64,000 nt of DNA. Origin: an uncultured Candidatus Micrarchaeota archaeon (GTDB taxonomy: Archaea; Micrarchaeota; Micrarchaeia; Micrarchaeales; CABMGC01). The stretch lies in contig CAWHXT010000005.1 in NCBI GenBank assembly GCA_963833485.1, forward strand, positions 21,330 to 85,329. Direction: 5' to 3'. Below, piece by piece: positions 1 through 64,000 of the stretch (position 1 is the stretch's first letter; each line of letters opens with the position of its first letter). Under the pieces are notes generated by a model, which searched no databases, was not told where the DNA came from, and worked only from the letters and a program-made list of their open reading frames with translations. Both the position numbers and the translations under genes were made by a program.

Positions 1-186
1 GTGAAGAGCAGCAAGAAGAGAGTTGAGGAAGTCAGGGAGCCGCGCGTAGAAGTAAAAAGGGCGAAGAAGGTTGAAGAGCCTGTAGAAGAGGATTTTGATG
101 ACACTGAACCAGAGGAAGAGGAAACCCACAAGAGCAGGAAGGGGCTCGTAGGGAAGCTGAAGGACTCTTTAGGTATAGTGGATTGA
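1..186 (+). CDS. 3' end of a CDS entering from upstream; Lys/Glu-rich tail, function unknown
   Basis: Open frame from base 1 to TGA at 184-186. Highly charged low-complexity C-terminus with no recognisable domain. Confidence 0.3.
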   Translation: MKSSKKRVEEVREPRVEVKRAKKVEEPVEEDFDDTEPEEEETHKSRKGLVGKLKDSLGIVD

Positions 187-193
187 TATTTGT

Positions 194-523
194 ATGGATG
201 AGCTGCTTTGCAGGAAGGTAACTAAATTGCTGCTGCCCGCAATAAGGGCTTCGGTAGCTGAGACATTGGAAAAGAATTATAACTTTACGCAGCAGGAGGT
301 AGCGAAGAGGCTTGGTATAGTCCAAGTTGCGGTGAGCAAGTATGCCAACAAAAGATATTCTAAGGAAGTAATGCAGCTAAAGAATTACATAGACTCGAAG
401 GGGCTAAACGCTGGGATAGTGAAGAGCATAGTGGAGGGGATTAACACAGATGAAGTAAACAGGAGAATTAACACTCTATGCAACGAGAACTCTCTGCTTA
501 AGTTGCTTGCGAGCATCAACTGA
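194..523 (+). CDS. Small helix-turn-helix transcriptional regulator
   Basis: 109 aa. The segment 'FTQQEVAKRLGIVQVAVSKYANKRYS' looks like a classic HTH (XRE-like/COG2522-like). Confidence 0.55.
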   Translation: MDELLCRKVTKLLLPAIRASVAETLEKNYNFTQQEVAKRLGIVQVAVSKYANKRYSKEVMQLKNYIDSKGLNAGIVKSIVEGINTDEVNRRINTLCNENSLLKLLASIN

Positions 524-588
524 TCGTCAAATGTTTTTGAGATGAGGGATAAGGATTTATTCACATCCTGCGATGAATAACTAAGTTT

Positions 589-1866
589 ATGATTGGTGAA
601 TTGATGACTGAAGAACTAGATCCTTTCAAGATATCACAAAAGCAATTAGACAAGGCGGCTGAAGTAATGAACTTGGACAGGCAGGCGCATGCGATACTGC
701 ATGAACCGATGCGAACGGTGATCCTTAATCTGCCGGTGAAGATGAGGAACGGTTCTACGAAGAGCTTCACTGCCTTTAGGGTGCTTTACAACAACGCAAG
801 AGGCCCAGGAAAAGGTGGGATAAGATTCCATCCTGAGGAAAACCTGAGCACGGTCAAGGCGCTTGCGGCATGGATGACGTGGAAGTGCTCGCTTGCTAAC
901 ATACCTTTTGGAGGTGCTAAGGGTGGGGTCATATGCGACCCGAAGACGATGAACCCTCAGGAACTGGAGAATTTATCAAGAGCATACGTTAGAGCATTAG
1001 GACAGTTGGTAGGCCCAGACGTAGATGTTCCAGCGCCAGACGTATACACAACCCCGCAGATAATGGCATGGATGGCGGACGAGTATGGGAAGATTGCTGG
1101 GCATGATGAGTTCGGTTTCATTACAGGAAAGCCTATCGAGATGTGGGGATCAGAAGGAAGATTTGATTCTACAGCTATGGGTGGATTGTATGTTTTGAGA
1201 GAGGCTGCGAAGCTCGCAAAAATCAAGATAAAGGGTGCGAAGATTGCGATACAGGGTTTCGGAAATGCAGGATCGTTCGCATTTGAGCTAGCTGCAGATC
1301 TTGGAGCGAAGGTGGTTGCGGTCAGCGACTCGCAAGGCGGTGTCTACTCGAGCAAAGGGCTTGATTTTGACAAACTAAATGAAGCTAAGAAGAGAAGCGG
1401 AAGCGTAACAGGCTACAGGGGTGCGGACAAGGTAAGCAACGAAGAGCTCCTTGAGCTAGGGGTCGATGTGCTGATACCCGCAGCTCTGGAGAACCAGATA
1501 ACGAAGAGCAATGCAGACAAGATAAAGGCGAAGATTGTGCTTGAGCTTGCGAACGGGCCAGTGACTCCTGACGCTGACGCAATACTCTCTGAGAAGAAGA
1601 TACTTGATTACCCAGACTTCCTAGTTAACTCTGGAGGGGTTATTGTATCGTACTTTGAATGGACGCAGAACAGGCAGGGCTTCTACTGGACACAGGATGA
1701 GGTATACAAGAGGTTGGACAGCATAATAACCAAGTCCTTCAACGACATGGTTGCCACGCAGAAGAAGTACGCAGACTCTGGGAAGAAGATAACCCCAAGG
1801 ACTGCGGCCTATGTAATTGCTGTAAGCAGGGTAGCTGCAACGATGAAAGCAAGAGGATGGTATTGA
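589..1866 (+). CDS. gdhA: Glutamate dehydrogenase
   Basis: 425 aa. Carries 'GPGKGGIRFHP', 'IPFGGAKGG' and the Rossmann motif 'GFGNAG', collinear with the Glu/Leu/Phe/Val dehydrogenase family. Confidence 0.95.
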   Translation: MIGELMTEELDPFKISQKQLDKAAEVMNLDRQAHAILHEPMRTVILNLPVKMRNGSTKSFTAFRVLYNNARGPGKGGIRFHPEENLSTVKALAAWMTWKCSLANIPFGGAKGGVICDPKTMNPQELENLSRAYVRALGQLVGPDVDVPAPDVYTTPQIMAWMADEYGKIAGHDEFGFITGKPIEMWGSEGRFDSTAMGGLYVLREAAKLAKIKIKGAKIAIQGFGNAGSFAFELAADLGAKVVAVSDSQGGVYSSKGLDFDKLNEAKKRSGSVTGYRGADKVSNEELLELGVDVLIPAALENQITKSNADKIKAKIVLELANGPVTPDADAILSEKKILDYPDFLVNSGGVIVSYFEWTQNRQGFYWTQDEVYKRLDSIITKSFNDMVATQKKYADSGKKITPRTAAYVIAVSRVAATMKARGWY

Positions 1867-1903
1867 GAATTAGTGTAACATTACAGTGAAATTCAAACAA
1901 TGT

Positions 1904-3634
1904 TCATTTCTTGAAGTTCTTGATCAGTTTATCGTATGGCAGGGTGTTTATCACATCATCCTTTGTGAGCCAACCCCTCTTTGCCGTTCCAACACCGTAT
2001 CTCATAAAGTAAAGCTGGTCAACCATATGTGCATCAGTGTCTATGCAGAATTTCAAGCCATACTCTTTTGCCCTGAGTATGTTTTCATCATTTAAATCCA
2101 GCCTATCTGGTTGTGCATCTATCTCCATGATTACGTTGTTCTCCTTTGCCGCCTCAAACACTTTATCTAGGTCCAATGATAACACCTCTCTTTTGTTAAT
2201 CAATCTTCCTGTAGGGTGGCCTAGAATGTTGACATAACCATCATCTAAGGCTTTTACAACTCTCTTCGTCATTTCTTCTTTAGTCATATTCATGTTTGCA
2301 TGCACTGCTGCGAACCTATAATCCATCTGCTCTAATATTTTTTTATTGAGATCAAGAGTGCCGTCTTTCAGTATGTCGGTTTCAGCGCTTTTTAGAATCT
2401 TTATATTGCTCAGCTTGTCGTTCGTCTTGTCTATTGTCACAAAAAACTTCGCTAGCTGCTTCTCATCCATGCCCTTTTCGACATACAGACTCTTCGAATG
2501 GTTTGTAATCCCAATATATTCGTGACCTATCTTTATTGCTCTAGATACCATTTCTTCCAGGCTGTCGGTTACGCCACTTGCTGGATTTGCATGAACCTGC
2601 AAATCGCCTTTTATGTCATTTATCTCTATCAATTTTGGAAGCTTATGATTTAGCGCAAGGTTTATCTCTCCCCTAGCCTCTCTCATTTCAGGTTCTATGT
2701 AGTCTAGGCCAAGAGCATTGTAAACCTCCTTCTCGGTTTTGCTTGCTATATTTTTACCTTTCTTGTCAGAAAGCTGGTATTCGTTTAGACTGTAGCCTTT
2801 CTTGACCGCAATCTGCCTTACCTGCACGCTATGATTCTTGCTTCCGGTAAAGTATTGAAGAGCAGCGCCAAAGTTCTCCTGCTCTACAACCCTGAAATCG
2901 CAGTTGAGACCTATTTTAAGCAGGACAGATGTTTTTGTTGGTCCCTTGACTAATACATTCTCCACTTCATTCATCTTAGATATGAACTCCATTACCTCTG
3001 GGGCCTTATCTGAGATTATGAGAATGTCTAGGTCACCGACAGTTTCGCGCATTCTTCTTGTAGAACCGGCGATTATGACATCCTTGACTAACTTCGATTC
3101 TCGCAGTTTTTTCACTACAGACTCAGCCTCCGGAAGCGCAACTCCAAGGAGCATCCTCTCTCCACTCATCTGCGCAAATTCGAGACCCTTCAATATTTCA
3201 CTCTCACTCTTTTCCCCGAAGCCCTCAAGGTTCCTTATCTTGTGCTGCGCTATAGCTTTCTTAAGATCCTCAATATTTTTTATTCTGAGCTCTTTGTATA
3301 GCTTCCATGCCCTCCTTGGTCCCATCCCCTGTATCTTAGTGATTCCTGTGAAGTCTACAGGATATTTCTTCTTGAGCTTCTCATACTTCTCCATCTTTCC
3401 TGTCTTGATGTACTCTTCTATTCGTTTTGCAGTGCCTGGGCCCACTCCTGGAAGATCATCTATTCCTTTCAGCCCTTTCTTCTTGTAGATTTCTTCTATA
3501 TCTTCCTGCATAGTTCCTATCAGAAGCGCAATCTTCCTGTAAGCTCGCACCTCGAAGTAAATGTTCTCACCACCTTGGATGTCGAGCATGTCTGCTATCT
3601 CCTCAAAAATCTCGGCAAGCTTCTTGTTTAGCAT
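1904..3634 (-). CDS. Family X DNA polymerase with C-terminal PHP domain (PolX)
   Basis: N-terminal HhH region 'LNKKLAEIFEEIADMLD', 'GVGPGTAKRI', 'GDLDILI' and a C-terminal PHP domain ('HANPASG', 'HPTGRL', 'IDTDAH'). Start set at the internal ATG (3632-3634), which avoids overlap with the next gene. Confidence 0.9.
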   Translation of the reverse strand: MLNKKLAEIFEEIADMLDIQGGENIYFEVRAYRKIALLIGTMQEDIEEIYKKKGLKGIDDLPGVGPGTAKRIEEYIKTGKMEKYEKLKKKYPVDFTGITKIQGMGPRRAWKLYKELRIKNIEDLKKAIAQHKIRNLEGFGEKSESEILKGLEFAQMSGERMLLGVALPEAESVVKKLRESKLVKDVIIAGSTRRMRETVGDLDILIISDKAPEVMEFISKMNEVENVLVKGPTKTSVLLKIGLNCDFRVVEQENFGAALQYFTGSKNHSVQVRQIAVKKGYSLNEYQLSDKKGKNIASKTEKEVYNALGLDYIEPEMREARGEINLALNHKLPKLIEINDIKGDLQVHANPASGVTDSLEEMVSRAIKIGHEYIGITNHSKSLYVEKGMDEKQLAKFFVTIDKTNDKLSNIKILKSAETDILKDGTLDLNKKILEQMDYRFAAVHANMNMTKEEMTKRVVKALDDGYVNILGHPTGRLINKREVLSLDLDKVFEAAKENNVIMEIDAQPDRLDLNDENILRAKEYGLKFCIDTDAHMVDQLYFMRYGVGTAKRGWLTKDDVINTLPYDKLIKNFKK

Positions 3635-3668
3635 GGTTAGAATAGGAACAAGATAAATAAATATGATA

Positions 3669-4472
3669 CTAACCTGCGCCGCTCGTATATGTCCTGATAA
3701 ACCTTTCAAATCCGAAGTATGATATGATGACTATGCAGACGCACACTACTATTGCGGCTGAAGAGAGTAAGTAGTTTGGCTGCTGACTGAAGAGCGCCTG
3801 TGCTGGGTAGAGATATGCAAACCCTATAGGTATCAGAAGTGAGAAAGTGAACTGGCCAACAAGACCGTATATCTTAAGTGGATATTTGCTCACAGTGCCA
3901 AGCATGCCCGTCAGCCTCCAGATGAAATTGCCGCTCTTGAATAGACGATAAGCCAAAATTATTAGCATTAGCAGGAACATGAGAAAAGCCGAAATTCCGA
4001 ACAGCAAAAGCAGGATATACAACGCAAAAGAAACCGGAGTTATGCTGGTATGGCTTAAAGCATATATGAAAAGAATTATTCCAGATATCACACCAGCAAG
4101 ACTATCAGAGTCACCGAAATTCGATAAGAATATCGCCAGCTTGCTATAAGGTTTTGTTAGCATATTGTCTATTTGGCCCTGACGCATCATCCATATTATG
4201 GAGGTTTGACCTATCATGTAGTATACCATTCCTAATGCTATGTTGCCTGTGGCTCCTAGTATCAGCAATTGATAATAGCTCCAGCCTGGAATCCCGCTAG
4301 ACACGTTGTATATGACGTTTATCGTTATGTATGTGAAGATCACGGAAAGTGTGCTGTAGATGCACCATAGCACTGCTTGGGACCTATACGCGAAAAATGT
4401 CTTCCACTTGTACTTTTGTACTGCGAAGAAGTATCTTAAATCTTGAATAATTTGAGATTCCATTTTAGCCAC
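3669..4472 (-). CDS. ABC-2 type transporter permease
   Basis: 267 aa multi-pass membrane protein. Last gene of a three-gene ATPase-permease-permease operon, with an 8-nt overlap with the upstream permease. Confidence 0.7.
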   Translation of the reverse strand: MAKMESQIIQDLRYFFAVQKYKWKTFFAYRSQAVLWCIYSTLSVIFTYITINVIYNVSSGIPGWSYYQLLILGATGNIALGMVYYMIGQTSIIWMMRQGQIDNMLTKPYSKLAIFLSNFGDSDSLAGVISGIILFIYALSHTSITPVSFALYILLLLFGISAFLMFLLMLIILAYRLFKSGNFIWRLTGMLGTVSKYPLKIYGLVGQFTFSLLIPIGFAYLYPAQALFSQQPNYLLSSAAIVVCVCIVIISYFGFERFIRTYTSGAG

Positions 4473-5268
4473 CCGCAGAAGTTAGATTCCTACTGGATTT
4501 CCTCCACCAAAGAAATGCAGCGATTAACATTATAGCTACCCAAAAAGTACCGACAATTAGGGAGCTTATGACTGTTTGTATCGTAGTCGTCCCAAGCAAC
4601 ATTGTAGTTGGGGTATACGCAATAATTGGAAATGGTGTGAGGAAGAGCACATTTTTTACCGCGTTTGGAAAGAGGTTTAGAGGTATGGTTGATCCGCTTA
4701 AGAACATCACAATACTCCAAGTAACCGTCAGAATCCCCCAGACGTCAATAAGATATATTGCAAAGCAGCCAAGTATGAATCCTATTATGTTTACCAGTAT
4801 GAACGCGAGCAAAACGTCAGCCACCAGCAACACTGCCATGACTGGCGTCAAGCTAAGATGAATTAAGAGCATGCTTATTAAAATCAGAGGCACGCCCACA
4901 ATAATAGAATTCATAAGAGAGTCCGCTATCGATGCAACAAATAGTTGTATTGGATAGCTTATTGGCTTTATGAATCCGGTTGTTATGCTGCCGTCTCTAA
5001 CGTCATTGATCATGTATTCGTCCATATTCGTGTTTATTATAGCCGTAAATGCAGTGACTATGAAGAAATATGCGTACATTGTGGGAAGAGTGAAACTGCC
5101 TATCTTTGTTGTGTTCGTGGTTAGGTATATCGCGGACCATATGAATATCATAATCAGTGCAGTAGCTACCCTGAAAAAAAGCGACAGCAAAAAATCCATC
5201 TTGTACACAATCGCATTTTTTATTCCCATTCGGAATATTGCAAGATAGCTGTCAACATTACTCTGCAT
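4465..5268 (-). CDS. ABC-2 type transporter permease
   Basis: Multi-pass membrane protein immediately downstream of the ABC ATPase. Start placed at the ATG at 5266-5268, giving an 11-nt overlap with the ATPase stop. Confidence 0.7.
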   Translation of the reverse strand: MQSNVDSYLAIFRMGIKNAIVYKMDFLLSLFFRVATALIMIFIWSAIYLTTNTTKIGSFTLPTMYAYFFIVTAFTAIINTNMDEYMINDVRDGSITTGFIKPISYPIQLFVASIADSLMNSIIVGVPLILISMLLIHLSLTPVMAVLLVADVLLAFILVNIIGFILGCFAIYLIDVWGILTVTWSIVMFLSGSTIPLNLFPNAVKNVLFLTPFPIIAYTPTTMLLGTTTIQTVISSLIVGTFWVAIMLIAAFLWWRKSSRNLTSAGG

Positions 5269-6280
5269 AATGTCTACCCCTGAGCTTCTTGCCTCTCTTG
5301 TCAAGCCCCGCGTATATCTTTGTAAGTATGTAGTTGAGCCCTGGCTCAGAAACCGTGTAGTCTAGGACGTTTTTGTTTGCAAGCAGCTTTATGAAGCTCT
5401 TTTTCTTCAGAGTGCTCTGGTCTATCTCTAGCTTTATGTAGTCCTTGTCCCTGTTCAGGGTCTTCCCGTATCTGTTTGTGCTTGGAAGCCCGCTGTTGGA
5501 CAGGCTAAGCTCTATCTGCCTCTTGTTTCCGAACATGCTCTCCAGCTTCCTTCTTGTGTCTTCGAAAACCACGTGCCCTTTGTCAAGCAGAATTATGTTC
5601 TCGGCTATGGTTATGTCCTCGACAATGTGTGTTGTGAGCAAGAAGGTTGTCTTGTGCCTCCTTCTTATGTCCAAGATGGTCTCTCTGAGCGCTATCTTTG
5701 ATGGCAAATCGACCCCTATCGTCGGCTCGTCAAGGAACACTATCTTCGGGTTGTGGAGCACAGAGGCAACAAAGTTGCACTTCATCTGCTCTCCTAGTGA
5801 TAGCTGCCTTACCTGTCTCCTGAAAACATTTCTCAGGTTCAAAGCGTCAACTAGATAGTTAAGCCTTTTATTGAAGTCGCTCTCTGGGATTCTGTACATA
5901 CTTCGCATGAACTTGAATGTCTCTATCGCGGGCAGGTTCCAATAGAGCTGGCTGTGCGCGCCAAGCACCACTCCCATGTTCATTGCGAGTTTCGCTCTCT
6001 CTTTCCATGGATCTAAGCCGAGCACGCTGACCTTCCCTTCGTCTGGGAAGATTATGCCTGTCAGAATCTTGACCAGAGTGGACTTTCCGCTTCCGTTCCT
6101 TCCAAGAAGCGCTACTATCTGGCCCTCATTTATAGAAAAGCTTACATTGTCAAGTGCGTGGTTGTAGTAGTATTTTCTAAAAAGTTTTGAGAAAAAGCTG
6201 CCGCTAGTCCTATTCACATAGGTTCTGAACTTCTTGCTAACTCCAGAGACTTGAATAATTGAGTTTTGCACTTCAATCAA
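5258..6280 (-). CDS. ABC transporter ATP-binding protein
   Basis: Walker A 'GRNGSGKST', signature 'LSLGEQ', Walker B 'VFLDEPT'. Long C-terminal extension. Confidence 0.9.
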   Translation of the reverse strand: MIEVQNSIIQVSGVSKKFRTYVNRTSGSFFSKLFRKYYYNHALDNVSFSINEGQIVALLGRNGSGKSTLVKILTGIIFPDEGKVSVLGLDPWKERAKLAMNMGVVLGAHSQLYWNLPAIETFKFMRSMYRIPESDFNKRLNYLVDALNLRNVFRRQVRQLSLGEQMKCNFVASVLHNPKIVFLDEPTIGVDLPSKIALRETILDIRRRHKTTFLLTTHIVEDITIAENIILLDKGHVVFEDTRRKLESMFGNKRQIELSLSNSGLPSTNRYGKTLNRDKDYIKLEIDQSTLKKKSFIKLLANKNVLDYTVSEPGLNYILTKIYAGLDKRGKKLRGRHYAE

Positions 6281-6447
6281 CCACTTTATTTTTTGCAGAG
6301 CTTATACTAACTGTGTATTTTTCCGCTTGTAAAATACTTAGTTGCAAAAACTTAATAAAGTTTGCATTTTTGGGGCTTTACTACCGTTACCAGAGAAATT
6401 ATAGGAAGGTATTTTATCTTATCCATCGATATAAGAGTGGTGGTAAG

Positions 6448-7491
6448 ATGGACGACCTATTGAATGCCGCAGTACAGAACCAGGATCTTTCCGAAAATTC
6501 AGAGCTATTCAAGCCGAAAATAGCAGTTGCTGGAGTTGGTGGAGGTGGAAATAACACCGTAAACAGACTCAGCACCATGGACATTAAAGGCGCAAGCTTA
6601 TTTGCACTCAACACAGACTCAAAGCAACTCAATACGCTGCACCCGAACATTAAAAGGATATCGTTAGGATACTCATTGACTCATGGATTAGGCGCAGGTG
6701 GTTTTGCCGACATGGGAGAGAAGGCAGCGGAGATATCAAGAAATGAGATAGACCTGCTGTTGCAGGACACAAACCTACTGTTTCTGACCGCAGGAATGGG
6801 AGGAGGAACTGGAACTGGCGCCGCACCGATCGTAGCTGATATAGCCAAGAAGAACGGCGCGATAGTCGTAGGGATAGTGACTATGCCTTTTGCACTTGAA
6901 AGAGTGAGAATGGATGTCGCTAGGCGTGGTATCGATAGGCTCAGACAGAGCGTTGACACCCTGATAGTGATAGACAACCAGAGGTTGGTTACACTTTATC
7001 CAAATCTCCAAATAGAACAGGCGTTCAAGCTTGCTGATGAGATAACATCCAGGGCAGTAAGGGGCATAACTGAGGCTATAACCCAGCCAAGCCTCGTGAA
7101 CATAGACTTCGCAGACATAAGGTCGATAATGAGCTCTGGAGGGCTTGCGATGATAAGCGTGGGCTCAGGGCAGGGAAGCAACAGGGTCGAAGAGGTTGTT
7201 AAGAACACACTGAAGAACAAGCTTCTTGATGTAGAATATGAAGGAGCGACCGGGGTCTTGCTGCACATAACCGGAGGACCAGACATGACTCTTGGAGAGG
7301 CTAATCAAGTAGGTTCCATGCTTACTGAGAGCGTATCTCCGAATGCTAGCGTCACATGGGGCGCGAGGCTGGAGAACGACAACCAGGGCAGGATAGACGT
7401 GATTGCAATCTTCACAGGCGTTTCTAGCCCTTCGATATTCACAAGCACGAGAAAGCCAAAGGAGGAGGGTTTCGGCCTGGAACAGATCTGA
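6448..7491 (+). CDS. ftsZ: Cell division GTPase FtsZ
   Basis: Tubulin signature 'GMGGGTGTGAAP', plus 'GVGGGGNN' and 'NTD'. Start moved to the ATG at 6448, preceded by 'ggtggt'. The longer ORF-track start adds a non-homologous leader. Confidence 0.95.
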   Translation: MDDLLNAAVQNQDLSENSELFKPKIAVAGVGGGGNNTVNRLSTMDIKGASLFALNTDSKQLNTLHPNIKRISLGYSLTHGLGAGGFADMGEKAAEISRNEIDLLLQDTNLLFLTAGMGGGTGTGAAPIVADIAKKNGAIVVGIVTMPFALERVRMDVARRGIDRLRQSVDTLIVIDNQRLVTLYPNLQIEQAFKLADEITSRAVRGITEAITQPSLVNIDFADIRSIMSSGGLAMISVGSGQGSNRVEEVVKNTLKNKLLDVEYEGATGVLLHITGGPDMTLGEANQVGSMLTESVSPNASVTWGARLENDNQGRIDVIAIFTGVSSPSIFTSTRKPKEEGFGLEQI

Positions 7492-7510
7492 TTTTATCTT
7501 TTTTTGTTTA
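7492..7510 (+). terminator. Oligo-T tract after ftsZ
   Basis: 'attttatctttttttgttt' includes a T7 run at 7499-7505 directly after the stop. Archaeal terminators are oligo-T tracts. Confidence 0.35.
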
Positions 7511-7511
7511 T

Positions 7512-8156
7512 TTGATAGTCATGCTCAGTGAAAAAGATGTAAATTACGTTAGGGAGCTGTTCAACGGCAGGCTGAAGGGGGAGGTTGGGCTAGAACTTTT
7601 TATTGAGCCAGGAAGCAATTATTCTGACGCTGCAGTTGAACTTCTTGGAGAGCTTTCTAGGATTGAAAAAAAGATTAAGCTGAGTGTAATCGATATAAGC
7701 AAAGAGAAGGAGAAAAAGCGCGAGAGGGGGGTAGACAGGGCTCCGGCACTCATGGTATCTCCAGAGAAGGGATACAAACTCTACTATTTTGGAGTGCCTT
7801 CAGGATATCAGTTTGCCGCATTACTTGAAGACATCATTGACGCTTCTGCAGGAACGAGTAGACTAAGCGGTATCACTAAAGATAACCTCAAGAAAATACA
7901 AAAGCCTGTGGACATAAAGGTGTTCGTTGACTCGATGGAGGAGCTCTGCGCCAGGGCGGTAAGAATAGCCCACCAGTTCTCGATGGAGAACAGCATGATA
8001 AGGAGCAGCATGATCGACCTGAACCAGTTCCCGGAGGTCACAACCCACACACCGATGAGCGTGCTTCCTCATGTGGTCATAAACAACGTGATCTCGTTCG
8101 AGGGGCCTCTGCCTGAAAACGAGTTTTTAGAGTACGTGCTGGCGAGCGTGAAGTGA
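7512..8156 (+). CDS. Protein disulfide oxidoreductase (PDO)-like double thioredoxin-fold protein lacking both CxxC motifs
   Basis: Collinear with archaeal PDO/glutaredoxin-like proteins ('DRAPAL', 'YFGVPSGYQFAALLEDIID', 'AVRIAHQF'). The two active sites read SNYS and EELC instead of CxxC. Confidence 0.55.
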   Translation: MIVMLSEKDVNYVRELFNGRLKGEVGLELFIEPGSNYSDAAVELLGELSRIEKKIKLSVIDISKEKEKKRERGVDRAPALMVSPEKGYKLYYFGVPSGYQFAALLEDIIDASAGTSRLSGITKDNLKKIQKPVDIKVFVDSMEELCARAVRIAHQFSMENSMIRSSMIDLNQFPEVTTHTPMSVLPHVVINNVISFEGPLPENEFLEYVLASVK

Positions 8157-10463
8157 CTACTGCTCTGATACAACAGTTGCGCCGTTAGCTGCTTTGTCCC
8201 TTGTCAGAAGATAGGTCTTAGAACTTGCAGCTTGCTTGAGATTTTCGTCGTGAGTTATTATGAATATCTGGTCTATGATCCTTGGTAAGGTCTCGTTGAA
8301 CACTTTTATGAACCTGTTCATTCCCTGCTCATCTATGTTGTGAGTAGGTTCGTCCAAGATTATCCACTTCAGGTTTGGCACCAGCACGAGTGAGAATGCT
8401 ACGCGCATTGCAAGGCAAGCTATACTTCTCTCTCCGCCACTTGCTATTGCTTCTACTTCTTCCCATCTTTCCTCTCTCCCGTTGCTCGTCTTAACCATAA
8501 GCGAATAGTCATTTGATTTGGCGTCGAGCATTATGCTTGAATAGTCTTCGTATGGATAAAGTTCAGGCCATACGTTCTGCATCACGTTGTTGATCGAGCC
8601 TATCAGCTTGCTCCTCATTGTTATCTGCGTCTCCTCCAGTGCGTTCTTGAACTTGGTGATATTCTCAACAGCTCCCCTTCTTCTCTTCAGACCCTCCAGC
8701 ATCTTCTCTATTTTTTGGATCTGCTCCTCCTTCTCCTTTATCTGCTTCTCCTTTTCCGAGATGTATTTTGAATGTGCGTCTATCTCTGAGTTGATCTTGA
8801 CAGTGTTAGAATTGATTTGGACAAACTGTTTCTGTTTTACTTCTATTTCCTCCTCTCCGATCTTGATTGCGTTGTGCTCTTTCTCCTTGTCCTTGTTCTC
8901 TTGCTCTAATACTGAGATCTTTTTCGTGAACTCCTCGAGCCTTTCACTCTTTTCTTCACTAGATTCAAGGGAGTTAATGGTTTTCACCAATTCTTCAAGG
9001 TTTTTCCTTGTGTTTTCCACCCTGTCGCGCTCCTTTTCATAGGACTCTTTTGCTGCTGCAACGCTCTTCACAGAATCTTTGAGCTTTTGCTCGAGGCCAA
9101 CATAATCCTTCAGTCTGTCGTGAGAGAGCCTGAGCTTATCAAGCTCCTTCATCTTTTTATCGATTTCTCCCCTTTTTTCGGATATGTCCTTGCTTGCGTC
9201 TTTTATTCGCGCTTCCGCATTTGAGACCAGCGAGTTCTTCCCTTCTATAAGTCTCTTACGCATGTCTTCATCGAGCTCCCTTTCGCATACTGGGCATTTG
9301 CTTAGGTGCTTGCGAAGTTCTTCTATCCATTTTGTGCTTTCTTGCTTCTCTGATTCAAATGCCGCAAGCTGCTTCTCTAGTTCATGGAGGTGTTCAGAAA
9401 GTTTTTTGAGTTCTTTTTCCTCCTTTTCAATATCTCTTCCTTTGTATTCCTGCTCGATCTTATCTCTTTCCCCAATTTTCTGATTAATCTGCTTGACCTG
9501 TGCCTCGATGTCAGAAAGCTCTTTTGAGAATTTTCTCTCTTTTTCCTTTGACGATTGTTCTTCGTCCCTAAGCTTCTCGAGCCTTCCCTTAGTCTTCAAG
9601 ATCTCTTTCTCTATTTCCGCCTTTTCTGGAAGCTTCTCCTTGTTAAGCCTGGTAATCTCTGCCTTGGTAAAATCGATCTTGCTTTTCAACTCTGCAAGCT
9701 CCTTAGAGAGTTTTATCTTTTCTGAATATTCGTTCTTCATCTCTTTTAGCTCTAAATCAATCTTCTTCATTTCAGCGTCTGCTTTTTTCTTTTCTCCTTC
9801 CAGATTTTCTCTCTTCTTCTCAAGCGTCCCAAGTTCATCCTTTAGAGCCTTGTTGCTCTTTTTGAGCTCGTTTACCTCTAGATTCTCGACTATCTTCTCC
9901 TGGTCGCTTATTGCGTCTTTTATCCTGTTAACTAAAGAAGTAGCATTTTCCTGTGCTAGAGCAAACTTGTCAAGCCCTAGGAGCTCGTCTATCTGCTCCT
10001 TCCTGCTCTTCGCGCTAAGTTCAAGGAAATAGTCAAGCCTGTTCTGTTCGGAATATATCGCTCTAGAGAAAAGATCGTAATCGACTTTCAGTATCTTCTC
10101 AATCTCCTCGTTCACCCTCTGCGGCTGTGATTGAAGATAGCTTCCGTTCTTTTCTAGCGTCGCCTTTGCCCCTCCTGTGGTTGATATGACTCTTTCAACA
10201 GTATACGCATTCCCGTCTAGCTCGAAGCTTAATTTTACTTTGGCTTCGTTCTCCTGCGTAGGTCTATTGGTTATCAAGTCGTTAACATTGACTCTTCTAT
10301 GTTGTATCGCCGGGAACACTCCAAATAGGCCGTAAGAGATGGCGTCCATCACGGAACTCTTTCCCGCACCCATGAGACCTATCAGGACATTCGTACCTTT
10401 TGTGAAGTTCAGTTTGGTGTTTCTATGCGTTTTCCAGTTCTTAAGTTCTATAGAAATAATCAT
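8157..10463 (-). CDS. rad50: DNA double-strand break repair ATPase Rad50
   Basis: 768 aa. Walker A 'GLMGAGKSS', long Lys/Glu coiled coil, central zinc hook 'CPVCER', signature 'SGGE', Walker B 'ILDEPT'. Confidence 0.9.
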   Translation of the reverse strand: MIISIELKNWKTHRNTKLNFTKGTNVLIGLMGAGKSSVMDAISYGLFGVFPAIQHRRVNVNDLITNRPTQENEAKVKLSFELDGNAYTVERVISTTGGAKATLEKNGSYLQSQPQRVNEEIEKILKVDYDLFSRAIYSEQNRLDYFLELSAKSRKEQIDELLGLDKFALAQENATSLVNRIKDAISDQEKIVENLEVNELKKSNKALKDELGTLEKKRENLEGEKKKADAEMKKIDLELKEMKNEYSEKIKLSKELAELKSKIDFTKAEITRLNKEKLPEKAEIEKEILKTKGRLEKLRDEEQSSKEKERKFSKELSDIEAQVKQINQKIGERDKIEQEYKGRDIEKEEKELKKLSEHLHELEKQLAAFESEKQESTKWIEELRKHLSKCPVCERELDEDMRKRLIEGKNSLVSNAEARIKDASKDISEKRGEIDKKMKELDKLRLSHDRLKDYVGLEQKLKDSVKSVAAAKESYEKERDRVENTRKNLEELVKTINSLESSEEKSERLEEFTKKISVLEQENKDKEKEHNAIKIGEEEIEVKQKQFVQINSNTVKINSEIDAHSKYISEKEKQIKEKEEQIQKIEKMLEGLKRRRGAVENITKFKNALEETQITMRSKLIGSINNVMQNVWPELYPYEDYSSIMLDAKSNDYSLMVKTSNGREERWEEVEAIASGGERSIACLAMRVAFSLVLVPNLKWIILDEPTHNIDEQGMNRFIKVFNETLPRIIDQIFIITHDENLKQAASSKTYLLTRDKAANGATVVSEQ

Positions 10464-10535
10464 AGAAATACGTCATAAACATTAAACTAGAATAAGTATA
10501 TAAAAGAGCCCCAGAAAAGAAAATAAGGAGAAGGT

Positions 10536-11165
10536 ATGAAAAGCGCAGAAAGGACAGAAAAAGGTATGGAAAGTACAAAGGTACTAGAAGCAGGCATGGG
10601 GGCAGAAGTACCGAGCACTAAGTACAGATCTTGGATAGAGGATCAGATTGCTGAAAAACTTGAGGAGGAAGGTATCGAATATGATTATATGCCGTTTACC
10701 TTCCTATTAACTGTAGGGGAGAAGCACATAACTTTCCGCCCAGACTTCAGGCTGAAGAAAGGTGGGCAGGATATTAAAATAGACGGCAGAACTGTAGTTA
10801 CAGAGCATCATGGGGAGATAGGACCGGGAGGAAACCAGTTCACAGATAATTTCTTTGAGAAGATGAATGCTTTTATGCACTCCTCTCACGCAGAAAAAAT
10901 CTATCTTCTATTTTCAACAGACATAGATAGAGATAAGCTAGCTAAGCTACTGCGCAACCGTGGATACACCGAGGCGGACCTTGCTGACGAAATATGGTTC
11001 TTTAGGAATGATGAGGGCTATCATGGGTTTATGATGATAAATTCTAGAGGTGGCACAAAAGAACCGCATCTGAAGAACTTCTTTGGGAAGAAGGTGATGA
11101 ATTATATGTTTAAGCACTTACTAAGGAGGAGTCAAACAACAAATAACGAGCGAGCTTCACAGTAA
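10536..11165 (+). CDS. Hypothetical protein; possible restriction-endonuclease-like (PD-(D/E)xK) fold
   Basis: The pattern 'E..GIEYDY...ITFRPDF...DGRTVVTEHHG' resembles Vsr/DUF559-type nuclease cores. This is motif-level only. Confidence 0.3.
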   Translation: MKSAERTEKGMESTKVLEAGMGAEVPSTKYRSWIEDQIAEKLEEEGIEYDYMPFTFLLTVGEKHITFRPDFRLKKGGQDIKIDGRTVVTEHHGEIGPGGNQFTDNFFEKMNAFMHSSHAEKIYLLFSTDIDRDKLAKLLRNRGYTEADLADEIWFFRNDEGYHGFMMINSRGGTKEPHLKNFFGKKVMNYMFKHLLRRSQTTNNERASQ

Positions 11166-11402
11166 GCTTTCTTCCGCTACTTCTACTTCATTCACTCCTT
11201 TAACCTTTTTCAGCTTTTGCTCGTATATGTCGCTTCCTTCAGTATCTTCATGTATGAACAGCACTTTGATAACTTTTATGCCGAACGCTATCTCTTCAAG
11301 CTGCATACTATTCGGCTTAAGATTTTGGGCAATATCTCTTCCAACTATTTCCTCTTGCCCTGCTTCTACATAAACTTTAAATAGTACTGCAACTTTTCCC
11401 AT
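11157..11402 (-). CDS. Translation elongation factor aEF-1 beta
   Basis: 81 aa. 'KV..E.....', 'EIAFGIKVIKV' and 'GVNEVEV' are collinear with archaeal EF-1beta. The stop of the upstream Zn-ribbon gene abuts its ATG. Confidence 0.85.
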   Translation of the reverse strand: MGKVAVLFKVYVEAGQEEIVGRDIAQNLKPNSMQLEEIAFGIKVIKVLFIHEDTEGSDIYEQKLKKVKGVNEVEVAEESLL

Positions 11403-11572
11403 CTAAGGCCCCTCAAAATCACATTTGCTGCATTTGTACTTGGTGTTCGTCTCCCTGCAGTGGTCGCACCTGATTATAACTGACTCCCCACACTTAGGGC
11501 ATTTGAATTCGACATACCTGTCGGTAAGCCTTCCGCATGAACTGCAGACCTTTCCTGGCGAAACTCCTACAT
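11403..11572 (-). CDS. Small Zn-ribbon protein (COG2888-like, typically paired with aEF-1beta)
   Basis: Reads '...GKVCSSCGRLTDRYVEFKCPKCGESVIIRCDHCRETNTKYKCSKCDFEGP*'. Below the ORF-track size cut-off. The only nearby ATG (11570-11572) is out of frame by one base, and the length becomes divisible by 3 only with 1 nt added. Confidence 0.6.
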
Positions 11573-11638
11573 AATCACCCTTATTAAAAACAAGTAATAA
11601 GTATAGGTTTAATATACGAAAACATATAAAAAAGTGTT

Positions 11639-11713
11639 GGGCACGTGGCGCAACTTGGATGGCGCGACGGCTTGCGGAGCCGCTGGTTGCGGGTTCAAAT
11701 CCCGCCGTGCCCG
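11639..11713 (+). tRNA. tRNA-Arg (anticodon GCG)
   Basis: Manual cloverleaf: acceptor GGGCACG/CGTGCCC, D arm GCGC/GCGC, anticodon loop TTGCGGA, T arm GCGGG-TTCAAAT-CCCGC. No encoded CCA. Confidence 0.9.
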
Positions 11714-11719
11714 AATAGG

Positions 11720-12100
11720 TTATACCCTCAGTCTATCAGGTAAATCAAGTTTCACTTGATCTTTGGGGATGATGTCCGCTACATAATATTGTTTTCCCTG
11801 CGTGCTAAATTGCTTGAATTCCCTAAATTTGTCACCGTCTCTAAAAACTAACATATCTCTATCATGACAGAGTGAAATTAGTTGCTCAATATTCCCTAGA
11901 AGTTCTTCTTTACTATAGTTTGATGGGAGACTGTGAGAGGCTCTGAGATGCCTTCCCAATACTGCTAACTTTGCTATTTTCTCGTTAAGCTCTTCTGCTT
12001 TTTCTGCGACGTCCTTTGGGATTTCTACTATTGTATAAATTACTGTATCAGCTTCCATTCTGGTTGACTCCACATAATAAAAAGAATCTTCGCTCATCAC
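11720..12100 (-). CDS. Hypothetical protein
   Basis: 126-aa ORF with no recognisable motif. Confidence 0.4.
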   Translation of the reverse strand: MMSEDSFYYVESTRMEADTVIYTIVEIPKDVAEKAEELNEKIAKLAVLGRHLRASHSLPSNYSKEELLGNIEQLISLCHDRDMLVFRDGDKFREFKQFSTQGKQYYVADIIPKDQVKLDLPDRLRV

Positions 12101-12236
12101 ACCCCCTTCATTTATTTATTGTCTTAGTGAAAAATTTAGAAGTTGTGGCAATGTTTATTATATCTTAATCCAACCACGCATTGTTCGCATTTTTGGATAT
12201 GGGCAACGCTTAAAAATAAGCATTCCTAATAGCATC

Positions 12237-13103
12237 ATGCTTTCTTTAGGACTGACGGTTGCTTTCGGTGCCATGCTCTCTTTCGCAGCGTCTGATTTTT
12301 TTGCGAAGAGTTCGTCGGCTAAGCTTGGTAGCAAAAGAACAACTTTAATAATGTTATCGACTAGTTTTATCGTCTTAATTTTGGTAGCATTTTTCTTTGG
12401 ACTAACAAAAATTAACTTACCAGTATTGTTTTTCTCCGTGCTATCTGGTCTGGTTTATGCATTCGGATATTTGTTTTTATACAAGTCTTTAGAAACCGAG
12501 CAGGTATCAAATACGATATCGCTTACAGGGATAGAGTACGGGCTTGTAACAGTGATCTCTGTATTAGTTATTGGGGAAATAGTAACAAAAATTGAAATAT
12601 TGAGTTTCTTTAGCATATTCATAGGCGCTTTCCTTGTTACAACAACTAAAGGATTTAAACTAAATAAGGGGTACATTCCAGCAATACTGGCGATGGTTGC
12701 TTTTTCGATAACTTATATTCTTCTGGTTTTTGCTCAGCAGCACAGTGGAGGGGTTTTTACTCCTTTGATCTTCAATAGAATTGTTTCAGTGTCATTGATT
12801 GCCGTATATACAAAAGTTTCACCTGAAAAGAGTGCACGTTTTAAGCGCATTAAAATTCGAGAAGCAGGGTATGTAACTCTGTTGAAAAGCATGTCTGTTG
12901 GAGTATTCAATGCTTTAGCCTCTATCCTTTATTTGTTCCTTGCTCCGTTGGGATTTATTGCGGTATGAGCTGCCATAAACGCTACGGAACCTGCACTAAT
13001 AATATTTCTTGGTTACCTTTTCTACAAAGATCGGTTTGGAAAGCATCAGATAGTAGGCTTTGTACTGTTAGTTCTTGGAACTATAGCACTGAGCATCGCT
13101 TGA
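12237..13103 (+). pseudogene. EamA/DMT-family transporter interrupted by an in-frame TGA
   Basis: Ten-TM-like hydrophobic protein. After the TGA at 12966-12968 the same frame continues 'AAINATEPALIIFLGYLFYKDRFGKHQIVGFVLLVLGTIALSIA*', a typical EamA C-terminus. Total length is 289 codons. Confidence 0.65.
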
Positions 13104-13104
13104 A

Positions 13105-13857
13105 TTATGGGAAGAAGATGAACTTAATAGCGCTCGCAAATACCACAATGAGAACCAGTGCTCGTATCCAACCTTCTCCTTGCTTTAATCCGAAACGCAC
13201 TCCAAATATGGACCCCAGCGCGAATCCTACGAAAAGCACCACAGACAATTCCCAGTTAACAATATTTCCTAGAATAAACACAAACGATGCGAGGTTTGCT
13301 CCAATATACAAAGTTACTTTGCCAACAACCGACGCATCGATGTATTTTTTCTTATAATTTAGGATGTAGAGTGAAGACAGAAGAGGCACAAGACCTCCAA
13401 CTATCACGTTGAAAAATCCAACAATTGCTGTGCAGATTAGCCCGACGGCATGTCTCATTTTCGTCGGATGAGAAGTGGCGTGCTTTTTATCTCTTAATCT
13501 ATTTTGTATAAGAAGCACGACTTCTACAAAGAGAAGTAACACGCCTATCAGCAATTGAAGAGTTTTTGGAGGAATTGACAAAATAAATATTCCAGAGATA
13601 AGGCTTCCTATAAACATCGGGGGGATCATTATCTTTACGAGCTTCCAGTCTATAATCTTCTTTTTGTGGAGCAAAAATATTGCGGGAAATTCGCCAGGTA
13701 TGTCTGCTATTCTCACAGTGCCTATGACTATTGGCGCGGGAAATCCGATTAGAATTAGCAAAGGTCGTAGGAGAAGGCCGACGCCGCCACTTATTGCACC
13801 GATAAACATTGTGCCGAACGCTATGACAAAGGCAAGAAAAAGAGTCAAGAGGTCCAC
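13105..13857 (-). CDS. TauE/SafE (DUF81, TSUP) family membrane exporter
   Basis: 250 aa polytopic protein. N-terminus 'FGTMFIGAISGGVGLLLRPLLILIGFP' is typical of the family. Confidence 0.75.
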   Translation of the reverse strand: MDLLTLFLAFVIAFGTMFIGAISGGVGLLLRPLLILIGFPAPIVIGTVRIADIPGEFPAIFLLHKKKIIDWKLVKIMIPPMFIGSLISGIFILSIPPKTLQLLIGVLLLFVEVVLLIQNRLRDKKHATSHPTKMRHAVGLICTAIVGFFNVIVGGLVPLLSSLYILNYKKKYIDASVVGKVTLYIGANLASFVFILGNIVNWELSVVLFVGFALGSIFGVRFGLKQGEGWIRALVLIVVFASAIKFIFFP

Positions 13858-13938
13858 ACAATCAGCTCCGTAGAAATCTTATCACCAAAGAGATATAATA
13901 ATTGATGTATCGATGCGTAAAAATTTCTATATTTTTAC

Positions 13939-14469
13939 TTACTTGATCTCCCTTATGCTACTCTTGCCGACTAAAAAGAAGTTTATTTTTCTTGATCCTA
14001 AATCGTCCATTATGTAAGAGATGTTATCTGATTTATCTTCGTAGAAATCTATTTTTTTGTATTTTTTAGTGAGCTCTTTAAGCTTCCTTCTTTTCCATTC
14101 CTCATCCTTTATCTTTCTGTATTTAAACTCACGAAATATTATCTTGTCAAAATTCACTTTCCCTTTCTTGAGGAGGATAAGTGTCTTGTTTTTAAGAGCC
14201 AAGAAGCGTGCAGTAAGGATTATCTTATCCATTCTATCTTCATTTGATAGCAAGCTAATGACTCTTTTGTTTGGTTTTGCGTATCTGTCGTATTTTGAAT
14301 AAGCCAGATAATAGAGCTTAATCTTGGCACTTCTCGGAAGAGCTCTTATCCATTTTTTGCTTCTCACCTTGTCGAATTCTTCTTTGGAAGCAAAACGCAC
14401 GCATTTATCGGTGAAAAATACAGTATTGTCAAAATCCACGACTATGGCTTTATCTTGCATAGATATCAC
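13939..14469 (-). CDS. HAD-superfamily phosphatase-like protein
   Basis: Motif I 'VVDFDNTV' (DxDxT), motif II-like 'ILTAR', C-terminal 'YEDKSDN'. ATGA overlap with the upstream gene. Confidence 0.5.
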   Translation of the reverse strand: MISMQDKAIVVDFDNTVFFTDKCVRFASKEEFDKVRSKKWIRALPRSAKIKLYYLAYSKYDRYAKPNKRVISLLSNEDRMDKIILTARFLALKNKTLILLKKGKVNFDKIIFREFKYRKIKDEEWKRRKLKELTKKYKKIDFYEDKSDNISYIMDDLGSRKINFFLVGKSSIREIK

Positions 14470-15359
14470 CCGTCAATTCCTACAAATTTCTCATCGACCC
14501 ATCCAGAATCAGAAAGACCCAGAAACCTGTCTTCTCTTTTCTCAGGCTTTGTGGCTGTCTGGAATATGAAATGGGTGTGGATCGGCGTGCTAGGAGCCAT
14601 AGCGTGCGAACCATTTATCATGATGCCATGCTGTGATGCTCCGATCCTATTTGCATTAGACACCCTGTGCATTCCGTCTCTCAATACAGGCATGGTGCTT
14701 ATGCTTGGATTCCTTAAAATATCCTCCCAAACTTTTATCACCTCTCTTAGGTCTATTTCTCTTTCAGCGCCGTCGAAAGATGGAAGTGTGAATATGGGGG
14801 CGCGGTCAGCCCTTCTCCTCAGATTTTCAAGAGGGGTTGCTATATCTTCCTTAGGTAGCTCTTCTACTATAGGGGGGATATAGAATCCAACTAACTTGGT
14901 ATTGCCTTGCCTGAAGTTTATTATGCATGCTTCTGCATTATTTACGCCAGTGAAATCATTATGTTGGAAAAGGAGCGTCAAGTTCTCAAGTGACATCATC
15001 TTACTAACCTGCGCGAAGGTTTGGTAGTTGAATATACCGTCATGCGTTATCGAATACCTTGTTATTACAGCATCAGAGTATACCTTTTCGCCCTTTTCAT
15101 TAGGTATGCTTACAAGCAATGCGTTGAGATCCGTCACTGGCATGCTTGTGATCTTTATAGATATGTCTGCGTTCTTATCCCTGAGGTCCTTATAGTCTAT
15201 CAAGCGGGATATGTCGATTGGAGAAACGACGAGATCCGCGTCTATCACGGTTTCTTTGATGCCGCCGTAACCATTCTTCTTCAGTTCAACCCTGCTTAAG
15301 AAATCCCTTGGTTCTATTGCCCATTTAAAATCGGACTTTTGAAGATTAGTTACTTGCAT
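14466..15359 (-). CDS. Hypothetical protein with a possible C-terminal ParB/Srx-like motif
   Basis: 297 aa. 'PVLRDGMHRVSNANRIG' resembles the DGxHR core of the ParB/sulfiredoxin/DGQHR superfamily. The N-terminal ~200 aa are unrecognised. Confidence 0.35.
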   Translation of the reverse strand: MQVTNLQKSDFKWAIEPRDFLSRVELKKNGYGGIKETVIDADLVVSPIDISRLIDYKDLRDKNADISIKITSMPVTDLNALLVSIPNEKGEKVYSDAVITRYSITHDGIFNYQTFAQVSKMMSLENLTLLFQHNDFTGVNNAEACIINFRQGNTKLVGFYIPPIVEELPKEDIATPLENLRRRADRAPIFTLPSFDGAEREIDLREVIKVWEDILRNPSISTMPVLRDGMHRVSNANRIGASQHGIMINGSHAMAPSTPIHTHFIFQTATKPEKREDRFLGLSDSGWVDEKFVGIDG

Positions 15360-15492
15360 AGAACCCCATTATATACACCTTGACTATATTTTAATACTTG
15401 CCAAATTTTTCATTTATGCGGATTTCCAATTCTTCATTTTTGTATAAACAAGTTTATTATATTTTAATTCGTAAGTAAATTCAGGTTTTACA

Positions 15493-15843
15493 ATGAAGCT
15501 TCCATTCTTTGGCAAAGAGGACGTAAATATAACACAGGCAAATATAACCTACAATACCTCTAAGCATACTTATTTTGGAATGAAGGCAAAAAGGGATTTT
15601 ACCTACAAGTTGCCATTCTCGAACTCTGAGGTAGTCTCATTGAGGATTCTTAACATCGAGGTGAGCGATCCATTCGAGCTGAAGAAGTTGAACTACAATC
15701 TTCCTATTAATGTGAGCTCAGGGCAGAAGCTGGTTTTTGAGCTGAAATGCAGGTTCAAGGGTGACTATGCATACAACGGTCCCATAGAGATAAAGATAAA
15801 CGCGCTTCCTATGATGGGCGCAGCTATGTTCGATAGTAAATAG
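15493..15843 (+). CDS. Hypothetical protein
   Basis: 116-aa ORF in an AT-rich accessory-looking stretch, with no motif. Confidence 0.35.
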   Translation: MKLPFFGKEDVNITQANITYNTSKHTYFGMKAKRDFTYKLPFSNSEVVSLRILNIEVSDPFELKKLNYNLPINVSSGQKLVFELKCRFKGDYAYNGPIEIKINALPMMGAAMFDSK

Positions 15844-15851
15844 TAAAAAAA

Positions 15852-16469
15852 TTAAGAAGGTACACGATTCTTAGAACCATTAGTTAATACTGAACTACGC
15901 AGTCCCTTAGGAATAAGAGACCTGTCTCTTACTAAGCTATTAACGAAATCAGAGGTATGGTTTGGAGAAAGAAGAGGTTCATGATCCCCAAACAGCAGTC
16001 TATCTGATATTCTTCCTAATACTACTGACTCTGCGGCACAAATCGTTCCCTTTTCTCTTTGGACCTCCTTTAACTTTCCTATATTCTCTTCAATGTCTCC
16101 AGTAAAAGTGAGGAGCTCGGGGTTTCCTTTAGGTCTAAATTGATAAGCCAAAAAATCTATACCACGAACATTGCGACCTTGTTCGGATACATGGCCTCCT
16201 AGAAATGCAACTCCAAATACATTCGGAAATCTAGCAAATGCATTATATCTGCATATTTCACTATATTTATATAACTCGGGGGCAGTGGTTATTTCCTCAA
16301 GTGCCATTTTTACAAATCCTAAACTTTCCTCTGCGTTATAGGTGTATGAACCTTTTCTTTCAGGATCCGAGAAGCTCTCTAAAGTGAAAACTGCTATAGG
16401 TAGAAGTCCGTGCATTGTGCTGTCTGCACCGATAAATTTTGATCCGTCATATGTATTCTTGTGATCCAT
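15852..16469 (-). CDS. Hypothetical protein
   Basis: 205-aa ORF with no recognisable motif. Confidence 0.4.
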   Translation of the reverse strand: MDHKNTYDGSKFIGADSTMHGLLPIAVFTLESFSDPERKGSYTYNAEESLGFVKMALEEITTAPELYKYSEICRYNAFARFPNVFGVAFLGGHVSEQGRNVRGIDFLAYQFRPKGNPELLTFTGDIEENIGKLKEVQREKGTICAAESVVLGRISDRLLFGDHEPLLSPNHTSDFVNSLVRDRSLIPKGLRSSVLTNGSKNRVPS

Positions 16470-16599
16470 AATTTTACCTATGTAGAGTATGAGTTTGGAT
16501 CTTTATAAATTAGATTAATTGTTTGTTTTAGCTATGAATAACAAGTAAGAAAGAGAGAAAAAAAGGAAAAAATAAAAAATAAAATTAAAGGTTAAGGAT

Positions 16600-16824
16600 T
16601 TATCTCCTTCCCCTTCGGTTCATCTTTGCTCTTGCGACGTATCCGCCCTTGTCTATGAAGTAAAGGAATCCCTCCGCTCTTGAGATCCTCTCCGTTCCAA
16701 CTTTGGCCTTTCTGCCTCTTGTGTTGGTCTTCATTGGCGTCCTCCACACGAATCCATCCTTCCCTAGGAAGTATAGATATCCGTCTTCTCTTGAGATTCT
16801 TTCGCGTCCAATTCTTTCTGCCAT
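16600..16824 (-). CDS. Small basic protein with an internal tandem repeat
   Basis: Two copies of '(R/T)ERISR(E/A)(D/E)G(Y/F)LYF...(K)(D/G)G(F/Y)V.R..M'. Start set at the ATG at 16822-16824. Confidence 0.45.
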   Translation of the reverse strand: MAERIGRERISREDGYLYFLGKDGFVWRTPMKTNTRGRKAKVGTERISRAEGFLYFIDKGGYVARAKMNRRGRR

Positions 16825-16982
16825 ATATTTCACCTTCGATAATACGTCGAAGCACATGTTTATATATTTATCGTCGAATTTACGTCAGAAAGATAAAAGG
16901 TTAAAATACTTTCCATGATTTTTTGGGCAAAACAGGCACTAAGAACTGATTTAAATGTTTACGGTACAAGTCTATTGATAGT

Positions 16983-17717
16983 ATGATAGAGATAAAGCTT
17001 AACAAGAGTTACGACCTCAAGGGGTACACTTTGATAGAGGGATTTCCCGGAGCAGGACTAGTTGGACCGATGGCCAGCAGCTACATAATCGAAAAACTCA
17101 ATATGGAGTACATAGGTTATATAGAGAGTGACTCTTTTCCACCAATTGCTGCGGTGCACGACAGCGTGCCGATGTTCCCTGTTAGAGTTTACAAAGACGA
17201 TAGATACAAGATAGTCGTAGTCATATCAGAGTTTACGATCCCCGTAGAAGTTATTTACCAACTGAGCAACGAGCTTATAAACTTCATAAGAAAGGAGAGC
17301 ATAGCGCAGGTTATCTCAATAGGAGGGATGCCGTCGCAGAAACCTTCAGAAACAGCATATGGAATAGCTTCAAACAAGGCTATGTCAAAGAAGCTGAAGG
17401 ACGCAGGAATAAGTACGATAGGAGAGGGGGTGGTTGCAGGAGTCAGCGCACTCTTGCTGGCTAACAGCATACAGTTTGATCTTCCTGTGATTGACATACT
17501 CGTGCAGGTCGACCCGATGATGATGAACCCGAAGTACGCGGTCCTTGCCATAACCAACCTGAAGAAGCTCATAAAGATAGATATAAACACAGAAGAGCTA
17601 GAGAAAGAATCGAAGCTCGTTGAGGCCAAGGTGAGGGAGATATTAAAGAAGACAAGGGACTCGCACGAGAGCTACAAGAACGCAGTGGACGCTACTGGGC
17701 CTTCGATGTACGCTTGA
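16983..17717 (+). CDS. PAC2-family (proteasome assembly chaperone-like) protein
   Basis: 'LIEGFPGAGLVGPMA' is the hallmark N-terminal motif. The 244-aa length fits the family. Confidence 0.75.
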   Translation: MIEIKLNKSYDLKGYTLIEGFPGAGLVGPMASSYIIEKLNMEYIGYIESDSFPPIAAVHDSVPMFPVRVYKDDRYKIVVVISEFTIPVEVIYQLSNELINFIRKESIAQVISIGGMPSQKPSETAYGIASNKAMSKKLKDAGISTIGEGVVAGVSALLLANSIQFDLPVIDILVQVDPMMMNPKYAVLAITNLKKLIKIDINTEELEKESKLVEAKVREILKKTRDSHESYKNAVDATGPSMYA

Positions 17718-17721
17718 TGAA

Positions 17722-18021
17722 ATGAAAAATGAGTTTGGAGAAGAAATTAGTGACGAGCAGGCGAAGCAGATAGGAAAAAGGGTGGCGAAGCTCCCGGAGA
17801 CTCTAATTGATGAGTTATTCTACAGATGTGGGCTAATTTATAGCAGGAGGGATTATAGCCTTAGAGCCTTGCATCATTTACAGCTTTTAGAAATAAGAAA
17901 GAAAAAGGAAGAAAGCGAACCTCTTACGACTCTTTTATCAGAGACCACAATAAAAGAGGTTTTAGAAAACTTAGATAGATTAGAAGAAGAATTCAAACGG
18001 GTTTGGAAAGACTATTTGTAA
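17722..18021 (+). CDS. Hypothetical protein
   Basis: 99-aa ORF 4 nt after the PAC2 gene. Confidence 0.4.
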   Translation: MKNEFGEEISDEQAKQIGKRVAKLPETLIDELFYRCGLIYSRRDYSLRALHHLQLLEIRKKKEESEPLTTLLSETTIKEVLENLDRLEEEFKRVWKDYL

Positions 18022-18068
18022 TCGCTCACTGCAAAGATTTTTATTAAACGTGAGCCAATTCTAGATAT

Positions 18069-18171
18069 GCAGGGGTCGCAGAGTCTGGTCAGGCAATAGC
18101 CACAGAAAAATGCGCAGGACTTAAGATCCTGTGGCCTAGCGCCTTCGAGAGTTCAAATCTCTCCCCCTGCA
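18069..18171 (+). tRNA. tRNA-Leu (anticodon TAA) with about 17 extra nt in the D-arm (putative non-canonical intron)
   Basis: Acceptor GCAGGGG/CCCCTGC, anticodon arm CAGGA-CTTAAGA-TCCTG, long variable arm, T arm GAGAG-TTCAAAT-CTCTC. It is 103 nt against about 86 expected. The surplus lies roughly at 18094-18110. Confidence 0.8.
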
Positions 18172-18178
18172 CATAAGT

Positions 18179-18250
18179 GCCTCAGTAGCTCAGTGGTAGA
18201 GCGTCTGCATGGTAAGCAGAAGGCCGCGAGTTCAATTCTCGCCTGAGGCT
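18179..18250 (+). tRNA. tRNA-Thr (anticodon GGT)
   Basis: Acceptor GCCTCAG/CTGAGGC, D arm GCTC/GAGC, anticodon arm TCTGC-ATGGTAA-GCAGA, T arm GCGAG-TTCAATT-CTCGC. Confidence 0.9.
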
Positions 18251-18252
18251 GC

Positions 18253-18669
18253 TCATACTTCTATTACATCTTTCAGGTATAGCTTGTCTCCGATCTTGAA
18301 TCTGTTTTCTTTTGCAACGCCGCTGAGCACCTCGAGGATATATTTTGCAGGTCTCTTTGGTCGATACATCTCTCCTAGGAGAAGACTTCGTGAAGGCTTT
18401 GCATCATTGAATATGTCCACAATCTTGCCCTCTTTGTCTATCCATATTATATCAATAGGGAACTTCATGTTTGCCATCGTTATATCGTATTTTGACTCAC
18501 TGCCCATGATGAAGAACATTCCCTCTTTCTTTCCAATCCTTTCCCTGTGCATCAGGCCCAGGGCCCTTTTAGTCGTCGTATCTGCGATGTCTACCTTGAA
18601 CACTCGCTTTTTATACCTAATCACTCCATTACTAAACTTGGTAAATTTGTATAGAATTTTGGTAAGCAT
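18253..18669 (-). CDS. DUF192 (COG1430) family protein
   Basis: 'RALGLMHRE.....EGMFF' and 'MANMKFPIDIIWID.EGKIVDI' are typical of DUF192. Confidence 0.7.
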   Translation of the reverse strand: MLTKILYKFTKFSNGVIRYKKRVFKVDIADTTTKRALGLMHRERIGKKEGMFFIMGSESKYDITMANMKFPIDIIWIDKEGKIVDIFNDAKPSRSLLLGEMYRPKRPAKYILEVLSGVAKENRFKIGDKLYLKDVIEV

Positions 18670-18793
18670 TTATGCACCGAACGAACATCAATTTTATCAG
18701 TATTTTTTTGCATATTTATATCATTAAAACATACTTTTATGCCTATATGTTTAAAACAACAGAAACAGTTATATAATTGGAAAACTGATAAAT

Positions 18794-19723
18794 ATGGATA
18801 CATCTATGGAAGAAACAAACAGCTCTTTATTCGGGGGAGATCGCATAGAGAAACAAAGGGCCAAAGCGCTAGAAGGGGAGAGCAGCAACTATCAGAACCT
18901 TGTAGCCCTGATGATAAAGAAGGCCAGAAACAACAGGGAATATAAGAAGTACAACGAAGCCTCCAGTCTACTCACGTTAGAATATTACAAGAGACTGGGA
19001 AACATCGACGACGCAATGAGAGTTGTCTACGCTCTGGTAGAGAACGCAGAAAACATCGAGGAACTGATGAGGCACTACAACGCGCTGCTTAACGAAGATA
19101 AGCAAGAAGGAGAGGCAAATGATGATGAACAGGCAAAGAACAAGATAATCAATACGATGCTTAATGACTACAAGAAGAGGTTTGGACAGGAGAAGGTGGA
19201 GGCGTACAAGGTGCTCGTGCTGCAGGGCTGGATAAACAAGGTGGAGAACATCAACGAGCTTGCCATAATCATGGACAACACACTTACGATTAGAGATAAG
19301 ATAGGCAATTCATGGGACTATGAGGTCCATGTGGTGCCGCTGCTCCTGGACAAGGCGTTCGATACGGAAACTTTCATAGACTTCACGAACTCCACTACAA
19401 ACTTTATAGTCGGCTTAACCAGAAGGATAAAGGACAGCTACCTCGCGGTCATGACTGCGGTGAAAATCCTGGAGATTTCTGACTCTCCAAAGGTCATGAA
19501 GAAGTACATAAGGGACATGATAAAGGAGAACAGCAAGAAGATAGACCAGCTCAACACAGAACTTGCAATAATAAGCTCAAGCGGAATCGCGAAGATAACG
19601 AAGATTGCCAGAGTGAGAGAGATAGTAGAAGATCTGGAAGACTACAACAAGCAGATAGAAGAGCTAATGAATGGGATAGATCCTAAGGAGCTTATGATAG
19701 AAGGCGGGCCGAAGAAGCAGTAA
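18794..19723 (+). CDS. Hypothetical protein (helical, charged)
   Basis: 309-aa ORF with no recognisable motif. Confidence 0.45.
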   Translation: MDTSMEETNSSLFGGDRIEKQRAKALEGESSNYQNLVALMIKKARNNREYKKYNEASSLLTLEYYKRLGNIDDAMRVVYALVENAENIEELMRHYNALLNEDKQEGEANDDEQAKNKIINTMLNDYKKRFGQEKVEAYKVLVLQGWINKVENINELAIIMDNTLTIRDKIGNSWDYEVHVVPLLLDKAFDTETFIDFTNSTTNFIVGLTRRIKDSYLAVMTAVKILEISDSPKVMKKYIRDMIKENSKKIDQLNTELAIISSSGIAKITKIARVREIVEDLEDYNKQIEELMNGIDPKELMIEGGPKKQ

Positions 19724-19741
19724 ATCTCTGTTTTATAGGAA

Positions 19742-21364
19742 TTACTGTACTATTGCCTCACTTTGCTCTCTCACGAACTGCTGCAGATAGAACCTGCTTC
19801 CAGTCCCTTTTCCTGTCAGGCCGCTGCCCTTCCAGCCTACGAATGTGTGAAATCCTACTATGGCTCCGGTGGTCGCGCTTGTCTCTCTGTTTATGTATAA
19901 CACTCCGGCTTGTATCTTGTTGGTGAAATCCCTGATCTCGCTCTTCTTCTTGCTGTAGAATCCTGCTGTAAGGCCGTACTCCACGTCGTTCGCCTTAGCA
20001 AGCGCATCCTGCAAGTTCTTGTAGGTTGTTATCACCAGCAGCGGAACGAACAGCTCCTCATGGAAGAGTTTGTTTGTGTGGTCGATCTCTACTAGCGTCG
20101 GTTCTACATATATTCCCTTCAGGCCAGTCTGCACCACCTTCCCACCATATATCACCTTGCCGTTCCTGTTCGCCTCTTCTACAGCGTACTTGTACTTGTC
20201 AAGGGCACTGGCGCTTATCAACGGACCCATGTAATTCTCCTTCTTGAGTGGATCTCCGATCTTGAAAGACCTCACCTTCTCAGCAAGCTTGCTTATGAAT
20301 TCCTCCTTTACGGAGTCGTGCACGTAAACCCTCGAGCAGGCACTGCATTTCTGCCCAGCGAAACCGAAAGCGGCGCTTGCTATGCCACTAGCAGCCTTAT
20401 CAAGGTCCGCGTATTTAGAGACGATCACCGGATTCTTGCCTCCCATCTCCATCACGAACGCCTTCTGCTGGCCAGTTTCGTAGCTTTTCAGTACCATGCT
20501 TACTCCTGTGGCTCTGGAGCCAGTGAAAGCTATGCCGCTCACCTTCCTGTTTACAACTAGCTCGTCGCCAACTTCTGAGCCGCTTCCAGATACATAGTTG
20601 AACACACCATCGGGCAATCCTGCCTCCTTGAATACCTCATATATCTTTAAGCCAGTTAGCATCGTCATGTTGTCTGTGGACGATGGCTTGAACACCACAG
20701 TGTTTCCGGTTATGAGCGCTCCGCAGCTCATGCCAGCGGATATCGATATTGGAAAGTTGAATGGAGCTATGACCCCAAATACTCCGTACGGTTTCATCAC
20801 TATCTTGGCTTTCTCTTCCTGCCCTGGAGCTCCTTGGAAGCCAGCCTGAACCTTAGCCGTGCTTCCAGATAACTTGCTCTTCCTGACATATCCTTTGTTC
20901 TTCTCCATGTCAAGCGCATAGTAGTTCAGGAAATCTATCGCTTCGTCGACTTCTCCTATGGACTCGTATCTTGTTTTACCGTTTTCGATGCTGAGTATTG
21001 CCCCTATGGTGAACTTTTCTCTAGAGAAGATGCTGGCTGCCTTCCTCATTATCTTAACTCTTTCTCTGTAGTCGCTCATTCCCCACTGCTCAAAAGCAGC
21101 ATAAGCCGCGTCTATCGCCTGCTTTGCATTATCCCTCGTCCCCTTCTGGAACCTGCCTATTATCATGCCTCCATCTATCGGAGAGTACTCCACTGACTCT
21201 GATTCTGAGTAAACCTCCTTGCCGTTTATGTAAATCGGAAACTTTTTCCCTAATATTTCTTTCTTGACTTCGTCTACGGCATTGTCGAAGAGCTCATCAA
21301 ACTTTGACTCCTCGTCGTTCTCAAGGAACTTTCTATAGGTAAACTCGTTGCTAAACTCCATCAA
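19742..21364 (-). CDS. Aldehyde dehydrogenase family; likely 1-pyrroline-5-carboxylate (glutamate semialdehyde) dehydrogenase
   Basis: 540 aa. 'VMEMGGKNP' and catalytic Cys in 'FGFAGQKCSACSR'. Length and N-terminal extension match RocA/PruA-type P5CDH. Confidence 0.8.
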   Translation of the reverse strand: MMEFSNEFTYRKFLENDEESKFDELFDNAVDEVKKEILGKKFPIYINGKEVYSESESVEYSPIDGGMIIGRFQKGTRDNAKQAIDAAYAAFEQWGMSDYRERVKIMRKAASIFSREKFTIGAILSIENGKTRYESIGEVDEAIDFLNYYALDMEKNKGYVRKSKLSGSTAKVQAGFQGAPGQEEKAKIVMKPYGVFGVIAPFNFPISISAGMSCGALITGNTVVFKPSSTDNMTMLTGLKIYEVFKEAGLPDGVFNYVSGSGSEVGDELVVNRKVSGIAFTGSRATGVSMVLKSYETGQQKAFVMEMGGKNPVIVSKYADLDKAASGIASAAFGFAGQKCSACSRVYVHDSVKEEFISKLAEKVRSFKIGDPLKKENYMGPLISASALDKYKYAVEEANRNGKVIYGGKVVQTGLKGIYVEPTLVEIDHTNKLFHEELFVPLLVITTYKNLQDALAKANDVEYGLTAGFYSKKKSEIRDFTNKIQAGVLYINRETSATTGAIVGFHTFVGWKGSGLTGKGTGSRFYLQQFVREQSEAIVQ

Positions 21365-21487
21365 ACAATCAACCTTTCAATAAATTAGGCTTGAAATATT
21401 AAAGGATGACCAAAACAACATTTACTTCAATTCCAATTTCTGATAGATAAAAACACGCAAAGTATTTATTGTTTCTTCAATAAGTGT

Positions 21488-22195
21488 ATGAATATGGCGA
21501 CTGGCGAAAGCCTTGAAAAGCAGAGCGTAGACTATGCTAACCTTAATCTAGAGAATCTCGTGAGTGAACCAACCTGGAAAGATATACTGATAGACCTGGT
21601 GAAGAAGGAGAACCTTGACCCATGGAACATAGACATAGCGAACATAGTCGAGAAATACATTGACACTGTGAAGAAGATGAAGGTGCTCGATCTCAGGGTG
21701 CCTGCAAATATCATACTCGCAGCTGCGATACTTCTAAGGATGAAAAGTGAGATGCTTAGCTTCGCAGAAGAGACGATTGAAGAGCCAGAAATAATCCAGG
21801 AGAGGCCTGGAGTGACAGTAGGGCAGCTGAGCCTAAGGGTGAGGGTGCCACCTAAAAGAAAAATAAGCCTGCAGGAGCTGATCGAGGCTCTTGAGGAGGC
21901 GATGAAGCTTAAGGAGATGAGAGAGTTAGCAGAGGTCAACAGTAACAAGCTTGATGTTCCTATCCAGATAAACCTCATTGACATAGAGGAGGAGATAAAC
22001 CAGGTGTATATGGAGATAAGGAAGATTGCAGACAAATCTAAGATGACTACCTTCTCTATCCTTGCTAACAGGCACAAGGGGGAAGATATTTTGCTTGGGG
22101 TCTTCATACCGCTGCTCTTCCTTGCGCACAAACAGAGAATAACGCTCGTGCAGGAGAAGTTCTTCGATGAGATAATAATAGCGATGAACAAGTGA
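21488..22195 (+). CDS. scpA: Segregation and condensation protein A
   Basis: The N-terminal 'LDPWNIDIANIVEKYIDTVKKM' motif is typical of ScpA/kleisin. Immediately followed by scpB. Confidence 0.8.
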   Translation: MNMATGESLEKQSVDYANLNLENLVSEPTWKDILIDLVKKENLDPWNIDIANIVEKYIDTVKKMKVLDLRVPANIILAAAILLRMKSEMLSFAEETIEEPEIIQERPGVTVGQLSLRVRVPPKRKISLQELIEALEEAMKLKEMRELAEVNSNKLDVPIQINLIDIEEEINQVYMEIRKIADKSKMTTFSILANRHKGEDILLGVFIPLLFLAHKQRITLVQEKFFDEIIIAMNK

Positions 22196-22199
22196 TTAG

Positions 22200-22661
22200 A
22201 TGGACGAACAGCCTGACAGCAAAAGATTGATAGAAGCGGCACTCTTCATGTCCCAGAATGCTATGGGGTTAGAAGATCTGGTCAGCGCAACAGGAATCAT
22301 GTCACCAGGGCACATACAGAAGCTTATCAGCGAGCTCCAGGAGGAGTACAAGAACAAAGACACATCGCTGCAGATACTTGAGATAGGGGGGAAGTACATG
22401 TTCGCGCTTAAGGAGCCGTACGCTTCAAAAGTTAGCAACCTGGCGACTGGACCTGACATTAGCAGGGGCGCCCTAAGGCTCCTTGCCTACGCAAGCAAGA
22501 ACGAGGGAGTACTGCAGAGTGAGTTGGTGAAGATATTTGGAGAGACAACGTATGAGCACGTGAAGGAGCTCACAGAAAAGGAGTTTATAATTGGGAAGAA
22601 GGTCGGAAGAAGCAAGAAGATAAATACTACGCTTAAGTTTAAAGAGTACTTCAACGTCTGA
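22200..22661 (+). CDS. scpB: Segregation and condensation protein B
   Basis: 'IEAALFMSQNAMGLEDL' and a winged-helix pattern. 153 aa. Confidence 0.75.
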   Translation: MDEQPDSKRLIEAALFMSQNAMGLEDLVSATGIMSPGHIQKLISELQEEYKNKDTSLQILEIGGKYMFALKEPYASKVSNLATGPDISRGALRLLAYASKNEGVLQSELVKIFGETTYEHVKELTEKEFIIGKKVGRSKKINTTLKFKEYFNV

Positions 22662-22666
22662 CAAAA

Positions 22667-23209
22667 TCAGTATACTGGGTGGCTTTCTTCAACACCGTTG
22701 CTGAAGTTTAGGTAAAGTGCTACTGCAAAGAAGAAAGATGAAAGTCTGTTCATGTAAGAAAGCACATTCTGATCTATGTTGTATTTCTTAGAAGCGGCGA
22801 CAACTTTTCTTTCAGCTCTCCTTGCTACAGCCCTTGCAAGATGTGTGTGTATCGCACCTTCAGAACCCCCAGGTATCACAAATTTCTTCAATTCAGGCAC
22901 CTTGTCGCCCATCGTCTTTATCGCACTTTCCAGTCTATCGAGCTTGCTCTTGTCTATTGAAAGCTTCTTTGGAGACTTTTGCATTGCATCTGCGAGAATG
23001 GCGCCTATTGTAAACAGATCGTTCTGAACTGCCTTCAGTTCATATCTTACCTGCTCGTCTCTTACGTAGAAGAGAGCTATGCCAGTGCAGCTGTTCAGCT
23101 CGTCAACGTCCCCTATGGCCTCTATCAGAACGTCTTCCTTTGAAAGCTTTTCTCCTCCCATTATTGAGGTGTCCCCTTTGTCTCCCTTACCAGTATAGAA
23201 GGTAGTCAT
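22667..23209 (-). CDS. PduO-type ATP:cob(I)alamin adenosyltransferase
   Basis: 'YTGKGDKGDTS', 'GDVDELNSCTG' and 'FVIPGGSEG' are all hallmark motifs. Confidence 0.85.
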   Translation of the reverse strand: MTTFYTGKGDKGDTSIMGGEKLSKEDVLIEAIGDVDELNSCTGIALFYVRDEQVRYELKAVQNDLFTIGAILADAMQKSPKKLSIDKSKLDRLESAIKTMGDKVPELKKFVIPGGSEGAIHTHLARAVARRAERKVVAASKKYNIDQNVLSYMNRLSSFFFAVALYLNFSNGVEESHPVY

Positions 23210-23272
23210 TCAGTCTCGATAATATATGCCCTTCGTAATTTTTATATTTAACCTTCACCTATTCTAAATTAC

Positions 23273-23343
23273 GGGCTCGTGGTCCAGCGGTAAGACGCCA
23301 CTTTCACAGAGTGGAGAGCGGAGTTCGACTCTCCGCGGGCCCA
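23273..23343 (+). tRNA. tRNA-Val (anticodon CAC)
   Basis: Acceptor GGGCTCG/CGGGCCC (one G-U pair), anticodon arm CCACT-TTCACAG-AGTGG, T arm CGGAG-TTCGACT-CTCCG. Confidence 0.9.
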
Positions 23344-23395
23344 TCACCAGATTTGTCGTCGAAGAAAATTTGTTAAAAACACAGTTTGTCGTCTT

Positions 23396-23410
23396 GGAGT
23401 TCAACTCTCC
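23396..23410 (+). repeat. tRNA-Val T-arm-like fragment
   Basis: 'ggagttcaactctcc' matches the T arm of the adjacent tRNA-Val ('ggagttcgactctcc') at 14 of 15 positions. It lies 53 nt after the tRNA. Confidence 0.5.
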
Positions 23411-23434
23411 TCCTTTTCAGTTTAATGGAAAATT

Positions 23435-23776
23435 TCAAATTATCTTTAAATGTATGCCAACTACGCCATTTAGTTTTTCCTCTTCTTTACTATAAATTGA
23501 GTATTGTTTTTCCAGTTGCTCATCTAACGTAATATTTTTAGGATGGCCTAATTTTGTTTTATCAAAAGTCGAAAGAAGATCTTTGAAAGACTTGAATACT
23601 GAGAGACCAATCACTTCACATTTTACTTTTTCTCCATCAGGCAGTCTTTCAAATATAATAGTATCTCCTAAATTGATTTTCCTTCTCTTTTCATCCAAGA
23701 GCCTTATTTCGATTGTCTTTTTTCTAGTCCTAACTAGCTCAAAAGGTTCTTGATTAAGATGCATGTTATGTATCAT
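23435..23776 (-). CDS. ASCH (PUA-like) domain protein
   Basis: 'EPFELVRTRKKTIEIRLLDEKRRKINLGDTIIF' is a typical ASCH N-terminal core. 113 aa. Confidence 0.7.
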   Translation of the reverse strand: MIHNMHLNQEPFELVRTRKKTIEIRLLDEKRRKINLGDTIIFERLPDGEKVKCEVIGLSVFKSFKDLLSTFDKTKLGHPKNITLDEQLEKQYSIYSKEEEKLNGVVGIHLKII

Positions 23777-23801
23777 TTACACCATCTTAGTATTTTTACG
23801 G

Positions 23802-24986
23802 TCATTCTCTTAAAACATATGTAAGATACTCTGCACTATAATTCCTAAATAATTTCTTTGGATCTGAAGTCCAATTTTTTACTTCAGCCCAAAGTTTTTC
23901 TAATCCTTGCTCTCCGTACTGCTTTTTGAATTCAACTAGATTCAAGAATCCTTCAGGCATATCATAAGTTCCTTTTTGCACATACACTGATTTTGAAAAC
24001 TTCGCACCAGACCAGTCTTCTATTATCGGAGTAAAGAGCCTCATTGGCCTATCAGAATAATTATATTTAAGTAAAGACAGACCTTCAGATACAATATATT
24101 CTGTCATATGTACCCAATCTCCTCCATCTACCATGAGATCTAGCGCCTTTCCTTCTTTTGCTTCTTCTATGAATAATGCTTCTTTAATTACATTTCTAAC
24201 AGGGGTGTTCATATCAATAAAGTCTTTATTATCACCACTCAAAGTAATTTCATAAGGCCCGTGATCAGGACATTCACTTAATAAAATAAGACTATTGCGA
24301 CTTATGCTCGCTTTTATTTTAGTTTTTACACCGGATTTTTCAGCAAACTTGCAAATTGGGCAAGGAAATCTGACTCTAAGATGACCTTCGGATGGAGCTA
24401 CTACTGGAGCAAATTCACTTTCTCTATCAATCATTTCAAGCAGCGTTTTCCTAACAAATGGAATCTCTTGGAATTGCTTGTAGTATAGAATTTCATAATC
24501 TACTCCTGTTTTCTTCTTTAATAGTTCTAAGATTTCCTTAAAAGAGTTTAGGTATACTTCTGATAATGGACCCTCACCGACGTATGTGTCGCAATGCATC
24601 TTTGCATAGGTCAAACCGTTGACAACTTTTTGCTCTTTGGGTGCATTTTCTAAAGCTTCAAATTTAATTTTTGCCGGAATTGCGAAACGATTTGATAACT
24701 TTTCGGCTATAGCAAATGCGGTCATTATGCTTAATACAGAGCCTAAATGTGGGTGGCTATTCATTTGTGCAGAAAAATGTATCTGTATGCTTTGCTTGTC
24801 TTTAATTCTTGGTGCAAAAAGATCTGTTACATCATTTGTTATATGTGCTATCACGACAGGTGGATATACTAAGGGTTTGTCTGTTTTCAAATCTTTTCTG
24901 ACTAAAGTATCTATGTGGTCTTTCTCTGAATATACAGTTTCGCCTGAGCTATTTTTGCTATTTTCTTTTTTCACAATCCCCACCAA
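23802..24986 (-). CDS. Class-I aminoacyl-tRNA-synthetase-like (HIGH/KMSKS nucleotidyltransferase) protein with no evident anticodon-binding domain
   Basis: HIGH-like 'HPHLG' (nt 24741-24755) and KMSKS-like 'KFSKS' (nt 23988-24002) lie about 250 aa apart. A 'CPIC...CPDHG' knuckle sits between them. TTG/GTG start directly abuts the upstream stop. Confidence 0.45.
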   Translation of the reverse strand: MVGIVKKENSKNSSGETVYSEKDHIDTLVRKDLKTDKPLVYPPVVIAHITNDVTDLFAPRIKDKQSIQIHFSAQMNSHPHLGSVLSIMTAFAIAEKLSNRFAIPAKIKFEALENAPKEQKVVNGLTYAKMHCDTYVGEGPLSEVYLNSFKEILELLKKKTGVDYEILYYKQFQEIPFVRKTLLEMIDRESEFAPVVAPSEGHLRVRFPCPICKFAEKSGVKTKIKASISRNSLILLSECPDHGPYEITLSGDNKDFIDMNTPVRNVIKEALFIEEAKEGKALDLMVDGGDWVHMTEYIVSEGLSLLKYNYSDRPMRLFTPIIEDWSGAKFSKSVYVQKGTYDMPEGFLNLVEFKKQYGEQGLEKLWAEVKNWTSDPKKLFRNYSAEYLTYVLRE

Positions 24987-25478
24987 TTAAAAACTATTTA
25001 TTCTGCTTTGTCTTCTAAAAGTATCTGGTAATTTGCTTTCTAATAGCGTAAGTAATCGCCTATGCTGCTCTTCTTCTTTTTTCAGATAATAGAAGTTTTG
25101 AGGCGCTATGAAACTAGGCATTAATTCCTTTATTTGCGCGAATCCTATTTCAATTCGAACAGGACTTTCTACACGAAGTGCTGAGCATAAGTCTATGCCT
25201 TTGAAATATTCTGTAAGTCCTTCTCTAGTGGACGTTGTTTCGTTTAATGTTAGTTCTATTAGAGAATCTAACGGCTTTCGTAAAAGTTTGGTGACTTGAC
25301 ATACTCCTACTATAGCCTTGGTTTCTTCAGTAGCATACAAAGCCATGGGTGTAGATTCTTCTATATTCGGAGGTGTTCTTCTGTATTCCCATTTCTTTAC
25401 GCCGCTAAGTATGGCTTCGGCAAATTTAGGCTTAATGCTCAGGACTATTATCCTATTAAAATCCCCCATTTTATTCAA
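24987..25478 (-). CDS. ASCH-domain protein (longer form, with C-terminal extension)
   Basis: 'LSIKPKFAEAILSGVKKWEYRR' is a typical ASCH/COG4933 N-terminus. 163 aa. Confidence 0.6.
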   Translation of the reverse strand: MNKMGDFNRIIVLSIKPKFAEAILSGVKKWEYRRTPPNIEESTPMALYATEETKAIVGVCQVTKLLRKPLDSLIELTLNETTSTREGLTEYFKGIDLCSALRVESPVRIEIGFAQIKELMPSFIAPQNFYYLKKEEEQHRRLLTLLESKLPDTFRRQSRINSF

Positions 25479-25589
25479 ATATAATAGTACATTTCTCCTA
25501 TTTAAATAATACTTATAAATTTGTTTTTAACTAAATGATGAATAAATATATATGGCAAATGCCATACAAAGAGAGTGCTACCTTAGACA

Positions 25590-25607
25590 TCGTGGTCCGC
25601 GGGCCCA
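25590..25607 (+). repeat. tRNA-Val-derived fragment (putative att-like direct repeat)
   Basis: 'tcgtggtccgcgggccca'. Its last 12 nt are identical to the tRNA-Val 3' end (23332-23343) and its first 9 nt to tRNA positions 5-13. Confidence 0.6.
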
Positions 25608-25634
25608 GATTAACAACCCCAAATACTCATAGAG

Positions 25635-26759
25635 TTGATAACTATTCAACGTTCAAGAGATAAGTTTCGTTCAGAGATTAAAATCATAATAATCATATTC
25701 GTAATCACTTTCTTAGCGCGCGCAGTTTTAGCTTATCTTACAGTTTCGAGAGGATATGTGCCTTATTATTATTGGTTCGAAACTTTCAACGATTTTTTTG
25801 AAACTTCGAAAGTGCTAAGCTCATTAAGTAGTGGAATATTACCATATCTCAATTTTCTTTATCAATATCCTCCATTATCTCTTTACGTTGCTTATCCTTT
25901 CTTTCTAATAGGAGGTAAATTTGGCTTTGCATTTTTGGTAATTATAGCAGACTCTTGCTCAGCTGTCTTAATTTATAAAATAGTAAGAGAATTTGCAAGT
26001 AAAGGAGTTTCCACCGTCGCTTGGATTGCGTATGCACTTTCGCCATTTGTACTGCTCTACGAAGGCCTCACGCTGATGAACATCGAACCTATGCTATTTT
26101 TCATACTTCTTGCAGTTTACTTCTTGCATAACAAGAAGCTGATCTACTCCTCTCTTGCGCTTTCAGTAGCGATAATGTTTAGGCAGGAGGCGCTTTTCGC
26201 ATTACTTATGTACCTTCCAGTAATCCACAGTTACGATCGCAAGACCATTCTAAAAGCGGTTATTGCGTTCTTGGGAGTAATCATTGTTGTCTCTGGACCT
26301 TTCTTGATTCTTGCCCCTTATCAGTACATTAGCATGATAAGCTACAATACAAGGGATTTCTTCGCAGCGATAACTCCTAATATAACAGAACTGTTATTGT
26401 TTGCAATAGCCGCATTTACATTCTTGATTCTTTACAAAGAGCGGAAAAGCAAGAATATTATTGAATTATGGGGAGCATTCGGTTTCGCTCTGCTAATCAT
26501 GTTTTTCGTATATTTTGACATTAATCCTCCATTTAGGTATTACTATTTGCCTGTCTACGCTCTCTTATTGGCGGGATGCACCAAATGGAAAATGTCATTG
26601 GCTTGGTTCTGCTTTACAACAGTTAGCCTAATAATCCCACCAGGTTACGTACAAGAGGCGCTCCCATATCTAACGTTGTTGACGCTTATTGCAATACAAA
26701 GAGAAATTCATTTTAGAAATTTTGTGCTGCGTGTCAAGTCTAAAGTGTTAAATTTATAA
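25635..26759 (+). CDS. Polytopic membrane protein, possibly a GT-C type glycosyltransferase
   Basis: 374 aa with about 10 hydrophobic segments. Assigned by architecture only. TTG start. Confidence 0.35.
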   Translation: MITIQRSRDKFRSEIKIIIIIFVITFLARAVLAYLTVSRGYVPYYYWFETFNDFFETSKVLSSLSSGILPYLNFLYQYPPLSLYVAYPFFLIGGKFGFAFLVIIADSCSAVLIYKIVREFASKGVSTVAWIAYALSPFVLLYEGLTLMNIEPMLFFILLAVYFLHNKKLIYSSLALSVAIMFRQEALFALLMYLPVIHSYDRKTILKAVIAFLGVIIVVSGPFLILAPYQYISMISYNTRDFFAAITPNITELLLFAIAAFTFLILYKERKSKNIIELWGAFGFALLIMFFVYFDINPPFRYYYLPVYALLLAGCTKWKMSLAWFCFTTVSLIIPPGYVQEALPYLTLLTLIAIQREIHFRNFVLRVKSKVLNL

Positions 26760-26901
26760 GTTTAAGTTTCTGATAATGTTAACTGGCGGCAATGGGATAT
26801 AGCTTATTTTTATTTGAAAAGTCGTTTAGAACTATTTACATCTTTTCTAAAAATTAAACAATATATTCTAATAAAGAAACGTAATAAAATTAGCGATAAA
26901 A

Positions 26902-28203
26902 ATGCCATCAAACGGAGAAGAAAAGAAAAAATATAAGTTTTTATTCGTCACGCAAGAAGCATTATCACTTGATCTAGCTTGGCAGTTAGAAAAAGAAGGG
27001 CATGAAGTTAAGTTCTATTGTCATGACCAGCCTGAGAAAGACGTTGGAGAGGGATTTGTAGATAAAGTAGATAGTTGGGAAGAGCAGAAGGACTGGGCAG
27101 ACATCGTGGTTTTTGACGATGTGGGGTGGGGGTCGAAAGCTGACCAACTTAGGAAGGAGGGAAAGTTTGTAGTTGGAGGCTCCTCTTACACAGACAAGCT
27201 CGAGTTAGATAGGGATTTTGGGCAGAACGAATTAAAGGAGGCTGAAGTGCCGATTCTATTGAGCCATAACTATACCTCTTTTGATGAGGCAATTGATTTT
27301 GTAAAAAACAACCCAGATAAGTATGTAATAAAACCCAGTGGAGCTATCCAGGATGAAAAAGAGCTCCTGTTTGTGGGCCAGGAGGACAATGGCGCAGATG
27401 TGCTGCAGGTTCTTGAGCACTACAAAAGCACATGGTCCAAGAAGATAAAGACATTTTTACTGCAAAAGGTTGCAGAGGGAGTCGAGGTCGCGGTTGGGGC
27501 CTTCTTTAACGGAAAGGACTTTGTGCTGCCAGTCAACATAAACTTTGAGCATAAGAGACTTTTCCCTAATGAGATAGGTCCAAGCACTGGAGAGATGGGA
27601 ACCAGCATGATGTGGGTGAAAAGCAGCCCGGTATTTGATACCACTCTGAAGAAAATGAAGGATAAGATTGCGGCGAGCGGATATGTTGGATACATAGACA
27701 TCAACTGCATAGCAAATGGGAGGGGGATATGGCCATTGGAATTCACCTCACGCTTCGGGTATCCTACAATAAGCATCCAGATGGAGGGGATAACGAGCGA
27801 GTGGGGGCAGTTCCTTTACGATTTGGCGCACGGGAACGATGTTCAATTGAAGACTAAGAAAGGATACCAGGTGGGAGTCATCATTGCAATTCCTCCATTT
27901 CCGTTTGAGGATGAAAAGGCCTTCAACAAATACTCAGAAGGAGCCGCAATTCTTTTCAGAAGGCAGAATCTTGACGGAGTGCATATAGGCGAGGTGAAGC
28001 GCAATGGAGATGACTGGTATATCGCTGGAAAGTCTGGATACGCGCTGATAATCACTGGATCTGGAGTTACTATGGCAAACGCGATAAACGGAGCTTACCA
28101 GAACGTCAAGAACGTGATGATACCAAACATGTTCTATAGATCTGACATAGGACATAGGTGGTATAGGGACAGCGACATGCTGCTCAGCTGGGGCTACTTC
28201 TGA
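26902..28203 (+). CDS. PurD-like ATP-grasp enzyme (phosphoribosylamine-glycine ligase family)
   Basis: Collinear with PurD motifs: 'YVIKPSG', 'EHKRL', 'GPSTGEMGT' (cf. GPNTGGMG), 'EFTSRFGYPT' (cf. EFNCRFGDPE), 'SDIGHRW'. The N-terminus lacks the canonical GGREHA. Confidence 0.55.
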   Translation: MPSNGEEKKKYKFLFVTQEALSLDLAWQLEKEGHEVKFYCHDQPEKDVGEGFVDKVDSWEEQKDWADIVVFDDVGWGSKADQLRKEGKFVVGGSSYTDKLELDRDFGQNELKEAEVPILLSHNYTSFDEAIDFVKNNPDKYVIKPSGAIQDEKELLFVGQEDNGADVLQVLEHYKSTWSKKIKTFLLQKVAEGVEVAVGAFFNGKDFVLPVNINFEHKRLFPNEIGPSTGEMGTSMMWVKSSPVFDTTLKKMKDKIAASGYVGYIDINCIANGRGIWPLEFTSRFGYPTISIQMEGITSEWGQFLYDLAHGNDVQLKTKKGYQVGVIIAIPPFPFEDEKAFNKYSEGAAILFRRQNLDGVHIGEVKRNGDDWYIAGKSGYALIITGSGVTMANAINGAYQNVKNVMIPNMFYRSDIGHRWYRDSDMLLSWGYF

Positions 28204-28251
28204 AGGTTCGAGCAAAGCGTATATATAATTTTTTAAGCATAAAAATTACTG

Positions 28252-28851
28252 ATGGTAATAGTAAACCTCGAATCTCTTGAAACTATATCTGAGAAATTGA
28301 GAAAGGCTAGGATATCCTTAGGAATAAGTCAGAAGGCACTTGCGAAGCTTGCTGGAGTGAGCCAGGGGGAGATAGCTAGGATGGAACGCAGGCCTGCGGA
28401 ATTAAATCCTAGCTATGTCACACTGTTCAGCGTCATAACCGCAATAAACAACTACAACAGCATGAATTCTAAAGAAGCCACCTCCAAGCTCGCATACGAG
28501 CTCATGCACAAGAAAATTGTTTATGTGAGACCGGAGGAAAAGGTGAAGAAGGCATTGGAACTTATGCACAACAACGATTTCTCCATGCTTCCGGTTTTGG
28601 ACAGCAAGCACAGATGTATAGGGTCCCTAAATCAGAAGAAGCTATTAGAGCTGGCGCTTGAGATGGGCAAGAAGGTAGATGAGACAGCAGTTAAAGAGGT
28701 CATGGAGGGACCGCTTCCGTTAATAGACAAAAACACTCCGTTAAGCAAGATAAAGCCGATACTTGAAAATTGGGATGCTATCTTGATAACCAACAAAACT
28801 CAAGCAGTCGGGATAATAACCATCTATGATCTCTTCAAGATAATAATTTAG
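28252..28851 (+). CDS. HTH (XRE-type) plus CBS-pair transcriptional regulator
   Basis: 'LRKARISLGISQKALAKLAGVSQGEIARMER' followed by two CBS-like units ('MLPVLD', 'VGIITIYDL'). Confidence 0.75.
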   Translation: MVIVNLESLETISEKLRKARISLGISQKALAKLAGVSQGEIARMERRPAELNPSYVTLFSVITAINNYNSMNSKEATSKLAYELMHKKIVYVRPEEKVKKALELMHNNDFSMLPVLDSKHRCIGSLNQKKLLELALEMGKKVDETAVKEVMEGPLPLIDKNTPLSKIKPILENWDAILITNKTQAVGIITIYDLFKIII

Positions 28852-28910
28852 CTTATGATCTGTTACAGTTTAATATTTATTCAGCATACAATTATGCTGA
28901 GATAGATGGA

Positions 28911-29655
28911 ATGAAAATAAATGGAAATACTATTCTAATCACAGGTGGGGCGACTGGAATAGGGTTTGCACTCGCAGAGTCTCTGGTTAAGCTAGGTAAC
29001 GAAGTCATAATCTGTGGAAGAAGAGAGGAAAAATTGAGAGAGGCTAGGGAAAGAGTTCCAACCCTGAATATAAGGAAATGTGATGTCTCTAAGGAAAACG
29101 AACGGATGGCGCTATACGATTGGATCAGCACGAAATTTGGAGACTTCAACGTGCTTATAAACAATGCTGGGATACAGAGGCGTGTGGACTTCAAGAAAGG
29201 GATGGAGGATCTGCTAAAGAACGAGGATGAAATAGACATAAACCTTAAGGCACAGATCTATCTGTCAGCACAGTTCATACCGCTGCTTTCAAAGCGAAGC
29301 GAGGCTGCAGTCGTCAACGTTTCCTCTGGCCTTGGATTCGTACCAATGGCAGTCTTCCCAGTTTATTCAGCAACAAAAGCCGCGATACACTCCTTCACAG
29401 GTCTCTTTGAGACACCAGCTTAAGGGCACCTCCATAAGGGTGTTTGAGGTAATACCACCAACAGTCTACGATACAGAACTGAAGGGAAAGCCGATTGAGA
29501 AGGCGGACTGGACCGTCTCTGCTGCACAGGTCGCGGAGGAAGTGGTAAAGGGGATGCAGAACAATGAGTATGAGATAGCAATAGGCCCTTCGAAGGGATG
29601 GATAACCAGCTCCAAAAATGATCTTGACGAAGCATTCAAGAGCATCAATCACTGA
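28911..29655 (+). pseudogene. Short-chain dehydrogenase/reductase (SDR), frame disrupted as read
   Basis: 'ITGGATGIG', 'NNAG' and 'YSATKAA' are present. The frame changes by +1 at the GG at 29400-29401 ('...HSFT|VSLRHQLKGTSIRV...'). 745 nt, i.e. 744+1. Confidence 0.75.
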
Positions 29656-29733
29656 GGGAAGACTCTTAAATCTGAGCTAAACCCCCGTTTTAGAACAGTT
29701 TATAAAGCTTCTATTTTTATATTAATTGATTAT

Positions 29734-30129
29734 ATGGCTAAGAAAAGAAGCGTGCGGAGCACGAATATGAGGAAAAATGAGCCGGTAACAGCTTTCTTGT
29801 TCATCCTCATAGGCGGAATGTTCATCCTGATACTGGGCGTTATATCAGCTTATTTTGGCCCAAGCAGGCTTCCGGCGGGCTTTGTTAATACATCTGGAGT
29901 AATAGGCTTTCTGGGCAGCTTCAACCTCTTCTACGGGTTCATTGGAATACTTTCTGGCTTGCTGTTGCTGGTGTGTTCACACGAACTGCGCACAAAAGAC
30001 AAGATGAAGATAAAAGTATGGTCTACGATCGCTCTCGGTGCAAGCGTATTGAGCATCTTCGACTTTGGAGGGTTCATAGTTGGCTTCATAATAGCAATAA
30101 TAGGGAGCATAATAGGGCTCATGGGCTGA
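29734..30129 (+). CDS. Small integral membrane protein
   Basis: 131 aa with about four hydrophobic helices and no known motif. Confidence 0.5.
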   Translation: MAKKRSVRSTNMRKNEPVTAFLFILIGGMFILILGVISAYFGPSRLPAGFVNTSGVIGFLGSFNLFYGFIGILSGLLLLVCSHELRTKDKMKIKVWSTIALGASVLSIFDFGGFIVGFIIAIIGSIIGLMG

Positions 30130-30439
30130 CTTTTCTAGGTGCAGTATCAAATATCTCCCCGAAACTTCTGCAGAAATAGGCCACAGAGAGCTTTACAGAC
30201 TTTCTGCCCGTTTGAGTAAGAGAGTACATTATTATCTTGCCTTTTCTTTTTCCTTTTATAAGCCCCTTCAGCCTCAGCTCCTTAAGTGCGGGATATATTG
30301 TGCCAGCCTTGGGTTTTTCTCCCCTGCGCTTCGCTATCTCAGATGCAAGCTCTTCGCCGTGCATATCCCTCTTTGAGAGCAGCCACAATATCTGGAACGA
30401 CAGCATGCCTCGCATGTCACATCCGTAATCCTTTCTCAT
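30119..30439 (-). CDS. PadR-family transcriptional regulator
   Basis: 'ILWLLSKRDMHGEELASEI....GTIYPALKELRLKGLI' is the PadR winged-helix signature. Start is uncertain (30415, 30439 or 30466). Confidence 0.8.
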   Translation of the reverse strand: MRKDYGCDMRGMLSFQILWLLSKRDMHGEELASEIAKRRGEKPKAGTIYPALKELRLKGLIKGKRKGKIIMYSLTQTGRKSVKLSVAYFCRSFGEIFDTAPRKVSP

Positions 30440-30533
30440 GTTTAACCAGCAATACATATAGGACATGCTATATATTTAAATATTTATGTCCGTATGATAT
30501 ATGATGTCCTATATATGGACGTGGTGAAATAAG

Positions 30534-30677
30534 ATGTGTGAAGATTGGAGCAATGGAATGCGAAACTTCCTGACTAAGGAGGAGAAACTTCAGATCTTGA
30601 AGGAATACAAGAAGAACCTTGAACAGGAGGCAAAGGGTGTGGAAGAGAGAATAAAGCAGATAGAGAAGAACAACTGA
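30534..30677 (+). CDS. Small charged coiled-coil ORF (47 aa), divergent from the PadR gene
   Basis: 'MCEDWSNGMRNFLTKEEKLQILKEYKKNLEQEAKGVEERIKQIEKNN'. Below the ORF-track cut-off. Followed by an oligo-T region. Confidence 0.4.
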   Translation: MCEDWSNGMRNFLTKEEKLQILKEYKKNLEQEAKGVEERIKQIEKNN

Positions 30678-30714
30678 ATTTTTCCTCGTTTGTTTTTTTG
30701 TTTTACTTTTTTAT
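30678..30714. terminator. Bidirectional oligo-T/oligo-A region between convergent genes
   Basis: 'atttttcctcgtttgtttttttgttttacttttttattc' contains several T runs between two convergent stops. Confidence 0.35.
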
Positions 30715-32661
30715 TCAGCTTATTTTATTCATTATAGCTCTTGCGAGTACGAATAGGTTAAGTGGGAGGGTAGAAAGGCTTTGAATTTGTGCGTTTACGT
30801 TAGGGGCGTTCTGCGAATTTATGCTAGGAACTTGTGGTGGGACGGTCGTAGTAGGAGAGCCGGTTATTGAATAAGTAGCGTTAGTCATATTGAAAAGTGC
30901 TCCAACTGATTTTCCTGTTGACGAATCTGTGATATTAAGGTACCATGGTCCTGGGGAGATGTTGGACTCGGTTTGGAATGTACCAGAGACGTATCCATAT
31001 GCGTCGGAGAAGGAATCTGGAGTGAAAGTTATTGTGTTGTTGTTCTTAACATTGATCAAAGACAGCACTGCACTAGAATATGGAGAAACACAGGCCTCCC
31101 ACGAGAGATAGCTCCCAATTTCGTAGCCACCATCGACTCCAGGTCCAACTGAAGTGATGTTCAGCCATGGAGGATTGCTGCACGCAAAACTGCTAGTGCT
31201 GCTTTGTGGAAGTACTATCTTTGAAGGCACGCGGCCAGTGTTGTGATTCCTTCCTAGAGGAGCCTCTGTTAATACATAGCCATCAAAGTTTGCCATTTCT
31301 TCAGAATGGTTCGCCCCGTTAGAGTAGTAGATCACCCAAAGGTCATAATTCTTATAAGATCCTATTTTGGTACTACTATTCACAGGACAGTTGAAGAATA
31401 GTTGCAAGTTATTAGTGCCTCTATGTAAAGATATGTTGACAGCTGTGAAGTTGTTTGCTGAAGGGTAGCCAGTGTAAGAGTAGGTGTAATATGCAAATGG
31501 AGAGATGCACGCCAGGCCGTATATGCTGTCTCCGTTTTTCAGGTTGCCAAAGCTGAAGTTTGCCCTGAGAGTTCCTGTAAGGTTTAACATAGGACGTGAG
31601 CAGTAGCTATAGTTCGTTTCCAAGTTTGGTATTCCTGAGATGTAATATGAACCGCAATAGCTTGGAAGAAGAGCGCTCAAATTAAGAAGGGGTCCTGGAA
31701 GAGCAGTAATTTCACTATCCGGCAATGGCTGCGAGCTTAGGGAAGTTTCATTGATTATAGTATTAAAGGATGTTTTGTTTTGACCAACTGAGATTGTGAT
31801 ATTAGAAGTTGAGGTAAGAAGTACGTTGTTATAAAGGTTTGAGAAACAGCCAGAAAACTTTCCTCCTATATTGAATCCCTTTGGACCATAATAGTAATAA
31901 TCTGAAGTAATGTTTACTATGGAGTTTATCGGTATGTACCCGCTTAGATTGCCTTTCACCAGGACGCATGGAGAACCCTTGTATGCGCTTTCAGAGACAG
32001 AACTGATTGTAAGGTTGATATCCTTCAATATTGTACTGTTCGAGAAATTTGAAGTATACTTGTATGGATTCAGCCCACTGCTGTACGAAGATGTTGCATT
32101 TCCATATACTCCAAGTGTTTTGTTATCAATGCAGCCAACGCTGCTCATGTTTTGCTGCGTTGTAGAAGAAGCAGCATTAGAGAACATCCCTAACAGGCCT
32201 TCAGACGCACCACCATTTTGAAACAGGTCGCTGCAAACATAACTAATTGAGTTGTTCCTTATATCTGTGAAATTGATGTTCAATGAATAGCTGAAGCTAG
32301 AAAGCTGCAGGTTTATTGTCGTCCCAAAGAATGTCCTAGAAACATTACCATTCTTATCTAGACTTACATTGAAAGGTATGCTTAGCTTAAAGGAGGTTAT
32401 GCCGCTTTTTATGTCTAAGTTTGAGTTGCCGCTGTAATTAACAAAGATCTGTTTTGTTGGATTTTGTTTGCTCTGCTGTGCGATTAGATTAATTAAAGTT
32501 GCAAGATTCAGCTGCTTGTGCGTTAGTAGATATTTAAAGAGCACATTTTGAGAAGCGGGTTGATATAGAAAGAAGTAAAGTGCAGCAATGATTATCAAAG
32601 CAATAGCGATTGTTGCAATTTTTATCTTTGTAGGGATCATGCAACAGCCAAATAAAAACAA
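30715..32661 (-). CDS. Large secreted or surface protein, Asn/Ser/Thr-rich with many N-x-S/T sequons and an N-terminal TM anchor
   Basis: N-terminal hydrophobic segment 'IATIAIALIIIAALYFFL'. Dozens of N-x-S/T sequons. Paralogous to the product of 44999-46423. Confidence 0.6.
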   Translation of the reverse strand: MFLFGCCMIPTKIKIATIAIALIIIAALYFFLYQPASQNVLFKYLLTHKQLNLATLINLIAQQSKQNPTKQIFVNYSGNSNLDIKSGITSFKLSIPFNVSLDKNGNVSRTFFGTTINLQLSSFSYSLNINFTDIRNNSISYVCSDLFQNGGASEGLLGMFSNAASSTTQQNMSSVGCIDNKTLGVYGNATSSYSSGLNPYKYTSNFSNSTILKDINLTISSVSESAYKGSPCVLVKGNLSGYIPINSIVNITSDYYYYGPKGFNIGGKFSGCFSNLYNNVLLTSTSNITISVGQNKTSFNTIINETSLSSQPLPDSEITALPGPLLNLSALLPSYCGSYYISGIPNLETNYSYCSRPMLNLTGTLRANFSFGNLKNGDSIYGLACISPFAYYTYSYTGYPSANNFTAVNISLHRGTNNLQLFFNCPVNSSTKIGSYKNYDLWVIYYSNGANHSEEMANFDGYVLTEAPLGRNHNTGRVPSKIVLPQSSTSSFACSNPPWLNITSVGPGVDGGYEIGSYLSWEACVSPYSSAVLSLINVKNNNTITFTPDSFSDAYGYVSGTFQTESNISPGPWYLNITDSSTGKSVGALFNMTNATYSITGSPTTTVPPQVPSINSQNAPNVNAQIQSLSTLPLNLFVLARAIMNKIS

Positions 32662-32714
32662 TAGTTATGATGATGGCAGATATAAAAGCTTTCCGAAGAT
32701 ATTTTTATTGCTTT

Positions 32715-33323
32715 ATGAAGATTTTGAAAACGGGTGGCAGTTCTATACAAAAGTGTGCAGATTGTTTGTCAGGAGGGGGTCTGATAATTTACCCTACAGA
32801 CACAGTCTATGGCTTGGGAGCTGACGCTATGAACAGCAAGGCGGTTGAACGTGCATTCGAAGCGAAGGGGAAGGATATCAGCAGGCCGTTCTCAATAGCC
32901 GTAGGTGACTTGGAGCAGGCCTTCGCGATTGCAGAGTTCAATGAGACCGCCCATCTTCTCGTAAGGAGATTTCTTCCGGGACCTTTGACTCTTGTGCTAA
33001 AGGCTAAGGCAGACATACAGCACGTGACTTACAATGGAACGATAGCGATAAGAGTGCCTTATGAGGGCTTCACCTTAAACTTATTGGAGCGCTTCGGAAA
33101 GCCGATAATCGCAACTTCGGCTAACATCTCTGGAGAAAAGGAGTCATACTCTTTCGCAGGACTTAGCAAGGAGATACTGGATAAAGTGGACATTGCTGTA
33201 GATGCTGGAGAGACCAAGTACAAGAAGGCGTCCACGATGGTGCAGGTGCAGGAGGACGGGATAAAAATTCTTAGAGAGGGAGCAGTAAGTTCTGATGAAA
33301 TTTACGATGCAATAAAGAAATAA
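32715..33323 (+). CDS. tsaC: L-threonylcarbamoyladenylate synthase (TsaC/YrdC/Sua5 family)
   Basis: 'GGLIIYPTDTVYGLGADA', 'LPGPLTLVL', 'IAIRVP' and 'TSANISG' are all hallmark motifs. Start chosen at the internal ATG. Confidence 0.8.
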   Translation: MKILKTGGSSIQKCADCLSGGGLIIYPTDTVYGLGADAMNSKAVERAFEAKGKDISRPFSIAVGDLEQAFAIAEFNETAHLLVRRFLPGPLTLVLKAKADIQHVTYNGTIAIRVPYEGFTLNLLERFGKPIIATSANISGEKESYSFAGLSKEILDKVDIAVDAGETKYKKASTMVQVQEDGIKILREGAVSSDEIYDAIKK

Positions 33324-33357
33324 TATTAAAGAGTAATACACATATGGTTGTGATACT

Positions 33358-33633
33358 ATGGCGGACAAGATAAGATGTGCACATATACTAGTGGAAAAAC
33401 AGTCGATAGCGTTAGAAGTGCTTGAGAAACTCAAGAAAGGAGAGAACTTCGCGAAACTAGCTGAACAATATTCAATAGATGGATCAAGAAAGCGTGGAGG
33501 GGATCTTGGATTCTTTGGAAGGGGGATGATGGTAAAGCCATTTGAGGATGCGGCATTCGCACTTGATAAGGGGCAAACATCTGGACTTGTGAAGACCCAG
33601 TTTGGCTATCACATCATCAAGAGACTAGAATAA
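33358..33633 (+). CDS. Parvulin-type peptidyl-prolyl cis-trans isomerase
   Basis: 91 aa. 'IRCAHILV', 'GGDLGFFGRGMMVKPFEDAAF' and 'TQFGYHIIK' are present. Confidence 0.85.
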   Translation: MADKIRCAHILVEKQSIALEVLEKLKKGENFAKLAEQYSIDGSRKRGGDLGFFGRGMMVKPFEDAAFALDKGQTSGLVKTQFGYHIIKRLE

Positions 33634-33648
33634 AAGTGAGGAGATCTT

Positions 33649-34422
33649 ATGGGAGCTGAAGAGCAAAATACGCAGATCGTAATGATGGTGGGAGGCGAAG
33701 GAAAGAGGATGGGCATAAACTCAGCGAAAGCGCTAGTAAAACTAGGAGATGACACGCTGCTCAACAGATGCGTCAAAGTTTTTATAAAAAACGGTTTTAG
33801 CAATTTTGTTTTCATCCTCGGTTACCAAGACAAAGAGGTGACAGCTTACATAGACCAATGTGACTGGAAGGATGCGCATGTCGAAAAGGTCTACGACTAT
33901 GCAAAAGGAATAGGGAAGGGCAAGGCCTTCAAACACGCGCTTATGGAGGGTAAGATAAAGAAGACAATGAGGACTATTTTTGTCTGGCCTGATGATATTT
34001 TTGTTGATCCTGGTTTACCTGCAAAGGTATTTCAAGAGCATCTACGCGCTGTCAAAAAGTTTGGAATCTTTGTAAGCGATATAGTTGAGACTGCGCACCG
34101 CTATCCAATGGGAGTTGTAAAGGCAGATGACAACGGCTTAGTAAAAGAGTTTGAGGAGAAACCACTTATTCCGCTGCTCGTTTCCACCGGCATGCGTATC
34201 TTTGAGCCGCAGACTTACAAATATTTCATTGATTTAATAGACCTGAATAAAGAAGGCTCTATTGAGTTTGAGTACGCAATTTTACCACAACTTGCAAAAG
34301 AAGGGAAGGTATACGCCGTGAAGATACCACCCGACTCGTGGGTCCAGATAAATACTCAGAAAGAACTAGAACAGGCAGAGAAACTTGTGGCAAAAGGCGT
34401 CCTTCCTAAGAAAATCGTTTGA
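33649..34422 (+). CDS. Sugar-phosphate nucleotidyltransferase
   Basis: N-terminal 'MVGGEGKRMG' (GxGxR) and a GlmU/RmlA-like fold pattern. Sugar specificity is unknown. Confidence 0.7.
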   Translation: MGAEEQNTQIVMMVGGEGKRMGINSAKALVKLGDDTLLNRCVKVFIKNGFSNFVFILGYQDKEVTAYIDQCDWKDAHVEKVYDYAKGIGKGKAFKHALMEGKIKKTMRTIFVWPDDIFVDPGLPAKVFQEHLRAVKKFGIFVSDIVETAHRYPMGVVKADDNGLVKEFEEKPLIPLLVSTGMRIFEPQTYKYFIDLIDLNKEGSIEFEYAILPQLAKEGKVYAVKIPPDSWVQINTQKELEQAEKLVAKGVLPKKIV

Positions 34423-34550
34423 TTATGGGAAGAGTCAGAAGCACAGAGCAGATACTTAAAGTACTACAGTGAAAAAATTCTCTTCTCAAGTTTGGCATGT
34501 GCCAATAACAAATATATATTGTTAGTTTGAATCCTAATTAAAGTGAGAAA

Positions 34551-35624
34551 TTGCTGAGCGAAGTCTTTAGGGGCACGGTCAACTACCTTCAAGTGATGAA
34601 TGAAAGAGGAGAGATTGACTCTTCCGTTTTTCCGAACGACCTGAAAGACGATAAGATAGTTGACATGTACAAGATGATGTGTTTCGCCAGGGCCTTTGAT
34701 GCAAAGGCGTTAAGCCTCCAGAGGCAGGGAAGGACTGCGACTTACGGGCCGCTGGTAGGAGAGGAGGCGACGCAGATAGGAGTGGCAAAAGCGATGAGAG
34801 ATAATGATTTCTTCGTTCCGAACTTCAGACAGCACGGAGTATTCCTAGCAAGGGGTATGCCAATAGATAGGATAGTACTCTATTGGAAAGGCTACGAAGA
34901 GGGAAACATGATCCCGAAGGAAGTGCATGGTTTTCCAGTCATCGTTCCTGTCGCTTCACAGGTACCTCATGCAGCAGGAATAGCTTTCGCTGAAAAACAT
35001 AAGAATACGGGAAATGCGGTTGTGGCCTTCGTTGGTGATGGAGGAACATCTGAAGGAGACTTCTACGAGGCGATGAACTTCGCAGGTGTTTTCAGGCTGC
35101 CTCTTGTGATAATAGTAGAGAACAACCAATGGGCGATATCAGTACCTAGAAAGAATCAGAGCGCAGCACAGACTCTTGCCCAGAAGGGCATCGCCGCTGG
35201 GATAAATGTAATTCAGGTTGATGGAAACGATGTGATTGCTGTTTACAAGGCAACAAGCGACGCCATTGCTAATTCTGCGAACGGACCAATGTTGATAGAA
35301 TGTGTGACATACAGGATGGGCATGCACACGACCGCAGACGATCCGACAAAGTACAGGAGCGATGCGGAGGTTGACGCTTGGAAGATAAAGGATCCGATAG
35401 CCAGGACAAGAGCATACCTGATGAAAAAGGGGTTATGGAACGATCAGTTGGAGAGCCAGATGCAAGCTGAGCAGCTCAAGCTTATAGACGAAGGCGTGGA
35501 GAAGGCAGAGCAGTTCAAGCCAGATCCTACCAGCATGTTCAAGAACATGTACAGCTTCATGCCGCAGGTGCTGCAGGACGAGCTTGACGACAATGTGAAA
35601 AACAACTGGTACATGGAGGAATGA
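34551..35624 (+). CDS. 2-oxoacid dehydrogenase E1 component, alpha subunit
   Basis: TPP-binding 'GDGGTSEGDFYEAMNFA...ENNQWAIS' and 'YRMGMHTTADDPTKYR'. Confidence 0.9.
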   Translation: MLSEVFRGTVNYLQVMNERGEIDSSVFPNDLKDDKIVDMYKMMCFARAFDAKALSLQRQGRTATYGPLVGEEATQIGVAKAMRDNDFFVPNFRQHGVFLARGMPIDRIVLYWKGYEEGNMIPKEVHGFPVIVPVASQVPHAAGIAFAEKHKNTGNAVVAFVGDGGTSEGDFYEAMNFAGVFRLPLVIIVENNQWAISVPRKNQSAAQTLAQKGIAAGINVIQVDGNDVIAVYKATSDAIANSANGPMLIECVTYRMGMHTTADDPTKYRSDAEVDAWKIKDPIARTRAYLMKKGLWNDQLESQMQAEQLKLIDEGVEKAEQFKPDPTSMFKNMYSFMPQVLQDELDDNVKNNWYMEE

Positions 35625-35628
35625 TTAT

Positions 35629-36594
35629 ATGATGGCAAACATGGTTACCGCGCTTAACAACGCAATGGACTTGCTGCTAAAAGAGAATGAGGATGTCATC
35701 ATTTTCGGCGAGGATGTTGGAAAGGACGGCGGTGTTTTCAGAGTTACAGATGGTTTACAAGCTAAGTATGGTGAGGAAAGGGTTTTTGACACGCCGCTTG
35801 CGGAGTCGGTCATAGCTGGCGCTACCATAGGAATGGCGCTAAGGGGATTGAGACCGATCGCTGAGATGCAGTTCGCCGGCTTCATGCTCATGGCTTTTGA
35901 CCAGATAGTTAACCATGCTGCAAGGTACAGGAGCAGAACCAGATCTACTTACACGCTGCCGATGATTATCAGAACGCCAGTGAGTGGGGGAGTTAGGACC
36001 TTGGAGCACCACTCAGAAAGCCCAGAGGCGCTTTATTCGCACGTCGGAGGGTTACTAGTTGTAGAACCTTCGAACCCTTATGATGCGAAGGGCTTGCTGA
36101 TAAAAGCATCGCATATGGACGACCCTGTGATTTTCCTTGAGCCAACAAAGCTTTACAGGCTGTTCAAGCAAGAGGTTCCTGAAGATATGTACGAAGTTGA
36201 GATAGGGAAGGCGAACCTTGTTAGCGAAGGAGACAAGCTCACGGTGGTGACATACGGGACAATGGTTCCAATAGTGAAAGATGTAATAAGCAAGAAGAAC
36301 ATATCCGCGGACATTATTGACCTGCGCACGATAAACCCTCTTGATGAGAAGACAGTAATTGACAGCGTAAAGAAAACTGGAAGGGTAGTGATAGTGCACG
36401 AAGCTGAGTTAAGCTTCGGCGCGGGAGCGGAGATCGCGGCAAGGATAGCGGAGAAGGCGATATTTGACCTTGACGCTCCTGTTGTGAGGGTTGCAAGTGA
36501 CAGCTTCCCGTATCCGATGCCAGGATACGAACAGTGGTACATACCAAATGCTGTTAAAGTTTCAAAAGCGATAGATAAAGTTATGTCAGAGTGA
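35629..36594 (+). CDS. 2-oxoacid dehydrogenase E1 component, beta subunit
   Basis: 'FGEDVGKDGGVFRVT', 'RVFDTPLAE' and 'EMQFAGF' are typical E1-beta motifs. Confidence 0.9.
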   Translation: MMANMVTALNNAMDLLLKENEDVIIFGEDVGKDGGVFRVTDGLQAKYGEERVFDTPLAESVIAGATIGMALRGLRPIAEMQFAGFMLMAFDQIVNHAARYRSRTRSTYTLPMIIRTPVSGGVRTLEHHSESPEALYSHVGGLLVVEPSNPYDAKGLLIKASHMDDPVIFLEPTKLYRLFKQEVPEDMYEVEIGKANLVSEGDKLTVVTYGTMVPIVKDVISKKNISADIIDLRTINPLDEKTVIDSVKKTGRVVIVHEAELSFGAGAEIAARIAEKAIFDLDAPVVRVASDSFPYPMPGYEQWYIPNAVKVSKAIDKVMSE

Positions 36595-36598
36595 AAAG

Positions 36599-37819
36599 AT
36601 GAAGGAGATCAAGTTTGTTGATGTGGGAGAAGGGATCACCGAAGGTCACATACAAAAGTACCTGGTGAATGATGGAGACATGGTTAACGAGGACCAGCCG
36701 GTAGTGCAAGTTGAAACTGATAAGGCAGTGGTTAACGCACCTGCGCCAATCAGCGGAAAGATAAAGTTCGTAGCTAAGGAGAACAGCGACGTCAAAGTTG
36801 GAGATACCATAGCAATCATAGGAACCGATGCTGAGCTTAGCGGGACTCCCGCACCAGTGTCAACCGAACCGAAAGTTACAGTAAGAAAGGAGGAGCCGAA
36901 GCCGCAGCCTGCCCCGCAGACACAACCAAAAGAGGTGCTGGCAACACCCGCAGTAAGAAAGCTTGCGAGAGACCTTGGGGTTGACATAAAAAAGATTGTT
37001 GGAACAGGTCCTGACGGCAAGGTACTAGAGAATGATATCAGATCGATGGCTCAGCAAAGCGCTAACCAGTCAAAGCCTGTCCCGAAGTTCTCAGAAGTTT
37101 TAGAGCAACAGCATGGTGAGGAGGTCGAGCGAATTCCAATGTCTATGACAAGGAAAGCTATAGCAAGGAACATGGAGGCTTCCTGGACTATACCTAGAGC
37201 TACAAGCATGGAGCTTGTTGATGCTGATGCGCTTTATGCGATTGTAGAGAAGGAGAAGCCAAACGTTCTGAAACAGTTCAACGTGAAGCTAACTCTGCTT
37301 CCTTACATAATAAAGGCAGTTGTCCAGACGCTTAAAGAGAATCCTTACTTCAACGCAAGCTACGACCACGAGACACTCGAGATAATAGTCAAGAAGTATT
37401 ACAACATAGGCATTGGAGCAGAGGCACCAGACGGCCTGAAGGTTGCGGTCGTCAAGGGAGCGGACAAGATGAGCATCGTAGACATCGCAAAGGCGATACA
37501 CGACCTTGGTGAGAAGGTAAGAAACCAGACGATAAGCCTTGATGAGATGAGGGACAGCACATTTACGATAACGAACATAGGCAGCCTGGGCGGAGGTTTT
37601 GAGGCTGTGCCGATGATAAATTATCCAGAGGTTGCAATACTCGGGGTTCTGATGCTCAGGGACATGCCAGTAGTGAAAGATGGAAAGATAGTTGTTGGTA
37701 AGGTGCTTCCAATATCGCTCGTGTTTGACCATAGAGTTGTCGACGGTGCGGAAGCTGTTAAGTTCACAAATGCGCTGAAGAAGTACCTTGAGGACCCAGA
37801 CTTTCTTGAGATGCTTTAA
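36599..37819 (+). CDS. Dihydrolipoamide acyltransferase (E2)
   Basis: Lipoyl domain 'VETDKAVV', subunit-binding domain 'ATPAVRKLARDLGVD', catalytic 'SLVFDHRVVDGAEA'. Confidence 0.9.
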   Translation: MKEIKFVDVGEGITEGHIQKYLVNDGDMVNEDQPVVQVETDKAVVNAPAPISGKIKFVAKENSDVKVGDTIAIIGTDAELSGTPAPVSTEPKVTVRKEEPKPQPAPQTQPKEVLATPAVRKLARDLGVDIKKIVGTGPDGKVLENDIRSMAQQSANQSKPVPKFSEVLEQQHGEEVERIPMSMTRKAIARNMEASWTIPRATSMELVDADALYAIVEKEKPNVLKQFNVKLTLLPYIIKAVVQTLKENPYFNASYDHETLEIIVKKYYNIGIGAEAPDGLKVAVVKGADKMSIVDIAKAIHDLGEKVRNQTISLDEMRDSTFTITNIGSLGGGFEAVPMINYPEVAILGVLMLRDMPVVKDGKIVVGKVLPISLVFDHRVVDGAEAVKFTNALKKYLEDPDFLEML

Positions 37820-38289
37820 TGGATGATGATTGGAAGAAAGAAGCACGCGAAAACGTATTGAAAATAATAAAAACCAGCCATTATCTGGTTTTGGCTACAG
37901 CGGACAAGAATGGAACCCCTTGGTCTGCACCGTTGCATTACGCATTTGATCAAGATTTCAACTTCTACTTTGATTCAGATGAGAAGTCCCTTCACGTACA
38001 GCAGATGAAAAGTAACCCGAAGGTCGCCATCTCTATCGTGGAGGAGACCACACCAGCAGGGGAGGGAGCGGGAGCGCAAATAAGCGGCGTAGCCGAGGAG
38101 ATGCCAGAATCTTCTGTGACCAAGGCAGAAACCATATTGTACAGCCGCATTCATCCAGGCTCGAGTAAAACAACGGGGGAGATTCACTCTCACTACTCAA
38201 AAAAGGGCGCTAAGGTTTATAAAATTCACACATTACATGTTTACACTAAACCTTATGGTCACGAAAGGATTGAGGTTTATTTAAAGTGA
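37819..38289 (+). CDS. Pyridoxamine-5'-phosphate-oxidase-like FMN-binding (split-barrel) protein
   Basis: 'YLVLATADKNGTPWSAPLHYAFD' and 'SNPKVAISI' are typical of the PNPOx/GSP26-like family. ATGA-type overlap with E2. Confidence 0.6.
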   Translation: MDDDWKKEARENVLKIIKTSHYLVLATADKNGTPWSAPLHYAFDQDFNFYFDSDEKSLHVQQMKSNPKVAISIVEETTPAGEGAGAQISGVAEEMPESSVTKAETILYSRIHPGSSKTTGEIHSHYSKKGAKVYKIHTLHVYTKPYGHERIEVYLK

Positions 38290-38293
38290 TACA

Positions 38294-38437
38294 ATGGCAA
38301 ATCAAGGAGCTGGAGGAGGTTGTGAATGTGGTGGAAGGTGCAAATGCGGGGATAAGGGAGACTGCATGTGCACAAGGAAGAACTGCGATTGCGGATGCAC
38401 TTGTGGAGAGAGAAGAAAGACGAGAGGAAAAATGTAG
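38294..38437 (+). CDS. Cys-rich metallothionein-like peptide (47 aa)
   Basis: 'MANQGAGGGCECGGRCKCGDKGDCMCTRKNCDCGCTCGERRKTRGKM' has 10 Cys, all within five CxC units. Starts 5 nt after the preceding stop. Not in the ORF track (<60 aa). Confidence 0.5.
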   Translation: MANQGAGGGCECGGRCKCGDKGDCMCTRKNCDCGCTCGERRKTRGKM

Positions 38438-38521
38438 ATAGAGATTGTCAAATTTTTGATAAAAACAAAACTTTAACAATCCTTTTAAATAGAGAAAGCA
38501 CTAATATATTGGAGGAAAGAT

Positions 38522-38886
38522 ATGCCAGCCATAGGAACAATAGGAGAAATAGGAAATACAGGCTCGATCTCTCAGGAAGTTAAAGACAAACTGAGGGGCA
38601 CCTTTCTAAGGCACATGCCTGACGCCGGAGAAGCGATCCAGAAGGTGTACGACCCAGAAGTATGGGCAGCTGTTTGGGTCCGCTTGAACAGCAGATCAGA
38701 GACGGCAAAATGGAAATCGGAGAGGGGAGCTCGAAGGTAATCTACTCAGTGCCTAAACTGGTAGAGCTTGCGCACACGCACAGAGGCAAAGACTTTGCAG
38801 AGTTCTGGGACATACTCAGGAACGGCAAAGTAGAGAGACAAAGCCTTGGAAGCATAATAAAATCAGTCTTAGGGAAGCTTAGGTAA
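38522..38886 (+). CDS. Hypothetical protein, possibly one gene split by a 1-nt deletion
   Basis: Two overlapping ORFs (38522-38740 and 38662-38886) lie in frames differing by -1. 'ggagg' precedes the first ATG. 365 nt, i.e. 366-1. No motif. Confidence 0.3.
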
Positions 38887-38987
38887 TCCTACCTTAAGCC
38901 GATCCGCCTAGGCAGATCTGTTTCTAATTTTTGAACATATTTATTACTATTTATACACTATTTATCATAACTTAAAAAGTTGATCTT

Positions 38988-40365
38988 ATGGTAATGGGCT
39001 CTCTTCCAGAACAAGTCGATCTTGCAGTCATAGGAGGAGGGGTCGGAGGTTACGTTGCTGCCATAAGGGCGGCGCAGCTGGGTCTCAGCGTCACGCTCGT
39101 TGAGAAAGAAAAGCTAGGAGGGCACTGCCTGAACTACGCTTGCATACCTTCAAAGACACTCATCAAGGTCTCTGACATATTCTATGAGGCACAGCATTCG
39201 CAGAAGTTTGGCATAAACGTGCAGGGAGCCAGCCTGGATGCCAAGAAGATGCTTGAATGGAGGATGTCTGTTTCGAAGAGGCTTGAGGATGGGGTGGCTT
39301 TCCTCTGCAAGTCTAATGAGATAGAGGTGCTTAAAGGAGCAGCAACCTTCCTTTCACAGAGTACATTGCAGCTGACGGATGGGGTGTCGCTAGAATTTAA
39401 GAATGCCATAATAGCAACCGGCTCAGAGCCTACCGGTACTAAAGGGATTTGAGTTCGGAGGCAATATAATTGATTACAAGCAGGCGCTGATGCTCGATCA
39501 CATACCAAAATCTATCGCCATAATCGGCGCCGGATACGTTGCTGTTGAGATAGGGACGCTGTATGCAAAGCTCGGAACTAAGGTTTCCATAATCGCAAGG
39601 TCAGACGTGCTCTCGCGCTTCGATAGGGACGCAGTTACGCTGATAAAAAGGAAGATGCAGGAACTTGGAGTAAAGATATACACAGATACTTCACCAGTTG
39701 GGCATGATGCAAGCAGTGTCACGCTCAATTCTGGAGAGAAGGTTGATGCTGAATTGATAGTTGTCGCTGTCGGCCTCACTCCTTACATCGATGGTCTGGG
39801 GCTAGAAAATACAAAGATTGAGAGCGACGATAAAGGTTTCATAAAGGTAGACAGTTCGATGCGAACTAAAGAACCGAACATATTTGCAGTTGGTGATGTA
39901 GTTGGAGAACCGCTGCTTGCGCACAAGGCAATGAGGCAGGGGGTTGTATCCGCAGAGGCTGCTGCGGGAAAGAACTCTTCGTACGACAATCTCGTAGTGC
40001 CTGCAGTCATATTCTCTGACCCTGAAATAGCAATTGCTGGGGTTGTAGAAGAGGGAAATGGCATAAGAGTTACGAAGTTCCCGTTGAGCGCCTTGGGCAG
40101 GGCGGTAGCTTTAGATACCACCAACGGCTTCGTGAAGATAGCATACGACGAACAGCAAGTGGTAAAGGGAGTCGAGATAGTATCTGACGAAGCGAGTTCC
40201 ATGATATCTGAAGCCGCGCTTGCAATAGAAATGGGGGCGACATTGGAAGACATAGCATCTACAATACATCCACATCCAACTTACAGTGAGGCAATACAGG
40301 AAGCGGCGGAGGCCGCGCTTGGCAGGCCGATTCATTTCTTCTACGGCAAACAGAGCAAACAGTGA
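38988..40365 (+). pseudogene. lpdA: Dihydrolipoamide dehydrogenase (E3), frame disrupted as read
   Basis: 'GGGVGGYVAAIRAAQLG' and the redox centre 'GGHCLNYACIPSK'. A +1 shift at about 39435 gives '...IATGSEPT|VLKGFEFGGNIIDY...PKSIAIIGAGYVAVE'. 1378 nt, i.e. 1377+1. Confidence 0.85.
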
Positions 40366-40369
40366 GCAA

Positions 40370-41098
40370 ATGGATTACGAGACGGACTTTGACGACGGGT
40401 ATGCTGGCACTTCAGTTGGAAAGATATACTATAGACACCATAAAGGAGAGGGAGAAAAGCTGATTTTATTACATGGCCTTGGGGCTAACGCAAGATCATG
40501 GAAGAACCTGATGTTCTTCATGCCAGACACTCTAGATATCTACTTGATAGACTTATTGGGGCACGGGAACTCTGACAAACCGAAGATTGACTACACGATA
40601 AGCATGCAGGTGCAGATGCTGAGAGAGTTCATAGCTCTTAACAACAACGGCGACAGTTATCTCATGGGACATTCGTACGGTGCGTGGATATGCGCCTATT
40701 ACGCTTCGCAACCGTATTCGGCGAAGGGCTTAATACTGGAAGATGCTGCTGGCCTGAAATTATTCTTCGATGATCTGCAGATATCTGGAACGCTTCAACA
40801 GGAGAAAGAAGAGGTGCTGAAACAAACGCTCCAAATGAATGGCAACGAGAAATACGTGATACAGAGCGCTCTTGACAACAGGAACGAATTTCTTGATGAG
40901 ACTAATTTATCAAAAATAACGCAGAAGACTCTGGTACTGTGGGGCAGCGACGACAGTACGCTGAACGTGAAGTATGCTGAGGAGTTCAAGAAACAGATAC
41001 CAAACTCAGATCTGCAGTACATAGAAGGTGGGGGGCATACGCCACACTTCACTCGCCCAAAGCAGGTATCTGAGAAGATAATTAATTTTATAGGTTGA
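40370..41098 (+). CDS. Alpha/beta-fold hydrolase
   Basis: 'LILLHGLGAN' and nucleophile elbow 'GHSYGAW', with C-terminal 'GGGHTPH'. Start at the ATG at 40370, just after the lpdA stop. Confidence 0.75.
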   Translation: MDYETDFDDGYAGTSVGKIYYRHHKGEGEKLILLHGLGANARSWKNLMFFMPDTLDIYLIDLLGHGNSDKPKIDYTISMQVQMLREFIALNNNGDSYLMGHSYGAWICAYYASQPYSAKGLILEDAAGLKLFFDDLQISGTLQQEKEEVLKQTLQMNGNEKYVIQSALDNRNEFLDETNLSKITQKTLVLWGSDDSTLNVKYAEEFKKQIPNSDLQYIEGGGHTPHFTRPKQVSEKIINFIG

Positions 41099-41516
41099 TA
41101 GAACGGGGGCTGAACAAAATATAGTCAGGGCTGGGGCATCCGCGCTGATTGAAGATGGAGATGGTAAATTTTTAGTAGGTAAGAGGGCTGTATGGCCTGT
41201 TGGTATGTGGACCTTCCCTGGCGGGGGGATTGAATTTGGAGAGAGCTCTGACCATGCGGTTGTGAGGGAGACAAAGGAGGAGACAGGACTTGAGATAACG
41301 CCTACGAAACTGATCAAGGTGCACGAGATGATAGTTCCGGAGAACAAGGTGCACAGGATAATCTTCTTTTATCTTGCAAAGGTTGTGGGAGGAGAGCTTA
41401 AGACCACCGAAGAGATCAGCGAGTGGCGTTGGATGACCCCGGACGACATCGCCAAGCTTGACAACCTTGGCCATTCAGTGATTGAGATAATGAGAGAGGC
41501 GAAGCTGATTAAGTAG
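41095..41516 (+). CDS. Nudix hydrolase (5' end uncertain)
   Basis: Nudix box 'GGGIEFGESSDHAVVRETKEETGL'. Homologous N-terminal sequence ('IVRAGASALIEDGDGKFLVGKR') lies upstream of the first in-frame ATG (41205). TTG at 41095 is reachable only with a 1-nt correction near the A-run at 41116-41119. Confidence 0.65.
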
Positions 41517-41519
41517 GGT

Positions 41520-41810
41520 TTGAAAATGGAGGGATCTGCGAGCCAGAAAGTTCCTGGGGGCAAGATGCTTATTGTAAAGGTAAATTTTGAACAAAAGATA
41601 AACGCGGTTCAGATCACTGGGGACTTTTTCCTTTATCCTGAAGATTCGCTGGATAAGATCGAGGGGGCTCTTATTGGATTGGACATAAACGATAGTCTAG
41701 AAAAAATAAGGGGAAGAGTCGATGACGTTGTAAAGAAGAACAGAATAGAGATGATAGGAATTAATCCAGAAGCTATAGCCCAGACTATCAAGATGGCGGT
41801 GAAGAGATGA
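41520..41810 (+). CDS. Lipoate-protein ligase accessory (C-terminal) domain protein, LplB-like
   Basis: 'KVPGGKMLIVKV.......VQITGDFFLYPED' matches the LplA C-terminal domain. It is encoded separately, as in Thermoplasma. Confidence 0.7.
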   Translation: MKMEGSASQKVPGGKMLIVKVNFEQKINAVQITGDFFLYPEDSLDKIEGALIGLDINDSLEKIRGRVDDVVKKNRIEMIGINPEAIAQTIKMAVKR

Positions 41811-42553
41811 GGTGGAGGATAATACCATTAGAGACGCATGACGCGTACCTCAACATGGCGATAGACGAGGCAATAGGGGATTATGTATCAAATGGTGAGT
41901 CCCCTCCAACAATCAGATTTTACACCTGGAAGCCGAGCGCGATCTCGATAGGGCATTTCCAATCGATGAGAGATGAGGTAAACATTGAAAAGTGCAAGGA
42001 GCTAGGTGTGGATTTTGTGCGTAGAAAGACAGGTGGGGGAGCGGTATATCACGACGAGCACGGAGAGATAACTTACAGTCTCATCGCACCGGAGAATCTC
42101 ATGCCAAAGGGGATAATCGACAGCTACAAGTTGATATGTGGGTGGGTGATAGATGGCTTGAATAACTTGGGAATCAAAGCGAGCTTCGCGCCGATAAATG
42201 ACATACTTGTAAATGGGAAGAAGATATCTGGGAATGCGCAGACCAGAAGAAACAAGATACTTCTTCAGCATGGCACCGTCCTTTATGACCTTGATGTTAA
42301 GAAGATGTTCTCCCTGCTGAAGATAAGCAACGAAAAAATCTCTGACAAGATGATAAAGAGCGTTGGTGATAGGGTGACAAGGGTGCTTGATTACACCAAA
42401 GTTTCTCAGGAAGAGCTGTACAACGCACTGCTAGAAGGATTTACAAAAGGGAAGGAGTATGATTTTGGAAAGATTAGCGAAGAAGAATCAAAGAAAGCGA
42501 GAGATTTGGTCGATAGCGTCTACAAAGCGGACGAATGGAACTTCATGAGATAG
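41807..42553 (+). CDS. lplA: Lipoate-protein ligase A, catalytic domain
   Basis: 'RRKTGGGAVYHD' and 'GKKISGNAQ', with an overall BPL/LplA fold pattern. Confidence 0.9.
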   Translation: MRWRIIPLETHDAYLNMAIDEAIGDYVSNGESPPTIRFYTWKPSAISIGHFQSMRDEVNIEKCKELGVDFVRRKTGGGAVYHDEHGEITYSLIAPENLMPKGIIDSYKLICGWVIDGLNNLGIKASFAPINDILVNGKKISGNAQTRRNKILLQHGTVLYDLDVKKMFSLLKISNEKISDKMIKSVGDRVTRVLDYTKVSQEELYNALLEGFTKGKEYDFGKISEEESKKARDLVDSVYKADEWNFMR

Positions 42554-43424
42554 TTATCTCTCTTTTTTAATTATGGCCTTGATGAAATGCTCTCCGGCTC
42601 TGTATGAACTCCTGACAAACGGGCCGGCTGCAACATAAAGGAATCCCATCTCAAGCGCTTTCTGTTTGTAATGCTCGAACTTTTGAGGGCTTACATACTC
42701 TTTTACTTCCGCGTGATGCTCGCTTGGCTTAAGATACTGGCCTATTGCAAGAAAATCAACGTTCACGCTTCTCAGGTCTCGCATCGCTTGAAGCACCTCC
42801 TCTTCGCTTTCTCCTAGTCCAAGCATCATTGCAGATTTCGTATATCTGGACGGGTCGATTTTCTTGACGTTAGCAAGCACATCAAGCGACTGTCTGTACT
42901 TCGCCCTCTTATCCCTTATCTTGTCGCTAAGTATCTCGACAGTTTCAATGTTGTGACCAACTACATCAGGTTTTGCATCGACTACTGTTTTTTAAGCAAC
43001 CGAAGTCTCCGCGGAAATCAGGTATAAGAACTTCAACAAGAGTCTGTGGGTTTTCTTTCTTTATTTCTCTTATGCAGTTAGCAAAATGTGTTGAGCCCTG
43101 GTCTTGCATGTCGTCCCTGCATACTGATGTAATCACTACATAAGGAAGCTTCCACTGCTTCAGGACTTGTGCAAGTTTGTAAGGCTCAAATATATCGATA
43201 CTTTCCCCTTTCGCGCTCTTCGTAACTGCACAGAACCTGCAGCCTCTAGTACATTTCTCCCCGAGAACCATGAAGGTCGCAGTTCCGGAGCTCCAGCATT
43301 CCGCCATGTTAGGGCAGTGCGCCTCTGCGCACACCGTATGAAGCTTTAGGGATGCTATTGTCTGTTTTATTTCAGAGTATTTTTCAGTTGAAGCTGGCTG
43401 TATTGTAAGCCATTCTGGTTTCAT
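42554..43424 (-). pseudogene. lipA: Lipoyl synthase, frame disrupted as read
   Basis: Radical-SAM 'CTRGCRFC' plus 'CEAHCPN'-type cluster 'CAEAHCPNMAEC'. A +1 shift falls in the A6 run (T6 at 42988-42993 on +): '...IPDFRGDFGCLK|TVVDAKPDVVGHNIETV...'. 871 nt, i.e. 870+1. Confidence 0.85.
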
Positions 43425-43470
43425 ATCGCCACGAAAAGAATTAGCGTGCTAGATTTTTATTCATATGTGG

Positions 43471-44025
43471 TCAGAAACCGTTTGGCGTTGAGAATAGCAG
43501 ATCATAATGCCTTATTTCTGTAGCTACTCTATCTGTACACTCTCCTTTAATCTTCACCCCAATCTGGTCTGCAAAGATTCTGTGGGGGTGAAGATGTAGT
43601 TTTCCGATCTCTGTCATGTCCTGCTCAGAAAGTAGCCTGGGGCTTGCTGGCGGGAACTGGGAGTGCGAAGAGTTGGAATATGCAAGAACTGCAGAATACT
43701 TTACGGTCTTGGTGCAAGTTATACCGACATATGCGTCTCCCGGGTTGCTTATTGAAGTAGTCGGATGGTTATGCGCTAGAAGAAAGGCTAAAAGGTGTGC
43801 CATCTCTCCTTTCCTAGTAAAGGAATCCTGATTATTTACATTGTGGCAGGGTGTATGGCCAGCTAAGATCTGAAACTTTACTGATTGCAGATCTGATGGC
43901 CTTCTCTGAAGCGCTATTATTGCCGTCACTTTTGTAGCTAAAGCGATACCTCTTTCATCTTCGATATCATGTCCTTCCTCATCAAAGAATCTGTGGCTTA
44001 CAACCTGGATAGCAAATTTGTTCAT
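43471..44025 (-). CDS. Hypothetical protein with a possible JAB/RadC-like metalloprotease motif
   Basis: 185 aa starting at 'MNKFAIQ'. 'DERGIAL' and 'AHNHPTTSISNPGD' loosely resemble the E...HxHx(n)Sx(n)D JAMM pattern, but the spacing is off by one. Confidence 0.3.
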   Translation of the reverse strand: MNKFAIQVVSHRFFDEEGHDIEDERGIALATKVTAIIALQRRPSDLQSVKFQILAGHTPCHNVNNQDSFTRKGEMAHLLAFLLAHNHPTTSISNPGDAYVGITCTKTVKYSAVLAYSNSSHSQFPPASPRLLSEQDMTEIGKLHLHPHRIFADQIGVKIKGECTDRVATEIRHYDLLFSTPNGF

Positions 44026-44044
44026 ATTTATTACCGCATAAAGA

Positions 44045-44557
44045 TTATCTTGTGGCTTGTTTGAAAGGCTCGGGATTTGTTGGCGTCGCTTCCTCGCTCT
44101 CCGGAGGCATGAATACGAAGTGATAATACTCCATTTTATCGGTATCAAAAGCGGTTACTTTGATCGCTCCTGCTTTTGGGTATTCGGTTATCCGCATTAT
44201 TCTTAGTTTGGTTAACTTGGCGATTTGCTCTTTGTCTACTATGTGCCTCTTTTCTTCTAGAACCTCATGTTGTGCTCTAAGGTTTCCAGCATAATATACC
44301 TCCAAATGTGTGTAGCTTCTTTTCCCTTTCTCGCGTTCGGTTAAAAATTCATCTATTCTTCTTGCAATTAACGTCATATCTGGCCTAGAAGGGTTAAAGC
44401 TTACGTAAAGAGTCACTTCGTGAACCCACCCAATGTTGACTGGTAAGATTACAGATTTTACCTCTTTATTTTCCCCAGTCCATCCATCGCTCAATAGGTT
44501 TGCTGAAATGTAGTGTTGATATATGTTCTGCCCTTGAATCCTCTTTACAGCTTCCAT
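44045..44557 (-). CDS. Hypothetical protein
   Basis: 170-aa ORF 19 nt upstream of the next gene, so likely co-transcribed. No motif. Confidence 0.4.
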   Translation of the reverse strand: MEAVKRIQGQNIYQHYISANLLSDGWTGENKEVKSVILPVNIGWVHEVTLYVSFNPSRPDMTLIARRIDEFLTEREKGKRSYTHLEVYYAGNLRAQHEVLEEKRHIVDKEQIAKLTKLRIMRITEYPKAGAIKVTAFDTDKMEYYHFVFMPPESEEATPTNPEPFKQATR

Positions 44558-44666
44558 AATAGTAAAGTGCGCCCAGTACTTTAAATACTTTATTTTATCT
44601 TTGTTTTTATCATTTATTTTTGGATAAAATGAAAGGGAAGGCTTAAGATATCTTCTAGGCTAAGAT

Positions 44667-45002
44667 TTGGCTATGGCGATGCGACCGGAAAATTTCTACA
44701 GAGTAGCGAAGATGAGAAAGATTTTAGATTATGTAGTCTACGCTTCTGCTGTATTCGACTTTGCGATCGCGGCTGTGACGCTGATATCGATAAACTTGAA
44801 AGGGGTTGATCTAAGCAACATACAGACCCTGCTGAACTATGGGCTTAGCATAATAGTGGTTCTGACTATAGTTATATTCGCTTCGATGATGGTGCTAAGG
44901 CACTACGACAGAATCATGGATAAGTTTACTAAGGTCGGATTTGACATTAAGTATGGTAAGAGAAGGAGAAGGCTGCAGATGGAAAGGCGCAGAAGTTTTT
45001 AG
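44667..45002 (+). CDS. Small membrane protein
   Basis: 111 aa with two hydrophobic helices and a basic C-terminus. Confidence 0.4.
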   Translation: MAMAMRPENFYRVAKMRKILDYVVYASAVFDFAIAAVTLISINLKGVDLSNIQTLLNYGLSIIVVLTIVIFASMMVLRHYDRIMDKFTKVGFDIKYGKRRRRLQMERRRSF

Positions 45003-46423
45003 ACGGCTTTTAATGTGAGGGTTGCAACCTTTACCGATAGCCAGGGGTTCGTGCTGCTTGGGGCACTGCTGTTTGTAGTATAGTTAAGAAACAGCGAACC
45101 GGTGAATGTAGATCCTTGCGTGATGCTGCTGATTGGACTGCCGCTTGCACCAAAGCATTTCAGATTACTAATAAAGTCCTCGCTGCCACTATTCATATAG
45201 AAAGAAGTGGTATTCAAAGAGCTTGCGACCTCTGAAGTTGCTTCACCATACGTATTCAGTAATACTACTGCATTACCAGGATTTGGATGCCCATAATTGT
45301 TAGAAGTTGCAACGCATCCAAGACCTATGTTGTACATCGATGAACCAGTGCTCTCCCCAAATGAGAACGATAGATTGCCATTAGTCGCTAGTGTAGGAGC
45401 TTGACATAAGAATCCAGGGGCAGCAATGCACGTAGTTCCGCTTCCGTAGCCGGTGTTGCTTATGAGCTGCGTGTAGTTGATAACCTTTCCTGGAAGCGAG
45501 GTCACCTCTTGGTCTGTTAGCGGCTTTCCTATGGAAGTTTCATTAGCTGATAGCTCTGCTCCTATTGAAGCCTTTTCACCAGTCTGCCCACTAGATATGG
45601 CCACGCTACCTTTGCCTGATACTATAAGAGGTACGTAGTACGAATCTGATACGCAGGTTGTAAAGGTGCCTGATATTGGAGCAACATTAACTGAAGTGCT
45701 ACCTCCTGTAAGTGCGCTAAGCATCTTAGGGGTCCCGCTCACCGTACCGTTTAATAGAAGACAGCTGTTTCCGTTCTTTGTTGTCGGAGTCTCTGAAGTA
45801 ATAGTTATATTGATACCATCTAAAATCGAAGTGGTGTTAAATAGGGATGACACACCGGAAGACTGCCCAGAAGCACTTTCGTATTTGGTCAGATCACTTT
45901 GAACTAGGCATGTGACTGTATTGTTGTAAGACCCTTCGTTAAATGGAGCGCATACGTATGTCTTCCCACTAGCGTTTATGGCGGTTACGTTAAAGGCGAG
46001 AGAGCTTCCAACACTTAATAGGGATGGTATTGTAAAGGATGTATAAGATCTGGAGTCGTTGCCAATTCTTTGGTAAATAAAACTGAAAGGTAGAGGCAGG
46101 CTGAAACTTGAACTGCCTTGAGTTATCGTGACGTTTAAGGAACCTGTGTAGCTTACATTCTCCTGTGAAACTTGCCCTTCGACCTGCGAGATGTCGCTTG
46201 TGAATTGTGATATAGACAAAGACTTATTTATAGGAAGAACCGCCTCAAGCTTGCTTTTCTGCGGCGCTAAAACGAACATGTACAGCACCAAAGCTATGAT
46301 CACGATGACAACTATTCCCCCTACTATTTTCATGATACCACCGCCTGAACGCTTTGGCTGCGGTGCGCCTCCCTGCTGCATTTTAGGCTGTTGAGGAGGA
46401 ACTTGTGGCCTTTGTGTGCTCAT
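44999..46423 (-). CDS. Secreted or surface protein, paralogue of the product of 30715-32661
   Basis: Gln/Pro-rich N-terminus, then TM 'IVGGIVVIVIIALVLYMFVL'. Collinear blocks shared with the 648-aa protein, e.g. 'NETSIGKPLTDQEVTSLPG' vs 'NETSLSSQPLPDSEITALPG'. Confidence 0.6.
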   Translation of the reverse strand: MSTQRPQVPPQQPKMQQGGAPQPKRSGGGIMKIVGGIVVIVIIALVLYMFVLAPQKSKLEAVLPINKSLSISQFTSDISQVEGQVSQENVSYTGSLNVTITQGSSSFSLPLPFSFIYQRIGNDSRSYTSFTIPSLLSVGSSLAFNVTAINASGKTYVCAPFNEGSYNNTVTCLVQSDLTKYESASGQSSGVSSLFNTTSILDGINITITSETPTTKNGNSCLLLNGTVSGTPKMLSALTGGSTSVNVAPISGTFTTCVSDSYYVPLIVSGKGSVAISSGQTGEKASIGAELSANETSIGKPLTDQEVTSLPGKVINYTQLISNTGYGSGTTCIAAPGFLCQAPTLATNGNLSFSFGESTGSSMYNIGLGCVATSNNYGHPNPGNAVVLLNTYGEATSEVASSLNTTSFYMNSGSEDFISNLKCFGASGSPISSITQGSTFTGSLFLNYTTNSSAPSSTNPWLSVKVATLTLKAV

Positions 46424-46626
46424 CGGCTGTTGTGTAGTGCTCTGTTGGGGATCGTACGGGCTTTGAAAATCGGCGTCTATAAAATCACTTGTTTTAAAAT
46501 TCTGTTTTACACTGAATAGCTTAGAAGTAACAATTTATAATTGTATACCATGTGAAAAGGGTCGCGGAAAAACGTAAGGTGCGAATAGTTTTAAATACTA
46601 CCATTTAGATAGTCATACTGATAAAG

Positions 46627-47878
46627 ATGCCTCAGGTTAAGTACAGCGTGAAAGACAAGAGTGAGAGGTTACTAGTGCTAGCCGTAGACATCGACAACGA
46701 CCTCTACAAGAAGACGAAGATATCTGGGCCCGTCATGGGAAGGGTTCAGAACCTCAACGCTGCGAACGAGCTCATGCTCGCAGATCCGGAGGACACAGAT
46801 GGCAACACGATGTTCCAGGCGGTAAAGCTCTACGACCAACTGAAGAAGGATGGATACTCTGTCAACCTCGCAACGATCACTGGCTCGGAGAACGAGGGGT
46901 ACGACGCGGACAGGGAGATAGCAAGGCAACTTGAGCTGGTGCTTGCCACCTACAAGACCGACGCATGCGTATTCGTCACTGATGGTGCGAGCGACGAGCG
47001 AGTCCTGCCGCTCATACCAGTCAAGAGTGAAGATAAACAGCATGAACATGATAACGATAAAGCAGGCCCAGCAGCTCGAAAACACTTATTTCGTCATACT
47101 AGAGAAGCTCAAGGAGCCGCACTACGCAAGGATCGTCTTCGGCATACCTGCGTTGATAATACTTCTGTTCGCCGTGAGCTATGCGCTAGGTGGCGGATGG
47201 CTGCCGCCTGTGCTGTTGGTAGGCCTTTACCTTGCGCTCAAGGGATTCGGGTTAGAGGAAAGCTTCCTTGGATCGTTCAGGGGCTTCGGTTTCAGTATGG
47301 ACAAGCTCAGCTTCGTGTTCTACATGAGTGGGATAATATTCTTCCTAGCCAGCATACTCATCGCATACGGAGATTATTCCGCGCAGATCGGGCTAGGATC
47401 AATATCAATCATAACATGGGCGTACACTGTCGAGGGCTTCATGCTGCTGCTTCCGGTAGTGCTCATACTGTTCATTCTTGGAAGAATGCTTGAGGTCAGG
47501 GGAAGCAAGTACCTGTTCAGGAGCTTCAAGTATGGATCATACATCGGTTCATCGATAATCATGTGGGTTCTGATGTATTCGCTGGTCTCTTGGATAATAG
47601 GGCAGATATACTTCTACCAGCTTCTGGAGTTTGCCATAGTCGCGATAGCCATAGGGATAACAGTGACAACCGCCACGAACTTGTTGAGAAGGAGAGTGCT
47701 TCGCACCAAGAGGATGAAGGACAAGCTTGTAGTCAACGAGCTTGGCGCGCTTCTAGGAAAAGTGAGCGGCGTTGACATAAGGAGAGGCATGATCATAATA
47801 AACACAAGCTTTGGAAACGCAATCAGATACAATGTTGATAGGATAGTTGACGTGAGCGACAAGGTTGTCATAAGATAG
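46627..47878 (+). pseudogene. DUF373-family archaeal membrane protein, frame disrupted as read
   Basis: N-terminal 'LVLAVDIDNDL', 'LADPEDTDGN' and 'VFVTDGASDERVLPLI'. A +1 shift at the CC at 47017-47018 continues as 'QSRVKINSMNMITIKQAQQLENTY' plus a TM domain. 1252 nt, i.e. 1251+1. Confidence 0.7.
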
Positions 47879-47983
47879 GTGCTCAACTCTTGAAATAAGG
47901 CCGGTTTTTGCTTAAAAACGCTGAGGTAGTGAATCCTTAAATAGAAGAAAAAAGAAAGATTAATAGGTCACAGGGGGTTTTCA

Positions 47984-50325
47984 ATGAGAGAGAGCTCAAC
48001 AGTCACTATTTTTGTTTCTTCCATATTAGTGATAACTCTACTTTCCTTATTTTTACATAGTTTTTACGCTGAAGGCAACCAGGCCTCGAACAGCACGGCG
48101 AACTTTACTGCTTACTCGGCGCCTGAGCTCTCTTTAACGTCAACAACCACAACATCGACAGTGATTTCGACAACTACAACGTTGCACGAATGCGACGAGG
48201 GCGATGCAGGCGAACACAACCCGCATTGCATTTCAACAACCTCAACTTCGATTCCTACTTCAATATCATCCATTTCTACATCGACAGCTACAACTTCAAC
48301 CGTGGCCTCGACAACCACTACATTAAATGAGTGTGACGAAGGTAACGCGGGCGAAAATAACCATCATTGTACCTCAACAAGCAGCATTTCTACAACAACT
48401 TCGACTATTCCGAGCACTTCAACCACCACAATACTTCCTTCGACAACCACTACGATAACTCCAACAACTTCAACAACCGTTCTTACAACCTCCACAACGA
48501 CTTCAACAGTAAGTTCGTCCACTACTACTTTGAATGAATGTGACCAAGGCGATGCAGGCGAATATAATTCTCATTGCACTTCAACAACTAGCATTCCTTC
48601 AACAACTTCAACCATCCCGAGTACCACAACCACTTCAATAATTCCTACAACTACAACTACCATTCCAACAACTACGACAATCTCTACTACAACCACAACA
48701 ATTCCTTCAACGACTACAACGACGATATCTGCAACAACTACGACAATAATTCCTACAACTAGTACCTCAACTTCAACAAGCACAATTTCTTCAACATCTA
48801 CTACAACCTTGCCGCCCACTACGACAATAGGCCAATCGTCTTTCGGGGGAGGAAATCCTGACTCTGGAGGTGGATTGCCTGAAGTCATAACAACAGAAAC
48901 TACGGCAGTTTCTACAGTCCCTACAACGACCATTTTCTCCGTCAATCCACTAACAAACCTTAACTCTGCACTTGGATCCTCCTGCGGCAACTACTCTATA
49001 AACGAGACAGACCCAGCGCTTGTCAACTTTGCCAATGCTAACGCGTTCTTCGGAGTCGTAGCCAACACAGCCAAGCTCACTCCAGTTAGGATATGCGTAA
49101 CAAATGTGACACTTTCAACTCCAGGAGGTGGCACAGGTCAGAACAAATTAGTAGCTCTCAACATCAGCGTCACTCCAGACGTAGGAATAACCACGAATGG
49201 CAGCATAGGATACAGCTGCAGCATAAACGCTAACGACATATCGGCCTACAAACTTAGCTCTGGGGCGTGGAGGGCATTGCGCAAAACTCGCTCCTTCAGA
49301 ATGATCAGATCATTGTAGGAGGAAGCGTTCCTACCATAGGCGCTGGGGTAGTATTATGGCCAAGCATAGGCGCCACCTCAACAAGCAGCTCTACAACCTC
49401 AACTACTTCTACAGCATCCACAACATCTACAACCACAATCAGTTCTACAACCTCATCTACTTCAGCTACAACATCTTCCTCTTCGACAGCTTCAACCACT
49501 TCCACAACAACATCCACATCTACTTCAACTATAACATCGACATCCACTTCTACCTCACTTTCTTCTACTACTTCTTCTATTTCATCAACCACGTTCACAT
49601 CAACATCAACTTCAACCAGCACCTCAAGCAGCAGCTCAACTAGCATAGTGTCTTCAACTACATCTACTCCGACGACATCGCCAACAACAATACAGCCTAG
49701 TGGTGGAGGTGGAGGAGGAGGCGGAAGTCAAGGTGGAGGAGGTGTCCATAGACCTACAATCCAACAACTCGCAAACGGTTGCTATGCTGTCAACAATGTA
49801 ACCCAATTGGACACTTTCAACGTTACATTTTCTGGAGTGAAACAGGACGTTACAGAGAATTTCATCTCACCAACACAGGCAGGGATATCAGTAAATAGTA
49901 ATCCTTACACGCTGCAACTGAATGGCACTGCAAATGTTTCGAGCAACGCTACCTCTAATTTCGTTGTAAAGCTCCTGAATATCAGTTACCTGCCGCTTGA
50001 GAATACGATACAACTGAGCATGTGCCCGGTATTAAAACCAGGGATAACGACAACTATCACCACTACTACCTCAGTAGCAACTACCAAACCGACCACTACG
50101 TCTGTTAAGACTACCACGACAGTCAATGTTGTTAATAATACACGCCTTGTGGTGCAGGCGCAGGCTCCGCCATTACAAGAGACCAGCTTAATAGAGCTCT
50201 TCATGCCATTTGAGCTTTACATTATGATAGGAGTATTCATCATAATCGTCGCGATTGGCACAATAGTTTACACTCTATTAAATAGTAAAGGGAATGCTCC
50301 GCCTCCTGTCGAGTCTTCCTCTTAA
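47984..50325 (+). CDS. Thr/Ser-rich (mucin-like) cell-surface protein with signal peptide and C-terminal 'PFELY'+TM anchor; two ORFs as read
   Basis: Signal-like N-terminus, 3x 'ECD(E/Q)G(D/N)AGE.N.HC' repeats, long poly-Thr/Ser linkers, a Gly run, and a C-terminal TM. The ORFs 47984-49318 and 49267-50325 differ by -1 near the G-run at 49262-49275. 2342 nt, i.e. 2343-1. Confidence 0.65.
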
Positions 50326-50351
50326 AAATATAGAAAAAGTCAAAAAAGAAC

Positions 50352-51794
50352 TCACTTTTCACGTGAAGGGCTCTTTGTCTTAATAACATATGTATAGACC
50401 AATGAGAGCGTTCCAGCCACTACGATGAAAGTCCCCATCATTCCATAGAGTTCGAATGGAAGGAACAAAACTACAACAGCTGACGTCGATAGTGGTGGCA
50501 ACGTAGGCACCTGTGGCGCTACTGTGCGTATTGGAACTGTGGTTGTTGGCTGAGTTGGCAGTGTCGTTACGACTGTTGATGGCGTAGGTGTCGTGCTGCT
50601 TGAAGTAGTGTTGGTTGAAGTGGTCACAGTTGTTGAAGGAGCGGTGCTGCCAGATGTGGAAACTGTAGAGCTTGTGCTGCTTCCGCCTCCAGCAGAAGTT
50701 TGACCGCCAACTCCACCGGCGCTGCTTGCGACTACGACAGGTGAAGATGAAGGTGCTGGTGTTGGATTCACTGTGACTAAAGTGCTTGCTGACGGAGTCA
50801 CGGAGACTCCTGAACTATCCATTACCGCTACGGTGAATGTATCTGATGTTGATGTTGAAACTGACGGTGCGGATATCGTGCAAGTGTAAGTTCCATTTGA
50901 AGCTCCTGTTGTAAGGCAGTCAGATGCGGTCGAAGTCAATGAACCCTCAATTGAGCCTGTCCACGTCAACGTGTATGGTGGTGTTCTCTGCTCTATATCT
51001 GCAGTCAGCGTTTCCGTCTGACCTGAAGTTATTGTTGAAGCAGAGGCTCCGAGCGTTGCTGTAGGAGCTGGATTGACATGTAATACTATTAGTAGCCCAC
51101 TTCCTAAGTTGATTGCGTCACCAGGATAAGTTACACGCATTCTCGCTTTTCCTGAACCCGGATCTGTATAAGTCACTGAGCATGATCCCGAAGAAAGCGT
51201 GCATGTGTTGCCAGAAGGGAAGGAACCTACGTTGTCCTTTGTAGTGAAGGTCACTGACCCTGTAGGTGCAGATCCTGTTACGGTTGCAGTGAAGGTTACG
51301 GTGGCTCCTGCAGAAAATGTAGATAATCCGTCTAATGAAGTTGCAGATGTTACTAATGGGTCGACTGTCACGGTGAATGGGCTAGTTATCGCTTCTGTTG
51401 TTGTGTTTCCGTCAGAGACTACAAGAAAATAGGAATAAGTGCCCCAAGCAGCCGGAGTATCACTCAAAATCAATCCGCTGCCGCCGCTAACAGGCAAGCT
51501 ACTTGCTATGTCGTTAGTGCCTACAGTGTTATAATACCATTGCTCAACGCATGTGCTGCATGTGTAGTCACCTGAACCTCCAGACGCAGTTGCAAACAGT
51601 GAAATTGAGTTAGTAACAGTGATTTCTGAAGGAGTTACGGCTGCTGAGATGGTTATTGGTGTCACCTGAGCATACACGACACCTTGTGAGCGGATGAAGA
51701 AAAGCAATATCAGGACGCCTATTGTCATCTTTGATAAAAAGATCAACTTATCTTTAACCAATCTATTTTCCTTCATATCCTCACCCATCCCCAA
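50352..51794 (-). CDS. Cell-surface protein with Ig-like repeats, Thr/Ser-rich stalk and C-terminal 'PFELY'+TM anchor
   Basis: N-terminal signal/TM 'MTIGVLILLFFI', repeated 'VT(V/F)T..' beta-rich modules, a T/S-rich stalk, and the ending 'LFLPFELYGMMGTFIVVAGTLSLVYTYVIKTKSPSREK'. Confidence 0.65.
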   Translation of the reverse strand: MGMGEDMKENRLVKDKLIFLSKMTIGVLILLFFIRSQGVVYAQVTPITISAAVTPSEITVTNSISLFATASGGSGDYTCSTCVEQWYYNTVGTNDIASSLPVSGGSGLILSDTPAAWGTYSYFLVVSDGNTTTEAITSPFTVTVDPLVTSATSLDGLSTFSAGATVTFTATVTGSAPTGSVTFTTKDNVGSFPSGNTCTLSSGSCSVTYTDPGSGKARMRVTYPGDAINLGSGLLIVLHVNPAPTATLGASASTITSGQTETLTADIEQRTPPYTLTWTGSIEGSLTSTASDCLTTGASNGTYTCTISAPSVSTSTSDTFTVAVMDSSGVSVTPSASTLVTVNPTPAPSSSPVVVASSAGGVGGQTSAGGGSSTSSTVSTSGSTAPSTTVTTSTNTTSSSTTPTPSTVVTTLPTQPTTTVPIRTVAPQVPTLPPLSTSAVVVLFLPFELYGMMGTFIVVAGTLSLVYTYVIKTKSPSREK

Positions 51795-52032
51795 TTATAG
51801 TTTCCGTCTTTTCTGGTATATAAACTTAATTGTGGAACAGTGACGCTTGTCTATGTCTCGTCGAAACATGATCGCCTAACATTAACTCATTTCATAATAT
51901 TATTAAACATATCGCTTCTCTCTGTAATAACGGAAGACATGCTTCCTCCCTCTCTGTGCTCAATACATCGCTGAGAAACGGAGGATAAGAAACCTTATTA
52001 AAAGCTAAAATTGTATTTAAATAAGTGAGAAA

Positions 52033-52461
52033 ATGCAAGTTTTAATGGAACAACGACTCTCGAAAATGTACCAACAGTCGGTAGAAGTAGTAATGAAGTA
52101 TGCACCTCTCCAAGTCTCCTCTGGTCCTGCAGAGTTTTCTGGGGATATAGGAACTAAGATTGATAAGGGAGAAGTGACAAAAATTATTGACAAGGAACTG
52201 AAGGAGAGGCAGGAGTTGGAGCCACGGGACGTTTATAATGCTGCAATTACCGCGATGGAGCAGTTTGTTGAAGAGAAGGATTGGGAGAAAACGGGTAAAG
52301 AGCTCTATGAAATTTGCTTCCCGACAGAGCTGGAGCTTGAGCTGACTACCGCCGCGACGACCGCAGTGCTACGAACTGCAAAAGGGGAGGAAGAGGAAAA
52401 GAAACTAAGACGAAGCCAGGAGCAGGAGCAACCCAGAGGAGGTGGGTTAGAGATAGATTAG
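52033..52461 (+). CDS. Hypothetical acidic protein
   Basis: 142-aa ORF, Glu-rich, with no motif. Confidence 0.4.
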   Translation: MQVLMEQRLSKMYQQSVEVVMKYAPLQVSSGPAEFSGDIGTKIDKGEVTKIIDKELKERQELEPRDVYNAAITAMEQFVEEKDWEKTGKELYEICFPTELELELTTAATTAVLRTAKGEEEEKKLRRSQEQEQPRGGGLEID

Positions 52462-52546
52462 AATTCTTCCTATTTTGACAGAGAGATATTGAGATAAGGT
52501 TTAAATACTTGCTCAGATATAAAAATCTCTATACAGAAATGGACTT

Positions 52547-52843
52547 ATGCAGTACAATAACAGGAGCATTGTCCTCGCCGAACTGATCGGCCTGCGTGCC
52601 AGGGTCATCGACTGCTTAGACAGGAAACAAAGGGGTTTAGAGGGCCTAGTAATTGATGAGACCAAGAACAGCATTGTGCTTGAAGTGAGCGACGGCAAAA
52701 AGCGGGTGATAAAGGCAATCTCCACTTTCAGGTTTTATTCTGGAAGGAGGAGTTTTGTGGTAAGAGGAGAGGAGATTAACTTCAGGCCTTATGAAAGGCT
52801 CGAGAAGGGCATGAAGTTTTACAAAAAGAGAGCATCAGAGTGA
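52547..52843 (+). CDS. rnp1: RNase P protein component 1 (Rpp29/Pop4)
   Basis: 'LIGLRARVIDC....GLEGLVIDETKNSIVLE' matches the Rpp29 Sm-like core. It sits before S17, as in archaeal operons. Confidence 0.8.
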   Translation: MQYNNRSIVLAELIGLRARVIDCLDRKQRGLEGLVIDETKNSIVLEVSDGKKRVIKAISTFRFYSGRRSFVVRGEEINFRPYERLEKGMKFYKKRASE

Positions 52844-52848
52844 ATTCG

Positions 52849-53149
52849 ATGGCTGAAGAATGTAAAGATCCGAAGTGCGCCATACACGGCGATGTGAAGG
52901 TTAGAGGAGCTGAATTCTCGGCAAGGTAGTCAGCGACAGGGCAAAGAAGACCGCGACAGTTGATTAGGGACTATACACTCTACATATACAAGTACGAGAG
53001 ATATCTGAGGAAGAGGTCCAGGATACTTGCGCATAACCCAGACTGCATTGCAGCGAAGGTTGGCGACACTGTGTAAGATTTCTGAGTCAAGGAAGCTGAG
53101 CAAGAGGAAGGCTTTTGTGATAACAAGCGTGGTGAAGAGGGCAAGCTAG
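52849..53149 (+). CDS. rps17: 30S ribosomal protein S17 (uS17), three frame disruptions as read
   Basis: The pieces 'MAEECKDPKCAIHGDVKVRGAEFS', 'GKVVSDRAKKTATVD', 'RDYTLYIYKYERYLRKRSRILAHNPDCIAAKVGDTV' and 'KISESRKLSKRKAFVITSVVKRAS' lie in alternating frames. Shifts fall near 52918-52921 (-1), 52964-52965 (+1) and 53074 (+1). Confidence 0.8.
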
Positions 53150-53158
53150 GTGCTATTT

Positions 53159-53558
53159 ATGAAAGGATTATCGTCAAGGATATCTAAAGACACTCGTGCC
53201 TGGAGCCGTGCTTGCGTGCGCGGACAACAGCGGAGCGATAGAGTTCAGAATGATACACATCATAGGTAAGGGCGGTAGGCATGGTGGCCTGGCGAGTGCG
53301 GGTGTCGGCGACATAATAAGCGCGAGCGTGAGAAAGGGGACCCCGACGTATCTCAAGAAGCCTGTGCGCGTCGTGATAATCAGGCAAAGGGACGAGATAA
53401 GGAGGGCAAACAACACCAGAGTCAGGTTCGAGGACAATGCCGCGGTGATGGTCAACGACGAGAACCTTCCGATAGGCACCGAGGTCAAGGGCGCTATGGC
53501 AAGGGAGGTCGTAGAGAGGTTCGCGAAGGTGGCTGGAATAGCCTCGAGAATTGTGTGA
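53159..53558 (+). CDS. rpl14: 50S ribosomal protein L14 (uL14), one frame disruption as read
   Basis: 'MKGLSSRISK' (ATG 53159) is followed by a +1 shift at about 53186-53189 into 'TLVPGAVLACADNSGA...'. 400 nt, i.e. 399+1, giving 132 aa. Confidence 0.9.
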
Positions 53559-53563
53559 TATTT

Positions 53564-53942
53564 ATGATAGAGAGCGCGCAACCGAGAAACCAGAGAAAAT
53601 TCAGGTACAACGCTCCTATGCACGTTAGGCAGAAGTTCGCGCATGCTCACATCTCCAAAGAGCTGGCGTCGAAACTCGGGATAAAGAGAAGAAACATAGC
53701 GGTTAGAAAGGGAGACACTGTGAAGATAGTGGCTGGCTCTTTCAAGAGCAAGACTGGAAAGGTGAACAGCGTGGATCTCAGGAGCGGCAAGATTCTCGTA
53801 GAGGGGATAGGCAGGAAGACCGCGAAGGGCAAGGAGGTCATGATCTCAATAAACGCCTCAAAGGTGTACCTCATCGACCTTGACCTGAACGACAAGCTCA
53901 GGAAAGAGATGATAGAGGGGAGGAAGGCAGGTAAAGAAGTGA
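53564..53942 (+). CDS. rpl24: 50S ribosomal protein L24 (uL24); reads through into S4e as sequenced
   Basis: KOW motif 'VRKGDTVKIVAGSFKSKTGKV'. As read there is no stop before the S4e ATG. A TGA at 53940-53942 in the +1 frame reproduces the 'gtgatatttatg' junction seen at L14/L24. The likely extra base lies in the G4 run at 53917-53920. Confidence 0.75.
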
Positions 53943-53947
53943 TATTT

Positions 53948-54632
53948 ATGGCAGGAAAAGGAACTAGTAGGCACATGAAAAGGCTCGCATCTCCAAAGTA
54001 CATGAAACTTAAGAAGAAGATCGCTAAGTTCGTCACAAAGCCTAACCCAGGCAGGCACACGCTGGAGAGCAGCATTGCACTATCGACCTTCGTAAAGGAG
54101 AAGCTTGAGCTTGCAAGGAGCACCAGCGAGGCGAAAAAGGCGATAAAGGGGAGAAGAATAGAGGTAAACGGCAAGCTTGTGACTGATTCTAAGTATTCAA
54201 TAGGCTTCGGAGACGTTGTTAGGATAGTACCAAGCAACGAGATCTATGAAATCAGAGTGGGCAGGCAGGGCGCATTTGAGGCTAGGAAGGCATCGGAGAA
54301 GGGATTGAAGAGGACCCTCAAAGTCATTGGCAAATATATCGGGAAGGGAGGAAAGGTGATGATAAGGCTTAACAACGGAGACACAGTGCGCGACAAAGAA
54401 CAGCGTAAGGTCAACGACTCTGTTGTCATCGACAAAGCGAAGATACTTAGTGTCATTAAGTTTGAGAAGGGTGCGAGATGTCTTGTGATGAGCGGGATAC
54501 ACGCGCCTGAAGTTGGGAAGATAATTAACATAGAAGCGGGTACTGCGCAGAGAGACGCAACTGTTGAAGTCGAAGGTAAGAAAGGAAACATTCCAAACTC
54601 TTGTTAAGAATGTGATGGCAGTTGGTGCTTGA
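53948..54632 (+). CDS. rps4e: 30S ribosomal protein S4e (eS4), C-terminal frame disruption as read
   Basis: 'GKGTSRHMKRLASPK' N-terminus with S4 and KOW-like parts. A +1 shift near 54581-54588 restores '...TFQTLVKNVMAVGA*', ending at the TGA at 54630-54632. Confidence 0.85.
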
Positions 54633-54633
54633 T

Positions 54634-55159
54634 ATGGCTGAAGTCAAAAACCCTATGCAGGATATAGTTCTTGAGAAGCTAGTGATAAACATAGGGATAG
54701 GAGGAAACGAGCAGATGCTCCAGAATGCAAAGGGGCTGATAAAGAAGCTTACAGGAAAGGATGCTGTTGCCACGGTGGCGAAGAAGAGGGATCCGACGCT
54801 TGGTTTGAGAGAGGGACAGGTGATAGGCGCCATGGTAACGCTGAAGGAAAGGCTCGGCTGCTGACATGCTTAAGCGCGCACTTGATGCGAACAACAATCT
54901 TATAAGCGACACCGCTGTCGGGGACAACTCGCTCAGCTTCGGAATAAGGGAGTATATAGATTTCTCAGGAGTTAAGTACGACCCGAAGATAGGGATGCTC
55001 GGAATGAACATAAACGCGAGCTTCACCAGAAGGGGAAAGAGGGTCGAGACAAGGAAGAGAATGCGAAGCAAGGCTGACAAGGAGCACAGGACCGTTAAGA
55101 AAGAGGAGATTATCAAATATCTGGAGAAGACTTATGGTGCGAAGCTGAGAGGGGAATGA
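54634..55159 (+). CDS. rpl5: 50S ribosomal protein L5 (uL5), one frame disruption as read
   Basis: 'MAEVKNPMQDIVLEKLVINIG...' is followed by a +1 shift near 54846-54850 into '...SAADMLKRAL...SFGIREYIDFSGVKYDPKIGMLGM'. 526 nt, i.e. 525+1. Confidence 0.85.
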
Positions 55160-55329
55160 TTGGTGCTTATATGAAGATGAGATACGAACTGAAACAGAAA
55201 GGAAAGGGAATGAGGAAGTGCAGGATATGTGGAAACTCTAGGGCTGTCATAAGGTCCTACAGGCTCTACATATGCAGGAGGTGCTTCAGGGACGTAGCAA
55301 CAGACCTTGGCTTCCAGAAGACATCTTAG
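55156..55329 (+). CDS. rps14: 30S ribosomal protein S14 (uS14, Zn-ribbon type)
   Basis: '...KGKGMRKCRICGNSRAVIRSYRLYICRRCFRDVA..GF.K' (CxxC...CxxC). ATGA overlap with the L5 stop. Below the ORF-track cut-off. Confidence 0.85.
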   Translation: MIGAYMKMRYELKQKGKGMRKCRICGNSRAVIRSYRLYICRRCFRDVATDLGFQKTS

Positions 55330-55719
55330 ATGGTTATCATGGACATACTCGCAGACGCAATAAACATCATAAAGGTTCACGAGAACGCGGGGCTGGACTC
55401 CTGCGTCATCAGTAACACCAAGCTTGTCAAGGCAGTAATAGGCATCATGGCAAGGAGCGGTTACATAGCGAAGTTCGAGGAGTTCAAGGAGGAAAGGAGG
55501 CAGAAGCTCAGGATAACGCTCGCTAAGAGGATAAACGACGTCGGAATCATAAAGCCGAGGTTCGCGGTGAAGCTTGACGAGTTTCAGAAATATGAGATCA
55601 GATACATACCGAGCAGGGACTTCGGGATACTCATACTCTCCACGCCGGAGGGGATAATGACGAATGTTGAGGCTAAGCAGAGGCACCTCGGAGGGAGGTT
55701 GCTCGCTTACGTTTACTAG
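55330..55719 (+). CDS. rps8: 30S ribosomal protein S8 (uS8)
   Basis: 'DILADAINIIKVHENAG' at the start and a 'GGRLLAYVY' C-terminus. Confidence 0.9.
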   Translation: MVIMDILADAINIIKVHENAGLDSCVISNTKLVKAVIGIMARSGYIAKFEEFKEERRQKLRITLAKRINDVGIIKPRFAVKLDEFQKYEIRYIPSRDFGILILSTPEGIMTNVEAKQRHLGGRLLAYVY

Positions 55720-56252
55720 TGGATCAAATGGTCGATATAGAGATACCAAACGGAGTGCAGGTCAAGATCGAGGGAGACATCGCTACTGTAAAGGGAAAGA
55801 TCGGATCCACCTCAAAGCGCTTCAGCGACAAGTTCATAAGCGTCAGCGTGAACGGCAACAAGCTCAACATCTCTGCAAGCAAGGAGAAGAAGATAAACAG
55901 GAAGGCTAAGCTCGCTGAGCAGGCTTTCGCCAGTGAGTTAAGGGGAGCAATCGATGGGGTCGAGAAGGGCTTCCAGAGAAGGCTGCAGGTGATATTCGCA
56001 CACTTTCCCATAACGCTTGAGACAAAGGGCAACAGGCTTTTGATAAAGAACATCTTCGGAGAGAGAACGCCAAGGGAAGTCAGGATATATGGAGAAACTA
56101 AGGTGGAGGTGAAGGGGCAGGAGGTGACCGTGAAGGGCGTGGACAAGTACGATGTCAACCAGACGGTCGCAAACATAAGGAAGGGGTGCTACGCCTGCGG
56201 GCATGACACTAGGGTCTTCCAAGACGGAATGTACCCGATAAAAGAGGAATGA
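55719..56252 (+). CDS. rpl6: 50S ribosomal protein L6 (uL6)
   Basis: 'IEIPNGVQVKIEGDIATVKG' and two L6 repeats. GTG at 55719 or ATG at 55728. Confidence 0.9.
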   Translation: MDQMVDIEIPNGVQVKIEGDIATVKGKIGSTSKRFSDKFISVSVNGNKLNISASKEKKINRKAKLAEQAFASELRGAIDGVEKGFQRRLQVIFAHFPITLETKGNRLLIKNIFGERTPREVRIYGETKVEVKGQEVTVKGVDKYDVNQTVANIRKGCYACGHDTRVFQDGMYPIKEE

Positions 56253-56617
56253 TTATAATGAATAAGAAGCCTCATCCAAAGTTCGTTGTGCCTGGGTACA
56301 GGTCAAAGGGCAGCAAGGGAGTCCCGCACAGGTGGAGGAAGCAGAGGGGCACGGACAACAAGAAGAGGATTGCAAGAAGTGGATACGGCGCGACGCCACA
56401 CATAGGATACAAGGCTAGCGCGGATATGAGATACAAGAGGCCTGACGGAAAGCTGGAGGTGCTGGTCCACAACGAGAGTGAGATGATGAGTCTTGCCGCA
56501 GATCCTGAAAACGTGGTCGCGATGATAGCGCACGACGTGTCTGTCAGGAAGAGGATTGCAATGCAGGGAATAGCAGACAAATATAAGTTGAAGGTTGCAA
56601 ACAGGGTGAAGAAATGA
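56249..56617 (+). CDS. rpl32e: 50S ribosomal protein L32e (eL32)
   Basis: 'HRWRKQRGTDNKKR....GYG..P.IGY' is typical of eL32, and the operon position fits. Confidence 0.85.
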   Translation: MIIMNKKPHPKFVVPGYRSKGSKGVPHRWRKQRGTDNKKRIARSGYGATPHIGYKASADMRYKRPDGKLEVLVHNESEMMSLAADPENVVAMIAHDVSVRKRIAMQGIADKYKLKVANRVKK

Positions 56618-57108
56618 CGCTTAAATTCGCAAAGAGGGTGGCTGCTCAGTTGCTGAACAGAGGAGAGAGCTCGATAAGATTCAGGGAGGACGCGATTCCC
56701 GAGATCGCGAAGGCAATCACTAGGGAAGACATAAAGAAGCTCATAGGCAACGGCAGCATACTTGCGCTCAAGGCTAAGCACAACATCAGCATGAACGCTA
56801 AGATAATGAGGAAGAAGAGAGCAGAAGGCAGGCGTAGAGGGGTCGGAAGGAGAAAGGGCACGAAGGGAGCAAGGAGGGGCGTAATAAGCTGGGAGAAGAA
56901 GGTGAGGTCGCAGAGGATGCTTCTATCTGAGCTTAAGAGGATAAAGAAGCTTGACTCGAAGCAGTTCATGAAGTTCTACATGCTGGTGAAAGGCAACTCT
57001 TTCGCCAACAAGGCATCGCTGCTTCTGCACATGAAGGACGAGGGGATAAGCATCAGCGACGAGGAAATCAGGGGCATAAACGAGAAGATAAAGGGTTATT
57101 ACAAGTGA
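56614..57108 (+). CDS. rpl19e: 50S ribosomal protein L19e (eL19)
   Basis: 'KRVAAQLLNRGESSIRF' and a basic 'RRRGVGRRKGTKGAR' stretch. Confidence 0.85.
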   Translation: MTLKFAKRVAAQLLNRGESSIRFREDAIPEIAKAITREDIKKLIGNGSILALKAKHNISMNAKIMRKKRAEGRRRGVGRRKGTKGARRGVISWEKKVRSQRMLLSELKRIKKLDSKQFMKFYMLVKGNSFANKASLLLHMKDEGISISDEEIRGINEKIKGYYK

Positions 57109-57701
57109 TGTTCATGGCAAGGAAAAGCATTATAGAGCTGAAGTTCAGGAGAAGGAGAGAGGCCAAGACAAACTACCACAAGAGGCTTGCCCTTGTCAAG
57201 GGGGGGATACCTAGGGTGGTGGTGAGGAAGAGCAACAGGAAAGTACTTGGGCAGATAATAAGCTACAACGAGAAGGGAGACGTGGTCTCGTGCAGTGCCA
57301 ACTCCGACGAGCTGGAGGCTTTTGGATGGCACAGCAGAGGCAACCGCGCGACCGCATACCTCACAGGAATGCTGCTGGCGAGCAAGGTTGACGTTAAAGA
57401 GAGGGGAAATGAGCATGTATTAGACACCGGGTTGGGGTCACCAGTCAAGGATTCGGTGCCTTTTGTATTCGCAAAGGGCTGTGTGGACAACGGGCTGAAG
57501 ATCAGGGGTAAGTTCGAGATTGACGAGAATGTTTACAACTTCACAAACGTAGCAAAGCACGCTGAACAGCTCAAAAAGGAGAATGAGGGAGCCTACAACA
57601 GACAGTTTGGAGGTTATGTGAAGGAGAATGCTGCTCCGGAGGCCATGCCGAAGCTGTTTGCTGATGTAAAGCAGAAGATAATGGCGAAGAAGGGCAAGTG
57701 A
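57105..57701 (+). CDS. rpl18: 50S ribosomal protein L18 (uL18)
   Basis: 'FRRRREAKTNYHKRLALV', 'RVVVRKSNRKVLGQII' and 'ATAYLTGMLLA'. Confidence 0.85.
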   Translation: MMFMARKSIIELKFRRRREAKTNYHKRLALVKGGIPRVVVRKSNRKVLGQIISYNEKGDVVSCSANSDELEAFGWHSRGNRATAYLTGMLLASKVDVKERGNEHVLDTGLGSPVKDSVPFVFAKGCVDNGLKIRGKFEIDENVYNFTNVAKHAEQLKKENEGAYNRQFGGYVKENAAPEAMPKLFADVKQKIMAKKGK

Positions 57702-57705
57702 TGAT

Positions 57706-58371
57706 TTGGAGATAAAATATAGGTATAGGAAGGAGGACGAGGTCAAGTTTGATCCGGCTGGCTGGACGCCAAGGACCAAGATAGGAGAGATGGTCAAGAG
57801 CAAGCAGATAGTCACGTTGGAGCAGATATTCGAGGGTGGCAAGCCCATAAAGGAGGTTGAGATAGTAGACGCGCTGCTTCCAAACCTTGAGAACAAGATA
57901 ATTGAAGTGGCTTCTGTACAGAGGATGACAAAGAATAACAGGAAGCCAAAGTACAGAGCGACGGTCGTTGTAGGGGATCGCAACGGGCATATAGGTATAG
58001 GCTACGCCAAGGATGTGGAGGTAAAGCCTTCAATAGACTCGGCCATAAAGAACGCAAAGAAGAATATAATATCAGTGAGCTTCGGATGTGGCTCGTGGGA
58101 GTGCAGCTGCGGAACACCCCATTCGCTGCCTTTGACTGTCAGGGGCAAGTGCGGAACTGCGGAGATCGTGCTCAAGCCAGCTCCAAGAGGGGTTGGTATA
58201 GTCGCTGGTGAGGTGGCAAAGCAGGTGCTTGAAGTCACGGGAATAAAGGATGTATGGAGCTTCTCTAGAGGAAGAACTAGGGACAAGTACAACATTGCGA
58301 TAGCCACATTTATTGCGCTAAAGCAGATAAACAGGCTGAAGAACATCGACAAGCTGAAGATCGTAAAGTGA
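57706..58371 (+). CDS. rps5: 30S ribosomal protein S5 (uS5)
   Basis: 'VVVGDRNGHIGIGYAKD' and 'APRGVGIVAG'. TTG start. Confidence 0.9.
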   Translation: MEIKYRYRKEDEVKFDPAGWTPRTKIGEMVKSKQIVTLEQIFEGGKPIKEVEIVDALLPNLENKIIEVASVQRMTKNNRKPKYRATVVVGDRNGHIGIGYAKDVEVKPSIDSAIKNAKKNIISVSFGCGSWECSCGTPHSLPLTVRGKCGTAEIVLKPAPRGVGIVAGEVAKQVLEVTGIKDVWSFSRGRTRDKYNIAIATFIALKQINRLKNIDKLKIVK

Positions 58372-58570
58372 GTTTTTTATTGGGATAAAGGAGAAATAGA
58401 AGGGAAACATGACATTGGGGTATATGTTTCCACTAAATAATATTGGTTTTTTCTCGTTTATAAATGCTGCCATATTTAGCAAAATTGGCATAGTTTTTTG
58501 CGATTTTGTAAGCACATCGTCAGTTGTGGAAGAAAAAATAGAGTTTTAATATCTTTTTTAGCTATTATCT

Positions 58571-59116
58571 ATGGTTATTATGGTCAACGACGTCACAGAA
58601 GTAATATTAGTGGACGAGTTAGACAGACCTTTAGGTAAGATGGAAAAACTAGAGGCACATAAGAATGGAGCTAGGCTACACAGGGCCTTTTCGGTATTCA
58701 TCTTCAATAAGAGGGGAGAGACCCTGCTGCAGAAAAGAGTCATGGCAAAATACCATTCCCAAGGAAAATGGAGCAATACATGCTGCTCGCATCCTTACCT
58801 GCACGAAAGCATAGAAGAATCAGCCCACAGAAGGCTTAAGGAGGAGATGGGATTTGATTGTGATATGAGAGAGGTATTCAATTTTATCTACAGGGCAGAG
58901 GTGGGAAACGACCTTACGGAATGGGAGTTTGACCATGTTTTCTTTGGAAACTATGATGAGAAACCAAGCCTAAATCCAGAGGAGGCTGAAGATTTTAAGT
59001 GGATCTCTCTAGAAAAGTTGAGAGAGGACATCGAAAAGAACCCTAATTCGTACACACCTTGGCTCAAAATAGTGCTCGAAAAGGTAATAAAACAGAGAGA
59101 AAACGAGAAAAAGTAG
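58571..59116 (+). CDS. idi: Isopentenyl-diphosphate delta-isomerase, type 1 (Nudix family)
   Basis: Collinear with E. coli Idi: 'LHRAFSVFIFN', 'LLQKR', 'WSNTCCSHP' (catalytic Cys region), 'EWEFDHVF' and 'TPW'. Confidence 0.85.
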   Translation: MVIMVNDVTEVILVDELDRPLGKMEKLEAHKNGARLHRAFSVFIFNKRGETLLQKRVMAKYHSQGKWSNTCCSHPYLHESIEESAHRRLKEEMGFDCDMREVFNFIYRAEVGNDLTEWEFDHVFFGNYDEKPSLNPEEAEDFKWISLEKLREDIEKNPNSYTPWLKIVLEKVIKQRENEKK

Positions 59117-59128
59117 ATTTTTGTAAGG

Positions 59129-59136
59129 TATAAAAA
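59129..59136 (+). promoter_or_regulatory. Putative archaeal TATA box for the 5S rRNA gene
   Basis: 'tataaaaa' is centred about 27 nt upstream of the inferred 5S 5' end. Confidence 0.4.
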
Positions 59137-59159
59137 CCTTGAGAGACTAATATATAATC

Positions 59160-59275
59160 GTCAAACGGCCATAGGGACGGGGAAACGCCCGAACACATTC
59201 CGAACTCGGAAGCTAAGCCTGTCCACGATGCGAAATACTACTCAACAGAGTGGGAAAGCGCATTGTCGTTTGGCA
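59160..59275 (+). rRNA. rrf: 5S ribosomal RNA
   Basis: Terminal helix gtcaaac/gtttggc and the conserved core 'ccgaacacattccgaactcggaagctaagcc'. No 16S or 23S gene is adjacent. Confidence 0.85.
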
Positions 59276-59357
59276 TCATACTTGTCCTTATATCGTCGCT
59301 AAACGAAGCGTTACATAGTATTTTAAGGGGGTATTTTTCACATCTTACTAGATTATT

Positions 59358-59708
59358 ATGCCACAAGAAGTAGTGTCGGATCTGCCGGATATAGCGACGC
59401 AGAAGCTCAAAGTAGCGAGTCTAGTAGAGGTCCTTGAAGCTACCGGCATGAATTTCACCCCTATGTATCATAGTGGAAGTCTTGAGGGTGCATCGGTCGG
59501 TGACCTACTAAACCTTGCGAGGGAGGCAGACATAGGAGCGACTATAGAAGTGCTTGAGAAATCAGCCGGCTTGAGTTGCGATGAAGTGAAAGATGGTTTG
59601 ATCAAGGTATATAGAAAAGTCAATCCAGAACCAGTAGCTTCGCCTAAAATCCATAATCAGGATGATGTTAAAATAGAAAGCAGGTGCTGCGACCCAGGGA
59701 TGTTTTGA
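59358..59708 (+). CDS. Hypothetical protein
   Basis: 116-aa ORF with no motif. Confidence 0.4.
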   Translation: MPQEVVSDLPDIATQKLKVASLVEVLEATGMNFTPMYHSGSLEGASVGDLLNLAREADIGATIEVLEKSAGLSCDEVKDGLIKVYRKVNPEPVASPKIHNQDDVKIESRCCDPGMF

Positions 59709-59710
59709 AA

Positions 59711-60355
59711 TTAAAAACTTATTTTTCTTTTTCCCATATAGTCCGCCACTAAAACATTGTATCTACGTCCCAGAGTTTTTTTGCAAAAGTTTAGCGAGTA
59801 AGGCAGCTTCTTCTTTACAATTTTCCTTCCATACTTAGTGTATGGAGGTTCGTTTTTTATGACGTCCAATATTCTGAATAGATACCATTCTGCTGTTTCC
59901 TGATTTGAGTAACCTCGATTTTTACACAGCTGCTTTGCGCGCAGCACTCCAACCTTACCAAATCCGTCTTGCTTGTCGGCGTCATATAAAATTTTAGCCT
60001 CAAGGGTTTTCGAAAGGTGGGCTTTGTCAGATCTTGAATGGGATAGGATTGCGTCTGATATTCGCGCTATTTCTTGCTGGGTATAACCAAATTTAGTGAG
60101 TAGATTTGCGGCAAAAAGCGCTGAAGCGTGAGCGTGGTCTTTCTCTCCTTTTAGCGCGTTTGGCCTTATTGAATCATGCAGAAGAAGAGCTGGTTTTAAT
60201 ATCTCAAGGTTTGCCAGCTCTCGGCGTCCAATTGCTACTCCAACTTTGTAGACTCTTAGAAAATGGTCTATCTGGTGTGCGCTATCATTCGAATTTCTCT
60301 TAGAAAATCTCGCTATAACGTAGCTTTTGAGCGCAGCACTTCTTTCCATATTCAT
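59711..60355 (-). CDS. HD-domain phosphohydrolase
   Basis: 'HQIDHFLRV' with 'LLHDS' (H...HD) and a later 'HS' and 'D'. 214 aa. Confidence 0.7.
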   Translation of the reverse strand: MNMERSAALKSYVIARFSKRNSNDSAHQIDHFLRVYKVGVAIGRRELANLEILKPALLLHDSIRPNALKGEKDHAHASALFAANLLTKFGYTQQEIARISDAILSHSRSDKAHLSKTLEAKILYDADKQDGFGKVGVLRAKQLCKNRGYSNQETAEWYLFRILDVIKNEPPYTKYGRKIVKKKLPYSLNFCKKTLGRRYNVLVADYMGKRKISF

Positions 60356-60403
60356 AAATTGAAAAATCGATTTCTTATTACTTTCTTATCTCCGTTAAAA
60401 AGC

Positions 60404-61423
60404 TTATTTTTCCCTTACATATAACTCTTCTATTGCCGAAAGCATGATCTGTTTGTATTCATTGTTCGGAAACTTGTCTGAGTATTTTTCTATCGCTACA
60501 GAAGCCTTGTCTCCGTATTCCTTTGCCTTCTGCGTTGCATACTCGATACCTTTATACTTGGCTATCATCTCCCTAAGGAAATCTATCTCTTCCCTGGTTT
60601 TCGAGCTCCTTGTCTTATGGTAAATTGCGTTTATCTTCTTCTTCTCTTCTGGTGTTGCAAGTTCGTAAGTGTGAAGTATCATGAGGGTAAGCTTGCCTTC
60701 ATAGAGGTCTCCGAAGTTCTTCTTTCCGAATTTCGCTTCGTCTGCGGTCATGTCCAATATATCGTCGACAATTTGGAAAGCTATGCCCGCATTGGTTCCT
60801 ACCTCCTTAAGTATTTCGAGCATCTCGTCTGACTGTCCTGCAACTATTGCTCCTAGTTGCATAGGTCCGAAAACAGTGTAGTAGCATGTCTTGCTGTCCA
60901 AAATCCTGAAGTATAAATCAGTGGATGCCTTGTCAAGGTCTTTCGTGTTGTGTATGAATTTGTTCTCTATGTACTGCCCTTCCACTGTGTAGTTGAGCAT
61001 GTGATTGAACTTCTCGTACAGCCTGTTTCCAGCCTTGTTGTTCTTTAGCATGTAGTCTTTGAGCATCTTCCACATGGCGATCTGACCTGTGTTCGTAGCG
61101 TTAATCGCATGTACCCAGCCATGTATTCTCTGCGCTGCTGGCTTCCCCCTCCTTAGTTCTGAATCATCCTCTGCGTCGTCCTGCATCAGTATCCAGTCTT
61201 CCGAGAGCTGCTCTGCAGCTGCGGGCAAAACAAGATCTTCCTTCTTAGCGCCGAACATCTGGCCTACAAGCATGACCAACCCAGGCCTTCTGTAGCTGCC
61301 CTGCCTGTCTATGTAGTCCCTCATTATTGCGTAGTGCTCGCTAGGCTCCTTCATCGGCACGTACTCACAGATCTTCGAGTAAACCAAAGGCCTGTTTAAC
61401 TCTATGTACTCTTTAAAATTCAT
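60404..61423 (-). CDS. Polyprenyl diphosphate synthase (GGPP/FPP synthase family)
   Basis: First Asp-rich motif 'MQDDAEDDSELRRGKP' and second 'FQIVDDILD'. Confidence 0.85.
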   Translation of the reverse strand: MNFKEYIELNRPLVYSKICEYVPMKEPSEHYAIMRDYIDRQGSYRRPGLVMLVGQMFGAKKEDLVLPAAAEQLSEDWILMQDDAEDDSELRRGKPAAQRIHGWVHAINATNTGQIAMWKMLKDYMLKNNKAGNRLYEKFNHMLNYTVEGQYIENKFIHNTKDLDKASTDLYFRILDSKTCYYTVFGPMQLGAIVAGQSDEMLEILKEVGTNAGIAFQIVDDILDMTADEAKFGKKNFGDLYEGKLTLMILHTYELATPEEKKKINAIYHKTRSSKTREEIDFLREMIAKYKGIEYATQKAKEYGDKASVAIEKYSDKFPNNEYKQIMLSAIEELYVREK

Positions 61424-61581
61424 AGAAATCAGGGGCTAACTGTTACTTACTTAAGGCTATTTTTCATCTTTAAAGGAGACCCCTACTTCGTCAATTGTGG
61501 AACATTTTGAGGCATTCGTCTTTTGCGGAAGCGATGATTCCTATAAAAATCCTTATTCTACATAATCATTATAGAGATTAT

Positions 61582-62409
61582 ATGCTGGAAGACAACCTCA
61601 TAATAAGCTTCGAAGGTATAGGAAGCAGCGGGAAGACAACGCAGGCTGACATGCTTGCAAGCGACCTGTGGAAGAGCCATTACATAGCCTTGCATAAGAT
61701 GATAAACAGGAAGCTGCTGGAGAGAGCGCTGACAGCGCTGTCGAACGGCCCTAGCGAGAAGCTCTGGGTGGCAGACCTGCCGCGTGTAGACTTCGGCACT
61801 GACCTGCTTGTTTTCATGGCGCTTATGAAGGAGCGCTATGCACAGATAAAAGACCAGTTAGTAGAGCCTCACATCATCCTGATGGAGAGGTACATAGACT
61901 CAGTATTTGTGCATGCGGCTTCCAGGATCGTTCTGGAGGAGATAAAAGAGAAGCATAGCTATAGGAGCGCTGCGCCTGAGGAGCTTGCTGCTAACCTTAG
62001 GGCTCTAGCTTACAACAAGAAGATGATGTACGAAGACATAGTAGACGCTTATGTCACCGAAGGGGTTAGGAACTCAAGTGAGCAGATAGAGAAACTCTAC
62101 CGCACATTTGTTGGGATAAAGGAGATAATGAGATGGCCTGACCTCACTTTTGTCATCGATTTGCCGATAAAAGAGGTAAGGTTTAGGGAAGTGGGAAGGG
62201 AGAACAGGGTGTACAGCGACGGTGATGTTGTATACGCAATCATAGTGAATCGCCTCTACAAAGTTCTTGCAAAGAAGGAACCCAGAAGAATTTACATAAT
62301 AAACGGAGCTAGGGACACTGGAGAAGTGAGCAAGGACATTGAGAGGATAGTGAAGAAGAAGTTTAGACTCAATAGGTACATCAAGAGAGTAAAGAAGGGG
62401 AAGAGATAA
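61582..62409 (+). CDS. Thymidylate-kinase-like P-loop kinase (divergent)
   Basis: P-loop 'SFEGIGSSGKTTQ' (cf. Tmk EGxDGxGKsT), 'MERYIDSVFVHAA' (cf. DRY..S..AYQ) and 'PDLTFVIDLPIKEV'. Start at the ATG at 61582. Confidence 0.5.
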   Translation: MLEDNLIISFEGIGSSGKTTQADMLASDLWKSHYIALHKMINRKLLERALTALSNGPSEKLWVADLPRVDFGTDLLVFMALMKERYAQIKDQLVEPHIILMERYIDSVFVHAASRIVLEEIKEKHSYRSAAPEELAANLRALAYNKKMMYEDIVDAYVTEGVRNSSEQIEKLYRTFVGIKEIMRWPDLTFVIDLPIKEVRFREVGRENRVYSDGDVVYAIIVNRLYKVLAKKEPRRIYIINGARDTGEVSKDIERIVKKKFRLNRYIKRVKKGKR

Positions 62410-62471
62410 TCCATTACGTCAGTCGCGGAAGAGCTCTTGAAATTTAAGAAGCGCAGCAGAGCAATAGCTTT

Positions 62472-63554
62472 ATGACAGAAGCCCAGCAGGACATTCTGGA
62501 ATATCTGGAGCACAGGTCGAAAAACATAAACTCTAAGATAACCGAGTCTCTGGAAAAAACAAACTCTCCAGAATACATAAGCGCCCTTCTTGGAAGGAGC
62601 GATTACATTCATCATGGAGAGACACTTAATAGAGGAATAGCGGAGCCCGCATTATACCTGTTGAATTCCGGGGGCAAGCGCTGGAGGCCAGCTCTGATGC
62701 TTCTTATAATAGAAGCTTTAGGGAAGGATCCTGAAAAGTTCATGGAGTTTAGCATAATACCAGAGGTAGTACATAACGCGACCCTGATACATGACGACAT
62801 AGAAGACGGATCTATGACAAGGAGAAACGTGCAGTGCGTGCATGTGAAATATGGCACTGATGTAGCTGTGAACCTTGCTGATTTCATGTATTACTATCCC
62901 ATCTCTACCTTGTCCAACAGCAAGAAATTGTCTGCAAACATGAAAAACGCCCTCTTTTCAACATACATCACCGAGATGCTAAGGGTAGGCGTAGGTCAAG
63001 CAACTGACATTGCGTGGCATAGGTTTCTAGTAGATCCTTACAGTATAACCGAAGAAAATTACATGCAGATGGTTTTTGACAAGACTGGGGCTTTGTCTGG
63101 AATGGCAGCAAAGTTAGGAGCGGTATTGGGAGGTGGCGATGAAAAGGTGATTAGCGCTTGCGGCAAGTTTGGTGCAACGATTGGGGTGGCATTTCAACTG
63201 CAGGACGATCTTTTGAATATTACAAACAGTGGCGTTTCAAAAAGCAAGGGAGGTTTAGGAGAGGATATTACTGAAGGTAAGATGACACTGCTTGCCATAT
63301 ACGCATTACATCATTCAAAAAGAGAAGAAGGTAAGAGACTCTTAGAAATATTAAAGAGCCATACTAGAGATCCGATCCTTATAGCCGAAGCTATAAAGAT
63401 AATTTTGAAGTCTGGCGCTGAAGAACACCTTAAAAACTTGGAGAATAAGCTGCTTAAGGAAGCGTGGTCAAGTATAAATAAAAATCTGGAGGAATCCGAA
63501 GCCAAAAAGAAAATCAAAAGACTTGCAGAGTTTATGATAAACAGGGAGATATGA
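62472..63554 (+). CDS. Polyprenyl diphosphate synthase (second paralogue)
   Basis: 'LIHDDIEDGSMTRRN' and 'FQLQDDLLN' Asp-rich motifs, plus 'GKRWRP'. Confidence 0.85.
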   Translation: MTEAQQDILEYLEHRSKNINSKITESLEKTNSPEYISALLGRSDYIHHGETLNRGIAEPALYLLNSGGKRWRPALMLLIIEALGKDPEKFMEFSIIPEVVHNATLIHDDIEDGSMTRRNVQCVHVKYGTDVAVNLADFMYYYPISTLSNSKKLSANMKNALFSTYITEMLRVGVGQATDIAWHRFLVDPYSITEENYMQMVFDKTGALSGMAAKLGAVLGGGDEKVISACGKFGATIGVAFQLQDDLLNITNSGVSKSKGGLGEDITEGKMTLLAIYALHHSKREEGKRLLEILKSHTRDPILIAEAIKIILKSGAEEHLKNLENKLLKEAWSSINKNLEESEAKKKIKRLAEFMINREI

Positions 63555-64000
63555 TCAGGCTTTTACAACAGTGCTAATAATCTTTTTTCCTAGTATCGCG
63601 TCGTAAATTCTTCCAGGCACAGTCGCATTTACAACTTGACACATCGCCTTAGAGTCTTTCGATATTTGGTACACGCCTGTTATCTTGCCTTTCATCCCAC
63701 CAGTTACGTCATATTTCCTAGAGCTGCCGCTCATTGCAAGTATGCTAGACAAATTTTCTTTTGTTACCATTTTGATTAGCTTTGCCTTCTTGTCAAGCTT
63801 CGGATCAGCAGTAAAAACGCCATCTACATCTGTGCCTATTATTATTTTATCTGGTTTCATTTTTTGAGCAATTGCTCTGAAGACCTCTTCTGTCGAGGCT
63901 ATTGAGAATCCCATCTGTGAGTCAATCATCACGTCTCCATATACTATAGGAACAAAACCTCTGTTTAGCGCCTCCCTTATGTTGCCGAAGAAGCCTTTCT
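63555..64000 (-). CDS. Isopentenyl phosphate kinase (amino-acid-kinase fold), 5' end outside the window
   Basis: 'VPIVYGDVMIDSQMGFSIASTE' and 'IIGTDVDGVFTADP' are typical of IPK. The frame stays open to the window edge. Confidence 0.8.
   Translation of the reverse strand, partial: KGFFGNIREALNRGFVPIVYGDVMIDSQMGFSIASTEEVFRAIAQKMKPDKIIIGTDVDGVFTADPKLDKKAKLIKMVTKENLSSILAMSGSSRKYDVTGGMKGKITGVYQISKDSKAMCQVVNATVPGRIYDAILGKKIISTVVKA

Follow-up and report, generated by a model that had tools for sequence, protein, structure and literature searches.

The window analyzed here, a 64-kb stretch (64,000 nucleotides) from a contig of at least 458 kb of an uncultivated DPANN archaeon (Micrarchaeota), contains two adjacent genes that both encode secreted, threonine-rich surface proteins. 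The gene on the plus strand (47984-50325) is broken in two by a 1-bp frameshift. Its 5' part (47984..49318) begins with a signal peptide, MRESS...HSFYA, encoded at 47984-48070. This part also holds linkers rich in Thr (T 27%), three Cys-loop repeats of the form EC[DQ/E]G[DN]AGExNxHC (48188-48229, 48329-48370, and 48536-48577), and a globular segment. The ORF at 49267-50325 (product P0011), which ends in ...SLIELFMPFELYIMIGVFIIIVAIGTIVYTLLNSKGNAPPPVESSS and lacks a signal peptide of its own, represents the 3' part of the gene starting at 47984, and comprises a Ser/Thr-rich linker and a Gly run, then a globular segment that is rich in beta structure and has 7 N-x-S/T sequons, and finally a Thr-rich stalk (50041-50166) that leads into a C-terminal module. 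When both ORFs are joined, the N-terminus of the protein reads MRESSTVTIFVSSILVITLLSLFLHSFYA followed by EG; this signal peptide was assigned by inspection alone.

The gene on the minus strand (50352-51776) corresponds to a database call (P0001, 474 aa) with its start, MKENR, at 51776, within an ORF that spans 50352-51794 and ends in ...AVVVLFLPFELYGMMGTFIVVAGTLSLVYTYVIKTKSPSREK. Its signal peptide (51669-51776), likewise assigned by inspection only, covers the N-terminus MKENRLVKDKLIFLSKMTIGVLILLFFIRSQGVVYA, ends in ...GVVYA, and is followed by QV. A single copy of a Big_3_5 Ig-like domain (PF16640, E 5.5e-9; 51108-51323, minus strand) was identified in the beta-rich ectodomain, which is followed by a Ser/Thr/Pro/Gly-rich stalk (50499-50768). 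No S-layer domain was detected by domain search, and PDB sequence searches with the ectodomains returned nothing significant. The stalk that had been proposed for both proteins is present, with a Thr/Ser(/Pro)-rich composition (S+T 40-45%) directly upstream of both modules, and the facing C-termini are indeed separated by 26 nt, since the convergent stop codons bound an A-rich spacer at 50326-50351. The T5/T6 runs of this spacer on the minus strand resemble an archaeal terminator and may serve as one.

Within the plus-strand gene, the frame moves from ...AYKLSSGAW to ...GIAQNSLLQNDQIIVGG at a GGGG run (49258..49275), and a 1-bp indel is the most likely cause. Further 1-bp indels were found elsewhere in the assembly (S17, L5, L14, L24/S4e, and DUF373), and an independently assembled Logan contig (L009, 1.9 kb), identical in sequence to the window, shows this frameshift as well. 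The break at about 49262-49275, its recurrence in the Logan contig, and the indels across the assembly could be taken to mean that the plus copy is a decaying pseudogene or that assembly errors distort the locus, which would leave one functional carrier of the module and render the "family" illusory. However, as essential ribosomal genes show a like defect, the frameshift is more simply explained by an error in sequencing or assembly; furthermore, long open frames are kept in both halves of the gene, and the module shows no disruption and stays in frame up to its stop codon. We consider a pseudogene or a distorted locus of this kind improbable.

A C-terminal module shared by both proteins

The two proteins end in a common pattern, PPL-x8-LFxPFELY-xMxGxFI...VYT, with a transmembrane helix and a short tail. 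In the plus protein, the module (50167..50322, plus strand) begins with PPLQETSLIE and continues with the motif LFMPFELY (50197-50220), a transmembrane helix (FELY...LLNS; 50209-50286), and the neutral tail KGNAPPPVESSS (50287-50322). Its counterpart in the minus protein (50355..50498, minus strand) begins with PPLSTSAVVV, followed by LFLPFELY (50445-50468), the transmembrane segment FELYGMMGTFIVVAGTLSLVYTYVI (50382-50456), and the tail KTKSPSREK (50355-50381). The positions of both motifs agree with the span 50197-50468 given in the sequence-only reading, and its central observation, a PFELY plus transmembrane module common to two convergent surface proteins, was confirmed by BLASTP, which returned a single match of 38 aa between the plus and minus protein (17/38 identical, 45%; 28/38 positives; E 1e-9). 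Nothing else significant was found beyond these 38 residues, and the ectodomains are without detectable similarity. The homologous stretch starts at PPL, 13 residues ahead of the Pro, and runs on through the helix (GxFI, VYT), with L-F-x-P-F-E-L-Y being identical in both proteins (n = 2 sequences).

Such a similarity between two hydrophobic C-termini might in principle arise by chance from the composition common to transmembrane segments. This is refuted by the BLASTP E-value of 1e-9, which is composition-adjusted, and by the motif itself: F-x-P-F-E-L-Y-x-M-x-G has exactly two matches in the window and none in 100 shuffles. GTDB species genomes contain 8 matches to the strict pattern, as many as expected by chance and without a C-terminal transmembrane module among them. 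The probability that remains for a chance match is negligible. A more trivial origin could also lie in the arrangement of the genes: with the modules facing each other at a distance of 26 nt, inverted-repeat recombination would be possible, and the similarity could stem from gene conversion or a duplication of recent date involving the adjacent inverted 3' ends. However, DNA identity of the modules is only 58/108 (54%) over 36 codons from LF onward, 9/14 identical module residues are encoded by different codons, and the best local DNA alignment extends over only 46 nt, with mismatches and gaps. The low DNA identity and the differing codons indicate that the modules are not a recent copy of each other, which largely refutes duplication or conversion and leaves it very improbable.

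For the hydrophobic segment, the best 19-residue Kyte-Doolittle mean is 2.68 in the plus and 1.95 in the minus protein. In the AF2 model of P0011, a helix (residues 188-213, pLDDT about 92) begins directly after Pro187; the models are single-sequence and poor overall (mean pLDDT 42 and 45), so that the P0011 helix alone is usable. According to this model, the motif adjoins the transmembrane helix without a spacer. Judged from their sequences, both proteins have a type I architecture, i.e., a signal peptide, extracellular domains, a single C-terminal transmembrane segment, and a cytoplasmic tail.

Comparison with C-terminal sorting signals

It had been proposed that the layout of the module is that of archaeosortase substrates. 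The module would then be a new C-terminal sorting signal ("PFELY-CTERM") that is cleaved at or near P-F-E after Sec-dependent export, with the helix being removed and a lipid or other anchor attached by a membrane-embedded endopeptidase/transpeptidase, either an archaeosortase/exosortase homolog or another intramembrane protease. We regard this as rather unlikely. Stalk, motif, helix, and tail are real, but no independent support for a sorting signal was obtained, and nothing found here establishes the module as one that is cleaved.

Haft's attributes (10.1101/2023.06.07.544157 section 5) were used as a yardstick for tripartite sorting domains, and four of them speak in favor of a sorting signal. 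PFELY lies close to the C-terminus, with 30 (minus protein) and 34 residues (plus protein) to the stop codon (attribute 1); the hydrophobic segment is long enough for a transmembrane helix (attribute 4); an N-terminal signal peptide is seen by inspection in both proteins (attribute 6); and the carriers are otherwise unrelated, although on one pair only (attribute 7). In contrast, the terminal cluster of two to five basic residues, mostly Arg, of attribute 5 is lacking. The plus tail NSKGNAPPPVESSS contains one Lys and one Glu and no basic cluster, which counts against a sorting signal, and the minus tail KTKSPSREK is basic-rich, but its basic residues are dispersed and Lys-based, without an Arg cluster. 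Since the assembly is rich in indels, the plus tail could be misread. Of the two tails described earlier as polar or basic, that of the minus protein carries a net charge of +3, and that of the plus protein is neutral rather than basic.

Several observations run against a plain anchor. The exact conservation of LFxPFELY, an identical 8-residue stretch kept despite saturated synonymous change, is stronger than a plain hydrophobic anchor needs and would be expected of a recognition motif. Moreover, the motif follows a Thr/Ser-rich linker and adjoins the helix without a spacer, in the manner of PGF-, PEP-, and CGP-CTERM (10.1101/2023.06.07.544157). Finally, a PFE-CTERM class exists in NCBIfam, and LPFELY grafted onto a canonical transmembrane segment with an RRRRKA tail scored 21.7 bits on PFE_CTERM, compared to about 13 bits for the canonical segment and tail alone, so that the motif adds about 8-9 bits; the score of the graft stays below the cutoff of 24 bits. 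A literature search on PFE-CTERM found nothing.

The native sequences behaved differently. Neither the full proteins nor their isolated tails matched any of the NCBIfam CTERM models tested at E<=10 (PGF-CTERM TIGR04126, PEFG-CTERM TIGR04296, PEP-CTERM TIGR02595, PFE-CTERM NF050011, Loki-/Heimdall-CTERM, and LPXTG), with the curated cutoff of each model as the threshold for membership. Idealized control tails, by comparison, were detected with 53.8 (PGF), 37.1 (PEP), 32.2 (PEFG), and 51.9 bits (LPXTG). The absence of a score for the native tails on any CTERM model argues against a sorting signal.

Among the known systems, PGF-CTERM proteins share with the pair described here that they are secreted surface glycoproteins with a Thr-rich linker, and a short Pro-containing motif adjoining a C-terminal transmembrane helix, which is followed by a short tail in the cytoplasm (PMC6098224; 10.1101/2023.06.07.544157). 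However, the motif is P-F-E-L-Y instead of P-G-F, TIGR04126 gives no score for the native tails (the idealized PGF tail reaches the value given above), an Arg cluster is missing, ArtA was not found in the 64-kb window, and the host is a DPANN archaeon rather than a halophile or methanogen. The order of residues matters within a system, as permuting PGF to PFG blocks processing by ArtA (PMC6098224). PEF/PEFG-CTERM (TIGR04296) and PFE-CTERM (NF050011.2) are similar in that Pro, Phe, and Glu likewise mark the start of their helix, but the native sequences give no reportable score on either model, their helix is rich in Ile/Val/Phe, and their tail is based on Lys in the minus protein and neutral in the plus protein.

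Genomic context and distribution of the module

The two genes occupy a variable islet, the conserved left border of which is a DUF373 membrane protein gene (46627..47878, plus strand; frameshift at about 47017). In related Micrarchaeota, the interval from DUF373 to Rpp29 holds other, unrelated genes, and the surface-protein pair is absent at the syntenic site. One of the closest relatives is GCA_030042175.1, with 95% identity in S5. Base composition shows no sign of foreign origin.

A search of the 64-kb window for a co-occurring sorting enzyme (archaeosortase/exosortase, rhombosortase, or CPBP-type protease) found none. Its multi-TM ORFs encode ABC-2 permeases, EamA, TauE, an EpsG/PMT-like protein, DUF373, and DUF6114, none of which is protease-like, and no archaeosortase, ArtA, rhomboid, or CPBP-like gene is among them. 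DUF373 itself was dismissed as a dedicated enzyme, since relatives without the surface-protein pair conserve it in the same position. As low-copy "dedicated" systems usually have their enzyme nearby (10.1101/2023.06.07.544157), the lack of a candidate within 64 kb weakens the case for a sorting signal, as does the placement of archaeosortases in a subset of Euryarchaeota in a 2018 review (PMC6098224) and the fact that no paper linking archaeosortases to Micrarchaeota was found in the literature searched.

The distribution of the module also counts against a sorting signal. In all six frames of the 64-kb window, no further PFELY-like C-terminus was found, so that there are two copies only, in adjacent genes. 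A profile search of 1.84 billion (1.84e9 representative) proteins returned the window's own protein as the sole match, motif scans of 185,579 genomes revealed no other copy, and the same holds for motif scans of viral contig, phage, and plasmid collections. With a looser pattern, none of the at least 120 matches listed for metagenome contigs fits the module. When the full-length minus protein was used for homology searches, only Big_3_5 homologs were obtained, as Thr-rich candidates swamped the query; these homologs are generic, and most have no C-terminal anchor, where a sorting domain in Haft's sense (attribute 8) would be missing from homologs in other lineages or be replaced by a different signal. 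One of them, P0004 from another lineage, ends in an S/T linker, IPEFP, a transmembrane segment, and RRSALRK, which lends some support to a sorting signal, while no CTERM model matched it.

Membrane anchoring of the surface proteins

With moderate confidence, we favor the interpretation that the module is a stop-transfer anchor specific to this lineage, carried by two stalked, glycosylated type I surface proteins that are anchored at their C-terminus. This is based on the presence of a signal peptide, a stalk, and a single C-terminal hydrophobic segment in both proteins, on homology that spans the whole module (PPL, motif, GxFI, VYT) rather than a signature of 3-5 residues, and on tails that are neutral (plus) or diffusely basic (minus) instead of carrying an Arg cluster. 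Likewise, the CTERM models detected the idealized controls and not the native sequences, the modeled helix of P0011 starts directly after Pro187, no sortase-like membrane enzyme is found among the multi-TM ORFs of the window, the module is found nowhere else in the collections searched, and the genes lie in an islet that holds other cargo in relatives. Furthermore, a C-terminal helix that is retained holds surface proteins in the membrane of archaea without archaeosortases, e.g., Sulfolobales with SlaB (PMC6098224), and for the Micrarchaeota S-layer, a stalk protein with a TM segment has been suggested as one possible anchor (10.1101/2021.04.28.441871); both precedents support an anchor. The pair resembles Sulfolobus SlaB in its signal peptide, extended stalk, and single C-terminal helix, in an organism without a known archaeosortase. 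It differs in the absence of sequence similarity and in that one conserved anchor module, with an exact juxtamembrane motif, is found on two otherwise unrelated ectodomains.

As a membrane anchor, the module could function as follows. A Sec-type signal peptide would direct export, and a long Thr/Ser/Pro stalk, which is probably glycosylated, would keep the beta-rich, Ig-like ectodomains off the membrane. The 38-residue module would act as a stop-transfer anchor whose helix is presumably retained in the mature protein. Its Pro may cap the helix, placing the F-E-L-Y turn at the outer membrane interface, where the aromatic residues would form a belt with the Glu reaching toward the surface, while the short tail would be cytoplasmic. 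In this reading, the module is an old unit of the lineage that was joined to two otherwise unrelated ectodomains, with its juxtamembrane half under selection, perhaps through packing on a common partner such as the S-layer or another membrane protein.

Micrarchaeota are tiny symbionts that depend on contact with their host. It is conceivable, though unlikely, that LFxPFELY and the helix constitute the first C-terminal sorting signal of DPANN archaea, with a putative membrane endopeptidase/transpeptidase, encoded elsewhere in the genome, cleaving at the motif and re-anchoring or releasing surface proteins involved in host contact. If the signal proved to be processed, sortase-like surface anchoring would reach into the DPANN archaea, a claim that is not justified by the present data, and a sequence handle would be gained on the enzyme as well as on the full set of host-interaction surface proteins. 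If the module is a plain anchor, the finding would be routine: the variable islet would hold two stalked surface proteins that are specific to the strain and are possibly adhesins. The module bears on the question of how the surface proteins and the S-layer of Micrarchaeota are anchored (10.1101/2021.04.28.441871).

Two convergent proteins with a common C-terminus

The ORF list, the raw sequence and BLASTP agree with the sequence-only reading that two Thr-rich surface proteins, convergently encoded, share a C-terminal PFELY motif and transmembrane (TM) helix, and the stop codon positions bear out that these C-termini face each other 26 nt apart. On the plus strand, an ORF at 47984-49318, with a signal peptide, three Cys-loop repeats and Thr-rich linkers, continues into an ORF at 49267-50325, which ends in ...PPLQETSLIELFMPFELYIMIGVFIIIVAIGTIVYTLLNSKGNAPPPVESSS; the reading frame switches between them at a GGGG run close to 49262-49275. 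Because the assembly is rich in 1-bp indels, the two were read as a single ORF of about 780 aa. The 14-residue Cys-loop motif, EC(D/D/D)(E/E/Q)G(D/N/D)AGExNxHC, lies in the N-terminal half (48188-48229, 48329-48370 and 48536-48577, +), with each copy flanked by Thr-rich linkers; no family match was found for these repeats, which could represent small disulfide-bonded or metal-binding knobs. The minus-strand ORF (50352-51794) ends in ...PPLSTSAVVVLFLPFELYGMMGTFIVVAGTLSLVYTYVIKTKSPSREK and corresponds to the database protein P0001 (474 aa, start at 51776, -). This protein has a signal peptide, a single Ig-like domain of the Big_3_5 family (PF16640, E 5.5e-9) and a stalk of 90 residues composed of Ser/Thr/Pro/Gly. 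Thr plus Ser account for 34-44% of the two proteins.

Indels of 1 bp are frequent in this assembly, splitting S17 (52858-53146, at least 2 frame changes needed), L14 (N-terminus, 53187-53260), L5 (~54845), DUF373 (~47017), E3 (39452/39490) and lipoyl synthase (42880/42966), while L24 is fused to S4e (~53927) with no stop codon between them. Alignment to a relative located the extra bases at short homopolymers, and the split and fused essential genes point to an indel-rich assembly rather than to real pseudogenes. Even so, over 48610-50522 the window agrees at 100% identity with a separately assembled Logan contig (run ERR11594402), and this stretch contains the frameshift in the plus-strand gene.

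BLASTP between the two proteins yielded a single significant segment of 38 residues, from PPL to VYT[YL][VL], with 45% identity, 74% positives and an E of 1e-9 after composition adjustment. The window contains two occurrences of the back-translated pattern F-x-PFELY-x-M-x-G, and 100 shuffles gave none. Together, these results rule out a chance likeness of the two tails, and the shared-tail observation is correct and non-random; further PFELY-like C-termini were not found in any frame of the window. At the DNA level, only 58/108 positions of the module are identical, and 9/14 identical residues are encoded by differing codons, which rules out a recent inverted duplication or gene-conversion tract. 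Because of this divergence, the module is, judging by sequence, old and maintained at the protein level. Not all predicted surface proteins of the organism carry the module: two other large proteins, Ser/Thr/Asn-rich and encoded at 44999-46423 (-) and 30715-32661 (-), have an N-terminal hydrophobic segment and are devoid of a C-terminal anchor, PFELY motif or Pfam match.

A variable islet beside the ribosomal operon

The closest named matches of the S5 protein encoded in the window are 'Candidatus Micrarchaeota archaeon' proteins (82% at best), with one further NCBI protein at 95%, and clustering at 90% identity across about 15 billion proteins leaves 8 proteins of the window as singletons. 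The gene pair is flanked on one side by a DUF373 membrane-protein gene and on the other by the Rpp29-S17-L14... ribosomal operon. In relatives (three MAGs with 82% identity in S5, and two that are more distant), the interval from DUF373 to Rpp29 (RNase P p29) contains other, unrelated small genes. It spans 47879-52546 in the window, 3359-4325 in the related loci L130-L132, 1993-4651 in L135 and 4265-4609 in L137, and its cargo varies by lineage: two small ORFs, a methyltransferase with small ORFs, or one small ORF, compared to two large surface-protein genes and a 142-aa acidic ORF in the window. Since the same interval holds other genes in relatives, the pair is cargo specific to this lineage, carried in a variable islet. 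The pair does not stand out in base composition.

The genes for S5 and a Nudix (isopentenyl-diphosphate isomerase-like) protein are closely followed by a 5S rRNA gene (59161-59274, +; Rfam, 66 bits). As in related Micrarchaeota, the L30-L15 portion of the ribosomal cluster has moved to another location.

Comparison with C-terminal sorting signals

The further proposal that the module is an archaeosortase-type sorting signal is only partly supported: the layout is alike, and the independent tests that were run came out negative. The motif, TM helix and Thr-rich linker of the proposed layout hold. Of the eight features by which Haft (10.1101/2023.06.07.544157) characterises tripartite C-terminal sorting domains, the module shows several: it sits close to the C-terminus, includes a strongly hydrophobic helix, and occurs in proteins that have N-terminal signal peptides and are otherwise unlike. 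In addition, PFELY directly adjoins the helix with zero spacer. In the AF2 model of P0011, which carries the 3' part of the plus-strand gene, the sole confident part is a helix (188-213) beginning directly after Pro187. A terminal basic cluster was not found: the plus-strand tail, whose sequence is to be treated with caution in an indel-rich assembly, carries a single Lys and a single Glu, whereas the minus-strand tail (KTKSPSREK) is basic, yet dispersed. The signature is identical in the two sequences compared, with homology starting 13 residues upstream and continuing along the helix, and the two copies found in the 64-kb window are adjacent.

Neither the full proteins nor the isolated tails matched a CTERM model of NCBIfam or Pfam at E<=10, while control tails (idealised PGF, PEP, PEFG and LPXTG) were readily picked up, in line with the earlier impression that the motif differs from known sorting signals. 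NCBIfam holds a curated model named PFE-CTERM (NF050011.2), a term absent from the literature searched, against which the native modules gave no score. LPFELY placed on a PEP-type helix with an RRRRKA tail reached 21.7 bits (cutoff 24), compared to about 13 bits for the same construct without LPFELY. Thus, the motif fits the signature positions of the PFE-CTERM class only once set on a canonical helix with an Arg tail, and the whole domain is not a member. The ENA protein P0004, which has Big_3_5 repeats and belongs to another lineage, has a C-terminus in which an S/T-rich linker is followed by IPEFP, a transmembrane segment and then RRSALRK; this C-terminus looks like a PEF-type sorting tail, but reached none of the NCBIfam CTERM models at E<=10.

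The search for a sorting enzyme covered every multi-TM ORF of the window. These ORFs encode ABC-2 permeases, EamA, TauE, an EpsG/PMT-like protein, DUF373 and DUF6114, with no archaeosortase, rhomboid or CPBP protease among them. DUF373, beside the plus-strand gene, was rejected as a dedicated partner because relatives without these surface genes keep it at that position. According to a 2018 review (PMC6098224), archaeosortases occur in a subset of Euryarchaeota and are lacking in Sulfolobales, which use a retained C-terminal helix instead; the literature searched contained no link between archaeosortases and Micrarchaeota. In Micrarchaeota, a distinct stalk protein bearing a transmembrane domain has been put forward as one way in which the S-layer protein may be anchored (10.1101/2021.04.28.441871).

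Distribution and reading of the module

A two-sequence profile HMM searched exhaustively against 1.84 billion representatives retrieved only the plus-strand protein itself at E<=0.001, a search in which an equally diverged third paralogue would score near threshold; P0001 was absent from the matches, presumably as it does not represent its cluster. The strict motif pattern matched 8 times in 185,579 species genomes, which equals chance expectation, and none of the 8 carries a C-terminal TM module. No copy was found among the 120 metagenome matches listed or in the viral, phage and plasmid collections searched. The lack of further copies in these searches, together with the unmatched models, the missing basic cluster and the absence of a candidate enzyme from the window, makes a genuine new C-terminal sorting signal unlikely; besides the similar layout, its main support is the exact conservation of LFxPFELY amid divergence everywhere else. 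We lean towards reading the module as a lineage-specific stop-transfer anchor of two stalked, probably glycosylated surface proteins, in which the Pro-capped aromatic and acidic interface turn may have been conserved for packing or for a partner.
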